This document shows positions 1-58,909 of a stretch of DNA of 58,909 bases, piece after piece; position 1 is the first letter of the stretch, and each line of letters begins with the position of its first letter. The notes under the pieces were generated by a model. That model was not told the origin of the DNA. It did no database searches and saw nothing but the letters and a program-made list of their open reading frames with translations. The DNA is from Fidelibacterota bacterium (lineage in GTDB: Bacteria; Fidelibacterota; Marinisomatia; Marinisomatales; TCS55), in assembly GCA_046861385.1 (NCBI GenBank), contig JBHHTW010000012.1, forward strand, positions 1 through 58,909, in the 5' to 3' direction. The position numbers and the translations under genes are program-made.

Positions 1-72
1 AGATTATCGGTTGGGATTGAAAATGTGGATGATATAATGAACGATTTAGAACAGGCGCTGAAAAAAGTATAA
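1..72 (+). CDS. 3' end of PLP-dependent Cys/Met trans-sulfuration enzyme (cystathionine gamma-lyase/synthase or methionine gamma-lyase), partial
   Basis: Frame 1 reads RLSVGIENVDDIMNDLEQALKKV*, the typical C-terminal RLSVGxE..D...DL.QAL motif of this family. Confidence 0.85.
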   Translation, partial: RLSVGIENVDDIMNDLEQALKKV

Positions 73-102
73 ATGAGTATTGAAAAAAAGGATTGAAAAA
101 TA

Positions 103-714
103 ATGGACCATCCTGAAAACAATACAAATTCCTTTCAGTTCTGGGAAGACATCTATTTGGCAGATGATACCGGCTGGGATTTGGGCGGTGTTACTCCTGC
201 CATCGAGTCCATCGCCAAAGCATTAACCCCAGGAAAAGTTTGCATCCTTGGCTGTGGCCGTGGTTACGATGCAGTCATGTTTGCGAAAAAAGGATTCGAG
301 GTCACGGCAGTGGATTTTGCACCGTCAGCAATTAAATCCGTTAAAAGTTTAGCAAAGAAAGCTGATGTCACCATTCAAGCAATTCAAGACGATATTTTTT
401 CTTTAATACCAAAATACGAGAATATGTTCGATTATATTATTGAACAAACCTGTTTTTGCGCAATTAATCCCGATCAAAGATATGAGTATGAACACCTGGT
501 AAAAAAACTATTAAAATCAGGTGGGAAACTTATCGGCCTTTGGTTTCCCTTAGATAAAACGATTGAAGAGGGTGGACCACCGTGGGCAGTGAAAATAAAA
601 GAAGTAAAATCCATTTTCAAAAATGGTTGGACTATTGAAAAGGAAGGATTCTTAGATTTATCTATCTCGTCAAGAAAAGGACGTGAAAAGTTGATTATTT
701 TTAAGAAAAAATAA
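103..714 (+). CDS. TPMT-family (thiopurine/thiol/halide) SAM-dependent methyltransferase
   Basis: FWEDIY...GWDLG, ILGCGRGYD SAM motif, EQTCFCAI, GGPPW. Confidence 0.85.
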   Translation: MDHPENNTNSFQFWEDIYLADDTGWDLGGVTPAIESIAKALTPGKVCILGCGRGYDAVMFAKKGFEVTAVDFAPSAIKSVKSLAKKADVTIQAIQDDIFSLIPKYENMFDYIIEQTCFCAINPDQRYEYEHLVKKLLKSGGKLIGLWFPLDKTIEEGGPPWAVKIKEVKSIFKNGWTIEKEGFLDLSISSRKGREKLIIFKKK

Positions 715-760
715 TCTTACATATAATATCTCCATACTTTTTTAACCTAATTTTGACGCT

Positions 761-1540
761 ATGATTTCAGATAAAAACCTGGCTATTGATGCTGCCAAAG
801 AAGCGGGCAGCATTATTATGACCTATTATAAAGCAGACTATGAGATTCGTGATAAGGGATATCATAATCCTGTCACGACTGCAGATCACGCCGCAGATAC
901 CTGGCTGAAAGAGAATTTGATGAAGGCACGACCGGAATACGGTTGGCTTTCGGAAGAAACGGTGGATTCCCCTGCTCGACTCACCAATGAAAAAGTCTGG
1001 GTGGTGGATCCGTTGGACGGGACAAAAGAATTTATTGAAGGTGTACCAAACTTTGTGGTAAGTATAGCTCTGGTTGAAAAGGGAATTCCGGTGGTGGGTG
1101 TCTTGTATAATCCTGTCACAAAAGAAACCTTCACGGCTGAAAAAGGTGAAGGAGCCTATTTGAACGGAGACCGGATTCACTGTTCAACCAAAGAGAATTT
1201 AGAAGAAATGGTCATTTTAAACAGTCGATCTGAAACTCGCCGTGGACTCTGGAAGCCTTTCGCAGGCATATTTGGTGAATTAAAAGCGATTGGTTCAGTG
1301 GCTTATAAACTAGGATTAACAGCAGCGGGGAAAGCCGATATTTTTGCATCTTTGCGCCCGAAGAATGAATGGGACATTTGTGCCGGAAACTGTATCATCA
1401 ATGAAGCCGGTGGAAAGCTGATCGACTTGAAGGGAAATCAACGAAAGTATAATCAGGAAAATACCTTGATTACTCCCGGGTTGATTGCGGGGGAAATAAA
1501 GGCAGTGGATAAAACGTATCAAGTATTAAAAAGTGTTTAA
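761..1540 (+). CDS. cysQ: 3'(2'),5'-bisphosphate nucleotidase CysQ / inositol monophosphatase family
   Basis: PVTTAD, WLSEE, WVVDPLDGTKEF, EWDICAG motifs. Confidence 0.8.
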   Translation: MISDKNLAIDAAKEAGSIIMTYYKADYEIRDKGYHNPVTTADHAADTWLKENLMKARPEYGWLSEETVDSPARLTNEKVWVVDPLDGTKEFIEGVPNFVVSIALVEKGIPVVGVLYNPVTKETFTAEKGEGAYLNGDRIHCSTKENLEEMVILNSRSETRRGLWKPFAGIFGELKAIGSVAYKLGLTAAGKADIFASLRPKNEWDICAGNCIINEAGGKLIDLKGNQRKYNQENTLITPGLIAGEIKAVDKTYQVLKSV

Positions 1541-1581
1541 GCATTGAAGTCTTCAAGTCCAATTCATCATACTTCTATCCT

Positions 1582-1708
1582 CCGTATATTTACGGGGCGT
1601 ATATCTACGGGTTATAGTTTTATGATGACAAGAAGCTAATTTATATTTTATATAAATAATTGAATTATACCAAGAATCCCCCGTATATTTACGGGGCGTA
1701 TAATTACG
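1582..1708. promoter_or_regulatory. Duplicated 22-bp motif containing four CGTA-N4-TACG palindromes upstream of an ATPase gene (putative operators)
   Basis: ccgtatatttacggggcgtata at 1582-1603 and 1681-1702; boxes at 1583, 1598, 1682 and 1697. Confidence 0.6.
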
Positions 1709-1719
1709 TGGTATGCTAA

Positions 1720-2847
1720 ATGAATCCTTTTAAATATGGAAAAATTGTAGAAAAAGAAGATTTTTGTAATCGAAACCAAGAATTGCAGTTTCTAAAGCGT
1801 AAAATTCTGAACAATCAATCTGTTTGGCTCTACTCTCCCCGAAGATATGGAAAATCCTCCTTACTTTTGAAAGCATTTGGAGAAATAGAGGATATAAAAA
1901 CAATTTATTTTGATTTATACAATATTTTAACTCTTTCTGATTTTGCACAACAATATTCCGATGCAATTTCAAAAGAATTATTTGATTGGCAGCAGGATAT
2001 GCGCAAACTTCTCCAAAATTTAGGTCAGTATTATGCCGGTTTATCACCAAGTATAACTTTGGATGAAACCGGCGCCCCAACCTTTAGATTAGAAAAATCA
2101 TTTCTCAGTAAAAAAGCCAATATTGGGAAAATATTATCAGTCCCTGAAGAAATTGGAAAGAGAAATAATATTCATATCTGCATTGCTTTTGACGAATTCC
2201 AGGAATATAAACGTATTGACCCATTTTTAGTAAATCAAATGCGTTCAATATTTCAAACTCAAAAGAATGTTTCCTATATATTCATGGGCAGTAAACAAAG
2301 TTTGATGCAATCTATTTTCAGTGATCCGAATTCTCCATTTTATGAGTTTGGAGAAAAAATGACCATTGCACCCATTGTAAAAAAGGATTGGATAGAATTC
2401 ATCTCTAATAAGTTTAATCAAACTCATCTAAAAATAAAGAAGAAAACAATAGACGAAATACTGGAGATTTCTAAAGGCCATCCACATTATACACAATATT
2501 TTTCTTCAGTTGTTTGGAATTTGATCAATGAAGGTGTGGACCAAAATCCCCAGCAATTTTTACAACAATGGCTGGGACGTATTATTAATAGCCAATCGGA
2601 TATATTCCAAAATATTCTGGATCAACTGACGAATAATCAGCGAAAAGTTCTATTGGCTCTTTCAACCTCAGATTCACTACAACTGTATGGAAAAGAAACG
2701 GCAGATAAATTTAACTTCCCGTCCGATTCTACTCTGAATGAAGCCGTTAAAGGGCTCCTGAAAAAAGATATTATTATTAAGAAAAATGGTTATTATCAAT
2801 TGGCGAATATCATTATGAAAGAATGGCTGAAAAAAATATCAGCCTAA
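1720..2847 (+). CDS. AAA+ ATPase (archaeal ATPase-like) with C-terminal winged helix
   Basis: NPFKYG...DFCNR start, Walker A SPRRYGKS, Walker B IAFDEFQ, GHPHYTQ. Confidence 0.8.
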   Translation: MNPFKYGKIVEKEDFCNRNQELQFLKRKILNNQSVWLYSPRRYGKSSLLLKAFGEIEDIKTIYFDLYNILTLSDFAQQYSDAISKELFDWQQDMRKLLQNLGQYYAGLSPSITLDETGAPTFRLEKSFLSKKANIGKILSVPEEIGKRNNIHICIAFDEFQEYKRIDPFLVNQMRSIFQTQKNVSYIFMGSKQSLMQSIFSDPNSPFYEFGEKMTIAPIVKKDWIEFISNKFNQTHLKIKKKTIDEILEISKGHPHYTQYFSSVVWNLINEGVDQNPQQFLQQWLGRIINSQSDIFQNILDQLTNNQRKVLLALSTSDSLQLYGKETADKFNFPSDSTLNEAVKGLLKKDIIIKKNGYYQLANIIMKEWLKKISA

Positions 2848-2874
2848 TATTTCAATAAAGTAAAAAGGGAAAGA

Positions 2875-3837
2875 ATGACACAAATACCAGAAGATGCAAT
2901 TAAATGTTTAGATAAAGGCTTTGTCCGCCTTGTGGATTCTATGGGTGGTGATGATGCCATTGTGCAATCCGCTCGTGTGAGTTATGGACAGGGAACCAGC
3001 AAGGTTTCCCAGGATCGCGGTTTGATTCGCTACCTAATGCGCCATCGCCACACCACACCTTTTGAAATGGTGGAATTCAAATTTCACTGCAAGATGCCCA
3101 TTTTTGTGGCTCGTCAGTGGGTTCGTCATCGTACAGCGAATATCAATGAATATTCATTGCGTTATTCCGAAGCACGGGATGAGTTTTATTTTCCAGATCC
3201 GGAACATATTCAATTCCAGAGTGCCCTGAATAAACAGGGACGGGCAGGAGACGTGCCGGATGACCTGAAGCAAAAAGTGTTGGATTCATTTCACGAAATA
3301 TCCGAACGGAGTTTTGCGCTGTACCAGGAATTGAATGAAGCCGGCGTAGCTCGGGAACTGGCTCGCTCACTTCTGCCCGTGAATTTGTATACTGAATGGT
3401 ATTGGAAAAATGATCTTCACAATTTGCTGCATTTTATTGGTCTGCGTTCAGACAGCCATGCCCAATACGAAATCAGAGTTTATTCTGATGCCATGGCTGA
3501 ATCGGTTAAAAAAGTGGCTCCGTTTGCCTGGGAAGCCTTTCAAGATTACGTTGTAAATGGAATGCGGTTTTCCCAGATAGAACAAAGTTTGTTAGAGAAA
3601 CAACTTCCGCCTCGAGTAGTAGATGATATATCCGAAGATATCGCTTATCAGATTACTGCCACCATGCACAAGAATAAACCCCGTGATAAAGCTGATTTAT
3701 ATCCCTTGTATCAAAAACAAAATGGTTCGGATTCGGAAGAAGATTTCAACCTCAAATGGGATTCCGGTGAAATAGAAACCGGAAATATTCGGGAATTGCG
3801 GGAATTTAAAGAAAAGCTACAAATGTTAAAGAAATAA
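2875..3837 (+). CDS. thyX: FAD-dependent thymidylate synthase
   Basis: ARQWVRHR-X7-SLRY signature, HTTPFE, ARELAR, HAQYEIR. Confidence 0.95.
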   Translation: MTQIPEDAIKCLDKGFVRLVDSMGGDDAIVQSARVSYGQGTSKVSQDRGLIRYLMRHRHTTPFEMVEFKFHCKMPIFVARQWVRHRTANINEYSLRYSEARDEFYFPDPEHIQFQSALNKQGRAGDVPDDLKQKVLDSFHEISERSFALYQELNEAGVARELARSLLPVNLYTEWYWKNDLHNLLHFIGLRSDSHAQYEIRVYSDAMAESVKKVAPFAWEAFQDYVVNGMRFSQIEQSLLEKQLPPRVVDDISEDIAYQITATMHKNKPRDKADLYPLYQKQNGSDSEEDFNLKWDSGEIETGNIRELREFKEKLQMLKK

Positions 3838-3945
3838 CAGCGGAGCCGCCCGTCTGTTACATTTGAAAGAAATAAAAAGGAGCGGGCAGGTAGAAAACAC
3901 AAAAAATATGAAAATATTAAATTTTAAAAACACTTTTTAATCTCT

Positions 3946-4626
3946 ATGACACTGCATCAAAGAAACGAAGGCCATCGCCAGCGGCTCCGGGATAAATTCC
4001 TGAAAAGCGGTTTAGATGGTTTCCACGATTACGAAATTATTGAGCTTCTTCTTACCCTGGGAACTCCCAGAAAGGATTGTAAACTTGCAGCTAAAGATGC
4101 CTTGAAGAAATTTGGTTCCCTGAAAGCTGTATTGGAAGCTGATCCTAAAGATTTAATTAATATTAAAGGTATCGGTGAAAATAATATTTTCGGACTAAAA
4201 ATTGCCCAAGCTGTTTCACGCCGTTACTTGGCTGACAGAGTTATGAATAAAGATTTTATTCGCTCTTCTGATGAAGTAATTGAATATCTAAAACACAATC
4301 TCCGGGATAAAAACAGGGAAGTATTTTTAGTGATCTATTTAAATGGACGGAATCAGATAATGAAAATGGAAGAACTGTTTGAAGGCACTCTTTCCAGCTC
4401 ATCTGTTTATCCAAGAGAAGTGATAAAACGAGCGTTGGCTAATGATGCAGCTGCGCTGGTTTTTGTTCATAACCATCCCAGCGGAAATCCAAATCCCAGT
4501 CAGGATGATCTTACCATTACCAAACAATTAAAAGCAGCTACACAAACCGTTGATATTTCTGTTCATGACCACCTAATTATAGCCGGAAATGAGGTGTATT
4601 CCTTTGCTGACCACGGATTGATTTGA
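3946..4626 (+). CDS. radC: RadC / JAB-domain protein
   Basis: GHRQRLR start, HhH, VYPREV, HNHPSG, DHLII. Confidence 0.93.
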   Translation: MTLHQRNEGHRQRLRDKFLKSGLDGFHDYEIIELLLTLGTPRKDCKLAAKDALKKFGSLKAVLEADPKDLINIKGIGENNIFGLKIAQAVSRRYLADRVMNKDFIRSSDEVIEYLKHNLRDKNREVFLVIYLNGRNQIMKMEELFEGTLSSSSVYPREVIKRALANDAAALVFVHNHPSGNPNPSQDDLTITKQLKAATQTVDISVHDHLIIAGNEVYSFADHGLI

Positions 4627-4743
4627 TTTGCCACAGAGACACAGAGTTGACAAAGAAATGACAGTGGTATTTCTTGGAATTAATTATAGAGTAAGTAATA
4701 AATTCACATTAATGTAATTAAAGACTGAATTTAAATTCCAACC

Positions 4744-5955
4744 ATGAAAGAAAAATACATTGTAGGCCCTAGAGAAGACAAACCCCGCTCTGATATACGC
4801 ATAACTTTTACACCCTCCAAGAAGTCCCTATCATTTGAACTTTCCAGTAAAGTAGATGTTTTATTTGGTAAATCAATTTTAGCTCAGGCAGAAAATGTAT
4901 GTAGAGATTTAGGCATCACTTCCGGGAAAATTTTACTGGAAGATTTTGGTGCATTACCATTTGTTATTTCCGCTCGCATGGAAGCAGTGATAAAAGCTGC
5001 CCACACGGAAATAACTACAGAATCCTTACCTGAAATGAAAAGTCACTGTCAAGGACAGTCCTCAAGAAATCGTTTTCGTCGCAGTCGTTTATATATTCCG
5101 GGAAATCAACCCAAGCTCATGCTGAATGCTGGTATTCATAAACCGGATGGGATCATTTTAGATTTGGAAGACGCAGTTGCTCCACCGGAAAAAGAGTCAA
5201 CCAGGCTTATAGTCAGGAATGCATTACGTACACTGGACTTTTTTGGAGCTGAACGCATGGTGCGTATTAATCAAAGTGAAATGGGATTGAAAGATCTTGA
5301 ATTTCTAGTCCCACATAATGTTCATTTGATTCTTGTCCCTAAAGTGGAAAGCGGTGCACAACTTGTTGCTGTGGATGAAAAAATTGCTGAAATCAGTAAA
5401 AAGTGTGGACGGACAGATCCGGTGTTTCTCATGCCCATTATTGAAAGTGGACGTGGTGTCTTGAAAGCGTTGGAAATAGCGGAAGCATCACCTAATAATG
5501 TAGCGCTTGCCATCGGATTAGAAGACTATACTGCAGACATGGGAACGAAACGTACCCAGGAAGGTCGGGAATCATTCTTTGCCAGAAGCATGGTTGTGAA
5601 TGCTGCCCGTGCGGCGGGATTACAGGCAATTGACTCCGTTTTCAGCGATCTTGGAGATGAAGAAGCTTTGCGGGAATCTGTCCGGGAGGCAAAGGCTTTA
5701 GGCTTTGACGGAAAGGGCTGTATCCATCCACGGCAGATTCAACCGGTCAATGAAGAATTTGCACCGTCTGAATCAGAAATTGAAAAAGCGAAAAGAGTTG
5801 TTTTGGCTTTTGACGAAGCCGAAGCTAAAGGGCTTGGTGTGGTATCGCTTGGTTCAAAAATGATTGATGCTCCAGTTGTTAAAAAAGCAATGCAAATAAT
5901 AGATATGGCAATATTATCAAAGCGACTGTCAAAAGATTGGAAGAAAAATGAGTAA
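4744..5955 (+). CDS. citE: Citrate lyase ACP-like (CitD) domain fused to citryl-CoA lyase (CitE)
   Basis: N-terminal ~90 aa with FG..I...DxGALxFVIxAR (CitD-like); then RRSRLYIPG, ILDLEDAV, GxEDY, GKGCIHPRQI, MIDAP. Confidence 0.85.
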   Translation: MKEKYIVGPREDKPRSDIRITFTPSKKSLSFELSSKVDVLFGKSILAQAENVCRDLGITSGKILLEDFGALPFVISARMEAVIKAAHTEITTESLPEMKSHCQGQSSRNRFRRSRLYIPGNQPKLMLNAGIHKPDGIILDLEDAVAPPEKESTRLIVRNALRTLDFFGAERMVRINQSEMGLKDLEFLVPHNVHLILVPKVESGAQLVAVDEKIAEISKKCGRTDPVFLMPIIESGRGVLKALEIAEASPNNVALAIGLEDYTADMGTKRTQEGRESFFARSMVVNAARAAGLQAIDSVFSDLGDEEALRESVREAKALGFDGKGCIHPRQIQPVNEEFAPSESEIEKAKRVVLAFDEAEAKGLGVVSLGSKMIDAPVVKKAMQIIDMAILSKRLSKDWKKNE

Positions 5956-7510
5956 GCCGAAAATGATTCGAAATTCAGTCGGACGGCTGGTACCTAATGT
6001 CATAAATAACAATCCTCAAGTTCCATTTAAAGGTGTTGGAAAATTTTCACCTTATGGAAAAATAGCTGCACCTCAAATTCGCAATTGCAGTGAATATCCA
6101 TTAGATGGAAATAAAGTGGTCGGTTCACTAAAAGAAGCATTAGAAAAAGCAGGACTGAAAAATGGAATGACCGTATCTAATCATCATCATTTTCGAAATG
6201 GCGATCTGGTGATGAACCAGGTGTTTGATATTGCATCAGAGATGGAAATTAAAGGATTGCGTTGGTTTCCCTCAGCCGCTTTTCCCTGTCATAAACCGGT
6301 GATAGATCATATCAAGAATGGAACAATCGATTGGATTGAAGGATCGTTAAACGGTCCATTGGGTGATTTTGCCTCACGTGGTGGAATGCGAGGTACAGGT
6401 GTTTTACGGAGTCATGGTGGTCGCTGGCAGGCAGTTCAGGATGGTGAGGTTCACATTGACATTGCGATCATTGCCGCACCAACAGCAGATCAATTTGGCA
6501 ACGCAACAGGAGATCGCGGGCCGTCGGCCTGTGGACTATTAGGCTTTGGTCTGGTGGATACGCTGTATGCGGATAAAGTAATTGTTGTAACCGATAATTT
6601 GGTTCCTTTTCCATGTGTGCCTTGGCAAATTCAAGGACAAAACGTGGACTTCGTCGTTGTGATGGATAAAGTAGGTGAACCGGAAAAAATTGTATCCGGA
6701 ACAACAAAACTTACCCGTTCACCAGACAGATTATTTATAGCAGAAATGACTGCAAAATTTGTTCAGGCAGCTGGAATTATTAAAGAAGGGTTCAGTTTCC
6801 AAGCAGGGGCAGGCGGTACAGCTTTGGCTTTTGCTATTTACCTGAAGGAAATGATGATAGACGCTGGAATAAAAGCAAGATTCGTGCGTGGCGGTTCCAC
6901 TAAATACTTAGTGGAAATGCTGGAAGCAGGCCTTACAGATTTTATACTCGATGGTCAGACATTCGATTTGGATGGAGTCAGATCAATGCGGGAGAATTAT
7001 GGACATGTAAATACATCACCATTTACCAGTTATAATTGGCATGGAAAAGGCAACTTTGCCAGCATGGTGGATGTGGTTGTTCTCGGCGCAACAGAAGTGG
7101 ATGTGAATTTTAATGCCAACGTTGTAACCCATTCCGATGGGCGCATGCTCCATGGAATCGGCGGATGGCAGAACTGTCTATTCAGTAAATGTACGATTCT
7201 TCCCATTCCAGCATTTCGCGACCGAATTCCAATTATCGTTGACAATGTTACTACATTGGTTGGTCCCGGTGAATTAATTGATGTCATAGTTACTGAGAGA
7301 GGAATAGCCATTAATCCATTACGGAAAGATCTCATTAAAGCAACGAAAAACAGCGATTTGCCAATTCGAAAAATTGAGGATATAAAAGCAGAAGTGGATG
7401 ATCTAATTGGAGGTCCGCCAACCAAACCTGAACTTACAGATGAAGTGATTAGTGTCGTTAAATGGGTAGATGGGACTATCATAGATAGTATTTATAAAAT
7501 TAAGGAATGA
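5948..7510 (+). CDS. citF: Citrate lyase alpha subunit / CoA-transferase
   Basis: GMTVSNHHHFRNGD, RSHGGR, FSFQAGAGG, ATEVDVNFNANV, VTERGIAINP; overlaps citE stop. Confidence 0.9.
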   Translation: MSKPKMIRNSVGRLVPNVINNNPQVPFKGVGKFSPYGKIAAPQIRNCSEYPLDGNKVVGSLKEALEKAGLKNGMTVSNHHHFRNGDLVMNQVFDIASEMEIKGLRWFPSAAFPCHKPVIDHIKNGTIDWIEGSLNGPLGDFASRGGMRGTGVLRSHGGRWQAVQDGEVHIDIAIIAAPTADQFGNATGDRGPSACGLLGFGLVDTLYADKVIVVTDNLVPFPCVPWQIQGQNVDFVVVMDKVGEPEKIVSGTTKLTRSPDRLFIAEMTAKFVQAAGIIKEGFSFQAGAGGTALAFAIYLKEMMIDAGIKARFVRGGSTKYLVEMLEAGLTDFILDGQTFDLDGVRSMRENYGHVNTSPFTSYNWHGKGNFASMVDVVVLGATEVDVNFNANVVTHSDGRMLHGIGGWQNCLFSKCTILPIPAFRDRIPIIVDNVTTLVGPGELIDVIVTERGIAINPLRKDLIKATKNSDLPIRKIEDIKAEVDDLIGGPPTKPELTDEVISVVKWVDGTIIDSIYKIKE

Positions 7511-8052
7511 TGATGATTAATAAAGAAAAAATATTGGAAATATGGCCTGAAATTGATTGGATCAAAGATGGTGAATTGAAAAATAAAGTCACTAACGCAT
7601 GGATCTGGGCAATCGAAAATAGTATATTATCAGCCGATGATTTGATGGAGATTCCTTTTTCATTACTTATAAAAGATTGTTCGGTCTCGTTCATGAATCA
7701 TAAGCGCACGTGTGTTCAACTTGCTGTGGATATTGCCAATAGAATGCAGGAAAATTTTGGTGATGAAATTCAAATTGATATGGATATCCTCATAGCCGGC
7801 GCCATATTAATTGACGTGGGAAAACTAATGGAATATGAAATTGTGGATGGCAAACTCACTACCAGTGACTACGGTAGTAAAGTACGCCATCCATTCAGCG
7901 GGGTTGCCATTGCGGCCCGATTTGATTTGCCGGCAGATGTTCAGCATATTATCGGCACTCATTCAAAAGAAGGAGATTTGGGCAAGCGAACGGTGGAATC
8001 AATCATTGTCCATCATGCCGATTTTGTAAGCTTTGAACCGTTTAAGGCATAA
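7507..8052 (+). CDS. HD/HDIG-like phosphohydrolase-fold protein
   Basis: H...GAILIDVGK (HD position reads ID), RHPFSG, HSKEG, HHADF; ATGA-coupled to citF. Confidence 0.7.
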   Translation: MMMINKEKILEIWPEIDWIKDGELKNKVTNAWIWAIENSILSADDLMEIPFSLLIKDCSVSFMNHKRTCVQLAVDIANRMQENFGDEIQIDMDILIAGAILIDVGKLMEYEIVDGKLTTSDYGSKVRHPFSGVAIAARFDLPADVQHIIGTHSKEGDLGKRTVESIIVHHADFVSFEPFKA

Positions 8053-8055
8053 AAT

Positions 8056-10035
8056 ATGGCGCAAAATTTAACCGAAAAAATAGTTCAAAAATGCGCAGTC
8101 GGTTTGCCCGAAGGAGCTGTTGTTCATTCGGGTGATTACATTTCTATCCAGCCGGATCATATCCTTACCCATGACAATACAGCGCCGGTGGCAGAAAAAT
8201 TTAAAACTATTGGCGCGGTTAAAATGGCCAGGCCTCGCCAGCCCATGTTTGCACTAGATCATAATGTGCAGGATACATCAGAAGCAAATTTAAAAAAATA
8301 TACTGGCATTGAAGTGTTTGCAAAAAAGATGGGTGTGGATTTTTATCCGGCAGGCAGGGGCATAGGTCATCAGATAATGTGTGAAGAAGGGTATGCTTTT
8401 CCCGGGACTATGGCGGTTGCTTCGGACAGCCATGCCAATATGTATGGCGGTTTGGGGTGTCTGGGAACTCCGGTTGTCCGAACAGATGCAGCAGCAATTT
8501 GGGCTACAGGCAGAACTTGGTGGCAAGTACCGCCTATTGCTAATGTAGAATTTATAGGAAAGCTCTCTGCAGGTGCGACCGGGAAGGATGTAATAATAAC
8601 ACTGGCAGGATTATTTAATAAAGATGAAGTATTGAATCACGCCTTAGAATTTTCTGGGGAAGGAATAAAATCTTTGTCTGTTAATGACCGGTTAACTATC
8701 GCCAACATGACAACTGAATGGGGAGCGCTTGTTGGATTGTTTCCCATTGATTCTGTCACAATTCAGTGGCTGAACAACCGAGCCGATTTCGTTTCAGCAA
8801 GGGGGTTAGAAGGTGTCCCTTCCGATAAAGATAGTATTAACGGAATTCATCCAAGAATGAATCATGACCGGATTCAGCAGTTGGAAAATGAACATCTTAC
8901 TGCAGATGAAACTGCATTTTATTCAAAAGAAATCACTTTGGACCTCGCTACTGTTACTCCCCATGTCGCTGGCCCGGATAATGTAAAAACCATAGCTTCA
9001 ATAGCGGAAATGACACGTAAAGACATCACTATTAACAAAGCTTATCTGGTGAGTTGCACCAATAGTCGGGCGGATGATTTAGCCCAGGCTGCAGATGCTG
9101 TTCGTGGGAGGAAGGTAGCTGAACACGTTGAATTTTATATTGCCGCAGCTTCCAGTGAAGTTCAAGCAGTTAGTGAAAATAACGGCGACTGGCAAACATT
9201 GTTAGATGCAGGAGCTCGTCCTTTACCTCCCGGGTGCGGGATGTGTATCGGATTGGGAGTTGGATTACTCCAAGAAAATGAAATTGGAATTTCTGCCACA
9301 AATCGAAATTTCAAAGGACGCATGGGCGATCCAACTGCGAAAGCTTATTTGGCATCTCCTGCAGTAGTGGCGTCGTCGGCAATGGCCGGAAAAATTGTCG
9401 GTCCAAAATTATTTTCAAATGTCAAACCAACAAGCAGTATCGTCATAAACAATCAACCGTCTTCAAAGAAAAATTCTGTTTCATTATTAGAAGGGTTTCC
9501 AGGAAAACTATCCGGAGAATTGATATTTTGTCATCAGGATAATTTGAATACTGATGGAATCTATCCCGGTAAATATACCTATGTGGATGGATTAACTCCT
9601 GAACAGATGGCTGCAGTTGTGATGGAAAATTATGATCCTGAATTTGAAAAAATTGTTGAAGAAAATAACATTTTAGTCAGTGGGTTTAATTTCGGTTCGG
9701 GAAGTTCAAGAGAACAGGCTGCCACTGCGTTGAAATACAGAGGTATTCAATTGGTAATCGCCGGCTCATTCAGCCAAACCTATAAGCGGAATGCTTTGAA
9801 CAATGGTTTTTTAGTCATTGAGGCTCCGAAACTGGTGAATGATTTAAAGGAAAAATTTGGCGTGAATAAATTGACCGTAAAAACAGGGTTGAAAGCAACT
9901 ATTAATTTTATTTCCTCTGTACTGATTGTCAATGAAAAAGAATATTCCATTTCACCCGTTGGTGTTGCGGCACAGGAGTTGATATTGACCGGTGGTTTGG
10001 AAAATTGGGTGAAAGAAAGAATCCAGAACGAATAG
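8056..10035 (+). CDS. lysF: Single-chain homoaconitase (LysF/Lys4-like aconitase family)
   Basis: THDNT, ASDSHANMYGG, LVSCTNSR, GCGMCIG, SATNRNFKGRMG, DNLNTDGIYPGKYTY, GSSREQA. Confidence 0.8.
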   Translation: MAQNLTEKIVQKCAVGLPEGAVVHSGDYISIQPDHILTHDNTAPVAEKFKTIGAVKMARPRQPMFALDHNVQDTSEANLKKYTGIEVFAKKMGVDFYPAGRGIGHQIMCEEGYAFPGTMAVASDSHANMYGGLGCLGTPVVRTDAAAIWATGRTWWQVPPIANVEFIGKLSAGATGKDVIITLAGLFNKDEVLNHALEFSGEGIKSLSVNDRLTIANMTTEWGALVGLFPIDSVTIQWLNNRADFVSARGLEGVPSDKDSINGIHPRMNHDRIQQLENEHLTADETAFYSKEITLDLATVTPHVAGPDNVKTIASIAEMTRKDITINKAYLVSCTNSRADDLAQAADAVRGRKVAEHVEFYIAAASSEVQAVSENNGDWQTLLDAGARPLPPGCGMCIGLGVGLLQENEIGISATNRNFKGRMGDPTAKAYLASPAVVASSAMAGKIVGPKLFSNVKPTSSIVINNQPSSKKNSVSLLEGFPGKLSGELIFCHQDNLNTDGIYPGKYTYVDGLTPEQMAAVVMENYDPEFEKIVEENNILVSGFNFGSGSSREQAATALKYRGIQLVIAGSFSQTYKRNALNNGFLVIEAPKLVNDLKEKFGVNKLTVKTGLKATINFISSVLIVNEKEYSISPVGVAAQELILTGGLENWVKERIQNE

Positions 10036-10121
10036 AATATTGAAAAAATAGGGTAATTTTTACAGCAATTAAATAAATTTAGAAAGTGCTTTGTTATTAT
10101 ACGCATTATAATATATAATTA

Positions 10122-10166
10122 TGCGAATATAATCGCAATATAAAATAATAAATTGCGAATACAATC
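10122..10166. promoter_or_regulatory. Tandem palindromic boxes upstream of the second ATPase gene
   Basis: TGCGAATATAATCGCA at 10122-10137; second copy TGCGAATACAATC at 10154-10166. Confidence 0.5.
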
Positions 10167-10175
10167 AATGAAGTA

Positions 10176-11303
10176 ATGATAAATAGACTTTTAAAAAATC
10201 AAATAATTCAATCTTTTGGCAAGAAAAAAGTCGCGATTTTGTTAGGTCCTAGACAAGTTGGCAAAACAATACTTGCAAAAGCGGTTTCCGATCAATCGGG
10301 AATGAAGACTTTGTGGTTAAATGGCGATGAGCCGGATATTCGGGAATTGCTAACAAATGCAACATCTACCCGGTTAAAAAATATTATTGGTAAACACGAA
10401 TTGGTTGTAATAGACGAAGCTCAGAGAATTACAAATATTGGACTCACGTTAAAATTAATAATTGATGAAATACCATCTGTCCAAATATTTGCTACTGGAT
10501 CATCTTCATTTGAGTTAGCCAACAAAATTAATGAGCCCCTTACCGGTAGAAAAAATACATTCTACTTGTATACGATTTCGTTTCAGGAATTATATGATTA
10601 TTCCAATTTGTTAGAAGAACAAAGAAATCTTGAACATCGGATGATCTATGGTTCTTATCCGGACGTAATAAATAATTCTGGAGATGAGATCAATGTGCTG
10701 GCACAGCTATCAGACAGTTATCTTTATAAAGATATATTTACATTTGATAAATTGAAAAAGCCTGATATTTTAGAAAAATTGCTGCAAGCCATCGCATTGC
10801 AATTAGGGCAGCAGGTAAGTTACAATGAATTAGGAAAACTCATTGGAGCTGACAATCAAACTGTTGAAAAGTATATTTATCTTTTAGAAAAAACATATGT
10901 CATCTTTCGGTTAGGTTCCTTTAGTCGGAGTTTGAGAAATGAATTAAAAAAATCCAGAAAAATATATTTCTTCGATAATGGCATTCGTAATGCTATCATT
11001 AAAAATTATCGCCCTTTGGCATTGAGAACTGATACTGGTGCGTTATGGGAGAATTATTTATTGAGTGAAAGAGTTAAAACCAATCATTATTCAAGACGGT
11101 GGATGAACAAATACTTCTGGCGTACGCAAGCTCAACAGGAAATTGATTATATCGAAGAAAGAGATGGAAATCTTTATGCGTATAAATTCAAATGGAATCC
11201 AGCAAAAAATATTCGCTTTCCAGCTACATTTTCAAAAGCGTATCCGGAAGCAAAACTTCAGGTAATCTCACGAGATAATTATTCAGAGTGGATTCAAGGA
11301 TAA
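10176..11303 (+). CDS. AAA_14 ATPase with C-terminal DUF4143-like domain
   Basis: GPRQVGKT, IDEAQ, TGSSS, LTGR, KIYFFDNGIRN, LWENY, EIDY. Confidence 0.85.
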   Translation: MINRLLKNQIIQSFGKKKVAILLGPRQVGKTILAKAVSDQSGMKTLWLNGDEPDIRELLTNATSTRLKNIIGKHELVVIDEAQRITNIGLTLKLIIDEIPSVQIFATGSSSFELANKINEPLTGRKNTFYLYTISFQELYDYSNLLEEQRNLEHRMIYGSYPDVINNSGDEINVLAQLSDSYLYKDIFTFDKLKKPDILEKLLQAIALQLGQQVSYNELGKLIGADNQTVEKYIYLLEKTYVIFRLGSFSRSLRNELKKSRKIYFFDNGIRNAIIKNYRPLALRTDTGALWENYLLSERVKTNHYSRRWMNKYFWRTQAQQEIDYIEERDGNLYAYKFKWNPAKNIRFPATFSKAYPEAKLQVISRDNYSEWIQG

Positions 11304-11342
11304 ATTCATAAAAAATATTCGAAAACAAAAAAAGGATTAGCG

Positions 11343-12539
11343 ATGACGAAAAGAACAATTGTCAAAATGCCTGGTGACGGCATAGGTAGAGTAGTGTTGG
11401 AAGAAACAATTCGTGTACTGGATGCTGTCGGATTCGAAGCGAATTATGTTGAAGGTGATATCGGTTGGGAATTTTGGTGTACAGAAGGAAATCCACTCCC
11501 AAAACGAACGATTGATTTGCTTACAGAACATAAAATCGGTCTGTTTGGTGCCATCACATCCAAACCAAAAGATGATGCCTTTGAGGGACTGAGTCAGGAA
11601 TTAAAGGAAAAAGGATTGGTATACTCCAGTCCGATAGTTGGATTGCGTCAGCATTTTGGATTAGACATTTGTCTACGCCCCTGCCGAACCTACAAAGGGA
11701 ATCCGTTGAACTTTATTCGAAGAGGAAAAGGGGATACAATTGAAGAGCCGGAAGTGGATGTGGCGATTTTCCGTCAAAATACAGAAGGATTATACGGCGG
11801 TGTTGAATGGAGCGATCCGCCGGATCAGGTATATGATGCGCTGATGACTCATGCGAAGTTCCAAAAAAACTTCGGAGACGCACCAAAAGAAGAAATTTCC
11901 GTTTCAACGAGAATCTTTACCAAAAACGCAACAGAGAGAATTTTGCGAGCAGCTTTTGACCATGCCAAAAAGTATAAATATAAATCCGTTACTGTTTGTG
12001 AAAAGCCAAATGTAATCCGTGAAACTTCCGGTATGATGTACAAAATGGCTCAGCAGATTCAAAAAGCAGGTTATCCTGATATTGAACTATGGAATACAAA
12101 TATCGATGCCCAAATGATGTGGCTGACCAAGAATCCTGAAAATTATGGTGTCATCGTCGCAGGGAACATGTTTGGAGATATTGTCTCCGACGGTTTTGCC
12201 GGTCTCATCGGCGGACTTGGCTTTGCCTGTAGCGCACAATATAATCCTGAAACCGGCGTGGGTGTTTTTGAACCAACACATGGCAGTGCTCCAAAATATG
12301 CTGATTACCCAATTTCAATTGTTAATCCGATTGCTATGGTAGAATCTGCCTGTATGATGTTGGACTATATTGACGAGCAGGAAATAGCCAAAAAGATCAG
12401 AAAAGCAGTAGCAGTAATAGTGGCTGAAGGTAACGTCAGAACATACGATATGGCAAAAATGTCTGGACGAGCTGACGTAATAGAAAATGGTGCTGCATCA
12501 ACATCCCAAATGACAGATGCTATTATTTCAAAACTATAG
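11343..12539 (+). CDS. Isocitrate/isopropylmalate dehydrogenase family, homoisocitrate dehydrogenase-like
   Basis: PGDGIG, YSSPIVGLR, RQNTEGLY, KPNV, NMFGDIVSD, FEPTHGSAP. Confidence 0.85.
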   Translation: MTKRTIVKMPGDGIGRVVLEETIRVLDAVGFEANYVEGDIGWEFWCTEGNPLPKRTIDLLTEHKIGLFGAITSKPKDDAFEGLSQELKEKGLVYSSPIVGLRQHFGLDICLRPCRTYKGNPLNFIRRGKGDTIEEPEVDVAIFRQNTEGLYGGVEWSDPPDQVYDALMTHAKFQKNFGDAPKEEISVSTRIFTKNATERILRAAFDHAKKYKYKSVTVCEKPNVIRETSGMMYKMAQQIQKAGYPDIELWNTNIDAQMMWLTKNPENYGVIVAGNMFGDIVSDGFAGLIGGLGFACSAQYNPETGVGVFEPTHGSAPKYADYPISIVNPIAMVESACMMLDYIDEQEIAKKIRKAVAVIVAEGNVRTYDMAKMSGRADVIENGAASTSQMTDAIISKL

Positions 12540-12547
12540 GAACGAAA

Positions 12548-13990
12548 ATGGAACAATCAATCGCAAGACAAATTGCTGAATTCGCCGTCAACCTGAAATA
12601 CGAAGATTTACCCGATGAAGTGATTCACGAAGTTAAACGATATCTCTATGATTCTATTGGATGTGCTTATGGCAGTATGAAAACGAATGATGTGAACACT
12701 ATTCTCGAAATATACAAAGAAATGGGTGGCACGGATGAATCCACTGTGATCGGGTTTGGAGACAAAATGCCAGCAGTAAATACTGCGCTTATAAATTCGC
12801 TGATGATCAGGGCGTTGGATTTCAATGATATTTACTGGAAAGATGATCCCAGTCATCCCAGCGACATTATTCCAGCGGCTTTAAGTACTGCAGAGAAAAT
12901 GAATTCGTCCATGAAAGATGTCATTGTTGCAATCGTTTTGGCTTACGAATTTGAACAGCGATTATGTTTATTTGCAAAACCAGGTGTCCGTGAACGGAAA
13001 TGGCACCATGCCACCCTGACTCAATTTGTTTCACCCATTGTAGCTGGAAAAATTCTTGGTTTATCAGTTGACCAAATGGTAAATGCAATTGGAATAAATG
13101 GCTGCCATAACCATACGATTGGTTGCCCGACGGCGGGTGTCCTGACAATGATGAAAAATACTGTTGACCCTATGGCAGTCCAAAGCGGTGTGTTTGCAGC
13201 ACTTATGGCAAAAAAAGGATATTCTGGAACGGAAAAAGTGTTTGAAGGCAAGGAAGGATTTATGGATGCATTCATCGGTTGGGATGCAAAAGAAGAAATA
13301 ATGAATCCCAGAGATATGGAAGGGCGAGACGGTATCTCATCTTGGGGATGGGATGTAGAGGCGCTCGTAGGAAATTTGGGAAAGGATTACAAAATTCTTG
13401 AGTGTGGTATGAAAGCATTTCCAACAGAAGCTCTAACCCATACTCATATTTCATGTGCGCTGAAAGCTATGATCAATAATGATCTTGACTATACTGACAT
13501 TAAAGAAGTTAAGGTAACTGCCTTCGCTCAAGCATATGATATTCTATTTGATCCGGCCAAATATCGTCCTGAATCCAGGGAAACAGCTGACCATTCACTG
13601 CCCTATTGTATGGCAGTGGCCATCGTAGATAAAAAAATTACTACAGAATCATTTTCCCATGAAATGTTGAATGATCCGAGAGTATTTGAAGTCATTGACA
13701 AGATAAAAGGAGAACCTTCATTGGAATTTGAAAAAATGTTTCCGGCAAAACAGCCATCAAAAGTTGTAATCACCACAAAAGATGGGCAAGAATATTCAGA
13801 ATACCTTGAATATCCCAAGGGTGATCCCCGGGAACCAATGACTATGGAAGACTTAGAGAATAAATTTAATTCTCTTGCCGGAAAGTCATTTGATCAAAAT
13901 AGTATGAAATTACTTAAGGGACTTATATTTGACTGTGAAAATATTACCGCACGGGAGTTTATGTCTCAACTTATAGTTAAAAAAGGTTAG
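12548..13990 (+). CDS. MmgE/PrpD family dehydratase
   Basis: RALDFND, HPSDIIPA, ETADHSLPY, YPKGDP. Confidence 0.9.
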   Translation: MEQSIARQIAEFAVNLKYEDLPDEVIHEVKRYLYDSIGCAYGSMKTNDVNTILEIYKEMGGTDESTVIGFGDKMPAVNTALINSLMIRALDFNDIYWKDDPSHPSDIIPAALSTAEKMNSSMKDVIVAIVLAYEFEQRLCLFAKPGVRERKWHHATLTQFVSPIVAGKILGLSVDQMVNAIGINGCHNHTIGCPTAGVLTMMKNTVDPMAVQSGVFAALMAKKGYSGTEKVFEGKEGFMDAFIGWDAKEEIMNPRDMEGRDGISSWGWDVEALVGNLGKDYKILECGMKAFPTEALTHTHISCALKAMINNDLDYTDIKEVKVTAFAQAYDILFDPAKYRPESRETADHSLPYCMAVAIVDKKITTESFSHEMLNDPRVFEVIDKIKGEPSLEFEKMFPAKQPSKVVITTKDGQEYSEYLEYPKGDPREPMTMEDLENKFNSLAGKSFDQNSMKLLKGLIFDCENITAREFMSQLIVKKG

Positions 13991-13991
13991 T

Positions 13992-15161
13992 ATGAAAAAT
14001 TTTGGACCCGACTTTTACAATATAACCGATTTATTGACTGAAGAAGAATTACTCATTCAAAAAACAGCCAATGAATTTGTTCAATCAGAATTCATTCCGG
14101 TGATTAATGAACATTACGAGCATGCAACATTTCCAATGGAATTAGTCCCCAAATTAGGTGAATTAGGATTTATGGGCTCATCGCTCCCTGTTGAATCAGG
14201 CGGGGCAGGGGTTAGTAATGTTGCCTATGGTTTGATTCTTCATGAATTGGAACGGGGCGATTCCGGTTTGCGTTCTTTTGCCAGTGTGCAAGGTTCTTTA
14301 GTGATGTATCCTATTCACTCTTATGGATCGGATGAGCAAAAAGCAAAATGGCTTCCCGGATTAGGAAATGGATCAAAAATCGGATGTTTTGGGTTGACAG
14401 AACCCAATTTTGGTTCTAATCCCGGAGGAATGGCGACAAGGTGCAAAAAAGACGGGGATGATTGGATTATTAACGGCAACAAGATGTGGATTACCAGCGG
14501 TTCTATCGCGGATGTTGCTGTTATCTGGGCCCGGGATGAAGAGGGAATTGTCCGTGGATTTTTGTTGGAAAAAGGAATGGACGGATTTACATCCAGCGAC
14601 ATTCATGGTAAATTAAGTCTTCGAGCTTCAGTGACTTCTGAACTGTCTATGGTCAACGTTCGAGTCCCCGATTCTGCCAGATTACCAAATATTGAAGGAC
14701 TGAAGGGGCCATTGAGTTGTTTGACCCAAGCCCGTTATGGTATCGCCTGGGGGATGGTCGGTGCAGCGACTGATTGTTACAACACTGCTTTAGATTATTC
14801 AAAAGAACGGAAACAATTCTTAAAACCAATCGGCGGATATCAACTTATACAAGCAAGCCTGGCGGAAATGCTAACTCAAATTACGGAAGCACAGCTTTTG
14901 GTTTATCGTTTAGGAAGACTGAAAGATGAGGGGAAAATGACCTTTCAACAAGTGTCCATGGCGAAACGAAACAACTGCGCTATGGCACGTGATGTGGCAA
15001 GAATATCCCGGGAAATGCTGGGAGCGAACGGAATTACCGAAGACTATTCACCCATTCGTCACATGGCTAATATTGAATCGGTGTATACGTACGAAGGGAC
15101 CCATGAAATGCATACTTTAATTTTGGGACAGGCTATTACCGGGATGGCAGCGTTTGATTAG
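13992..15161 (+). CDS. Acyl-CoA dehydrogenase, glutaryl-CoA dehydrogenase-like
   Basis: ELERGDSGLRS, SVQGSLVMYPI, FGLTEPNFGSNP, ARYGIAWG, YTYEGTHEMH. Confidence 0.8.
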   Translation: MKNFGPDFYNITDLLTEEELLIQKTANEFVQSEFIPVINEHYEHATFPMELVPKLGELGFMGSSLPVESGGAGVSNVAYGLILHELERGDSGLRSFASVQGSLVMYPIHSYGSDEQKAKWLPGLGNGSKIGCFGLTEPNFGSNPGGMATRCKKDGDDWIINGNKMWITSGSIADVAVIWARDEEGIVRGFLLEKGMDGFTSSDIHGKLSLRASVTSELSMVNVRVPDSARLPNIEGLKGPLSCLTQARYGIAWGMVGAATDCYNTALDYSKERKQFLKPIGGYQLIQASLAEMLTQITEAQLLVYRLGRLKDEGKMTFQQVSMAKRNNCAMARDVARISREMLGANGITEDYSPIRHMANIESVYTYEGTHEMHTLILGQAITGMAAFD

Positions 15162-15196
15162 AAGAATTGATATTTTAATTGATTGAATATCCGTGT

Positions 15197-16378
15197 TCAA
15201 TCATCTTGATTTTGATTATTCTTTAACCGGATCAGTTCACTCATTGGATGGAAATTTTTCCAGGAAAACCAATATTCATCGGAAATTTTTATTGGTTGGA
15301 GGTTTTTCTTAACAGGTCCTCGAATATAGTGTCCTCTTAAATCCCAGATTGTTCCTGTATTTTTGTCCACGATACATTGTTTTTTATTAAGAGAAAATTC
15401 AAAATGGTGATGACCGATTGTATGTCTAAATCCATTCACTGTATCATTTGTGTGGATTAACGAAAATCCCAACTCTTCATTTTTAATAATACTTAATTTT
15501 GTGATCTCCTTTTTAATGTAAACAACCTGATATTGAATTGTGGAATCTATGATTCCAATGACACGAGTTTTGGAAGGAAAGGTTGTATCTTTTGATGAAA
15601 GTCCGGGGGTTAATTCTGTAGACATGACCTTTTTCCATACCCCTGGCATAGGAAGACTGAATGGTCTGAAATCGTTATCAGTCACCACAGCAATCAAAGG
15701 TAACGGATTTAACCTTTTTATATCTTTCCATGATAATATTTGAAAGGGAATCATCTTCAGCTGGTAGGGATGAAGTTTCCCGATAATAGATTGGAAGGTA
15801 GCCTGTTGAAAAAATGTTTTAGTCTTTTTATCAGCAACAATCATATTGGCATTTTTAAAGGATCCCACAAATAACGGTCCCATGTCTGTCACGTCAAAGG
15901 GAATAATACTCCGGCACATGGCACAGTATGTTAACGATATAATCTTTTTCCCAAATCGATCATTTATAATGTGATGATGAACCACATAATCCAACGGATA
16001 CGCTTTGATGATTCCATCCACTTCAATAACAGCCAATTGACAGTTTTCCTGGATGGGAAGCGAATTGACTTCATGGGTCATTTCTGGAAAATCAACTGCT
16101 TTAAACCAGTTTTCCTGATGTAGTTTATAAACAAGAATGACTGATAGCGATACTAGTAATAAGGATAAAATCGTCCCGACGGTTAACGGAGCAGATATTT
16201 GTTGAAAATGATTAAGAAAAACTGTTCCAAAAGATCCAAAACAAAAGATCCACGCCAATGGTTTTCGAATATGATAATGATAATAGAGCCATGTTGCAGG
16301 GATTTTTTCTATTAATGTAAATATTGCAAAAAACCCATTAATGAGCGATAAAAATGCAATGAAATAATGATAATTCAT
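15197..16378 (-). CDS. DUF3179-family protein with N-terminal TM helices
   Basis: KAYPL...HHIIND...TYCAMCRS (CxxC), C-terminal YWFSWKNFHP. Confidence 0.7.
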   Translation of the reverse strand: MNYHYFIAFLSLINGFFAIFTLIEKIPATWLYYHYHIRKPLAWIFCFGSFGTVFLNHFQQISAPLTVGTILSLLLVSLSVILVYKLHQENWFKAVDFPEMTHEVNSLPIQENCQLAVIEVDGIIKAYPLDYVVHHHIINDRFGKKIISLTYCAMCRSIIPFDVTDMGPLFVGSFKNANMIVADKKTKTFFQQATFQSIIGKLHPYQLKMIPFQILSWKDIKRLNPLPLIAVVTDNDFRPFSLPMPGVWKKVMSTELTPGLSSKDTTFPSKTRVIGIIDSTIQYQVVYIKKEITKLSIIKNEELGFSLIHTNDTVNGFRHTIGHHHFEFSLNKKQCIVDKNTGTIWDLRGHYIRGPVKKNLQPIKISDEYWFSWKNFHPMSELIRLKNNQNQDD

Positions 16379-16427
16379 TTAACCAGTTAAATATGAGTTA
16401 TTCATAAAATGATCATGAGTATCGTTG

Positions 16428-17474
16428 CTAATGACTCGGGTAGATTTCATGGAGTGGAATCGTATATTCAATTCGTTGATTTCCTCTAACATCCCAAATC
16501 TCCGCCTTGATATTAGGATGGCTACCATTGAAGGCAATCGTCAACAGTCCGAAGTTATTATCCATGACCGGTCCTTTTATTCGATTTTTATTCGGGGTAG
16601 CGAAATCCCAGGTAGAAGATAATCCACTGGATGTTATATCGTAAATGGGATATAAATCAGGGAAGTCTAATCTCGATATTTCTGCATAATGTACATCACC
16701 ACTGATGAAGAGAATTCCAGATGCTTTATTTTTCTTTATGAGGTTTAAAAATCGTTTTTGCTCCAGGGGAAAATTTGCCCATGCCTCATACCCATTGTAT
16801 TCAATACCAAATTGGGTACTGGAACCGATAATTCTTAAATATGCATTTTTCTGTAATTGTTGATCCAGCCATGCCCACTGTTTTTCCCCTAACATGGTCG
16901 AATCGTTGATTAGGTAGGGAGAATAATCCAATGAATAAAAATATCGGGAATCATTTTTCATTTCTCCCTGGTAATTCTGCAGGTTATCTCTGAATGTTCG
17001 AGTATCCAACAGAATGATTTGAACAATTTTCCCTCCCAGGTTATATTCGTATGATTCGTAGATTCCTTCATGATTTCGTCTTTCAGATTTAACGGGTTCG
17101 TCGAAAAAATCCATAAATATTTCTTTTGATTCTTTCTTAAAAGGGTAGTGTCTCCCGGCATCATTCTTCCCGTAATCATGGTCATCCCAGGTGGCCAGAA
17201 TTTCAACGTGATTTTTAAGATTTTGAAAAGATTCCTTAGCTCCCAGTCGTTGATATTTTGCCCGGAGGGTATCCATGTTATTGGTATCGCTATAAATATT
17301 ATCCCCTAAAAAAATGAAGAGATCGGGCTGATGTTTTACAATTTCGTTGAAAACAGGCAGCGGTTCATCCTGATATCCACAGGAACCAAAAGCAATTTTC
17401 ATAACGGGCTCTTGTTCTGTGCAATGATAGACGAAAAATAGAAAGAGTACAAAAATGATTGTTTTTTTGGTCAT
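16428..17474 (-). CDS. PhoD-family alkaline phosphatase/phosphodiesterase
   Basis: IAFGSC, FLGDNIYSD, WDDHDYG, LLDTR, ISGDVH; hydrophobic N-terminus ending in Cys. Confidence 0.85.
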   Translation of the reverse strand: MTKKTIIFVLFLFFVYHCTEQEPVMKIAFGSCGYQDEPLPVFNEIVKHQPDLFIFLGDNIYSDTNNMDTLRAKYQRLGAKESFQNLKNHVEILATWDDHDYGKNDAGRHYPFKKESKEIFMDFFDEPVKSERRNHEGIYESYEYNLGGKIVQIILLDTRTFRDNLQNYQGEMKNDSRYFYSLDYSPYLINDSTMLGEKQWAWLDQQLQKNAYLRIIGSSTQFGIEYNGYEAWANFPLEQKRFLNLIKKNKASGILFISGDVHYAEISRLDFPDLYPIYDITSSGLSSTWDFATPNKNRIKGPVMDNNFGLLTIAFNGSHPNIKAEIWDVRGNQRIEYTIPLHEIYPSH

Positions 17475-17540
17475 AAAATTGTCCACCTTTCATAGTGATT
17501 CAACAGAATGGTGAAAATCCAGCTGATATTTACCAACAGT

Positions 17541-18011
17541 TTATTTTCCTTTTTCCCAATAATCCTTCATCAATTCGTTGGACCAATCCGGCTGCTTGAT
17601 TTTACCTTTGGGCAGGTACTGACTATAGACCGGTTTAATATCCAAAATTGGTGTGCAATCAATCGCATCCAGGTTGGAAACAGTCAATTTTCTTCCTTCC
17701 TTCTTAATCAGATTAACGGTTGTTAATCCGATAGGATTGGGTCGGTCTTTTTTACGCTGAGCAAAAATACCTACTTTTGGCCAAGCCGGGTTTTCTCTCG
17801 GATGCTCACTTCCGGTAACGATGCGATTGGTTTGATCCAAGTGATAAATAATATTCAAGTGTGAAAATGATTCAATACCATCCAAGGATTCAACCGGATT
17901 CGAATCCAATAAAATAATTTCAGAAATAATCTCACTCCAAAAGTCGTCTGTTATTCTTTTCCGGTCATTTTTTACAAATGCAATCGGATGAAATATGATT
18001 TCATTATTCAT
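17541..18011 (-). CDS. TrmO/TsaA-like SAM-binding methyltransferase family
   Basis: GIFAQRKKDRPNPIGLT, LDAIDCTPILDIKP. Confidence 0.8.
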   Translation of the reverse strand: MNNEIIFHPIAFVKNDRKRITDDFWSEIISEIILLDSNPVESLDGIESFSHLNIIYHLDQTNRIVTGSEHPRENPAWPKVGIFAQRKKDRPNPIGLTTVNLIKKEGRKLTVSNLDAIDCTPILDIKPVYSQYLPKGKIKQPDWSNELMKDYWEKGK

Positions 18012-18072
18012 GATAATTTCAATCGTATTTTGTGGATATAATCATTTATTTTCTTTGAAGGGCTATTAAGAG

Positions 18073-18726
18073 CTATTTTCTTGCACAGACCACTTCTGAA
18101 GGGAAAGTCCATTGACTGATTTGATCTATTCTCTCCACATGAAATCCTACACCCTTGAGGTGGTCACCTATGGAAACCGGCCGGCATCCGGTCAGAAGAT
18201 CCGGAAATACGTTTGCCACCCAATGCCAGATGGTATTGTGCCATTTTTCTCCGAAAGCCATGGTGGAAATGACCACCCTCCCGGAAGGTGTCAATACCCG
18301 TTTAAATTCAGATAAAATGCGATTAAAATCGGCTTCAGGTAGTAAGTCGATCATGAAATTGTTAATGACCAGATCAAATGAATTGTCTTCAAATGGAAGC
18401 TGATAGGCATTCCCGATAGTTAATTCATAATTTGTCATATTTAATTTTTCCATGCGTTTAATTGCCCGGTCGAGCATACTGGGAGAGATATCGGTTCCTT
18501 TATTGACACCATTTGGGTTTTTTTTAAGAATTTCCCTGAACACCAGACCAGTTCCTACAGCCACTTCCAGAATCTGTTCCCCCGATTTTATATCAGCCAA
18601 ATCGATGACCCTTTTGGCTGCTTTGGATTCTGTCAACCAACTCCAGCCGTCATAAAACCAAGCTACTTTTGAATAGCTGTCTTTTACTCCGTCTTCAGAA
18701 AAATCTCTTATTAATGTATTTGGCAT
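18073..18726 (-). CDS. Class I SAM-dependent methyltransferase (UbiE-like)
   Basis: ILEVAVGTG, DISPSML, LPFEDNSFD, RVLTPSG. Confidence 0.8.
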   Translation of the reverse strand: MPNTLIRDFSEDGVKDSYSKVAWFYDGWSWLTESKAAKRVIDLADIKSGEQILEVAVGTGLVFREILKKNPNGVNKGTDISPSMLDRAIKRMEKLNMTNYELTIGNAYQLPFEDNSFDLVINNFMIDLLPEADFNRILSEFKRVLTPSGRVVISTMAFGEKWHNTIWHWVANVFPDLLTGCRPVSIGDHLKGVGFHVERIDQISQWTFPSEVVCARK

Positions 18727-18817
18727 GAATTGATTGGTTGTAAAACTCTCTCTAATACGTAAACATTAATGAAGTTACGAATTGACAAATTAACCATGCG
18801 GCATTGTTAATGTAGTA

Positions 18818-19039
18818 TCAGTTTTTTTCCTCTTCCTCGTGTGCCGGGCAAGTGCTTAATCCAAATGGTAAATAAAGCGGACAAAGGCTGCAGAAGCTTG
18901 TAATAACAAATATTCCTGCAATAATCAGTAACACAATCCCTAACGTTCCCGTTATTGTACCGGTGAAGTAAAGTATTGCAATAATCACAGCGGCTAGTAT
19001 TCTGACAGTCTTGTCAGTTTTCCCCATGTTCTTTTTCAT
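18818..19039 (-). CDS. DUF2892 (YgaP-like) small membrane protein
   Basis: MKKNMGKTD..R, two TM helices, CPLYLPFGLST. Confidence 0.85.
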   Translation of the reverse strand: MKKNMGKTDKTVRILAAVIIAILYFTGTITGTLGIVLLIIAGIFVITSFCSLCPLYLPFGLSTCPAHEEEEKN

Positions 19040-19155
19040 ATTAGTAGGTCCTTTCAGTTAGACAAATATTGAATCAACAAAACGATGCCCGTTATCATTG
19101 AAATGCATATTAGACAAATGAATAGGAATTTTGCAGCTTTATTCTTCATTTTCAA

Positions 19156-20274
19156 TCAAGTGGTTACAAATCTGTCTTTGCATTGTGGTGAATCTAAAAG
19201 GCATTCATTAAATAAATAACAATATCGTTTACAAATTGCAACGAGCATGAGCATTAACGGAACTTCAATCAAAACTCCGACCACTGTCGCTAAGGCAGCA
19301 CCTGATGACAATCCAAACAACATCGTTGACGTTGCAATGGCAACCTCAAAATGGTTTGAAGCACCAATCATGGCAGAAGGGGCAGCATCGTGGTAAGAAA
19401 GTTTCAGAAATCTGGCAAAAACAAAGTATCCTATAGTAAAGATGAAAATCGTCTGAACCAAAAGAGGAATTGCAATCCATAAAATTGTCAGGGGATTGTT
19501 TGTAATAATTTCTCCTTTAAAAGAGAATAAAAGAACCAATGTAGCAAGTAAGGCAGAAATGCTAATGGGTGTTAACCGGTGCAAAAACTTTGTATTAAAC
19601 CATTCCATTCCTTTGTATTTAATAATCCACATTCTTGAAAAGTATCCCGCCACCAAGGGTAAAGCCACATAAATTATGACTGAAAATAATATTGTTTTCC
19701 AGGGAATGGGCATCGCATTCACACCAAGTAAAAATCCCCCCAGTGGTGCGTAAAGCACAAGCATTGTAAGAGAATTGATAGCAACCATGACTAGCGTAAG
19801 CCCATCATTCCCTTTTGCCAAATGACTCCACATCAACACCATTGCTGTGCAGGGAGCAATCCCCAACAGAATAGCGCCTGATATATAACTTCTCCATAAC
19901 TCAACCTCTTGTCCAGTCTTAATTATTTCAGTCCCGGGTAAGAATTCCTTAAACAAGTCTCCCAAAAAGAAGGAAGCAATAAAATACATTGAAAACGGTT
20001 TTATGATCCAATTGATAAATAGGGTAAGCGCCACAGGTTTTGGCGTTTTCGCTGCTTTGACTACCTCTGAAAAATCGATTTTCACCATAATTGGATACAT
20101 CATGAAGAATAGACAGACAGCTATTGGGATAGATACATTATATATCGAAAGAGAATCTAATTTGACGGCTACTTCAGGAGCGATTCTCCCTAAAAGGATT
20201 CCCCCTCCAATGCAAATAAACACCCAGAGCGTAAGGTATTTTTCAAAAATAGATAGTTTTTTTGTTTCTGACAT
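19156..20274 (-). CDS. acr3: ACR3-family arsenite efflux transporter
   Basis: [39 protein letters not shown]. Confidence 0.93.
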
Positions 20275-20285
20275 TTTTTAATTCT

Positions 20286-21209
20286 CTATTTTAAAAACTG
20301 TTTCAACACACGTAGGGCTCTCAAAGTATTCCACCTGCTTGGACCACCTACTCGTTCCATTTCAAAATGAGTCTGTCCGGGATGCTTTGCTTGAACCGGC
20401 CATTTGTAATCTTTCCGTCGTTTTTTTATCAGTATTTCAATGGCATCTAGCATTCGAGGATCATAGTTAATCCCAGCAAATTGAAAATAATCCAGTGCTC
20501 GCAATATATCATATTTCCAGCGTGATGGATAAGACAGCATTAACATTTTCTTACTAATGATATTACCAGTCCGATGAGATCGAAATAATCTATGTTTCAA
20601 TAGAAATTCTCTTGATTTGTCTTCCGCTTCCTGAAGTTCCTCTAGTCTGTACCTATTACCATTTTTTGCATACTCTAAAATTCCTTCGAGAACAGAAATC
20701 GTCGTATGCAGAGAGCTATGTTTTGCCCCTACGGTATTGGAATGGCAATTGAAGCCACCATCTTTCATATGTTCTAAAAGTAGAAAATCAACAATTGATT
20801 TTAAGTAATTTTCCTCCAATCTGAAATATGAAGCATAGTTTAGAAACATTCCGTTTACGCAAACATCACATTTCTTATCTGTCCCAATGGGAAAAATCCC
20901 GCCGTCGGGACCTTTGAGTGTTTGGGTTACCTGTAAGATAGATTGCCTTATTTCTTCATTATTTGGAGATATGGAAAGGTTCCTTAAATCTAGAACTGTG
21001 TAATGGGTTGAAATCCATTTCGGTTGATAAAATCGCTCTCCCCAGTGCCCTTCTTTTTTCCGGAAGCTGAGAAATTGAGCACCCCATCCTTCGCCGGCAA
21101 TTCTGTTTTTCAGGCCTTCACGGTCTATGGATAATAAATCGCGATATACTTGGTATTGTATGGATACATCACCTTCAAGGAGCCACTTTATTGTATCGTT
21201 CTTTTTCAT
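20286..21209 (-). CDS. Conserved hypothetical, alpha/alpha-toroid (prenyltransferase/squalene cyclase repeat-like)
   Basis: WLLEGD, DGGFNC, YPSRWKYDILRAL, PSRWNTLRALRVL. Confidence 0.6.
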   Translation of the reverse strand: MKKNDTIKWLLEGDVSIQYQVYRDLLSIDREGLKNRIAGEGWGAQFLSFRKKEGHWGERFYQPKWISTHYTVLDLRNLSISPNNEEIRQSILQVTQTLKGPDGGIFPIGTDKKCDVCVNGMFLNYASYFRLEENYLKSIVDFLLLEHMKDGGFNCHSNTVGAKHSSLHTTISVLEGILEYAKNGNRYRLEELQEAEDKSREFLLKHRLFRSHRTGNIISKKMLMLSYPSRWKYDILRALDYFQFAGINYDPRMLDAIEILIKKRRKDYKWPVQAKHPGQTHFEMERVGGPSRWNTLRALRVLKQFLK

Positions 21210-21231
21210 TTCAATGGCTTATTATGTACTT

Positions 21232-21762
21232 CTATTCCTTCTTTGTTAGTGTATTCATTCCGAAACAAGCAAATTCATTGCCAGTGAAAGAAACGTCAAA
21301 AATGGTTTCAATTTCCTTCGATCCGGTTTTTATTATTGTCCATTTTGCTTTTCCTCCCGGGTTAAAATTTTCAATGATTTCAGTTTCAAAAACGAGTTTA
21401 GTATTATTTGATAGAGAATCATTAAGCACATATTGATTTATATATCCTTCAATATTGAATTGTCGAAAAACAAACACTTTTCTATTTTTATCAAAACTGA
21501 TCATACCTTTATCAATATGGTGTTCACCTTTTGGTTTTGATTCAGTAGGTTCGAATTTTGATTCATTCAATACTTCTAAATATTTACCATTCATGATATA
21601 TTTAAATTCAGATTCAACCTTAGATTTTTCATTTCCAAATCCGCTTCCAGTTCCAATCCATATTCCAATAAGGAAATCAAATCTTTCTAAAGGATTCGTT
21701 TGACCAAAAGAGATCCCATTTATTATCGCTAATAGAACCATTAATAAATTTACTCTTTTCAT
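21232..21762 (-). CDS. Secreted beta-barrel-like hypothetical protein
   Basis: Signal peptide, FLIGxWxGxG motif, beta-rich pattern. Confidence 0.55.
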   Translation of the reverse strand: MKRVNLLMVLLAIINGISFGQTNPLERFDFLIGIWIGTGSGFGNEKSKVESEFKYIMNGKYLEVLNESKFEPTESKPKGEHHIDKGMISFDKNRKVFVFRQFNIEGYINQYVLNDSLSNNTKLVFETEIIENFNPGGKAKWTIIKTGSKEIETIFDVSFTGNEFACFGMNTLTKKE

Positions 21763-21841
21763 TTTTTCTCCATCATAGTATGATTAATTACAGTACGTTT
21801 TAAAATCTGGTTTTTTATAGGTAGTTTTTATGATTAGCATG

Positions 21842-22117
21842 TTACTTTTCATCTTTCCAATTCCACCATTTTAATTTTTCTTGTTCTATTAATTTTCCTT
21901 CTGTTTCAGCAAAATAGACTGCACATCTAAAAACATAAAGTAAACATCGATCTTGAACCGTTTCTGCATAATTATTCGACTGGTCGTACAATTTATAAGG
22001 ATCTTTTCCTTTCAAATCGTTAACCGACATTATTTCGATATTTATCAGATCTTCAGCTATTGATTTACCAACCCCCGGGATTTGCATCAAATCTTTCATT
22101 GCAGAGTTCGTATTCAT
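21842..22117 (-). CDS. Helix-hairpin-helix protein (Cdd1/pathogenicity-locus family)
   Basis: IPGVGKSIAEDL, DRCLLYVFRCAVY, KWWNWKD; ATG at 22117 preferred. Confidence 0.8.
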   Translation of the reverse strand: MNTNSAMKDLMQIPGVGKSIAEDLINIEIMSVNDLKGKDPYKLYDQSNNYAETVQDRCLLYVFRCAVYFAETEGKLIEQEKLKWWNWKDEK

Positions 22118-22226
22118 TTTTGAGTAGTTCCTTTTAATAAAATATCTTGTACAAGTATATAGAGGGGGAGCGATTAAAACAAACATATTTACAATAAAAT
22201 ATTGTCAGATAAAATTATTTTTTGTA

Positions 22227-22259
22227 AATCTTGCGAAGGTTTTGAATCTTCGCAAGGTT
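22227..22259. repeat. REP-like palindromic hairpin
   Basis: aatcttgcgaaggtt-ttg-aatcttcgcaaggtt; cttgcgaag/cttcgcaag perfect 9-bp stem. Confidence 0.55.
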
Positions 22260-22299
22260 GAGGGTTAAATTATGTCCCGGAAACCAAAAGGAGAGAGTC

Positions 22300-22743
22300 A
22301 TGTACGAACCTACAATCAATTACATTGCCGTTTTGGGGTCGGCAATCATATTTTTCATGATCGGTGGTTTATGGTATTCGCCGGTTCTGTTTGCTAAACC
22401 GTGGATCAAAGCCATCGGTTTATCGGACGACCAGATGACGGGAATGAAAGAAAAAGGTCCCGGAGCAAAACCGATGATTATTTCATTCACGGGAGGATTG
22501 GTCATGGCGTTTGTGACGGCCCACATGGTGGATTTCATGAAAGTGGTGTTTGAAGATTCCGGAATGAGCCATCTGACCATCGGATTAACAACCGGGTTCT
22601 GGATGTGGTTGGGATATATTGCGACATTTTCTCTCAATTCTGTTTCTTACGAAAACAAGCCATGGTCATTATACTTCATTAATAACGGCTATCAATTGGT
22701 GGGATTATTTTCCATGGGGAGCATTCTGGCTGTCTGGGGATAA
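22300..22743 (+). CDS. DUF1761-family membrane protein
   Basis: INYIAV, GGLWYSPVLFAKPW, INNGYQ; AAGGAG RBS before ATG 22300. Confidence 0.8.
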   Translation: MYEPTINYIAVLGSAIIFFMIGGLWYSPVLFAKPWIKAIGLSDDQMTGMKEKGPGAKPMIISFTGGLVMAFVTAHMVDFMKVVFEDSGMSHLTIGLTTGFWMWLGYIATFSLNSVSYENKPWSLYFINNGYQLVGLFSMGSILAVWG

Positions 22744-22765
22744 TGGTCATTGGTAAACTAACAAT

Positions 22766-23935
22766 ATGATATTCGAAAAATTCACGGAAGTATTTATTCC
22801 TAAGACAAAGGAATCAGCCCGGATTTACCGGAGTCATATTGGAAAATTCCAGGGAGGGGTTTCTGTTGCAGTGAACGGATTACTCTTTATTATTAAGCTG
22901 AATATAGGATTAGTTATTCATTCCGTGAGCTTAATTGCTGATGCTATTCATACCTTATCAGACGTGATTTCATCGGGAGTGGTTATTTGGGGGTTTAATG
23001 AATCTGAAAAACCAGCGGATATTGAACATCCATATGGACATGGACGGGTAGAATATATTGCCACGCTCATTATAGCCATTTTACTTTGTGTGGCTGGTAT
23101 TGAATTTATTGAATCATCCATCCACCGAATCAGGAATCCTGAATTGGTTTCAGCCCAGTGGTGGATGGTTGGAGTTCTGGCAGGAACCATTGTCATTAAA
23201 GAAATTACTGCCCGTTATGCCGAGTTTCTTTCAGTTAAAATCGCATCGGGAACACTTCAGGCAGATGCCTGGCATCACCGGTCCGATGCCATTTCCAGTT
23301 TCCTAGTAATTATAGCCATGGTTGCAGGAAGACTTGGTTATCCATCGGTGGATGGTTGGGCAGGATTGGGAGTGGCTCTGTTTTTAATTTATACCGGGTA
23401 TACCATTGCCAGAGAGGCGATTGATGACCTTATTGGGAGACCTCCATCCGATGAAGAAATAGAGCAAATCCGCCATATTGTTACATCCATCGACGGAGTA
23501 TTAGGGGTACATGATATTATAATGCACAGTTATGGAAAAGATAAATTTGTCAGTATGCATGTGGAAATAAATGCTCATGAGACACCAGAACAAGCACATG
23601 ATATTTCAGAACGTGTTGAAAATGTTCTTACAAAAAAACTGGGTGTAGAACCAAATGTTCATATGGACCCGGTTCGTCCTGATAATCCAAATATACAAGA
23701 AGTGACAAATTATCTAAATGAAAATTGGATCCAAGATGATCGTATTTCAAATATTCATGATATCAGAATTGTAGAAACAGATGAGCACAAAGTTATCTTA
23801 TTTGGAATCAATACAGAACAAGCTATGTTTAAAAAACAAATTATAGAATGTTGTGATGAGTTAGAAACTGCTATTAAGAAAAAGTTTCCGGACTATGAAG
23901 TCAATATTAAAGTTTCACCCATACACCGTTTTTAA
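22766..23935 (+). CDS. Cation diffusion facilitator (FieF-like) transporter
   Basis: ADAIHTLSD, HPYGHGRVE, DAWHHRSD. Confidence 0.9.
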   Translation: MIFEKFTEVFIPKTKESARIYRSHIGKFQGGVSVAVNGLLFIIKLNIGLVIHSVSLIADAIHTLSDVISSGVVIWGFNESEKPADIEHPYGHGRVEYIATLIIAILLCVAGIEFIESSIHRIRNPELVSAQWWMVGVLAGTIVIKEITARYAEFLSVKIASGTLQADAWHHRSDAISSFLVIIAMVAGRLGYPSVDGWAGLGVALFLIYTGYTIAREAIDDLIGRPPSDEEIEQIRHIVTSIDGVLGVHDIIMHSYGKDKFVSMHVEINAHETPEQAHDISERVENVLTKKLGVEPNVHMDPVRPDNPNIQEVTNYLNENWIQDDRISNIHDIRIVETDEHKVILFGINTEQAMFKKQIIECCDELETAIKKKFPDYEVNIKVSPIHRF

Positions 23936-24701
23936 TCAAATCAGAATATATATGGTATAATCCTTTTAATGTAATATCGTCGTCAAAAATGACATTTGAT
24001 TGAGCAATCCCGCCGATGACTTTTCCCAATCCTCCAGTGATAACTACAGGAATATTAGACCAGTTTTTTTCATCCAGAATACGTTTAATCATTCCATCGA
24101 GTTGATCTGCGGCGCCAAATAGAATTCCGCTTTCCAAGTTAGTTCGGGTATCACGTCCAATAGCTGAATTAGGAATTTCAAAGTCAATCCGATGTAATAG
24201 AGCTGCCGATTGAAATAAATGCATGGCACTGGTTTCAATTCCGGGAGATATAGACCCGCCGATAAAATTACCTTTTTCATCAATAATGTCAAAGGTAGTG
24301 GCTGTTCCGAAATCTACAACAATTGATGGTTTGCCATATAATTTTCCAGCAGCATATACATTTGAAATTCGGTCAGCACCCACCTCATTGGGAGATTTTA
24401 CATCAAGGTTAATTCCTAAATTTATACTGCCGTTCACCTCATAAGGAGTCTGGCCTAGGTACTTTTCGCACATTTTTTTAAAAACGAATGTTTCTTTAGG
24501 GACTACACTGCCGATTACAATACTTTTTAGAGCATTTAAATCTCGCTTTGCATTATCAGCCAGTAGTTTTATTGCTACCCAACTTTCGTCTATTGTCCTC
24601 GTAGATGCAGCGTTTAATCTCCAGCTTTCAACCAAGTTCCCTCTCTCGAAAAGTCCGAGAACAATATTTGTGTTTCCGATATCAATTGCTAAAATCATCA
24701 T
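23907..24701 (-). CDS. coaX: Type III pantothenate kinase
   Basis: AIDIGNTN, VGADR, VDFGTATT, TGG. Confidence 0.93.
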   Translation of the reverse strand: MMILAIDIGNTNIVLGLFERGNLVESWRLNAASTRTIDESWVAIKLLADNAKRDLNALKSIVIGSVVPKETFVFKKMCEKYLGQTPYEVNGSINLGINLDVKSPNEVGADRISNVYAAGKLYGKPSIVVDFGTATTFDIIDEKGNFIGGSISPGIETSAMHLFQSAALLHRIDFEIPNSAIGRDTRTNLESGILFGAADQLDGMIKRILDEKNWSNIPVVITGGLGKVIGGIAQSNVIFDDDITLKGLYHIYSDLIKNGVWVKL

Positions 24702-25471
24702 TCGATAATATGTATATCACTGCTTGAGTATGCTATTTCGTTTCCGCTGCAATTAATTAATGCTGCCCCATCTGCATTAATTCCCAGGAAGATACCCTCA
24801 TGAGTATCACAGCCTGTTTCAAACTTAACGTTCTTATTTATATGATTACAACGATCAGTCCAAAATTTTGATAATGTTTGCACATCTCTACTTCTTTTTA
24901 GCAAAGCATATAGTATTTCAAGATGATTCAAGACGAAAGCAGAAACCAGTTCTCTTTGAATAGATGAAGACGATTCCATAAAAAAAGATGTAGCATTTAG
25001 ATCTTTAGAAAGTTCAATTTTTTGTTCGTTAATATTGATCCCGATCCCGATAACTACCCATATTAAGCAAGATCCTTGAATTCTGCTTTCACATAAAATA
25101 CCACCTAATTTTTTTTTGTTAACCATGATATCATTAGGCCATTTGAGGTCAACCTTTAGTCCCAACTCGGCGAGAGCATTTGAGACTGCAATCCCGGCCA
25201 TTAGCGGAAACCACCCCGCGAATCGACTGTCTAATTCCGGTTTTAAAAGAAGAGACATCGTCAAGCTTTTTCCCGGCACAGATATCCAACGCCTGCCAGA
25301 TCTGCCTTTCCCGGCAGTTTGTTTATCTGTTATTACGAGTGTTCCTTCCTCAACTCCTTTATCAATCAGTTCCCAGGCGTCGTCATTGGTGGATTTGGTC
25401 AAAGTCACTTGTTCTATATTCCGACCCAGAATACGTGTAGTGAGGTTTGCTTGAAGAAGGTTCGTAAACAT
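24698..25471 (-). CDS. birA: Biotin--protein ligase (no HTH)
   Basis: STN, QTAGKGRSGR, KWPND, KLGGILCE, GIGIN. Confidence 0.93.
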   Translation of the reverse strand: MFTNLLQANLTTRILGRNIEQVTLTKSTNDDAWELIDKGVEEGTLVITDKQTAGKGRSGRRWISVPGKSLTMSLLLKPELDSRFAGWFPLMAGIAVSNALAELGLKVDLKWPNDIMVNKKKLGGILCESRIQGSCLIWVVIGIGININEQKIELSKDLNATSFFMESSSSIQRELVSAFVLNHLEILYALLKRSRDVQTLSKFWTDRCNHINKNVKFETGCDTHEGIFLGINADGAALINCSGNEIAYSSSDIHIIE

Positions 25472-25473
25472 GA

Positions 25474-26061
25474 TTACACAAAAAAGAAATATAATTGACT
25501 GTATGTAAGATAAAATCCAATAATGGAACCAACTATTACCTGAAGACTAGTGTGAGCTTTCAAGACAACCCGTGAATAACTTACGCTTGCTAGAATCGCA
25601 ATAACACTGAGTGGAAACTGAATTCCAGCTATCCATAAAGCAGCCAGAGGCGCTGCAACCCCCATCGCATGAATGGAAATTTTCCAATATTTTGTTATTA
25701 TAATCGTCACTATAGTGTTGGCCATATAGCAAAACATCAAACCCCGGACCAGGGGGTCCGCTTTCATATAAGTTAGAATTAAAAAAGCGGTGCCGGAATA
25801 GATAATACCCAATGTTAGGGGTAAAATTCGTTGATCTCTTTTTGATGCATCCAGATCGGAAATTTTTCCGAATTTTTTCAATGTCAACACTGTAAGGATT
25901 GGAATCAAGTTAGAAAATATGAAACAGACAATTAACACGTTGACAGCATTTTCAGTTTTGGACATGCCACTTTCAAATAGCAGTATGTAAAAGGCTGCAA
26001 ATGATATGATCAAAGGATGGAAAATAATGGATATAATCGAAGCAAATGGACGAGTATTCAT
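25474..26061 (-). CDS. PAP2-like membrane protein
   Basis: WKISIHA, SRVVLKAHT..QV..G. Confidence 0.7.
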   Translation of the reverse strand: MNTRPFASIISIIFHPLIISFAAFYILLFESGMSKTENAVNVLIVCFIFSNLIPILTVLTLKKFGKISDLDASKRDQRILPLTLGIIYSGTAFLILTYMKADPLVRGLMFCYMANTIVTIIITKYWKISIHAMGVAAPLAALWIAGIQFPLSVIAILASVSYSRVVLKAHTSLQVIVGSIIGFYLTYSQLYFFFV

Positions 26062-26110
26062 TAGAAATTTCAGTGATTCATAACTTTGTTAACTATGCAA
26101 ATCAATATAA

Positions 26111-27607
26111 TTAAAAAGACGGATGATACTCACCAAAAACAGAACGTAAAGCGTCAGATATTTCACCGAGTGTACAAGCGTTTTTAACGCAGTTGATAAT
26201 GACAGGCATGATATTATCGGAACCAGATGAGACTGTTTTCAACTCAGCCAGACAATTCTTTACCTGGTCATTATTCCGGTGAATTTTATAGTCTTCAACC
26301 CGTTGAACTTGGGTTGAGACTGCTTGTTGATTGATAATCAATAGATTTGGATTTACTTCTTCTTCAGATTGATATTTATTTACACCAACCACCACCCGTT
26401 CACCACTCTCTACCATTTTATGGAATTGATAGGAACTATGGCTGATTTCCTTTTGAATCCAGCCTTTTTCAATCGCAGAAACAGCACCACCCATTTCATC
26501 AATTTTTTTGATGAGATCATTGGCTTCTGATTCCAACTGATTGGTTAATTCTTCTACGACATAACTTCCGGCAAAAGGATCGGGATAGTTCACAATCCCT
26601 GATTCATAGGCGATAATTTGCTGTGTTCGAAGAGCCAGTCTTACTGATTCATCTGTTGGTAGAGCCAATGCTTCATCTTTTGAATTTGTATGGAGCGATT
26701 GCGTTCCGCCCAAAACAGCTGACATTGCCTGGATTGTCGTCCGGACCACATTGTTATCAATCTGTTGAGCTGAAAGAGTTGATCCACCTGTTTGAACATG
26801 GAATCTGCACATCATTGCCTTTTCATTTGTGGCGCCAAAACGATTTTTCATGATTTTTGCCCATAGCCGTCTGGCTGCACGAAATTTGGCAATTTCCATT
26901 AATAAATTATTGTGGGCATTGAAAAAAAATGAAAGCCTTTTACCAAACGTATCTACACCCAAACCCTTATCTATAGCCGCTTGGACGTAAGCAATTCCAT
27001 TTGCTAAAGTGAATGCAAGTTCCTGTGCTGCGGTAGATCCGGCTTCACGGATATGGTAACCGGAAATGGAAATAGTATTCCAGTTTGGAACATGATTCGA
27101 ACAAAAATCAAAAATATCAGTCACAATTCTCATGGACGGCTCAGGAGGGTAAATGTAAGTCCCGCGGGAAATGTACTCTTTAAGAATGTCATTTTGTATG
27201 GTCCCTTTGAGCCTATGGGCAGGAATATTTTGCGTTTCTGCCATCACAATATAAAACGCAAGCAACACCCCGGCGGTGGCATTGATCGTCATGGATGTAG
27301 AAACGGTATCGAGGGGGATATCCTTAAATAAAATTTCCATATCTTCCATGGTTGAAATCGGTACTCCAACTTTCCCAACTTCCCCAGAAGCCATCTTATG
27401 ATCCGAGTCGTACCCAATTTGCGTTGGCAGATCAAATGCCACCGATAAACCGGTTACACCGTTTTCTAACAAATACTTATATCGCCTATTGGATTCTTCC
27501 GCAGTCGTGAAACCAGCGTATTGACGCATTGTCCAGAATTTTTTTTTATACATATCCGGATATATACCACCTGTGAATGGGAATTGTCCCGGTTTTTCCC
27601 TCATCAA
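26111..27607 (-). CDS. Methylmalonyl-CoA mutase, substrate-binding (large) subunit without B12 domain
   Basis: [42 protein letters not shown]; no DxHxxG. Confidence 0.9.
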
Positions 27608-28335
27608 ATGATACCTCTTTCTTTTTTAATTGACTGATATGCGTCATTCACAGCTTTAAATTTTTCCTCAGCGAGGTTTTTAAATTCGTTTCCTAAATGG
27701 GTCACTTTATCCGGGTGGTATTTTGATGCGATTTTTCGATAGGCTTTTTTAAGTTCCTGATCAGTTGCTTTGGGTGTTATTTCAAGTATTTTATAAGCGG
27801 ATTTAGTATCCTTAACAAACATGGCTTTAATAGAACCAAAATCATGATCATTAATATTGAGGTATCGAGCTATGGTGTGAATTATTTTTATTTCTGAAGG
27901 ATGTATATGTCCATCTGCCTTCGAAAGGCCAAATAAAACATGAACTAATTCAAGCCGGCTAGGATGATCCATTGATCGTTGGATTTGACGACATACATCA
28001 CGTAAAGGATAATCTTGTTTTACGATTTCCTTAAAGAGCATCATAAATTCACTCGTTTGGTTTTGTCCAAATTGCTGGCGAAGGAATCCTTTTACATAAT
28101 CAAGTTCAGATCGTAATAATTTTTTATCTGCTTTCATCACCGCAGAAAATAATACCAGCATTGAAACCAAAAAATCACCTGGTTTTGTACTCGGGTAGCT
28201 TCGGGAGGTTTGGTGATAGGTCCTTTGGCTTTGAGGAGTCCCTTGGGAAGCCAGAAAATATCCTATAATTGCGCCAATGGGACCACCGAGCGCCCAACCA
28301 AGTCCACCAAAGAGAATTTTTTTACCTATTGTCAT
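27604..28335 (-). CDS. DjlA-like TerB + DnaJ domain protein
   Basis: [11 protein letters not shown]-terminus, KADG, C-terminal J domain YHPDKV. Confidence 0.85.
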
Positions 28336-28405
28336 AATTTTCCTAGATTTATTAAAGAATTGAAACTACACAAGTTCTATTCTGTGAAAAAAGTTATATT
28401 CCGCC

Positions 28406-28954
28406 GTGAATTTACCTTTAAAAACACGCATTGCACTATGGTGGGGTAGACACCGGAAAGATTCGCTTTTTCAACCAAACCTATTACTAGGGAAGGAAAA
28501 ATATCCTTTTTCGAATTTTTTAATTCTTTTACCAAAAAGCCCCGAATCCTCCAGAGCAGCACGAATGTTTACTCAATCATTACAAAATGCCATTGGCCCT
28601 CAAGGACATATTCAAGTTCGCTATATAGCAAAACGTATCAATCTTGAATATGTGGATACTGCAATTAATGATCGATTAATTACCTATTCGGATGAAAATA
28701 TTAATCGATGGGGATTACCGGAACAATCTCTTCTTAAAATCATATTTGTATCCAAGCCGGAAGTAGTAATTGACCTTAATCTGGAATTTGATCCAGTGTC
28801 CGCGACGATTGTTCAACAATCTGCCGCTCCAATGAGAATTGGGTTTTATAATGAGGAAAATGAAAAATATTTCAATATATTAATCGACCGCAACGAAAAT
28901 GAATTCATTGAAAATGGGTATAAAAAAATACAGCAATTATTAGGATTGGCATGA
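28406..28954 (+). CDS. Hypothetical protein (glycosyltransferase-9-like/DUF6913-like half domain)
   Basis: 182 aa ORF with VIDLN...S.A..RIGF; ATGA overlap with next gene. Confidence 0.55.
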   Translation: MNLPLKTRIALWWGRHRKDSLFQPNLLLGKEKYPFSNFLILLPKSPESSRAARMFTQSLQNAIGPQGHIQVRYIAKRINLEYVDTAINDRLITYSDENINRWGLPEQSLLKIIFVSKPEVVIDLNLEFDPVSATIVQQSAAPMRIGFYNEENEKYFNILIDRNENEFIENGYKKIQQLLGLA

Positions 28955-30153
28955 ATGTTTATATCTTTGAAGATCAGAATGCATTAGACCTTGAGCCGAT
29001 AACACTAACGCGACCATCTTTTGAAGTTCGCTGCGGTGCCTTTACATGTATTGAGAGGATAAGTCTTCTCTTTCCGGACACCGACATACATTTCGTTGTT
29101 CGGCCGGAAATGAAGGAATTAACCAAGGAAATATTTCCAAGGAATAGTGTCAACTCAATGACGGCGGAAGAGGGTCTATGGTTATTGGGGAATGTGCTTT
29201 GGAATCATGATTCAATAAATGAAATAGTAAATAATCATGATAGAAATTATTATTATGATTCGACATTCATCGGAGGATACTTAACCAAAAACGAAGGACA
29301 GGATTGGCTGGATATGGGAGGACCAACAAAACGGAATATCCCCTCAAAAAAAGAAATGAAAAATATAGGCTGCCGACCCATTCAATTTTTGTGGGAAGCA
29401 TTGCAGAATACCGGCACACAATTGGATTCAGATTTACAATATTTTAAAGATTATTCAAAGCCAGCCACGGATTCAATCTTAATAAATGAGAGTCAGATTT
29501 TCGCTCACCCGTCCGCTGTCATATCCCCTGGATCTGTTATTGATGCTTCAAACGGGCCGATTGTAATCGATAAAAAAATCGTCATAAAACCATTAGTTTT
29601 ATTAGAAGGACCGCTCTTTCTTGGAGAAAGCAGCACCATCGAATCAATGACAAAATTAACCGGTGCAAATTCTATTGGACCTATGTGTAGGCTGGGTGGA
29701 GAGATCCATAATGTTATTTTTCAGGGATGGTCAAATAAAGTTCATGATGGACATCTCGGAAGCTCATACCTTGGTCAATGGGTCAATTTGGGAGCAGGGA
29801 CTATCAATAGTAATCTGAAGAATAATTATAATGATGTTACGGTAAAGATTAATGGATCTTTAAGAAATACATATTCCAAACATATAGGATGTTTTTTAGG
29901 TGATCATGTAAAAACTGCTATCGGAACTCGTTTAAATACGGGGACGGTCGTTGGTCCGGGAAGTAATATTGCCATGAAAGGGTTCCCCCCAAAAGCGATA
30001 CAACCATTTTCATGGTGTGTGGGCGAGAAAATTCTGAAACATAATTGGGATTCATTTGTCAAAACAGTAAGAGTCGTTAAGTCACGCCGGGAAATGGAGA
30101 CCTCTGATGCTGAAATTTCATTATTTGAATCCATCTACCAAAAAAATGAATAA
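28951..30153 (+). CDS. Putative sugar nucleotidyltransferase with left-handed beta-helix (GlmU-like)
   Basis: PITLTRP..EVRCG, SNKVHDG.LG.SYLGQWVNLGAGT.NSNLKN. Confidence 0.8.
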   Translation: MNVYIFEDQNALDLEPITLTRPSFEVRCGAFTCIERISLLFPDTDIHFVVRPEMKELTKEIFPRNSVNSMTAEEGLWLLGNVLWNHDSINEIVNNHDRNYYYDSTFIGGYLTKNEGQDWLDMGGPTKRNIPSKKEMKNIGCRPIQFLWEALQNTGTQLDSDLQYFKDYSKPATDSILINESQIFAHPSAVISPGSVIDASNGPIVIDKKIVIKPLVLLEGPLFLGESSTIESMTKLTGANSIGPMCRLGGEIHNVIFQGWSNKVHDGHLGSSYLGQWVNLGAGTINSNLKNNYNDVTVKINGSLRNTYSKHIGCFLGDHVKTAIGTRLNTGTVVGPGSNIAMKGFPPKAIQPFSWCVGEKILKHNWDSFVKTVRVVKSRREMETSDAEISLFESIYQKNE

Positions 30154-30167
30154 AGATAATAAAGCTA

Positions 30168-30196
30168 TTGACGATTCTAAATCACTCGATTAACTT
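30168..30196 (+). promoter_or_regulatory. Putative sigma70 promoter
   Basis: TTGACG-17bp-TAACTT, followed by GAGGGAG RBS before ATG 30224. Confidence 0.5.
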
Positions 30197-30223
30197 TACG
30201 CCCGATTTTCGAGGGAGAAATTT

Positions 30224-30619
30224 ATGCTAGAAGGAATAATATGCCCGGCTTGTGAGTCTACACTTGAGGAAACTGACCTCAGAGAGAAACTGGCATGCCC
30301 CTATTGCCGTACTGATCTAAAAAACAGGAAATATTTGGATTTTCTCGAGTATCTCATGACAAATGGAATTGTCCAAAATCTAGATTTTTTCGACATAGAA
30401 ATTTATAGTGAAGATATTGAGGATCTTGATCAAACTGAGGAAGAGGAAGTAGATCCGGCAGAATTTGAAAAGAAAAAAGATACATTCAGTCTATACGAAA
30501 ATGAAGTAATTATAGATAAGACTGACGATGATAATGAGAAGAAACAAGAATATACTGAATTTGAAGGGTTGGATGAGGATTGGGAAGAATTCAATCGAAG
30601 AGAATTTGAATCATTTTAA
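30224..30619 (+). CDS. Zn-ribbon hypothetical protein with highly acidic C-terminus
   Basis: CPAC-X13-CPYC, D/E-rich tail, RBS present. Confidence 0.7.
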   Translation: MLEGIICPACESTLEETDLREKLACPYCRTDLKNRKYLDFLEYLMTNGIVQNLDFFDIEIYSEDIEDLDQTEEEEVDPAEFEKKKDTFSLYENEVIIDKTDDDNEKKQEYTEFEGLDEDWEEFNRREFESF

Positions 30620-30640
30620 TTATATTACCGGGAGTCCATA

Positions 30641-30958
30641 ATGGATAAGAAAAAAGTCCAACAGATTAATATTGAGTTAGACCAAAATGTGAGTAGTGGT
30701 GAGTATGCCAATTTTGTTGTTATCACCCACTCACCGGCAGAGTTTGTAATGGACTTTACACGGCTATTACCTGGAGTCCCCAATGCAAAGATTCATTCTC
30801 GGATTATTATGGCACCTCCCCATGCAAAAGCATTTATGCTCGCGTTAAAAGATAATATTAGAAAGTTTGAGGAAAAGCACGGTGAACTCAAATCACCAGG
30901 GAATGAGTCATTTCAAGGGTTTGGGGTTAAACCTCCCGAGACGGGTTTGCCAAATTAA
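30641..30958 (+). CDS. DUF3467-family protein
   Basis: GEYANFVVITHSPAEFVMDF, SRIIMAPPHAK. Confidence 0.85.
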   Translation: MDKKKVQQINIELDQNVSSGEYANFVVITHSPAEFVMDFTRLLPGVPNAKIHSRIIMAPPHAKAFMLALKDNIRKFEEKHGELKSPGNESFQGFGVKPPETGLPN

Positions 30959-30959
30959 A

Positions 30960-31538
30960 TCATTCATAAAAAATCCATCGCCTCCCTTTTTTTATCTCTC
31001 TCATCTTTACAAGAACCCAAAGAGAGATTACACCCCACGCCATTCCAAAACCAAATAATCCTCCAAAAATCACATCCCCCGGATAGTGAACTCCAACATA
31101 AACCCGGCTGAAAGATATAATGGTTGCTATCAGGTATAGCATCTTTTTCCAATTTGGGTAGAAATAAGTTAGTACAGTTGCTGCAGAAAACATATTCGCT
31201 GCATGGTTTGAAACGAAGCTAAATTTCCCCCCTTTTCCCATAAGAAGATTAATTGAATCAACCATCGTATGGGAAGGGCGGAGGCGACCCACCCAGGGTT
31301 TTATTAATTGAGCTGCAATTATATCGGTTAAAGCAACTGAAATGATGAGAATACCTGCGGCAATTCTGCCTCGTTTTCCTCCTTTAGCGATCAATAAATA
31401 TATCAGGATTAATATAGGTATAACCCAATAATTCTGATTGGTAATGACAGGCATAAATACGTCAAATAACTTATTTGATAATGTTTCATTAAAAAAATGA
31501 AACAAAGTTTTGTCCAGCTTATCAAGCCAGGAAATCAA
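30960..31538 (-). CDS. PAP2-family phosphatase
   Basis: KPWVGRLRP, SFVSNHA, SRVYVGVHYPGD. Confidence 0.9.
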   Translation of the reverse strand: MISWLDKLDKTLFHFFNETLSNKLFDVFMPVITNQNYWVIPILILIYLLIAKGGKRGRIAAGILIISVALTDIIAAQLIKPWVGRLRPSHTMVDSINLLMGKGGKFSFVSNHAANMFSAATVLTYFYPNWKKMLYLIATIISFSRVYVGVHYPGDVIFGGLFGFGMAWGVISLWVLVKMREIKKGRRWIFYE

Positions 31539-32030
31539 TTATTTACCAAGATTTATTAAATGCTCTAAACCGTGTTTATCCAAATAGAGACCACTAAAGA
31601 AACCAGTTAATTCAGATAAGTGCACTGTATTTTCAGGATCTATAGTTTGTTTGCATTTCATGGCAGTCACGAGCATTTGCTGTAACGTGGTTGTTAATAA
31701 TACATATTTTTCTCTGGCCGGATCATCTTCATTTACGAATTTAATTCGTTGGGTTAAGAAATAATCTGAAATAATGTCTTGAATCAGCGTAGCGTGGTTA
31801 TCTTTCGTATTAATCCAGCGGACCAATTGATTATTACTTAATGCATTGGTCTCCTTGTTTGATAAAGATTGTATTTCTATCATCGCTTTACCGATAGTCG
31901 AAATGTGTTCTTTTATCTGATAGATACGTAATGCGTCATCATAAATACCGCAAGGTACTTGGCAATGACCCAGTAGAAATGAGGATAAAAGTATAAATAA
32001 GCCAATGGAATATGATTGTTTTTTTTTCAT
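31539..32030 (-). CDS. sodN: Nickel superoxide dismutase with signal peptide
   Basis: Ni-hook HCQVPCGIYD after a 21-aa signal peptide; NQLVRWI..K..HA; MKCKQ. Confidence 0.9.
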   Translation of the reverse strand: MKKKQSYSIGLFILLSSFLLGHCQVPCGIYDDALRIYQIKEHISTIGKAMIEIQSLSNKETNALSNNQLVRWINTKDNHATLIQDIISDYFLTQRIKFVNEDDPAREKYVLLTTTLQQMLVTAMKCKQTIDPENTVHLSELTGFFSGLYLDKHGLEHLINLGK

Positions 32031-32108
32031 ATTAATCTCCTATTTTTATGTGTAATAAACTAAAACGCCCCAGCTTCTTTCGGAACAAGGATGTTTATAA
32101 AATTCAAT

Positions 32109-35100
32109 TTATAAGTTTGCCTGTAATCGAAAAACAATAGATCGTCCCAGAGAGGGACCACCCATGATTTCTATATGTCTAAAATCTAATATATTATTTA
32201 AAGTAATCATGGCAGATAGATGGTCATTGAATTTATAGTTTGTATGAATATCGCCAATAAAATATGAATTAATTTTTCCGTAATATATTCCAGAAGACCA
32301 TGGAAATGTGTCAACATAGCGAATATTGAATGTTCCACTGAAATCATACTTTTTTGGATTAAACTGAATTTTGACACCGCCTTTATGTTTTGGTGCGTTG
32401 ATTGGATCGGGTGCTCCAGTAATGGGATTGTAGAATTGAGTAATGCTCAAAAAAGAATAATTTAGTCCCAGCGTCCATTCCTGGTTTAGAAACCAGGTTA
32501 AGCTCATATCAAACCCACCCATATCTACTTCACCATAATTTACATAACCAACCACGATCGGAGGATTCTGACCGCGTGTCGTATCTAATGCGGCAACACC
32601 ATCAATAAAGTCCCGCCAATGATCATAAGCCAATTTCAAATCTTCATCGTCAACAATATTGTTTGGATCATCATTTCTGACACCATCTCCATCCCAGTCT
32701 GTAGTCAATGCTTCTTTTTTAAGAATTACCGGTGTAATAAAGGTGACCGAACTGACAAACGAATTGAAATGGCTGCCGAATATATCTAATGTTCCATAAA
32801 GCTTGGGTGTCAGTCTTCCTTTATATCCCAGCTCAAGGGTCCTGACAACTTCCGGAAAAATCCCTTCTTTGTCACTAATTTCATTTTTGTAATAACCTTC
32901 AATTTTTGGATCAGCGGAAGGGTAAAAGAATACATGTGTTTCCGGATTGAATTCGTTTAAATCAAATGCATTATAAGGGTCCTTCCAATAAATTTGGTTT
33001 GTACTATCCGCTCTTGGATAGATGTAACCGCCATGTGCTCCACGGGCATATACCTTAAACGTGGCAACACGTGTGACAAATATATCCAGAAATAATGCTT
33101 GGTTTGATGGAGTATTAAAGGCTTGGGCATAAGTCAATCGAATATTTTGATTTTCTTTTGGTCGCCAAACGAGACCTATTTTAGGTGATACCTGGAGACC
33201 TTCTGTATCATCAAAATTGAATTTCCAATTCAATGGGTTGTAGTTGCGGTCGGAATTGTTAAAATCAATCATGTCTGTCAAGCGGTCGTGAGTATCAAAA
33301 CGAGTTGCTTGTATCAACTCAAGTTTACTCGTTAATTTCCAGTTGAGCTGATAATATAATCCCAGTTCATTAACCACATATCGATTATCTTCCTTGCTTT
33401 CGTCAATTCCCTCATCAATATTTTCATCTACCTTACCATCCCCATCATTATCCTTACCATCAGCAATCACTTGCCCAACGCCATTGACACCTGATTCTCC
33501 TGGATCGGGGATTCCATTATTGTTTGCATCGTCATAATCATCACTATCCCCATCGTTATCTACGCCATCCAAGATAGCATTCATAACATGATCGGTGGAA
33601 TCATGAGACCAAACATTAAGTTCTTCGCCATTATCATATAAAAGATTGTCATTGAAATCTGTATAGCTTATGGGAGAAAAGGCTTCTCCGTTGCCATTAT
33701 TATCCCGGCGATCAACTTGTTGATTATCTGATAGAATGGATCCTTTAGTATCCGGCATAGTTAAGAAATAATCAATTCCCCACACGAATCTGAAATTCCC
33801 ATTTAACAATTCCATAGAATGCTGAAATTGCGTACTCCACTTACCGGATCGATCATGGATTTTGCCTCCAGTAGCCAGGTTACGGGTTGGATGATCAGGG
33901 TTTCCAGAGAAACTGGTATTCAGGTAGGATTGTAAAAAGAAATTTTTATACCGCAGCCGTCCATGCCAGTATTTATAAACCCATCCGTCTGCTAAGTAAC
34001 GTGCAATTCCAGTTATGTTGATATTTTTTGCATAGGCGTACCCATGGGAGAAACTTAATGTAAAATCGTCATTCGGGTCGTAATCAACCCGAAAATCGTA
34101 ACGAAGGTTTTTTACTGAAAAATCAGGATAATCGGCTATTCCATCATCGTTGGCGTCAGACTCATAACGGGGAAAATTAGAGGGATACTCTAAATGAAAA
34201 TCGTCCTCACTGCCGTATTTTCCATCATTATTTGTATCAAATATAATATTACCCTCATTGTCATATTTATAATCTCCGAACCCAAAGCCTGCCCAAATTG
34301 TTGAGTCACTGTTGGGAGAGCCGGAATTATAACTTCCAAACCGGGATAACCAACGGGAACCCACTTCATCTTTTTCATCTATTTGACCATCGCCGTCGTT
34401 ATCAAATCCGTCATACCATAATTCAGTTATATCATCAATTCCCGTGTCGATTCCTTCATCAATTAAACCATTACCGTTATTATCAAATCCATCTGAATAT
34501 GCCCTGCCGATCATTCCTGCCGTTACGCCCCAAAGCACAGTTCCGTTATCCAGAATATACCTGTTGTACGGATCGTTTGCGGCGGCATCAACCATCTCCT
34601 GAGTAATTACCGGGCTTCCTTTTTCAGTCCCGGTTGTAAATAATTCATCGATATTATCATTATAATAAAGGCCTATCCAATCGGGATTTTCATCTATGAA
34701 CCCATTGTTGTTATCATCAATACCGTTGTTGTCAATTTCTCCTGTCATCAAATCATTGAGCATTTCTTCTGTGAACTGAGGATTACCAAATTCAGCTGTA
34801 TTTATGGGGATTAGGCCCAAGTCATCCACTCCATTATGAATCAGGCGGGGCCGACCGATAAATGCAGGATCATGGCCTTCATATTCGTCGTCATTAAAAT
34901 GTTCCCAATCGTGTGCTTCAAAAGCTACAGCGGAAACTTTAAAACCAATATCCTTAAAAACAGATGAATGGCGAAATGTTAATTTTTTTAAATAACCACC
35001 ATCTTGAGAAAGACTCCCACTCTGGACATTAAAGGTTGTCCCGGCAGATTCTCGCGGAGTGGATGTAATGATATTTAATACGCCACTGTGAGCGTTAGGC

Positions 35101-35768
35101 CCATACAAAGCAGATGATGGCCCCAGTACAACTTCAAATTGTTTTACATCTTCGAAAGAAACTGGTATCACATTATATGCAATTAATCGGAGTGAAGGAA
35201 TATTGGCCATTCGACCATCGGTTAATGTTAATAATCTCGAACTAAATGATGAATTAAATCCCCTGGCGCTTAAATTATAACTATCAACACCGGACTGAGT
35301 AAAATCAACCCCTTTAACCTGTTTTAAATAATCCCCTAAGTTTGTATTACTTTCACGTCGTATTTCTTTCTGGGTGATAACACTGATAGCCGCTGGCGCA
35401 TCTTCTACCCGTTCTCTCTTACGAGATGCAGTGACTACGTAGGTTTCCATCTGGATTGCTTCCCGATCCAGTTCAATATTGGATGTTACTGTTTCACCTA
35501 ATGTAACTGTCAATTTCATAGATTTTTCTTCATAACCTATATAGGTTGCCTTGAGGGTTACAGCGCCCACCGGTACGTTAACAATGGTATAATGCCCATC
35601 AATATCGGTGGCTGCACCCATAGAGGTTCCATCTACAAGTACATTTGCACCAATGAGAGGATCACCGTTCTCGGCATCTGTGATTTGGCCGGTAATCGTT
35701 CCGTTTTGTGCAATCAATTGTCCGGAAAAGAAGAGAATAAAAAATGGGGAAATTATTTTCTGGTTCAT
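32109..35768 (-). CDS. TonB-dependent receptor with N-terminal carboxypeptidase-regulatory-like domain and Asp-rich repeat insertions
   Basis: Signal peptide, G.ITD..NG.PLIGANV, VVTASR, plug LGPSSALYG, beta-barrel C-terminus; DGxDNDGDGxxDE repeats. Confidence 0.9.
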   Translation of the reverse strand: MNQKIISPFFILFFSGQLIAQNGTITGQITDAENGDPLIGANVLVDGTSMGAATDIDGHYTIVNVPVGAVTLKATYIGYEEKSMKLTVTLGETVTSNIELDREAIQMETYVVTASRKRERVEDAPAAISVITQKEIRRESNTNLGDYLKQVKGVDFTQSGVDSYNLSARGFNSSFSSRLLTLTDGRMANIPSLRLIAYNVIPVSFEDVKQFEVVLGPSSALYGPNAHSGVLNIITSTPRESAGTTFNVQSGSLSQDGGYLKKLTFRHSSVFKDIGFKVSAVAFEAHDWEHFNDDEYEGHDPAFIGRPRLIHNGVDDLGLIPINTAEFGNPQFTEEMLNDLMTGEIDNNGIDDNNNGFIDENPDWIGLYYNDNIDELFTTGTEKGSPVITQEMVDAAANDPYNRYILDNGTVLWGVTAGMIGRAYSDGFDNNGNGLIDEGIDTGIDDITELWYDGFDNDGDGQIDEKDEVGSRWLSRFGSYNSGSPNSDSTIWAGFGFGDYKYDNEGNIIFDTNNDGKYGSEDDFHLEYPSNFPRYESDANDDGIADYPDFSVKNLRYDFRVDYDPNDDFTLSFSHGYAYAKNINITGIARYLADGWVYKYWHGRLRYKNFFLQSYLNTSFSGNPDHPTRNLATGGKIHDRSGKWSTQFQHSMELLNGNFRFVWGIDYFLTMPDTKGSILSDNQQVDRRDNNGNGEAFSPISYTDFNDNLLYDNGEELNVWSHDSTDHVMNAILDGVDNDGDSDDYDDANNNGIPDPGESGVNGVGQVIADGKDNDGDGKVDENIDEGIDESKEDNRYVVNELGLYYQLNWKLTSKLELIQATRFDTHDRLTDMIDFNNSDRNYNPLNWKFNFDDTEGLQVSPKIGLVWRPKENQNIRLTYAQAFNTPSNQALFLDIFVTRVATFKVYARGAHGGYIYPRADSTNQIYWKDPYNAFDLNEFNPETHVFFYPSADPKIEGYYKNEISDKEGIFPEVVRTLELGYKGRLTPKLYGTLDIFGSHFNSFVSSVTFITPVILKKEALTTDWDGDGVRNDDPNNIVDDEDLKLAYDHWRDFIDGVAALDTTRGQNPPIVVGYVNYGEVDMGGFDMSLTWFLNQEWTLGLNYSFLSITQFYNPITGAPDPINAPKHKGGVKIQFNPKKYDFSGTFNIRYVDTFPWSSGIYYGKINSYFIGDIHTNYKFNDHLSAMITLNNILDFRHIEIMGGPSLGRSIVFRLQANL

Positions 35769-35786
35769 AACGTAACTCGAATTTTT

Positions 35787-35823
35787 AAAAACAGACAGCC
35801 CCACATTAAAGTGGAGCTGTCTG
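35787..35823 (-). terminator. Intrinsic terminator between the T9SS-type gene and the TonB receptor
   Basis: Minus strand CAGACAGCTCCAC-TTTAAT-GTGGGGCTGTCTG-TTTTT (13-bp stem with one U-G pair). Confidence 0.75.
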
Positions 35824-35854
35824 GTTGATCTTTGAAACAAGATGATGAAATTAA

Positions 35855-38092
35855 TTATTTCAACAGCATCATTTTATTCGTGGTAATATGACTACCTGAT
35901 TCAACACGGTAGATATATACGCCGCTGGGGAGCATAATCCCGTTATCGTTGCGGGCGTTGAATGTGATTGAATGGCGCCCGGCAGGAAGATCTCCCGCAT
36001 AGAGAGTCGCTACCTTTTGACCCAACATATTCCATACGGTTACTTCAGTGGGTGAAGCTTCCGGAAGGTCAATACGGATTTTTGTTGTCGGATTAAATGG
36101 GTTTGGATAATTTTCATGTACTGCAAATTCCAGCGGTATATTTCCTTCCGACTCTATTCCAAGATTGATTTTGCTGAAAATAGCATACACGTCTCTTGTT
36201 TGCAGGTTCGGTACACAGGAATTGCCAATTTGAAAAACAAGCCGTCCGTTTACGCCGTCATAATCATGGTCAGAATCATCCGGGAAAGCCCAACCCGAAG
36301 CCAAATATGTATGTTGACCCAATTCCGTCCATGTGTCTTTTGCCAGCACGAGCCATTCGGATGATATAGAATCTGTTCCGGCAGATGCGGTCCAGTCTGT
36401 ATTACCGCTTGTAACGGTTGATTTTCTTACAAGTACATGGTCTTTTGTGGCTTCTGTTACGCCGGCCACATCCCAACCTGAGCCTGGATCGTTATTTTCC
36501 ACGCCTATTACATCAATAATAGTTCCATCCTTTAATAGGGCGATTCCGTCATCTCCATTGTGATGCATGGGGCTTTCATAGGCCAATGCGGTATCTGCTT
36601 GAGCCAAAATTAATGAATCTGCAGCATCTGCAGCTAAAATATAAACATCGCCAGCAATCAATGTACCCGCAAGTGTTACATCTCTGTCTCCACCGTCTCC
36701 CCACGCGGTTCCGTTGTTGGTACCTTGTACAGAGTAAGATGAGAGATCAACATCGGCGCCAGTGCCATTATAGATTTCTACATATTTATTATTACTACTC
36801 CCTTCGGCATATTCAGAAAAGAACAAATCGGTTGCAAGAGTAGGTAGCAGTGCAGTTCCACCAATGCCTTGCATCAATCCGGCTTGCAAAGCATCTTCTG
36901 TCGCTTGTGCGGTTGCTTCTTCCAAACTTAGTCCTTCAGCCATATATGCGGCGACACCGGCAGCTATCCATGTTGCGAGTGAATCAGCGAGCGAGGTAAC
37001 AACTAAATTGGAAGTAGTAGGTGCGCCAAACGTTTCCAGGGTAGAATCAGCCGCCAATATAAACGATGCTTCTAAATCGCCTGTTGCAGCATAAGTAGCT
37101 TCGAACAAACCTTCAAATAAACCGACAGCTGAAAGGAGATTGTAAGTCATATAATATCCAGTGAATTGAAATGGTTCATCACCGCTCAGCAGAACACCAT
37201 CGTCTCCGGAAGGGTCGAAATAATATCCCCAATCTGTGTCCACCACCCCGTCTAGCTCACCATCAGCATCTAAGTCAACACCTTCTCCACCGAGAATTGG
37301 ATAGGTCCCGACATTAAAAGGCGATCCAAGAGCCGCATTCAATGCGGCGACGGTGACCGTATCTCCGGGGACCACAGTGATACCCAGATGACGATTACGT
37401 AATCCATTATCATCAATTCCGCTGTCCGTATCTTGTCCGTCTTCCGCAAGCCAGTTAACTTCTAATATATCGAATTCGGATTCGTCGGAATTAAAATAAC
37501 CTGTCAAAATTCCATTATTTTTACCTGGATTTTCCCAGTCAGCAGGTGCGGAAAACCAATCAAATACGGTGGATTGTGAAATACCGAACCCCCATGTAAA
37601 GGTCCCGTCAGTTTGATTGTATGAGTTGGATGTGGTTGTGAATTCAATATCCGCATTGTCACTGACCGGTGCAATAGATAGAAATGTTGAACAGTTCTCA
37701 GTATCCGTCGTTGGGTAAGTTGATGATGTTCCCTCAACACCGGGTATGAGCATGTTGCCGTCTTCCTGGTTTAACGCCAGTGATAAGTCAATTCCAGCTG
37801 CGGCGAGGCCAAAAGGAGTCAGCAAATAATCAGGTGTTTCCACCAGAACAATTGTATCCCCGGGAGCAAAACCAGCCAGCGGCGCTGAAAAGAGTGAAGT
37901 AGCTGCGCTAGGCCAATGGGCCTCGACTAAATAATTGGCTATTGAATCTTCCGGACTTTCAGGGGCTCGCGCGACATTAGTATAACCAACGTGTACACCT
38001 GTCATTTGATAAGACCCGGAAAATGATTGAGCTTGCAAGGTTGCAACTACTGTGAAAGCTAATAAAAAACTTTTTAGCAAATGTTTTTTCAT
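35855..38092 (-). CDS. Secreted acidic protein with lamin-tail domain and T9SS type-A/FlgD-like C-terminal domain
   Basis: Signal peptide; LFFSEYAEGSSNNKYVEIYNGTG (LTD); NYPNPFNP...SGVYIYR...KMMLLK; GGAGG RBS. Confidence 0.85.
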   Translation of the reverse strand: MKKHLLKSFLLAFTVVATLQAQSFSGSYQMTGVHVGYTNVARAPESPEDSIANYLVEAHWPSAATSLFSAPLAGFAPGDTIVLVETPDYLLTPFGLAAAGIDLSLALNQEDGNMLIPGVEGTSSTYPTTDTENCSTFLSIAPVSDNADIEFTTTSNSYNQTDGTFTWGFGISQSTVFDWFSAPADWENPGKNNGILTGYFNSDESEFDILEVNWLAEDGQDTDSGIDDNGLRNRHLGITVVPGDTVTVAALNAALGSPFNVGTYPILGGEGVDLDADGELDGVVDTDWGYYFDPSGDDGVLLSGDEPFQFTGYYMTYNLLSAVGLFEGLFEATYAATGDLEASFILAADSTLETFGAPTTSNLVVTSLADSLATWIAAGVAAYMAEGLSLEEATAQATEDALQAGLMQGIGGTALLPTLATDLFFSEYAEGSSNNKYVEIYNGTGADVDLSSYSVQGTNNGTAWGDGGDRDVTLAGTLIAGDVYILAADAADSLILAQADTALAYESPMHHNGDDGIALLKDGTIIDVIGVENNDPGSGWDVAGVTEATKDHVLVRKSTVTSGNTDWTASAGTDSISSEWLVLAKDTWTELGQHTYLASGWAFPDDSDHDYDGVNGRLVFQIGNSCVPNLQTRDVYAIFSKINLGIESEGNIPLEFAVHENYPNPFNPTTKIRIDLPEASPTEVTVWNMLGQKVATLYAGDLPAGRHSITFNARNDNGIMLPSGVYIYRVESGSHITTNKMMLLK

Positions 38093-38466
38093 ATTATTCC
38101 TCCTGCTTTTGCAGTTTGTTTAGGTTGAAAACTTCCTTCGAATGGCAAAGCATATACCCTGCCAATGGTAAAGTATACTACGAAACCGGGAGGTTTATCA
38201 ATTATTTTTTTAAAAAGAATATATCTATCTATTTTAATACTTGCGGTGCTGCATCCAGCGCCATAATGACCACAATAAAACGAGCGACCCAAATATAAAA
38301 AGTACATTTGCCAATATAACTGTGTAAATGTGTGTCATGTTTTTTTCATGAAGAAATGGACTATTGAACTTAACTTTGAATAAGATATAGGTTTATTTAA
38401 AGAAACAAAACAATATTTTTTGGCAACAAGCATATTTTTAATTTTAAATGAAGGATCAAAACTAAA

Positions 38467-39237
38467 ATGAAAATTTGTGTATTGATAAAACAAATTCCTG
38501 GCTCCGAAGCATCTTTTAATGTTACATCTGATGGTCGCTGGATACAAGAAGATGGTTTACCATTAGAAATGAATGAAAGTGATAACTATGCTTTGGAAGA
38601 GGCGTTGCAGATAAAAGAGAAAATTGGCGAGGGAGAAGTATTTGTGATTTCACTGGGGCCGGCTAGGTGTAAGAAAACGATTCGGGAAGCTCTGGCAAAG
38701 GGTGCAGACAGGGCTATCCATATTGAAGAGGATTCTCCATATTGTACTGACCCTTTAACGATTGCTTCCGTTATGAGCAAAATCATTGAGGATGAAAACC
38801 CCGAACTGATTTTATCCGGATTACAATCCGATGATCTCGGTTTTGGGCAAACTGGGGTATTATTAGGTGAAATACTTGGAATGACTACTGGAACGCTCGT
38901 CATTGCCACTGAAATCCAAGATGGGAAGATACGAGTGAAACGTGAATTGGAAGCCGGTTGGTCTCAGTGGCAAAACATGGAACTTCCGGCAAGTTTGGCA
39001 ATCCAGTCTGGATTAAATACACCGCGTTATCCATCGCTGAGGGGAATTATGACGGCAAAAAAGAAAGAAATAAAAACGGTTTTATTTAGCGAAATAAATG
39101 ATTTTCAACCACAGCAATCATTCCAGAAACTATTTGTTCAAAAAGCAGACAAACAAACAGTCATGCTGGATGGGTCGGTCGATGAAATGGTCGCAAAATT
39201 AGTTAATGTGCTTAAAAACGAAATTCGGATTAATTAG
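38467..39237 (+). CDS. etfB: Electron transfer flavoprotein beta subunit
   Basis: MKICVLIKQ, ALAKGADRA, GLQSDD, PRYPSLRGIM. Confidence 0.92.
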   Translation: MKICVLIKQIPGSEASFNVTSDGRWIQEDGLPLEMNESDNYALEEALQIKEKIGEGEVFVISLGPARCKKTIREALAKGADRAIHIEEDSPYCTDPLTIASVMSKIIEDENPELILSGLQSDDLGFGQTGVLLGEILGMTTGTLVIATEIQDGKIRVKRELEAGWSQWQNMELPASLAIQSGLNTPRYPSLRGIMTAKKKEIKTVLFSEINDFQPQQSFQKLFVQKADKQTVMLDGSVDEMVAKLVNVLKNEIRIN

Positions 39238-39242
39238 GAGGG

Positions 39243-40214
39243 ATGATGAATATTCTTGTCGTACTTGAAAATAAAGGAAATTCCATTCATCGTATGAGTC
39301 TGGAGGCGATTACTGGTGCTCAGCAAATTGGAAATGAGTGCGGATTATCAGTGAGCGTATTGGCTCTAGGAGAGGGCGCTTCTGCACTGGGAACAGAAGC
39401 TTCACAATTTTCTGTTGGAGAAGTTTTGATCCTGGAAAATGAAAATATTAACACATACACAGCTGACGGATATTCAGCTGCTGCAGCTCAAGTGATACAG
39501 ACGGAAAACCCCGATTATGTTTTTTGGGGACACACGTATCAGGTTCGAGACTACATTCCTAGAGTCAGTGCAAAATTGACCCGACCATTTTTAAACGATG
39601 TTGTGTCATATACGGTTGAAGGCGGAAAACCAAAATTCTATAAACAAGTTTTTAATTCTAAGTTAATTGCAGAATTAGAAACAAAGGGTGAAGGCCCCAT
39701 ATTAGTGAGCTTTCAATCTGCAGCCTTTTCTTCTGAAAATATTCAAAGTGGCACTGCAACCGTTCGCCCAATTAATATTGACTTGGACCCATCTGACATT
39801 CGAACCATTCCCGATGTTCCTTTCCAGGAAGAATCAGGAGGCGTGGACCTTTCCAGTGCCGAATTGATTGTTTCTATTGGAAGAGGAATTGGAAAAGAAG
39901 AGAATGTCCCTCTCGCCCGGGAATTGGCGAAATCCATGGGAGCTGAACTGGCTTCATCACGCCCTGTGGTTGATGCGGGATGGCTAAAATCTCACCATCA
40001 GGTAGGAAGCTCTGGTCAGACGGTTGCGCCTAAGCTATACCTGGCTCTGGGAATTTCCGGCGCAATCCAACATGTAGTGGGAATGAAAGGTTCAAAAAAC
40101 ATTGTTGTCGTAAATAAAGACGCCGATGCCCCACTCTTTGAAATTGCAGATTACGGTGTGGTCGGAGATATAATGGAAATCATCCCCAAACTGACCGAAG
40201 CAATGGAAGCCTGA
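39243..40214 (+). CDS. etfA: Electron transfer flavoprotein alpha subunit
   Basis: [30 protein letters not shown]. Confidence 0.92.
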
Positions 40215-40749
40215 AACCTGCTGATTAAATAGTTTTCTAATATAATATTATCTCTCATGGAAAACCCGATAGTGTTGAACGTCTTATTGGCTCAATCTTT
40301 TTAGATATTTGATTCCTACTGAATCTTCTCATGGTGAATTTTCACGTCGGTTTATAAGTTCATGACTTCAATGCGAGTCGAAAACATAGAATTAATTAAC
40401 ATTATTAATTAAGTCCCAGCTGGAATATATATCTATAATGAGAAAATAATAAAACGACTAACCCTATAGATTTTTTTAGGGAGGTCAATGATAGCCAATA
40501 TTTTCTGCCAGATTTACATTCAATTTGGGCTTGCGATGGAAGTATGTGAGAGAATTTCGAACGTGATATAATGGATGCATATTTGTTGTGATAGATACGA
40601 AAAATTATAATCAACCTAAAAAATAAAATATTGAATTAAAATTTAGTAGATTGCATGCACTATTTTTAACGTCCCCGAAGATCTTTATAATTTATGGGAA
40701 TATTAAAAGCAATTCTTTACAAATCAGACTAGAGTAAAATACATTACCC

Positions 40750-42768
40750 ATGCTAACCAATTTAGAGCGAGTCATTTTCATTATGATAGTCCTGGCTTCT
40801 GCTGGTCTGTCATGGATCACATTTGGAAAAATGTTTAAAGTTATTGGTCGGGGAACAGAGCCAATCGATTGGAAAAAGGCATTATTAAATTTACCTAAAG
40901 GGCTTGGTGTATTTCTCAGCCAACGCACCTTGTTTAAAACACGTCCTGTTATAGGCGGAATCCATGCCGCAGTTGCCTGGGGATTTACATTATATATGAT
41001 AGTAAATGTTATTGACGTCCTTTACGGCATGATCCCTGGTTTTCTTTTTTTCCCCAATCATATTATCGGAGATGTTTACCGGTGGTTCGTTGATATTTTC
41101 AGCGTCCTGGTGTTATTTGGGGTTCTCTACTTCATCCTTAGACGTTTTATATTTAATGATCCAAATTTAAAAGTGAATGAACCAGTCCGATTGAATAATT
41201 CCGCACAAAAAGGTGTGAGGAGGGATTCGTTGATCGTCGGGGTATTTATTTTGTTGCACGTTGGATTTCGATTCCTCGGGTCCAGTTTTGAAGTGGCTAT
41301 GGCCGCACCCAATTGGAGTCAGCCGGCCGCATCTGCTCTGGCACTATTTTGGAAGAATTCAGGAATGACTTCTTCATCTTTAATGATGGCTGAACATATC
41401 AGTTGGTGGTTGGCTTTAGGGTTGATTTTGGCTTTTCTCCCTTATTTCCCTTATTCCAAACATGCCCATTTATTTATGGGACCCCTGAATTTCATGGCTG
41501 CCACAAAACGTTTATCGCCTTCAACCCTGGAAATAATGGATTTGGAAGATGAAGGAATTGAACAATTCGGTGTTTCTCGACTAGAGCATCTTCCTCAGAA
41601 GGAACTTTTGGACGGATACGCCTGCATTATGTGTAATCGTTGTCAGGAAATGTGTCCGGCATATATCACAGGTAAGGAACTTTCCCCCTCTGCCATTGAA
41701 ATCAATAAACGGTATTATTTCAATGAACATTTAACCTCTTTAGCTAACGGAGAAGATACGGTTGAACCTCTGACGCAATGGATGTTGACGGAAAAAGCAG
41801 CCTGGTCCTGCACTACTTGCGGATTTTGCATTGAAGTCTGCCCAGTGGGGAATGAACCTATGGTGGATATTCTACGTATCCGCCAGGACTTGGTCCTCAT
41901 GGAAAGCCGGTTTCCCCAAGATGCCATGGATGTATTCAATAAGATTGAAACTTACGGAAACCCGTGGGGAATGTCTCCCCAGGACAGGGAAAAATGGATG
42001 GATGGAATCGATGTCCCTGTCATGAGAGAAAAAGAATCTGCTGAATATTTGTATTGGGCCGGATGTGCTGGTGCCTATGATGATCGGGGAAAAGATATCT
42101 CCCGGTCCATTGTTAAAATATTAAATAAAGCCCATGTAGATTACGGCGTTCTGGGAAATGAAGAAACCTGTACAGGAGATTCAGCCAGACGCATTGGCAA
42201 CGAGTATTTATTTCAGATGCAGGCTACCCAGAATATGGACAATTTTAAAAAGTACGACATAAAAAAAATTATAACGCAATGTCCCCATTGTTTAACCACT
42301 CTACAAAATGATTACGGTGAAATGGGCGCTGAATTAGAAGTGATACATCATTCCAAATTTATATCACAATTAATATCAGAGGGTAAAATAGCCCCTGATA
42401 ACACCCTCAAGGAAACAGTGACATTTCACGATGCTTGTTACGTGGGGCGGCATCATGGAGAATACGATGCACCGAGAAATGTTCTCCAATCCGTAATGGC
42501 AGATGGAAACGACCTGATTGAAATGAAGCGGAGTAAAGATCAAAGTTTCTGCTGCGGTGCCGGTGGGGGGAATATGTGGTATGAAATCAATACGGGCAAA
42601 CGCATCAATATTGAGCGATTTGAAGAAGCCATTGGTACGGGAGCGACCAAAGTGGCAACCTCCTGTAACTTTTGCATGATTATGATGGAAGATGCCCGGA
42701 AAGTCACCGGACAGGATGAAACAATGGAAGTGGTGGATATTGCTGAACTTGTCGCTGATCGCATTTAA
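40750..42768 (+). CDS. Membrane-bound Fe-S oxidoreductase with CCG domains (FadF/HdrF-like, putative ETF:quinone oxidoreductase)
   Basis: N-terminal TM region with His residues, CxxCxxCxxxCP twice, ETCTG and FCCGAGGG. Confidence 0.85.
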   Translation: MLTNLERVIFIMIVLASAGLSWITFGKMFKVIGRGTEPIDWKKALLNLPKGLGVFLSQRTLFKTRPVIGGIHAAVAWGFTLYMIVNVIDVLYGMIPGFLFFPNHIIGDVYRWFVDIFSVLVLFGVLYFILRRFIFNDPNLKVNEPVRLNNSAQKGVRRDSLIVGVFILLHVGFRFLGSSFEVAMAAPNWSQPAASALALFWKNSGMTSSSLMMAEHISWWLALGLILAFLPYFPYSKHAHLFMGPLNFMAATKRLSPSTLEIMDLEDEGIEQFGVSRLEHLPQKELLDGYACIMCNRCQEMCPAYITGKELSPSAIEINKRYYFNEHLTSLANGEDTVEPLTQWMLTEKAAWSCTTCGFCIEVCPVGNEPMVDILRIRQDLVLMESRFPQDAMDVFNKIETYGNPWGMSPQDREKWMDGIDVPVMREKESAEYLYWAGCAGAYDDRGKDISRSIVKILNKAHVDYGVLGNEETCTGDSARRIGNEYLFQMQATQNMDNFKKYDIKKIITQCPHCLTTLQNDYGEMGAELEVIHHSKFISQLISEGKIAPDNTLKETVTFHDACYVGRHHGEYDAPRNVLQSVMADGNDLIEMKRSKDQSFCCGAGGGNMWYEINTGKRINIERFEEAIGTGATKVATSCNFCMIMMEDARKVTGQDETMEVVDIAELVADRI

Positions 42769-42782
42769 CCCATTTTGCCTTT

Positions 42783-44540
42783 ATGGCGAACTATAATCAC
42801 TTCTTTCTACCTTTCGAAAAAAGAGGGTCCTTTGATAATTCCCCTCAGTCAATCTCCCAGTTAACTGAGTTCGAAAAATATCTCCTTTCTTTTCATCCCG
42901 AACGCCCGAAGTATCTGGACTATCTCCCATTATTCAACTCTGTTGAAGCGTGTTTTACGACCAATGAATTTGGTTCCTGCCTGATCCAAACCCATCGGGC
43001 TGAATTAAAGGGAGTGAAATTAATGCTCATTGGACAACAGAGCGGTCCCTCTTCGAATTATGAAAAAATCAGAAAAACCATGCAGGATGCAGATATACTG
43101 AAAAAGTGGAATAAAGGCATGGCGACTCCCGCATCCTACTCCCGGGCGGTGAAAGCCATTCAAGCTGCAAACAGTGAAAATCGAATAGTCATCACATTTC
43201 TGGATACGCCGGGAGCCGATCCGACAGAGGACGCAGAAGAAAGAGGAATCGCCTGGAGAATTGGTAATACAATTCAGGCCCTGGCTGAAGCGGTTCGCCC
43301 GACTTGTGCCATCATTATCAATCGCGGTTGCAGTGGCGGAGCCATTGCTCTGACCGGATGTGACAGAGTCTTTGCATTAGAAAACTCGACCTACTTAGTC
43401 ATCTCCCCTGAAGCCGCATCATCCATTTTATTTCGTTCCAGAAAAGAAGCCAATCGTGCCGCAGAGGCCATGTGGATTACTTCAAGAGAAGGACTGAATG
43501 TCCGAATTGTGGATGAACTGATCCCTGAAAAACCGGGACCAGCCCATCAGTGTCCCAATGAAACGAAAAATGAGGTTAAAAAAGTTCTGGAAAAATGGTT
43601 GCCTGAACTCAATAAGATTTCCGGGGAGAATGTATTTATTCAGCGAATGAACCGGTGGAAACACATGGGGCATTGGAATGAAATCTCAAAAGATAAAGTC
43701 AGGTTAACCACCTTCATTAAAACGAACATTCCAGCCAGTCAATCAAATGGATTTGTAAAAAGACATTCCGGCTGCAATACTCAAACAGGCAGACGGGTAT
43801 ATGATCCTCAACATTTTAATGAACTGGAGGAGAAGGATTTTGTCTGTCCGCTATGCGGGCAGCGGGTAACCCGATTGACAGCCTGGGATTATATCCATTA
43901 TGCTCTGGATAGTCAATCGTTTAAAGAACATGATGAAACCATAGGAATTATTGATAAGGATATTCTGGGCTTCCCCGACTACGAAAAGAAATTGGAAGAG
44001 ACTCGAAACAGGACCGGATTAATGACGGCCATGATCACCGGTGATGGAACCATAGAAGGTCACTCTGTTGTTTATGTGGGAAATGATTTCGGATTTTTAG
44101 GCGGCTCATTCTGTATGTCATCTGCGGAAAAAATTTGGCGAGCTGCCGAAATCGCAATAGAAAAACAGGTTCCAATGATTCTTCAAGCCTGTGGCGGTGG
44201 CGCCCGGATGCACGAAGGATGTTCATCGATGGTGGGTATCCCAAAAGCTCATGTGGCACTAACCCGTGTGGAAAGGGAAGGGTTGAAAGTGATAACGTTA
44301 ATTACAGATCCGACGCTCGGTGGTGTCGCTATTGGATATGGATCCAGAGGGATTCGTTTATTTGAGGAATACGCCGGTCATATTGGGTTTTCCGGTAAGC
44401 GGGTCATTGAACAGTATACCGGTAATAAAACGAGCAGGGATTTCCAAACGACCGAATGGTTGAAAAAATACGGCCATGTGGAAAGAACATTTAAATTAAA
44501 GACACTACAAAAGACACTGGCTGATTTGATAGATAAGTAA
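42783..44540 (+). CDS. Acyl-CoA carboxylase carboxyltransferase, AccA-like domain fused N-terminal to AccD-like domain
   Basis: FLDTPGA, GCSGGA, VISPEAA (alpha); then DFGFLGGS, GGGARMHEG, DPTLGGV, IGFSGKRVIEQ, FQTTE (beta). Confidence 0.85.
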   Translation: MANYNHFFLPFEKRGSFDNSPQSISQLTEFEKYLLSFHPERPKYLDYLPLFNSVEACFTTNEFGSCLIQTHRAELKGVKLMLIGQQSGPSSNYEKIRKTMQDADILKKWNKGMATPASYSRAVKAIQAANSENRIVITFLDTPGADPTEDAEERGIAWRIGNTIQALAEAVRPTCAIIINRGCSGGAIALTGCDRVFALENSTYLVISPEAASSILFRSRKEANRAAEAMWITSREGLNVRIVDELIPEKPGPAHQCPNETKNEVKKVLEKWLPELNKISGENVFIQRMNRWKHMGHWNEISKDKVRLTTFIKTNIPASQSNGFVKRHSGCNTQTGRRVYDPQHFNELEEKDFVCPLCGQRVTRLTAWDYIHYALDSQSFKEHDETIGIIDKDILGFPDYEKKLEETRNRTGLMTAMITGDGTIEGHSVVYVGNDFGFLGGSFCMSSAEKIWRAAEIAIEKQVPMILQACGGGARMHEGCSSMVGIPKAHVALTRVEREGLKVITLITDPTLGGVAIGYGSRGIRLFEEYAGHIGFSGKRVIEQYTGNKTSRDFQTTEWLKKYGHVERTFKLKTLQKTLADLIDK

Positions 44541-44814
44541 CCTTGTAGAAGTTTTTCCTCACAGAAAACCAAATATTGAGTACAAACTTTTTTGCTAATT
44601 TTCCCCTTTGGCAAAGTATATTTTTGGATTATTCTATCGCCTACCCCATTCTTCTGCCAATTCACTTCTCCCTTCGTCCAAGATTGGAATACAACTTTGA
44701 GGAAGTAAAAAAACTTTCGCAAAGTATCACTTCCATTTTAATTACCTTCCGAAGGTATTCTGCCAAAAAATTGGCTGACAAGTCCATCAAAAAGGCGGGC
44801 AGGCAGTTACCAGT

Positions 44815-46080
44815 CTACCAGTTATTATTTTCTAACAGCCATTGCCACGTAGGCATTATTGTAATTTTTTTATTATCATGGTTGAATTCTTCCTTAGCGG
44901 CATGCTGTGTTAAAATGAGTCCTTTTTCTACTTTCAAATCTTTCATACTTGTCAGAAGGGATTTTATCTCTCTGGCACGAGTTTCTGTATTTGAAATATC
45001 GAAGGAAACTTGAATCAACCTTTCTTGTTCAGGTAAAAAGAAATCTGTTTCTGTGCGTCGTTTATAATACATTAGTGTTTCTCGATTATTTCGATTTAAT
45101 TCATTGAAAACCAGGTTTTCTAACAATTTTCCGAAGTCTTCCAATAAAAATAAATTCAGTAATCCAACATCAATAAAATAGTATTTCTTCTTCATTTCAC
45201 GGTCAGAGAACTTATTGATAATATTCTGTATTGGTATCACAAGGTATGATTCTTTTAAATAAGTCAAATAATCAATAATGGTATTTGTACTCACTTTAAT
45301 CCCAATGGATTGTAAAAGATTTTTCATCCGGTTAAAGGATGTTTCATCCTCTACACTTTCAGCAAGCTTCTTTACTAATAATTCCAGCGCTTTCTTATTT
45401 TTCAAATTATACCGAACAAGGATATCCCCATAAAATACCTTTTTGAACAGATTATTTAAATAGTCTCGCTTATCTGTATATTTAATTAATTCAGGGAATC
45501 CCCCATATTTCAAATAGTCATTAAAATACCGTTTTATTAAAGGAGCATTTGAGGAATATTGAGAATGTGAGTTAATAACAATTCCGTGAAACATTAAGTA
45601 TTCAACGAATGATAAAGGAAAAATTTCTTTGATGAAGAATCTGCCACCCAATGTTGCTGCAATTTCCTGACTTAACATATTAGTATTGCTTCCGGTTACA
45701 TAAACTTGATATCCTTCATCTACCAGTCGTCGGCAATACGTTTGCCAATTATCCACGTTTTGAATTTCATCAAAATAAATGACAGGTTTATTATCAAATA
45801 ATTCTTTGTATGCATCAAGAATTAGCACCAAGTCCTTTGATGTTATTTCTAATAATCGTTCATCTTCAAAGTTTATATATAATACCCGTTGGCTTTGTTC
45901 ATTTCCGAAAGTTTTTTGAATGAGCTGGTAGAGAAAGTAGGTTTTCCCCGCCCTGCGGGGACCTACAATTACATAACTTGCATTTAAATCAATTGGAATA
46001 TCTCTCTCAATTAATTCGACAGATTGAATTCTTTCCTGATTGCTTACAATTAATTGTTTAAATATATCGATCATTATCAT
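44815..46080 (-). CDS. AAA_14 ATPase with DUF4143-like domain
   Basis: GPRRAGKT, INFEDER, FDEIQN, TGSN, GGFPE, YFIDVG, ENLVF; start placed just downstream of the palindrome. Confidence 0.85.
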   Translation of the reverse strand: MIMIDIFKQLIVSNQERIQSVELIERDIPIDLNASYVIVGPRRAGKTYFLYQLIQKTFGNEQSQRVLYINFEDERLLEITSKDLVLILDAYKELFDNKPVIYFDEIQNVDNWQTYCRRLVDEGYQVYVTGSNTNMLSQEIAATLGGRFFIKEIFPLSFVEYLMFHGIVINSHSQYSSNAPLIKRYFNDYLKYGGFPELIKYTDKRDYLNNLFKKVFYGDILVRYNLKNKKALELLVKKLAESVEDETSFNRMKNLLQSIGIKVSTNTIIDYLTYLKESYLVIPIQNIINKFSDREMKKKYYFIDVGLLNLFLLEDFGKLLENLVFNELNRNNRETLMYYKRRTETDFFLPEQERLIQVSFDISNTETRAREIKSLLTSMKDLKVEKGLILTQHAAKEEFNHDNKKITIMPTWQWLLENNNW

Positions 46081-46137
46081 ATATTGTTCTGTATACAGAA
46101 CAATATACCCCATAATTTATTTTGTATACAATATAAA
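46081..46137. promoter_or_regulatory. Perfect 26-bp palindrome plus degenerate second copy upstream of the third ATPase
   Basis: atattgttctgtatacagaacaatat at 46081-46106; ttgtatacaa core at 46122-46131. Confidence 0.6.
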
Positions 46138-46270
46138 ATGTTATTTGTAACTGAAACTTCTTTAACGGATGTATGCGGAGAAAATTAGAAGTTGAGAAAA
46201 ATAGTTAACCCTACAACGGTTTTTTGCCAAAAAACAGGCGGATAGGCAAACCTTCGCAGGTCACCCTTTA

Positions 46271-46696
46271 TCAATTCAAATGAACTAATTCAATCCCAGC
46301 CTCTTTGGCATGTTTCAGGATGCGTTCATCCCGATAGAATTCATCGTAGTAAATGGTTTTTATACCGGAGTTGGCAATGAGTTTGAAGCAATGATAGCAG
46401 GGCGAGGCAGTCACGAAAATTTCTGATTCATCTACGCGAACCCCGTTCTTGGCTGCTTGGGCAATGGCATTGGCTTCTGCATGAGTGGTTCGGACGCAGT
46501 GGCCATCTACCATTTCATGCCCCACTTCATTGCAGTGGGGGAGACCCCGGATGGAACCATTGTATCCGGTGGATAAAATCATTTTATCCCGTACGATGAC
46601 AGCACCGACATTTTTACGATCACAGGTAGATCGGGTGGCCACTTCCTTGGCGATATTTAGAAAATATTTTTCCCAGCTAATCCGATTATCAGACAT
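46271..46696 (-). CDS. dCMP deaminase (ComEB family)
   Basis: RSTC, GYNG, HAEANAI, PCYHC. Confidence 0.9.
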   Translation of the reverse strand: MSDNRISWEKYFLNIAKEVATRSTCDRKNVGAVIVRDKMILSTGYNGSIRGLPHCNEVGHEMVDGHCVRTTHAEANAIAQAAKNGVRVDESEIFVTASPCYHCFKLIANSGIKTIYYDEFYRDERILKHAKEAGIELVHLN

Positions 46697-46949
46697 GATT
46701 TAATTGCTCTCTTATAAACACTTTCACCGCTGATCGTAATTCTCCAAAATAAATTCTTTCAACATGTTGAGCCAACTGTGCGGTTACAATTAAATATGCC
46801 CACGTCGGGACAGGAATCGATGAACAGCCCCTGACTAAAACGCGATCATTTTTATATTTGGACCAGTCAATTTGGTTCACCTGTCTGCGGAACGATTCCT
46901 CTTTTAAAATACCTCCGTCAAGGAAATCATCCATTTGAATCGTTGTCAT
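46689..46949 (-). CDS. DUF2480-like protein
   Basis: GILKEESFR...DWSKY...C...VPTWAY. Confidence 0.65.
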   Translation of the reverse strand: MTTIQMDDFLDGGILKEESFRRQVNQIDWSKYKNDRVLVRGCSSIPVPTWAYLIVTAQLAQHVERIYFGELRSAVKVFIREQLNHV

Positions 46950-46968
46950 CTAATTACAGTCTCTGTGG

Positions 46969-47235
46969 TTATGATTTTTTTACTTTATCCACAGACATAT
47001 ACACTGGCTTTTTATCTCCCATGAAATAATGATAATTTAATATGGCATATCCTTCATTATTTCGGGTGGGGCATTGATCACAGCTTTCTCTGCCATCTTC
47101 CTTGTGCCGTAATAAATTCAAGAGTTTTTCATCAGTTTCCGGTGAACCGGCCACCAAATCTTCATCTGTTTCAACGTACCACCGCATCGTAATCAAATAT
47201 TTAAATTTTTTATCTTCAGTATTATTTTCAGTCAT
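46969..47235 (-). CDS. Hypothetical protein with CxxC
   Basis: GAGG RBS before ATG 47235; SCDQCP; co-oriented downstream of sufS. Confidence 0.6.
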   Translation of the reverse strand: MTENNTEDKKFKYLITMRWYVETDEDLVAGSPETDEKLLNLLRHKEDGRESCDQCPTRNNEGYAILNYHYFMGDKKPVYMSVDKVKKS

Positions 47236-47321
47236 ATAAACCTCGTTAATCAGATTATCCAAAGAATTTATAATAATTATTTAAAATGTAATACAAAATT
47301 GCATGATTACATTTTCCATAA

Positions 47322-48539
47322 TTAGTTTCGAATACCCATGAACTTAACTGTTTTCACCAAACTATCACACAAGCGATCGATATCATTTTCACAATTATAT
47401 AAGTAGAAACTGGCCCGCCCGGTCGCAGAGACTCCTAGTTTTTTCATGATAGGTTGAGCGCAATGATGTCCCGCGCGGATCGCGATGTCATCACTATCCA
47501 ATAATTGAGCCAGATCGTGAGGATGGATGGTTTTAAGATTGAAACTGATAACACCACCTCGATCAGGTGCGGATCCATACATGGTAACCTCAGGGATTTC
47601 ACCCATCTTCTTTAAGGCATATTTCAGGAGGGTTTGTTCATGATGATGGATGGATTCCATTCCCACAGAATTGATATAATCAATCGCAGCGCCCAACCCA
47701 ATCGCTTGGGCGATATTGGGAGTTCCTGCCTCAAATTTCCATGGAATTTCATTCCAGGTTGATTCGGTTAAAGAAACGGTTTGAATCATTTCTCCTCCCC
47801 CCAGAAATGGATTCATTGATTCTAAGATGTCCGGTTTTCCATACAAAATACCTACTCCTGTTGGTCCCAACATTTTATGACCTGAAAAGGCCAGGAAATC
47901 ACAATGTAATTCCTGAACATTGACTGACTGATGGGGAACACTCTGGGCAGCATCAATCAAAGTAATTGCTCCAACACTCTTGGCAAAATTGATAATTTTT
48001 TTAATGGGATTCACGGTACCAAACACATTGGATTGATGAATGACCGCTACCAATTTTGTCTTGGGAGTAAACCACTTTTCAGGGTCGGTTAAATCAAGCG
48101 CCCCATCATGGTTAAAGGGAATAAATTTTAGTGTCGCTCCAGTTTCTTTTGCACATATTTGCCAGGGTATCAGGTTGCTGTGATGCTCCATCTCTGTCAG
48201 AAGAATTTCATCTCCCGGCTTTAGATTTTGTCTTCCCCATGCATAGGCTACTAGGTTAATGGACTCAGTGGTTCCTTGGGTGAAAATGATCGAATTGATT
48301 TCTCCATGAATAAATTCAGCCACTTTTTTACGGCTATTTTCATATTCTGCAGTTGCCTTTTCGCCAATTTGGTAAATGGATCGATGAACATTAGCACTAT
48401 ATTCTGTGTAATAACGGCTGACCGCTTCGATGACTGAATACGGTTTAAATGTTGTTGCTGAATTGTCTAAATAAACAAAGTCATCATCATCTTCCGAGAA
48501 GATAGGAAAATCTTTCCGGATCTCTTTTACATCAAACAT
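47322..48539 (-). CDS. sufS: Cysteine desulfurase, group II
   Basis: YLDNSATT, EHHSN, FSGHKM, RAGHHCAQP. Confidence 0.95.
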   Translation of the reverse strand: MFDVKEIRKDFPIFSEDDDDFVYLDNSATTFKPYSVIEAVSRYYTEYSANVHRSIYQIGEKATAEYENSRKKVAEFIHGEINSIIFTQGTTESINLVAYAWGRQNLKPGDEILLTEMEHHSNLIPWQICAKETGATLKFIPFNHDGALDLTDPEKWFTPKTKLVAVIHQSNVFGTVNPIKKIINFAKSVGAITLIDAAQSVPHQSVNVQELHCDFLAFSGHKMLGPTGVGILYGKPDILESMNPFLGGGEMIQTVSLTESTWNEIPWKFEAGTPNIAQAIGLGAAIDYINSVGMESIHHHEQTLLKYALKKMGEIPEVTMYGSAPDRGGVISFNLKTIHPHDLAQLLDSDDIAIRAGHHCAQPIMKKLGVSATGRASFYLYNCENDIDRLCDSLVKTVKFMGIRN

Positions 48540-48681
48540 CAGACATTGATTGGCTGATTGATTGAATCACTACAACTTTTTACATCTAACATCTAATGGC
48601 TAACCTTTTCCATATTTTATGCTCCATTTTCCATTTAATATTTTCCCATTCACCAGTTACTCCTCTATCAGTTACCAATCT

Positions 48682-49239
48682 CTAAAGTAGTCCTAATTGC
48701 AGACGGGCAGCTTCGGTCATCATGTTTTGGCCCCAAGGCGGATCCCATACCAGGAGAACCATCACATCTGAGACACCTGGAACACCTGAAATTTTTTGTT
48801 CAACTTCCTGGGCAATGATAGGTCCCATTCCGCATCCGGGCGCCGTGAGAGTCATGGAAACTTCGACCAATGTTCCTCCGGATTCCGTCTTTGAAAAGTC
48901 ACAGGAGTAAATTAAACCGAGGTCAACAATATTAACCGGAATCTCAGGATCATAACAGGTTCGCATGGCATCCCAGACGGCTTTTTCATCTACTGCTTGA
49001 TCATGAGCTACATTTTCTTGTGCCTTAACGATTGCTTTTTTCCCGATGGCATCGGCGTCAGCGTCCTCAACCCGGTATAAATTTCCGTTCACAGCAACGG
49101 TATAATTGCCACCGAGAGCCTGGGTGATAATTCCGTGTTCTCCTTTTAGTATTTTTCCTTTGGTTCCGGAAGGAATCATGGTCACGGGACAATCTCTGGA
49201 AAACGTGACGACTTCTTCTGTATGAGTGGTATTTATCAT
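48682..49239 (-). CDS. sufT: Long-form SufT (DUF59/PaaD-like) Fe-S assembly protein
   Basis: ITQALGG, YDPEIPVNIVDLGL, TLTAPGCGMG, DPPW; ATG 49239 overlaps sufU stop. Confidence 0.88.
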   Translation of the reverse strand: MINTTHTEEVVTFSRDCPVTMIPSGTKGKILKGEHGIITQALGGNYTVAVNGNLYRVEDADADAIGKKAIVKAQENVAHDQAVDEKAVWDAMRTCYDPEIPVNIVDLGLIYSCDFSKTESGGTLVEVSMTLTAPGCGMGPIIAQEVEQKISGVPGVSDVMVLLVWDPPWGQNMMTEAARLQLGLL

Positions 49240-49682
49240 AGTGATTCTGTTTGGGTTAGCTCCTCTTTTCCCAGGAGAGCATTGTTCATGGTATGCCAAC
49301 TCAATATGGCACATTTTACCCGGGATGGAAATTTATGAACTCCCGCAAGGACTTCCAATTTTCCCATTCCCTCACTGATTTCTCCTGTTGTAATCATTTT
49401 GTGAAATTGCTCAAACAGATGTTCGGCTTCCGCAATGGTCTCTCCTTTGATCAAAGTGGTCATGATTGAAGCAGAGGCTTTGGAGATGGCACAACCGGAT
49501 CCTTTAAAACTGACATCTTTTATTTGATCATTTTCCACGGTTAAATACAGGGTGATTTCATCACCACAAAGTGGATTATGACCCTTTGCTACCGAAGTGG
49601 GATGATCCAATTTCCTGAAATTTTGAGGATGTTGATTATGGTCTAAAATTAATTGTTGGTATAATTCCCTTAAATCATCCAT
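49236..49682 (-). CDS. sufU: SUF system NifU-family protein
   Basis: LYQQLILDH, NPLCGD, GCAISKAS, RVKCA. Confidence 0.92.
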   Translation of the reverse strand: MDDLRELYQQLILDHNQHPQNFRKLDHPTSVAKGHNPLCGDEITLYLTVENDQIKDVSFKGSGCAISKASASIMTTLIKGETIAEAEHLFEQFHKMITTGEISEGMGKLEVLAGVHKFPSRVKCAILSWHTMNNALLGKEELTQTESL

Positions 49683-50928
49683 GGTCTAATTCCTCAAGCC
49701 AAGTGGAGAGTCTTTGTTGAAAAATATTCAATATTGCTTTGTCCTTAATGTGGGAAAAAACTTCACCGGCAAATCCTTCCACCATAAGCATTTGTGATGT
49801 GTGGATATCAATCCCCCTGGAACGCATATAATACAGAGCATCTTCATTTAACTGTCCGGTACTGGATCCGTGGGAACATCGAACATCATCTGCATAAATT
49901 TCCAGTTGTGGATTGGAGTGCATTGATGAAGAAGGACTGAGTAATAAATTTCGATTGGATTGGCTCGAATCAGTTTTTTGACCATTTTTTTCCACCACAA
50001 CCTTCCCATTGAAAACACCCGTCGCTTTATGATCGAGAATATATTTAAAAAATTGGTTACTTTGACAGTGAGGCTGGCTGTGATTCACCATAACCCGCGT
50101 ATCCATATGCTGATTTGATGTTAACAATGAAAGTCCGTTTAATTGAACAGAAGCGTTCTGACCATCATATTGAACATATAAATCTCCCCGATATAATTCT
50201 GTATCTTTGTTGAATTGAACCATATTCAACACAGCATTATCCTTCAAATGATAATCAATTGTATCTGTATGATATCCGGTATCTTCCTGGAGCCGATAGT
50301 GATTTAATGTACTATTTTCTCCTACATCAGAAAGGGTGACACAGTTATTCCAATAAAGGTGAGAATGTATTCCGCTATATTGTTCAATAATAGTCACGGA
50401 TGAATTTTTTCCCAACTGGATCCCCAGACGAAAATGATTCATGACAGGAGACGCTACTCCTGAAGTCATAAAAAAAGTGTGAATTGGTTTATCTAAATGA
50501 AAATGATCTGGAATTTGAATAGATAAACCAGAAGTAATCAGACCGGTATTCAGCAAAAAAAACGGATTATTTTGATCATTAATTTGAATATCCTCTAAAA
50601 GATCCATGAATGGTTCAATCAAAATTCCTGCCGGGATTTTTGATCTCTTCGGCTGGTATTGTCCATTCAATATAACAATGGAATAAACATTTTCCAGTAA
50701 TTCCGATACAGAAGAGTCCTCTGGATTTAATTCTTTTTGTTGCCCCAGTTGGAAATGGATTTTCTGAAATGGAGAAAAATCTGTAAACTGCCAGTCTTCC
50801 CATTTTTTCGTCGGGAAACCTATGTGTGTAAAATGGTTGAATGCCTGTGCCCGCCTGGATAAAAGACCTGGGAACCTGTGGGAATCCTTCTTCTGGAGAG
50901 TGTCAAATTCTGAGCGAAAAAATTTCAT
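49675..50928 (-). CDS. sufD: Fe-S cluster assembly protein SufD
   Basis: PTKKWEDWQFT, PQLEIYADDVRCSHG, YMRSRGI. Confidence 0.92.
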   Translation of the reverse strand: MKFFRSEFDTLQKKDSHRFPGLLSRRAQAFNHFTHIGFPTKKWEDWQFTDFSPFQKIHFQLGQQKELNPEDSSVSELLENVYSIVILNGQYQPKRSKIPAGILIEPFMDLLEDIQINDQNNPFFLLNTGLITSGLSIQIPDHFHLDKPIHTFFMTSGVASPVMNHFRLGIQLGKNSSVTIIEQYSGIHSHLYWNNCVTLSDVGENSTLNHYRLQEDTGYHTDTIDYHLKDNAVLNMVQFNKDTELYRGDLYVQYDGQNASVQLNGLSLLTSNQHMDTRVMVNHSQPHCQSNQFFKYILDHKATGVFNGKVVVEKNGQKTDSSQSNRNLLLSPSSSMHSNPQLEIYADDVRCSHGSSTGQLNEDALYYMRSRGIDIHTSQMLMVEGFAGEVFSHIKDKAILNIFQQRLSTWLEELDHG

Positions 50929-51665
50929 TAGTTTTCCAACCAGGAATAACCTTTTTCTTCCAATTCGTGAGCCAGTTCCATGGTTCCAGTTTTAACAATT
51001 TGACCATCGATCATGGCGTGAACAACATCCGGTTTCATATAGTCCAATAGACGCTGATAATGGGTAATTGCAAGAATAGCTCGATCACTGCTTCGATATT
51101 GGTTGACTCCGTTTGCGATAATTTTAAGAGCATCAATATCAAGCCCGGAATCTGTTTCATCCAAGATGGCAAATGCTGGCTCCAAGGTAATCAACTGGAG
51201 GATTTCATTGCGTTTTTTTTCACCACCGGAAAAACCATCATTTACTGCACGACTCAAATAGCTTTCATCCATTTCAACCAATTTTATTTTTTCCTTAATA
51301 AGCGATAGAAAATCCATAGCGTCCAATTCATTTTCTCCCCTTGCTTTTCTTCGGGCGTTCAGGGCTGCTTTCAAAAAGTAGGTATTATTAACTCCCGGGA
51401 TAACGACCGGATATTGGAAGGACATAAAAATTCCTGCAAGCGCTCGTTCCTCCGGCGTTTTATCCAGTATGCTTTCGCCGTTGAATAATATTTCACCTGT
51501 GATTTCATAACCTTCTTTTCCGGAAATAACATGAGCCAGTGTGCTTTTCCCGGATCCATTCCGTCCCATAATGGCGTGAAGCTCACCTGCGTTGATAGTC
51601 AGAGTTATTCCTTTGATGATTTCTTTATTTTCTATACTAACGTGTAAATTTTTGATTTTTAGCAT
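50928..51665 (-). CDS. sufC: Fe-S cluster assembly ATPase SufC
   Basis: [35 protein letters not shown]. Confidence 0.95.
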
Positions 51666-51682
51666 GATTGTTATTATGTAAT

Positions 51683-52243
51683 TATGTAAAACGTAATTAT
51701 GTAATAGCGCAACATATGTGTTTAATCCTCGTTGTTTAATATTGGAGCATCATGTATTCCAGTTATATAATCTTCTGTCTTTTCATTTACAGAATAATTG
51801 CGTTGATCTGGAACCATCGTGAGCAAAAGCTTAATTATTTCTGTAAGAACTAAAAATCGGTGTTCAATTATTTCATTTTCAAGAATATGACGTCCTTTGT
51901 AATACCAATCTCTTGCTTCTCTTGAAGAACCAAGCGCATATTCATAGTATCGGGCACGGTTTTTCCCTGTCCCCATGGAATACCCTTCTGCTATGTTTGA
52001 ACTTATTGAGCCAATTGCTCGATATAATTGATTTGAAATACTTTTTGTTCTCCCGTCTTTAAATAAAGTAGAAATATCATTCCAGCCAATGTCGCCAAGA
52101 AATAAACTCAATCGATAAACTTTCATTTTCCATAATGAGTCTTCTTTAATCGCATTTGGAACACTTTTATCCCAATCTTCATATTTAATAAAACTCAAAA
52201 CATTACCCTGCTAATTACGTTTTAAATAATTACGTTTTACATA
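51683..52243. repeat. 18-bp perfect inverted repeat bracketing a four-helix-bundle gene
   Basis: tatgtaaaacgtaattat at 51683-51700 and ataattacgttttacata at 52226-52243. Confidence 0.85.
51722..52198 (-). CDS. Four helix bundle protein (23S rRNA IVS protein-like) between sufB and sufC
   Basis: [27 protein letters not shown] start. Confidence 0.85.
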
Positions 52244-52251
52244 TTTACCCA

Positions 52252-53688
52252 TTATCCAACAGCCCCTTCCAGACTCACTTCCATCAATTTTTGTGCTTCC
52301 ACGGCAAATTCCATGGGAAGTTCTTTAAATACCTCTTTGCAGAAACCATTAACAATGAGGGATACGGCATCTTCTGTAGAGATACCTCTTTGGTTGCAAT
52401 AATAAATCTGGTCTTCGCCGATGGATGATGTGGATGCTTCGTGTTCCATTTGGGCGCTTGGATTCCGGACGTCAATGTATGGAAATGTATGTGCGCCGCA
52501 TTTATCACCGATAAGCATAGAATCACACTGTGAATAGTTCCGGGCATGGTCGGCGTTTTTCAAAATCTTGACACCACCGCGATAGGTCTGTTGACCTTTC
52601 CCGGCAGAAATCCCTTTGGAGATAATGGTGCTTTTGGTGTTTTTCCCAATGTGAATCATTTTTGTTCCAGTGTCCGCTTGTTGAAAATTATTAGTCAGTG
52701 CAACGGAATAGAATTCACCCACAGAATTATCACCTTTTAGTATGCATGACGGATATTTCCATGTGATTGCAGACCCGGTTTCTACTTGAGTCCATGAAAT
52801 CTTGGAGTTTTCTTCCAGGCAGATTCCCCGTTTGGTTACAAAATTGTAAATACCACCTTTCCCTGTTTCCGGGTCTCCAGGATACCAGTTTTGAACTGTA
52901 GAATATTTAATAGTTGCATTTTGGTGGGCAACTAATTCCACCACAGCAGCATGAAGTTGATTTTCATCTCTCATCGGCGCTGTACAACCTTCCAGATAGC
53001 TGACATAGCTTCCTTCATCTGCAATGATAAGTGTCCTCTCAAATTGACCGGTGCTGGCGGCATTAATTCGAAAGTAGGTTGAAAGCTCCATGGGACAATG
53101 TACATCTTTGGGGATATAGACAAAGCTGCCGTCGGTAAAAACTGCCGCATTGAGAGCTGCAAAAAAATTGTCGGTATGTGGCACAACCGAACCTAAATAT
53201 TTTTTTACCAAATCAGGGTGATTTTGCACTGCTTCTGAAAAAGGGCAAAAAATGATCCCATGTTTTTCCAATTCATCTTTGAAAGTGGTCGCCACAGATA
53301 CTGAGTCGAATACAGCGTCTACCGCGACGCCCGAGAGCATTTTCTGTTCTTCCAACGGAATACCCAACTTGGTGTAAGTATCTAAAATTTCAGAATCTAC
53401 TTCATCCAGACTTTTTAGTTTCTTCTTTTTTGGAGCAGAATAATAGCTGATGGCTTGGTAATCTATGGAGGGATAATTCACTTTTGCCCATGTGGGTTCT
53501 TGCATGTCGAGCCATTGTCTGTAAGATTTTAATCGCCATTCCAGCATGAATTCCGGTTCATTTTTTATAGCTGATATTGTACGAATCACATCTTCGTTTA
53601 ACCCTGGTGGAAGGGTATCCTGCTCTATATCTGTAACAAAACCGTACTTATAATCCTGTTCGATGGCTTTTTCGATTACATCGGACAT
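52252..53688 (-). CDS. sufB: Fe-S cluster assembly protein SufB
   Basis: [40 protein letters not shown]. Confidence 0.96.
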
Positions 53689-53703
53689 GGTTTTATCTTT
53701 TTA

Positions 53704-53804
53704 TCCACGAACCACACAAATTTACACGAATAGTTTTAAAGGAATAGAAGCAGTGATTCAATGATGAGTTTTTTACATTAGTGATTATTCGTGTCATTTG
53801 TGGA
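53704..53804. repeat. Imperfect 28-bp inverted repeat built from CACRAA units, no cargo gene
   Basis: tccacgaaccacacaaatttacacgaat (53704-53731) vs attagtgattattcgtgtcatttgtgga (53777-53804). Confidence 0.6.
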
Positions 53805-53822
53805 CTTATTACTTTTTTGTTA

Positions 53823-54191
53823 TTAGATAGAAAAACTGGTTCCGCAACCACAGGTTCTGTTGGCGTTGGGATTATTAAGTTTGAATCCGCCATTGAGCAT
53901 ATCATCTGAAAAATCAATTTCCAGCCCTTTTAAATATAACCAACTTTTCAAATCGCAATAAATGGTTAGCCCATTTTGTTCGATAACTTTGTCCATTTCA
54001 CCTTGTTGTTTTTCAAATGACATTATGTAATTCATTCCGGAACATCCACCGCCTTCAACCCCCATCCTTAATGCCCAACCTTCTTTATTTTCCATTTTCA
54101 TGGTGTTTTTTATCCGTTCGACCGCTTTGGAAGTAACCGAAATAGTTGAATTGGCAAATTCTTCTAACGGTTCTAGTGTTTTATTTTCCAT
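53823..54191 (-). CDS. A-type Fe-S carrier (IscA/SufA/ErpA family)
   Basis: GGGCSG, NPNA..TCGCGTSF. Confidence 0.92.
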   Translation of the reverse strand: MENKTLEPLEEFANSTISVTSKAVERIKNTMKMENKEGWALRMGVEGGGCSGMNYIMSFEKQQGEMDKVIEQNGLTIYCDLKSWLYLKGLEIDFSDDMLNGGFKLNNPNANRTCGCGTSFSI

Positions 54192-54192
54192 T

Positions 54193-54537
54193 TTATTCCC
54201 ATTCGTTGGTTGAATTTTCTACTTGAACTTTTGTCGGTGCAAATCCCAATTTTTCTTTGGCAGTATCCGTCATCATAGTCGGTTCCCAGGGTGGATCAAA
54301 TGTTACTTTTACTGTCGTTTCATCGACTCCGGTTAAACTGGATACTTTTGTTTTAATATCCTCTGCCATGTACTGGGCCATTCCACAGCCTGGGGTGGTG
54401 AGAGACATGGTTATATTTACATTACTATCATCGATTCTTATATCATAGATGAGTCCCAAATTCCAAAGATCCACTGGGATTTCTGGATCATAGCATTGTT
54501 TTAAAACTTTAATAATTTGATCTTTATCTATCACCAT
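54193..54537 (-). CDS. Short DUF59 (MIP18/SufT-like) protein
   Basis: YDPEIPVDLWNLGLIY, SLTTPGCGM, FDPPW. Confidence 0.88.
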   Translation of the reverse strand: MVIDKDQIIKVLKQCYDPEIPVDLWNLGLIYDIRIDDSNVNITMSLTTPGCGMAQYMAEDIKTKVSSLTGVDETTVKVTFDPPWEPTMMTDTAKEKLGFAPTKVQVENSTNEWE

Positions 54538-54543
54538 AAAACC

Positions 54544-54942
54544 TCATTGAGTTATTTCACCCACAGACATGTTTTCAAACATGTTTCGCATATTATCATT
54601 AATTTTTTTGATTGGGGAACGAATGTTGCATGCAGAAATCTGTGTACAGTCTGAGTCAAAATAGCAATCCATAAGCCCTAATGGGCCTTCGATTTTCTCA
54701 AAAAATTCAATCATGTTGATGTTTTCCAATTTGGTATTGATTTTATACCCGCCGTTGGGACCTTGTACAGCATTTACAATACCGCCCCGAGCCATTAACT
54801 GAAGTGTTTTAGCCAATAGTTCCAGAGGAATATCATACATTTCTGCAATTTCTTTAGTACTGGTCACTTCAAGCGGTTCTTTGCTCTGCATGTGCCGTAG
54901 AGCAATGAGAGCATATTCGACTTTACGTGTAAGTTTAAGCAT
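54544..54942 (-). CDS. Rrf2-family (IscR/SufR-like) transcriptional regulator
   Basis: LTRKVEYAL, GPNGGY, three Cys (C-X5-C-X5-C); first gene of the suf operon. Confidence 0.88.
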   Translation of the reverse strand: MLKLTRKVEYALIALRHMQSKEPLEVTSTKEIAEMYDIPLELLAKTLQLMARGGIVNAVQGPNGGYKINTKLENINMIEFFEKIEGPLGLMDCYFDSDCTQISACNIRSPIKKINDNMRNMFENMSVGEITQ

Positions 54943-54946
54943 GTGT

Positions 54947-55029
54947 TAATCCGATCAAATTAGTCGTATAAATTTAATGCTCGAATATTTACAGCACAAG
55001 ATATAATTCAGACTAATTTGGTCGGGTAT
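54947..55029. promoter_or_regulatory. Two IscR type-1-like operator sites
   Basis: taatccgatcaaattagtcgtata (54947-54970) and attcagactaatttggtcgggtat (55006-55029), resembling GACT-N5-AGTC-RRSTAT. Confidence 0.7.
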
Positions 55030-55051
55030 AAAATAGAAAGTTTTTGAAAAA

Positions 55052-55633
55052 CTAATTTTGGGGAGTATTTATCATATCGCTATAATAATCCCATAGCTCA
55101 TCCATTTCCCTGGCGTGATCGATTTTCAACTGTTTCATGAATAGGGCATTATTAATGGCAATTCCACCTAACTCGGCAATGGCAGTCATGAATTCGATTT
55201 CCTGGCTGGAGAATTCACGTATCTCATTTTTGAATAAACGTAGTACTCCGATAACGTCATCTTTAAATATAATGGGGATGGACAGCAGTGCTTTGAATCC
55301 CTCATTTTTACAAGCTTCCGGGTACTGAAGCTGGTCATCAAAACTAATATCGGGTATAATTACTGGTTCTCTGGTTGTCAATGCTCGTGGCATACTGCGG
55401 TCAGCGAAGACAGGTCCCTTGTCAATAAAATCCTGACTGACGTTAAGATGGGCAATAATTTCCAGTTTATTTTCGGTTTTATTCCACAGGCTGATAACCC
55501 CAGCGCTCAGTTCCAAAAATTCAACTGCATTTTCCAATATTAAATTGAGTACTTTCTTTAATTTGTGAGTCGAACTGATGGCTTTGCTGATGTTGACAAA
55601 CGCCCGGAAATAATCATGATTTTTCTCTAACAT
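55052..55633 (-). CDS. Stand-alone GAF-domain protein
   Basis: ISKAISST..L..VL, PVIIPD, LLSIPI, IGVLRL, GGIAINNA; AAGGAG RBS. Confidence 0.85.
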   Translation of the reverse strand: MLEKNHDYFRAFVNISKAISSTHKLKKVLNLILENAVEFLELSAGVISLWNKTENKLEIIAHLNVSQDFIDKGPVFADRSMPRALTTREPVIIPDISFDDQLQYPEACKNEGFKALLSIPIIFKDDVIGVLRLFKNEIREFSSQEIEFMTAIAELGGIAINNALFMKQLKIDHAREMDELWDYYSDMINTPQN

Positions 55634-55682
55634 ATTGTTGACTCCTTTTTTAATATATAAAGATTTATTGGTAGGTATTTAC

Positions 55683-56168
55683 AAAGGTTCAAGGTTCAGG
55701 GTTGTTTTTCTTTCTCATAACTAAGCAAGTAATTGATAAAACCGCGAATGGCACCGCGGGTTCGTCCGGTATGATCATAAACATTCTGAAACTCAGATTT
55801 TGTTATGTATTGTTGATCCTTTGCCACATACAATTCACTCTGAACTTCTGTGCAGGATCGTTTTGCATACCGAAGAAATCGAATAAACTCCGGGTTTGTC
55901 TCCGAATCGAATCCTTCCGCTATATTGTGCATAGAGGAACCCGCCGCATCCTGAATTTGTCGCTTTAATCCAAAGTCGCGGGAAAAATCAGCCTTCTTTG
56001 TCATACTATAAACCTTGCGAGTTAGCGCCCGAGCTAATTGCCATGCTTCAATATCCTCAAATCGATTTATTCTCATAACTTCTCCTCTAATATCTCACGA
56101 ATCAATGCCTCATATTTTCAGTGAACCCTGAACTCTGAACCTTGAACCCTAAACTTGTGAACGGTAAC
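55683..56168. repeat. Inverted TGAACCY heptamer arrays flanking the second four-helix-bundle gene
   Basis: ggttcaaggttcag at 55686-55699 is the reverse complement of ctgaaccttgaacc at 56135-56148; array tgaaccc-tgaactc-tgaacct-tgaaccc from 56122. Confidence 0.8.
55696..56076 (-). CDS. Four helix bundle protein (23S rRNA IVS protein-like)
   Basis: FEDIEAWQ, DFGLKRQIQDAAGSSMHNIAEGF, AKRSCTEVQS. Confidence 0.9.
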   Translation of the reverse strand: MRINRFEDIEAWQLARALTRKVYSMTKKADFSRDFGLKRQIQDAAGSSMHNIAEGFDSETNPEFIRFLRYAKRSCTEVQSELYVAKDQQYITKSEFQNVYDHTGRTRGAIRGFINYLLSYEKEKQP

Positions 56169-56170
56169 AT

Positions 56171-56323
56171 TTAGTGTACAAAAGGTTTCTTGGGCTTCTT
56201 TTTATCTCTGCGAATACTGTTGCTATTACATTTTGGACATGTCCGTTCAATAGGAACTAACTTATCGAATGGACCACGGTATTCGTTTCCGCAGCGCATA
56301 CATATATAATCAATCTCTTCCAT
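56171..56323 (-). CDS. 50-aa zinc-ribbon protein (not in the ORF track)
   Basis: Manual translation MEEIDYICMRCGNEYRGPFDKLVPIERTCPKCNSNSIRRDKKKPKKPFVH*; TAAGGAG RBS upstream. Confidence 0.75.
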   Translation of the reverse strand: MEEIDYICMRCGNEYRGPFDKLVPIERTCPKCNSNSIRRDKKKPKKPFVH

Positions 56324-56504
56324 GAGAAAAGCTCCTTATGCTATTGCTGTTATTAGGACTGTAAAATAGTAACCTTCACATCTTGACTTGCTCTTTTGCT
56401 TATTTTCCTCGTTATAAAAGTATTAAATAAACTGTGGCTATTTGCAACTTTTATGCCTTGAAAATAAACAAAATACCTTCGTCAATTTTGTAAATGTTAC
56501 TATC

Positions 56505-58909
56505 TTACACTCCTATTGGAATATTTTTTATCGATTCTTTCTTCTTTGCTTTTTTCTGCTTTTTTGCTTCTAATTTTTCTCGGTCTTCCTTTAATACTTT
56601 CATGGTGTGTTCAATTTCCTCTTGGGTCACCTGGGATCTCATTTTTTCCAGGTCTTTCATCGTATTCGCCCATTTTTGTCCTTGTGCAGCGCTGATCCAT
56701 TCCAGTTGCAAACGTTCGGGACGAATACCAAGACGTTCCATTTTGTCCCAGAGTTTATCCACACGTTTCACTGTCCACCGATTGGCATCAATATAGTGGC
56801 AGTCAGCAAAATGGCATCCACTGACCAATAAAATGGGTGCGCCTTTCTCAAATGCATGTAGAACGAATTTGGAATCGACACGTCCACTACACATCGTTTT
56901 AATTACTCTCTGGGAAGTTGAGTACTGCATCCGCGATAATCCAGCTAGATCAGCAGCACCGTAAGAGCACCAATTGCAGGCAAAAACAACAACTTTTTCA
57001 GATGGATTGTCACTGGTAATGGCATCGATCTGGGAGATGATTTGTTCATCCTCAAAATGCTTCATCATAAGAGCCTCAAAGTTGCACTCTGCGGCACAGG
57101 TACCGCATCCCTGACATGCTGCTTCTACAATTTCTACAGGAATTTTCAATTTTGCATCGCCACCGGTGATGGCATGAAAGGGACAGACCTTAACACATAC
57201 CTGGCAACCGGTACACAAATCTGTTAATACCTGTGATGTTATGGCCTCTACATTAATTTTTCCTGCATTCAGTAGGATTTGTGCCCGAGCGGCTGCGGCG
57301 CTGGCTTGGGTTACGCTATCTTTTACGTCTTTTGGAGATTCAGCACATCCTGCTAAAAAGACACCACCCGTTGCTGCATCTACTGGCTTGAGTTTAGGAT
57401 GAGATTCCATGAAAAATCCATCCGTAGTAGTAGACAGGGTCAACATCCTTTGAATCATGTCACCATCCCTCCGGGGAATAACTCCAACGGAAAGTACCAC
57501 CATATCAAACTCAAAATCGGTAACTGTATTTGCAACTGTATCCTCTACCAGCATAGACAGGTTTTTTGTCTTTGGATCTTCGAATATTTCACCAGGTAAT
57601 CCACGAATATATCGAACTCCAGCTTGTTTACTCCGCTGATACAGATCTTCAAATCCTTTACCAAATGCACGGATATCCATGTAGAAGACAGTGATTTCTG
57701 TACCCGGGTAATGATCCATAAGCAGGAGACTGTCTTTGATAGTATTCATACAGCAAATGTTGCTGCAGTAGGGGTTACCAGTAGGTGAGTTAGAACGGGA
57801 TCCTACACACTGAATAAATGCAATCCGTTTAGGCGTTTTTCTATCAGTTGGACGGATAAAATGTCCCTCTGTTGGACCTCCGGAAGAAATAAGCCGTTCA
57901 AATTCCATACTGGTTATTACATTTTCATATTGGGTATAACCATACTCGTCCATTTCAGTAGGATCGTATACGTCCATACCGGTCGCTGTGATTATTGTAC
58001 CCACATTTAGTGTAATGATTTCATCTTTCATATCGAAATCAATACAGTTTTTTTCGCACACATCCGCGCATTTGCCACACGCAATGGGATTATGTCCAAG
58101 GCAATCCTTGTCATCGAGTATATAGACGGATGGTACTGCTTGAGGAAAAGGCATATATATGGCTTTCCTCGAAGAGAAGCCCTCTTGGAACTTATCTGCT
58201 GCCACTACAGGGCAGACTTTTTCACACTCAGCACAAGCATTGCATTCTTTTTCATCCACATACCGTGCTTTTTTTCTGACAGTAACTTGAAAGTTCCCAA
58301 TATAACCACCGATATTTTCTATTTCGCTATAAGTAAGAAGATTGATTTTAGGATGTCGACCGACATCCATCATTTTCGGTCCGAGTATTCATATGGAACA
58401 ATCCATAGTGGGGTACGTCTTGTCTAACGCGGCCATAAGCCCACCGATGGATGCCTCCTTTTCTATTAAATTAACTTGATACCCTGCATCAGCCAGATCC
58501 AGCGATGCTTGAATGCCTGCCACACCTCCACCAACGACCAAAACTTCCTTTGTGACTGGCAATTCTGTTTCCTCCTGAGGACGTAGATACCGGGTTCTGG
58601 CCACAGAAACTTTAACAATATCCTTTGCTTTCTCTGTGGCACCATCCCAGTCATTCATATGTGCCCAACTGCAATGCTCGCGAATATTTGCCATATCCAT
58701 TAAATACGGATTTAATCCTGCTTCTGCAACACAGTTTCTGAACGTAGGTTCATGCATCCTAGGGGAACATGATGCCACGACAACCCGGTTCAGGTCATAT
58801 TCTTTTATGTATTTTTTTATTTCCTGCTGACCGGGTTCTGCACAAGTATATTTATTAAGAACAGAACAGACTACATCAGGCAATCCTTCCGCAAATTCAC
58901 GAACAGCTT
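56505..58909 (-). CDS. hdrA: Heterodisulfide reductase subunit A fused to MvhD domain; selenoprotein (TGA at 58391-58389); 5' end outside window
   Basis: SCSPRMHE, GGGVAG FAD site, LDKTYPTMDCSI-TGA-ILGPKMMDVGRHP in one frame; ferredoxin motifs; C-terminal CNWCSY/CSGRVD/GCHFADCHY (MvhD). Confidence 0.9.
58351..58368 (-). promoter_or_regulatory. Putative bacterial SECIS hairpin
   Basis: GGAUGUC-GGUC-GACAUCC stem-loop beginning after a 20-nt spacer 3' of the in-frame UGA. Confidence 0.7.

Follow-up and report, generated by a model that had tools for sequence, protein, structure and literature searches.

Which acid passes through an operon that joins citrate-lyase-type genes to a homoaconitase, a beta-decarboxylating dehydrogenase, a PrpD-family enzyme and a glutaryl-CoA dehydrogenase, and in which direction does it travel? 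We addressed this question in the window, a stretch of 58,909 nucleotides from a Fidelibacterota bacterium, by examining the layout of the operon, the conservation of its genes and the family relationships of the encoded enzymes.

Layout and identity of the operon genes

The initial annotation described co-oriented genes with overlaps or short gaps, broken by one inserted ATPase, and the ORF coordinates of the region 4744-15161 bear this out:

4744..5955, + strand: CitD (acyl-carrier domain)-CitE fusion; PF06857 at residues 16-85, PF03328 at residues 113-329
5948..7510, + strand: CitF-like alpha subunit (acetyl-ACP:tricarboxylate transferase); PF04223 459 bits, TIGR01584 510 bits
7507..8052, + strand: HD-fold/HDIG protein, core member; TIGR00277 28.8 bits
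8056..10035, + strand: fused large and small subunit homoaconitase, Lys4 type; TIGR00139 863 bits
10176..11303, + strand: DUF4143/AAA_14 ATPase, insert; PF13635 and PF13173
11343..12539, + strand: Iso_dh-family beta-decarboxylating dehydrogenase; PF00180 253 bits
12548..13990, + strand: MmgE/PrpD-family enzyme (PrpD-like); PF03972 and PF19305
13992..15161, + strand: glutaryl-CoA dehydrogenase (GcdH); PDB matches 2eba and 1siq

The CitDE and CitF genes overlap by 8 bases and the CitF and HD genes by 4, while gaps of 3, 8 and 1 bases separate the HD gene from the homoaconitase gene, the Iso_dh gene from the PrpD-like gene and the latter from GcdH. The sole long gaps within the operon border the ATPase gene (140 bases on the homoaconitase side, 39 on the Iso_dh side). 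The GC fraction is 0.35 in the 2 kb around this gene, and just 3 of the first 80 related loci examined gave a match to the ATPase, with 29-56% identity and elsewhere in the locus. It is an insert that stands outside the pathway. Profile matches agreed at the family level with the gene identities assigned earlier, and the gene families of the cluster include, as had been noted, no homocitrate, citrate or methylcitrate synthase.

Conservation of a six-gene module

The core of the operon is a module of six: CitD-CitE, CitF, the HD protein, the homoaconitase, the Iso_dh enzyme and the PrpD-like enzyme. With altered gene order the module was found again in Marinimicrobia, Ignavibacteria, Zixibacteria and Calditrichota, and among the 67 related loci in which the PrpD-like gene has 8 kb or more of flanking sequence on each side, 39 contain the complete set, an arrangement far beyond what chance would give. 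This synteny check of related loci found the metabolic genes and the HD protein kept as a unit across phyla, in keeping with their initial grouping as one operon. Within the window's own class the PrpD-like and CitF genes have identical genome lists (32 of 83 genomes), which argues that the module acts as a unit. The HD protein occurs in 31 of the 32 module-bearing genomes of this class versus 0 of the 51 module-free ones, and its gene immediately precedes HACN/HacA in 83 of the 87 loci having both. No Pfam match was obtained for this protein; its AF2 model has a pLDDT of 88, and Foldseek ranks the YhaM HD domain highest (E 6e-5). In a phylum sample of 201 genomes the HD profile was detected in 108 and a CitF orthologue in 113. 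CitDEF is present in 75 of 144 related loci (the CitD-CitE fusion in 72) and an SCS-like plus citryl-CoA lyase set in 4, and the PrpD-like proteins are 70-84% identical between phyla. Transporters of the di/tricarboxylate or CstA type lie within the operon in some lineages, with CstA-family members in 18 Ignavibacteria loci. Our literature search found no paper that describes the module, which is a widely conserved, hitherto undescribed gene set.

GcdH, originally counted among the operon's pathway genes, did not hold up as a core member. Of the 33 genomes of family f24, 29 carry the PrpD-like gene and 0 carry GcdH; in a further family of 13 genomes the respective counts are 0 and 13. The module is retained without GcdH in family f26 as well. 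By hand count, 16 of 46 sampled genomes with both genes have the GcdH orthologue no more than 5 kb from the PrpD-like gene, 14 of these 16 belonging to the window's own order, and GcdH occurs in 4 of the 144 related loci. It is no commoner with the module in the window's class (24 of 32 genomes) than without it (45 of 51). Its matches to solved glutaryl-CoA dehydrogenases are strong (2eba, 481 bits; human 1siq, 397 bits), and GcdH is a real glutaryl-CoA dehydrogenase but a lineage-specific addition to the operon.

Proposed roles of the module enzymes

The homoaconitase exceeds the TIGR00139 cut-off of 530 bits by more than 300 bits, its f24 orthologue scores 759 bits, and NCBI names relatives of the fused hydro-lyase 'homoaconitase'. 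In families f26 and f20 the same module has a split HacA/HacB-type pair in its place, which includes a LeuD/HacB-type small subunit and passes the homoaconitate-hydratase model TIGR01343 (541 and 536 bits, cut-off 386). The PrpD-like enzyme scores 60-91 bits on PrpD equivalogs with cut-offs of 458-950; its solved relatives are cis-aconitate decarboxylase, 2-methylcitrate dehydratase and IDS epimerase, the nearest being cis-aconitate decarboxylases (103 bits, versus 50 bits for PrpD). According to PMC3556520, fungal homoaconitases interconvert homoaconitate and homoisocitrate only, and both fungal and Thermus enzymes catalyze only the second half of the isomerization, so that two enzymes would be expected to isomerize homocitrate. 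The earlier suggestion that the PrpD-like and Lys4-type enzymes form a split isomerase is consistent with this. We propose that the PrpD-like enzyme is a homocitrate dehydratase, interconverting homocitrate and cis-homoaconitate, and that the homoaconitase interconverts cis-homoaconitate and homoisocitrate.

AksF2 is the top NCBIfam match of module dehydrogenases throughout (245 bits for the window's enzyme, 336 and 338 bits for others), with all models under their cut-offs for the enzyme in the window; the solved structure nearest to an f24 orthologue (genome G021) is Thermus homoisocitrate dehydrogenase (3asj, 226.6 bits). All 59 orthologues carry the motif Y-x-S-P-I-V-x-[LM]-R, in which Ile98 stands at the position of Asn115 in the E. 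coli IDH, and Val99 at that of Arg85 in Thermus HICDH. Equivalents of Asn115 and Arg85 are missing in 59 of 59; the enzyme lacks the isocitrate determinants. An R85V exchange reportedly abolishes activity on isocitrate with activity on homoisocitrate retained. We propose that the enzyme is a homoisocitrate dehydrogenase acting as a reductive carboxylase of 2-oxoadipate.

CitF passes the citrate-lyase alpha equivalog (TIGR01584 cut-off 501 bits), and CitD-CitE reaches 285 bits on TIGR01588, under the cut-off of 443. Ser16 of CitD-CitE, which by the Klebsiella enzyme we take to be the prosthetic-group site, is invariant in 57 aligned orthologues. Neither CitG nor CitX was found in any of 5 genomes, and CitC gave no convincing match there. 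Family f20, of the same phylum, has in place of CitDEF a citryl-CoA synthetase/lyase-like set consisting of SCS-like beta and alpha subunits and a Ccl-like gene; the citryl-CoA-lyase-named gene scores 281 bits on NF004869 (cut-off 212), a lyase subunit bears the ATP-citrate-lyase citrate-binding domain, and the first gene of the operon encodes a 2-oxoacid dehydrogenase E1. CitDE is proposed to cleave a (homo)citryl thioester.

Several known systems resemble the module in part. With the upper alpha-aminoadipate pathway (fungal Lys20/21, aconitase, Lys4, Lys12; Thermus HCS, LysT/U, HICDH) it shares a Lys4-type homoaconitase, a same-family dehydrogenase closest to HICDH-type enzymes and, going by PMC3556520, an isomerization divided between two enzymes. 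However, it has a citrate-lyase/citryl-CoA-lyase-type enzyme where homocitrate synthase would be, a PrpD-family enzyme rather than aconitase as the proposed catalyst of the first isomerization half, and an obligatory HD protein; it lacks the downstream lysine genes LysW and Lys2, and its proposed direction would be the reverse of the fungal pathway's first half. CitDEF of Klebsiella and lactic acid bacteria, together with citramalate lyase, corresponds in the alpha, beta and gamma parts, the CitF equivalog and the carrier serine, whereas in the module gamma and beta are fused, CitE falls far under its cut-off, CitG, CitX and a convincing CitC are missing, and the lyase sits among isomerase and dehydrogenase genes, not citrate-fermentation genes, and can be exchanged for a Ccs/Ccl-like set. 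The reverse TCA arm of Hydrogenobacter (CcsAB, Ccl, aconitase, IDH) likewise carboxylates, isomerizes and cleaves to an acetyl unit and a 2-oxoacid, and the f20 lyase genes resemble its own; it differs in that the module has a homoaconitase/IPMI-clade hydro-lyase plus a PrpD-family enzyme, a dehydrogenase without isocitrate-binding residues and, in most genomes tested, a normal oxidative TCA set beside it. The 2-methylcitrate cycle also splits the isomerization between a PrpD-family and an aconitase-superfamily enzyme, yet the PrpD-like protein is remote from PrpD equivalogs and nearer cis-aconitate decarboxylases, and the module terminates in a dehydrogenase instead of methylisocitrate lyase. 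Methanogen coenzyme B elongation (AksA, AksD/E, AksF) supplies top matches (AksF2, HacA/HacB), but the module scores under the equivalog cut-offs, has no AksA-type synthase, resides in a bacterial host and contains a lyase.

Substrate and direction of the pathway

We tentatively read the module, at a little short of even chances, as a C7 hydroxy-tricarboxylic acid pathway that would convert 2-oxoadipate and CO2 via homocitrate to 2-oxoglutarate and acetate, the C7 substrates being suggested by family likeness. The Iso_dh enzyme would carboxylate 2-oxoadipate with NAD(P)H to homoisocitrate, the homoaconitase would dehydrate this to cis-homoaconitate, and the PrpD-like enzyme would hydrate the latter to homocitrate, which CitF, CitE and CitD would load on the carrier thiol and cleave to 2-oxoglutarate, with acetyl-ACP remade and acetate released. 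The homoaconitase, HacA-type and AksF2/HICDH matches point to homo-type enzymes. 2-Oxoadipate is a lysine-breakdown acid, and ties to its metabolism come from the operon GcdH, the f20 E1 gene and a hand tally of related, non-independent genomes in which a CitF orthologue accompanies 62 of 77 with a saccharopine-dehydrogenase orthologue versus 51 of 124 without. Of the two directions offered initially, the carboxylating, cleaving one is favored, since the exchange of CitDEF for a citryl-CoA synthetase/lyase-like set in f20 points to cleavage. Both lyase types are citrate-cleaving, an HMGL-type synthase is missing in 3 of 5 module genomes, and transporters occur in the operon, all of which argue for chain shortening. 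A search of the window's own genome likewise recovered no homocitrate synthase; the two HMGL-like genes of this genome encode LeuA and citramalate synthase and belong to a leu operon located on a different contig. Counting against the C7 reading are the dehydrogenase scores below every curated cut-off, the CitF score above that of citrate-lyase alpha, nearest solved relatives of the PrpD-like enzyme that are decarboxylases and not dehydratases, and the distribution of GcdH in the window's class. Lysine-ketoglutarate reductase and saccharopine dehydrogenase also count against it, giving no tblastn match in the window's own genome (related-genome queries, E <= 1e-5) and occurring in 0 of the 144 related loci, as does f24, where CitF is present in 28 of 33 genomes, saccharopine dehydrogenase in 0 of 33 and GcdH is absent. 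Reductive carboxylation moreover requires CO2 at high levels and nicotinamide cofactors in a reduced state.

We consider it unlikely that the module works on citrate, as a reductive TCA segment from 2-oxoglutarate and CO2 via isocitrate, cis-aconitate and citrate to oxaloacetate and acetate, in which the PrpD-like and Lys4-like enzymes would jointly replace aconitase. Such a segment could take part in the fermentation of glutamate or in a reverse TCA cycle that is independent of ATP. The CitF equivalog and the citryl-CoA-lyase-named gene of f20 agree with such a role, and in the genome paper of Ignavibacterium album (PMC3362086) the CitEF genes IALB_1146/1147 are annotated as ATP-independent citrate lyase and a reverse-TCA role is raised. 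Family f24 fits it also: among the genomes examined, citrate synthase was found in 0 of 5 and monomeric IDH in 0 of 4, no AcnA/B-sized aconitase was seen, the Iso_dh members are LeuB and the module copy only, and the PrpD-like gene comes after sdhA-sdhB in 8 of 8, an adjacency that fits further use of 2-oxoglutarate just as well. Against citrate, both module variants have a hydro-lyase of the homoaconitase/IPMI clade and never one of the aconitase clade, the dehydrogenase lacks Asn115 and the isocitrate-admitting Arg, and CitE is far from the citE cut-off. Citrate synthase was present in 5 of 5 module genomes tested, genome G004 carries genes for AcnA-like and monomeric IDH enzymes, and the window's own genome encodes citrate synthase as well as a mitochondrial-type aconitase (TIGR01340, 1129 bits) and NADP-IDH (TIGR00183, 660 bits), so that a citrate role would be redundant here.

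Quite unlikely, in our view, are non-C7 alkyl- or carboxyalkyl-malates, such as citramalate/3-methylmalate (2-oxobutyrate to pyruvate and acetate), 2-methylcitrate-type acids or longer 2-oxodicarboxylates losing one carbon per turn. The Ile-Val pair of the dehydrogenase is hydrophobic as in IPMDH-type enzymes, the methanogen AksF2 family accepts several chain lengths, CitDEF has a relative in ACP-type citramalate lyase, characterized relatives of the operon's CstA-family transporters carry pyruvate or peptides, and the split hydro-lyase of f20 and f26 scores nearly equally on IPMI_arch and hacA_fam. Set against these are the fused hydro-lyase, which passes the homoaconitase and not the IPMI equivalogs, the tri- and tetracarboxylates used by characterized PrpD-family enzymes, and the citrate-binding domain of the f20 lyase subunit. 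Forward elongation is the least probable reading, with acetyl-ACP (acetyl-CoA in f20) and 2-oxoglutarate giving homocitrate and then 2-oxoadipate, destined for lysine/2-aminoadipate or, through glutaryl-CoA and GcdH, for crotonyl-CoA. It would suit the position of GcdH directly after the PrpD-like gene here and near it elsewhere, and the lack of asd and dapABD stated for I. album in PMC3362086. DapA was likewise not found in the window's own genome, and true DapA in 0 of 83 genomes of its class. However, LysW occurs in only 5 of 201 genomes, 2 of them with the module, none of 61 genomes from the window's order has a Lys2-type reductase, and f20 and f26 have DapA together with module genes. DapA and the module are jointly absent from many genomes, no DapA-module anticorrelation was found, and f24 and f26 retain the module although they have no GcdH. 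Condensation by citrate lyase from free acetate is near equilibrium at standard state and strongly disfavored at cellular concentrations. The other direction first offered, a synthase-independent route to 2-oxoadipate, is accordingly unsupported as a supply for lysine synthesis.

Returning to chain shortening of 2-oxoadipate, GcdH would have joined the operon in the window's order of Marinimicrobia. 2-Oxoadipate could there divide between an oxidative branch, through glutaryl-CoA to crotonyl-CoA, and the CO2- and NAD(P)H-consuming branch formed by the module, and if it does, redox would be balanced.

Gene content of the cluster

The cluster spans 4744-15161 and holds eight open reading frames, all co-oriented; the first three overlap (by 8 and 4 bases) and the later ones are spaced by 3, 140, 39, 8 and 1 bases, the long gaps (140 and 39 bases) being only those either side of the fifth gene. 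ORF calls, Pfam, NCBIfam and solved structures bore out the gene set, shared orientation, overlaps or short gaps and inserted ATPase described in the initial annotation. We refer to the CitD-CitE fusion (CitDE), CitF, the HD protein, the homoaconitase, the Iso_dh-family dehydrogenase and the PrpD-like protein as the module.

Genes of the cluster at 4744-15161 (+), in order
Gene 1: CitD(ACP)-CitE fusion; citE model TIGR01588 285 bits, below the cut-off of 443
Gene 2: CitF; TIGR01584 510.3 bits, just over the cut-off of 501.45
Gene 3: HD/HDIG protein of 181 aa, without Pfam match
Gene 4: homoaconitase with large and small subunits fused; TIGR00139 863 bits, cut-off 530
Gene 5: 10176-11303 (+), DUF4143/AAA_14 ATPase
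Gene 6: Iso_dh-family dehydrogenase; top match AksF2 (methanogen homoisocitrate dehydrogenase), 245 bits, all models below cut-off
Gene 7: MmgE/PrpD-family protein; PrpD equivalogs only 60-91 bits, cut-offs 458-950
Gene 8: acyl-CoA dehydrogenase; glutaryl-CoA dehydrogenase (GcdH) by solved structures

The DUF4143 ATPase gene interrupts the operon, coming after the homoaconitase gene and before the dehydrogenase gene, and lies in an AT-rich stretch, with GCGAATA-like words repeated just upstream. It is one of varied selfish genes found in gaps between module genes. In Ignavibacteria (loci L054, L034, L067, L012 and others) such gaps are filled by small selfish genes, and those seen in module gaps encode 23S-rRNA-IVP four-helix-bundle proteins (PF05635; two ORF clusters, in 24 and 17 loci among the matches listed), PIN, YoeB/YefM and restriction-modification methylases. 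A second DUF4143/AAA_14 ATPase gene lies at 44815-46113 (-). Just downstream of the module a DUF3179 membrane protein is encoded at 15197-16378 (-), and one also stands just downstream of the variant module of family f20 of the same phylum (L117:14338-15402, +). Elsewhere in the window, the segment 18073-20274 (-) holds a gene for ACR3 arsenite efflux (TIGR00832, 393 bits) next to one for an ArsM/UbiE-like methyltransferase, and the segment 38467-42768 (+) holds the beta and alpha genes of electron-transfer flavoprotein and, after them, one for a CCG-domain Fe-S oxidoreductase. The latter three genes are likely an electron outlet for acyl-CoA dehydrogenases, GcdH included.

Conservation and distribution of the module

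We scanned species-representative genomes twice with PrpD-like queries. Among the matches listed, a PrpD-like relative was encoded in 584 of 599 stretches in the first scan and in 592 of 599 in the second; 156 loci were kept, giving 144 distinct ones, many on short contigs. Among the matches listed, 108 of these 144 loci hold a fused homoaconitase and 5 a split HacA, 91 the HD protein, 72 CitDE, 71 the module dehydrogenase and 69 CitF, with the complete set in 39 of the 67 loci having at least 8 kb either side. Gene order is CitDE-CitF-HD-HACN-IDH-PrpD in Marinimicrobia (HACN, homoaconitase; IDH, module dehydrogenase) and IDH-HD-HACN-PrpD-CitDE-CitF in Ignavibacteria and Melioribacter, and many Zixibacteria loci carry HD-HACN-PrpD alone. 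That the set is kept despite rearranged gene order argues for function. The module is real and conserved, and synteny upholds the supposition that it is conserved as a unit, the complete set being kept in changed orders across lineages. One Ignavibacterium sp. chromosome (L057, G001) has a module that looks decayed, with the dehydrogenase cut to a 107-aa frame, CitDE partial, no CitF found and no GcdH orthologue.

Roughly half of the phylum genomes sampled carry the module (of 201, 93 have the PrpD-like gene, 113 CitF and 108 the HD profile), and it also occurs in many Ignavibacteria, Zixibacteria and Calditrichota. The relatives of the window's genome are labelled Marinimicrobia, Neomarinimicrobiota or Fidelibacterota. 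Within the window's own class the PrpD-like gene and CitF are found in the identical 32 of 83 genomes (lists compared by hand), and the HD protein is found in 31 of these 32 and in none of the other 51. The module is patchy, with 4 of 19 genomes of the own family carrying it, as expected of an accessory pathway. Cultured carriers are Melioribacter roseus and Ignavibacterium album. The passages retrieved from the I. album genome paper name IALB_1146/1147 an ATP-independent citrate lyase and report asd and dapABD genes as missing (PMC3362086), while those retrieved from the M. roseus paper mention on this topic only a missing ATP-citrate lyase (PMC3534657). A search of the literature, supplements excluded, found no description of the module, which is apparently undescribed.

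The initial annotation had counted GcdH as part of the operon, and its identity and position stood: the protein scored 481 bits against 2eba, 431 against 3sf6 and 397 against human 1siq, all solved glutaryl-CoA dehydrogenases, with the next other structure at 263. Its membership of the core did not stand. Of the 33 genomes of family f24, 29 carry the PrpD-like gene and none GcdH; in family f3, all 13 genomes carry GcdH and none the PrpD-like gene. Within the own class, GcdH accompanies the module in 24 of 32 genomes and is present in 45 of the 51 that lack the module. GcdH, with orthologues in 105 of 201 phylum genomes, is thus distributed independently of the module. Where a genome has both GcdH and the PrpD-like gene (46 genomes), the two are no more than 5 kb apart in 16, of which 14 belong to the own order; among the matches listed, GcdH appears in 4 of the 144 module loci. 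GcdH is a lineage-specific addition and not a core member.

Predicted enzymes and their substrate

Compared with citrate lyase CitDEF (EC 4.1.3.6), the CitF equivalog model is passed here (510.3 versus 501.45 bits) and the CitE equivalog model is failed (285 versus 443). The carrier domain scores 40-45 bits with CitD models, below the cut-offs of 63-65, and 51.6 bits with PF06857, above the cut-off of 25. Its Ser16, invariant in 57 orthologues, presumably corresponds to Ser14 of Klebsiella CitD, the prosthetic-group site. The holo-enzyme genes citG and citX of the known lyase were not found with the module (PF01874 and PF03802, 0 of 5 genomes each, the window's genome included), and CitC (PF08218) gave only partial matches in 3 of the 5, scoring 27-34 bits and lying in ORFs of 159-207 aa; the top match in the window's genome is a partial one of 34 bits. 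In family f20 CitDEF is replaced by three genes, for succinyl-CoA-synthetase-like beta and alpha subunits, the beta subunit having the citrate-binding domain of ATP-citrate lyase, and for a citryl-CoA lyase (NF004869, 281 bits, cut-off 212). Upstream of these genes stands a PDH-type E1 alpha-beta fusion, and downstream come the HD protein, split HacA/HacB, dehydrogenase and PrpD-like genes. Judged by their sequences, both lyase systems found with the module are of citrate-cleaving kinds.

Both variants have a hydro-lyase of homoaconitase type: the fused form scored 863 and 759 bits with TIGR00139, and the split form passed TIGR01343. According to passages retrieved from PMC3556520, Lys4-type enzymes need a separate dehydratase. 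The PrpD-like protein would be such an enzyme, which favours the C7 series as substrate. It differs from 2-methylcitrate dehydratase PrpD in failing the equivalog models (60-91 bits against cut-offs of 458-950), and among solved structures it matches cis-aconitate decarboxylase at 103 bits and PrpD at 31-50 bits. Among the matches listed, 87 loci have both the hydro-lyase gene and the HD gene, and in 83 of them the HD gene immediately precedes the other. The HD gene is retained in the f20 variant, which is without CitD, so its protein is not tied to the carrier domain. Foldseek with a predicted model found only generic HD phosphohydrolase folds, the ESM Atlas only clusters named 'HD domain protein', and in the window's protein the usual HD doublet is Ile-Asp. 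A 180-aa ORF of f24 considered as its counterpart is unrelated to it.

The top family matches of the dehydrogenase are always of homoisocitrate dehydrogenase (HICDH) type, although the window's copy, at 245 bits with AksF2, is below cut-off, and the nearest solved structure to an orthologue is that of Thermus HICDH. All 59 orthologues carry the signature Y-x-S-P-I-V-x-[LM]-R, whose Ile aligns with Asn115 of E. coli IDH and whose Val aligns with Arg85 of Thermus HICDH. The R85V change described by Miyazaki et al. in 2003 reportedly abolishes isocitrate use and keeps homoisocitrate use. The Lys12 likeness proposed in the initial annotation was searched for with a 21-residue motif query, which found no Iso_dh chain, and over the motif segment E. 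coli IDH was a better match than S. pombe HICDH. Taken together, the hydro-lyase type, dehydrogenase matches, signature and separate dehydratase favour the C7 series as the candidate substrate; some other substrate series is improbable.

Direction and role of the proposed pathway

The main competitor is a role at the level of citrate, which has some appeal in family f24, where every module gene is kept but dispersed. In the f24 genomes examined we found no citrate synthase (0 of 5), no monomeric IDH (0 of 4), no AcnA/B-sized aconitase and no further Iso_dh member, and in G021, G033, G009, G015 and G050 (two of them single-contig) the module dehydrogenase is the sole IDH seen. The PrpD-like gene follows sdhA-sdhB in all 8 f24 genomes examined, and the family has no saccharopine dehydrogenase and no GcdH. 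This pattern speaks against a C7 substrate and fits a citrate-level, TCA-linked role; it is also compatible with onward use of 2-oxoglutarate. Against citrate stand the hydro-lyase, which belongs to the homoaconitase/IPMI clade, and the Ile in place of Asn115 in the dehydrogenase. Relative to the reverse-TCA set, the module thus has neither a canonical aconitase nor an isocitrate-specific dehydrogenase, and of the citrate-cleaving systems of that cycle (Ccs/Ccl or ACL) a Ccl-like lyase accompanies it only in the f20 variant. The searches for citrate synthase, aconitase and IDH proposed in the initial annotation found all three outside the cluster in the window's genome (assembly of 2.43 Mb, 97.9% completeness, the window being its contig 78): one citrate synthase, an aconitase of the mitochondrial type (TIGR01340, 1129 bits) and an NADP-IDH (TIGR00183, 660 bits). 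We regard a citrate-level function as unlikely.

Compared with the upper alpha-aminoadipate pathway, homoaconitase is present (863 against a cut-off of 530) and homocitrate synthase was not found. Its absence from the cluster, pointed out in the initial annotation, extends to the whole genome, in which the two HMGL-like genes, both in the leu operon, score as LeuA (768 bits) and as citramalate synthase (710 bits). Of the 5 module genomes searched, 3 lack any HMGL-type synthase. The steps from aminoadipate to lysine (LysW or Lys2/Lys9/Lys1) were likewise not found. Neither LysW, another proposed search, nor DapA was found in the window's genome. LysW occurs in 5 of 201 phylum genomes, only 2 of them with the module, and a Lys2-type aminoadipate reductase (TIGR03443) was found in none of the order's 61 genomes. 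True DapA (over cut-off) is present in 33 of 201 and coexists with module genes in f20 and f26, and both DapA and the module are missing from many phylum genomes. On these synthase, LysW, Lys2 and DapA results we reject lysine biosynthesis as the main role and find no support for a synthase-independent route into lysine.

Links to 2-oxoadipate metabolism, namely GcdH in the own order, E1 in f20 and co-occurrence with saccharopine dehydrogenase (SDH), are suggestive and not strict. CitF occurs in 62 of the 77 genomes with an SDH orthologue versus 51 of the 124 without, related genomes not being independent. At L091 (G004:C7:25026-28367), overlapping AlaDh_PNT-type and Sacchrp_dh-type genes form a lysine-ketoglutarate reductase/SDH pair; an orthologue of the second gene is found in 77 of 201 phylum genomes and not in the window's genome, where tblastn with the pair of a related genome gave no match. 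The window's genome encodes two PF03435 proteins, whose Sacchrp_dh matches are weak and which carry no NCBIfam name. No saccharopine-pathway genes stood beside the module in the 144 loci, among the matches listed, and a neighbourhood link was rejected.

Regarding direction, condensation from free acetate would be unfavourable at cellular concentrations, and some module operons include a DASS-type or CstA transporter gene. Together with lyases that appear to be of cleaving type, these points lead us to place the lyase at the end of a route that shortens the chain. Chain elongation, the forward direction, has both the lyase types and the thermodynamics against it and is improbable. In nine Ignavibacteria loci among the matches listed, an acetyl-CoA synthetase gene stands just past CitF on the opposite strand (for example L049:14442-16331, -), which would fit acetate as the lyase product. 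We tentatively favour the view that the module is a reversed upper aminoadipate pathway, in which 2-oxoadipate and CO2 would be taken toward 2-oxoglutarate and acetate released last by the lyase.

A broader reading, possible though doubtful, is that of a widespread thioester-sparing 'reverse aminoadipate' route, with its own enzyme novelties, that puts one CO2 onto 2-oxoadipate and takes acetate off to give 2-oxoglutarate, perhaps used iteratively on longer 2-oxodicarboxylates. If so, the new enzymes would include a PrpD-family homocitrate dehydratase, the long-missing type, and a homocitrate-specific complex of citrate-lyase type needing neither CitG nor CitX to prime its carrier, and the HD-fold protein would be an obligatory partner of homoaconitase, for example an isomerase or a cluster- or metal-related helper. 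Database labels of citrate fermentation, lysine synthesis and the methylcitrate cycle would need correcting. The phylum is abundant in sea and sediment, and with M. roseus and I. album in culture the hypothesis is directly testable. If true, this would be a new central-metabolic route for lysine-derived carbon, by which anaerobes would gain its oxygen-independent, redox-consuming digestion.
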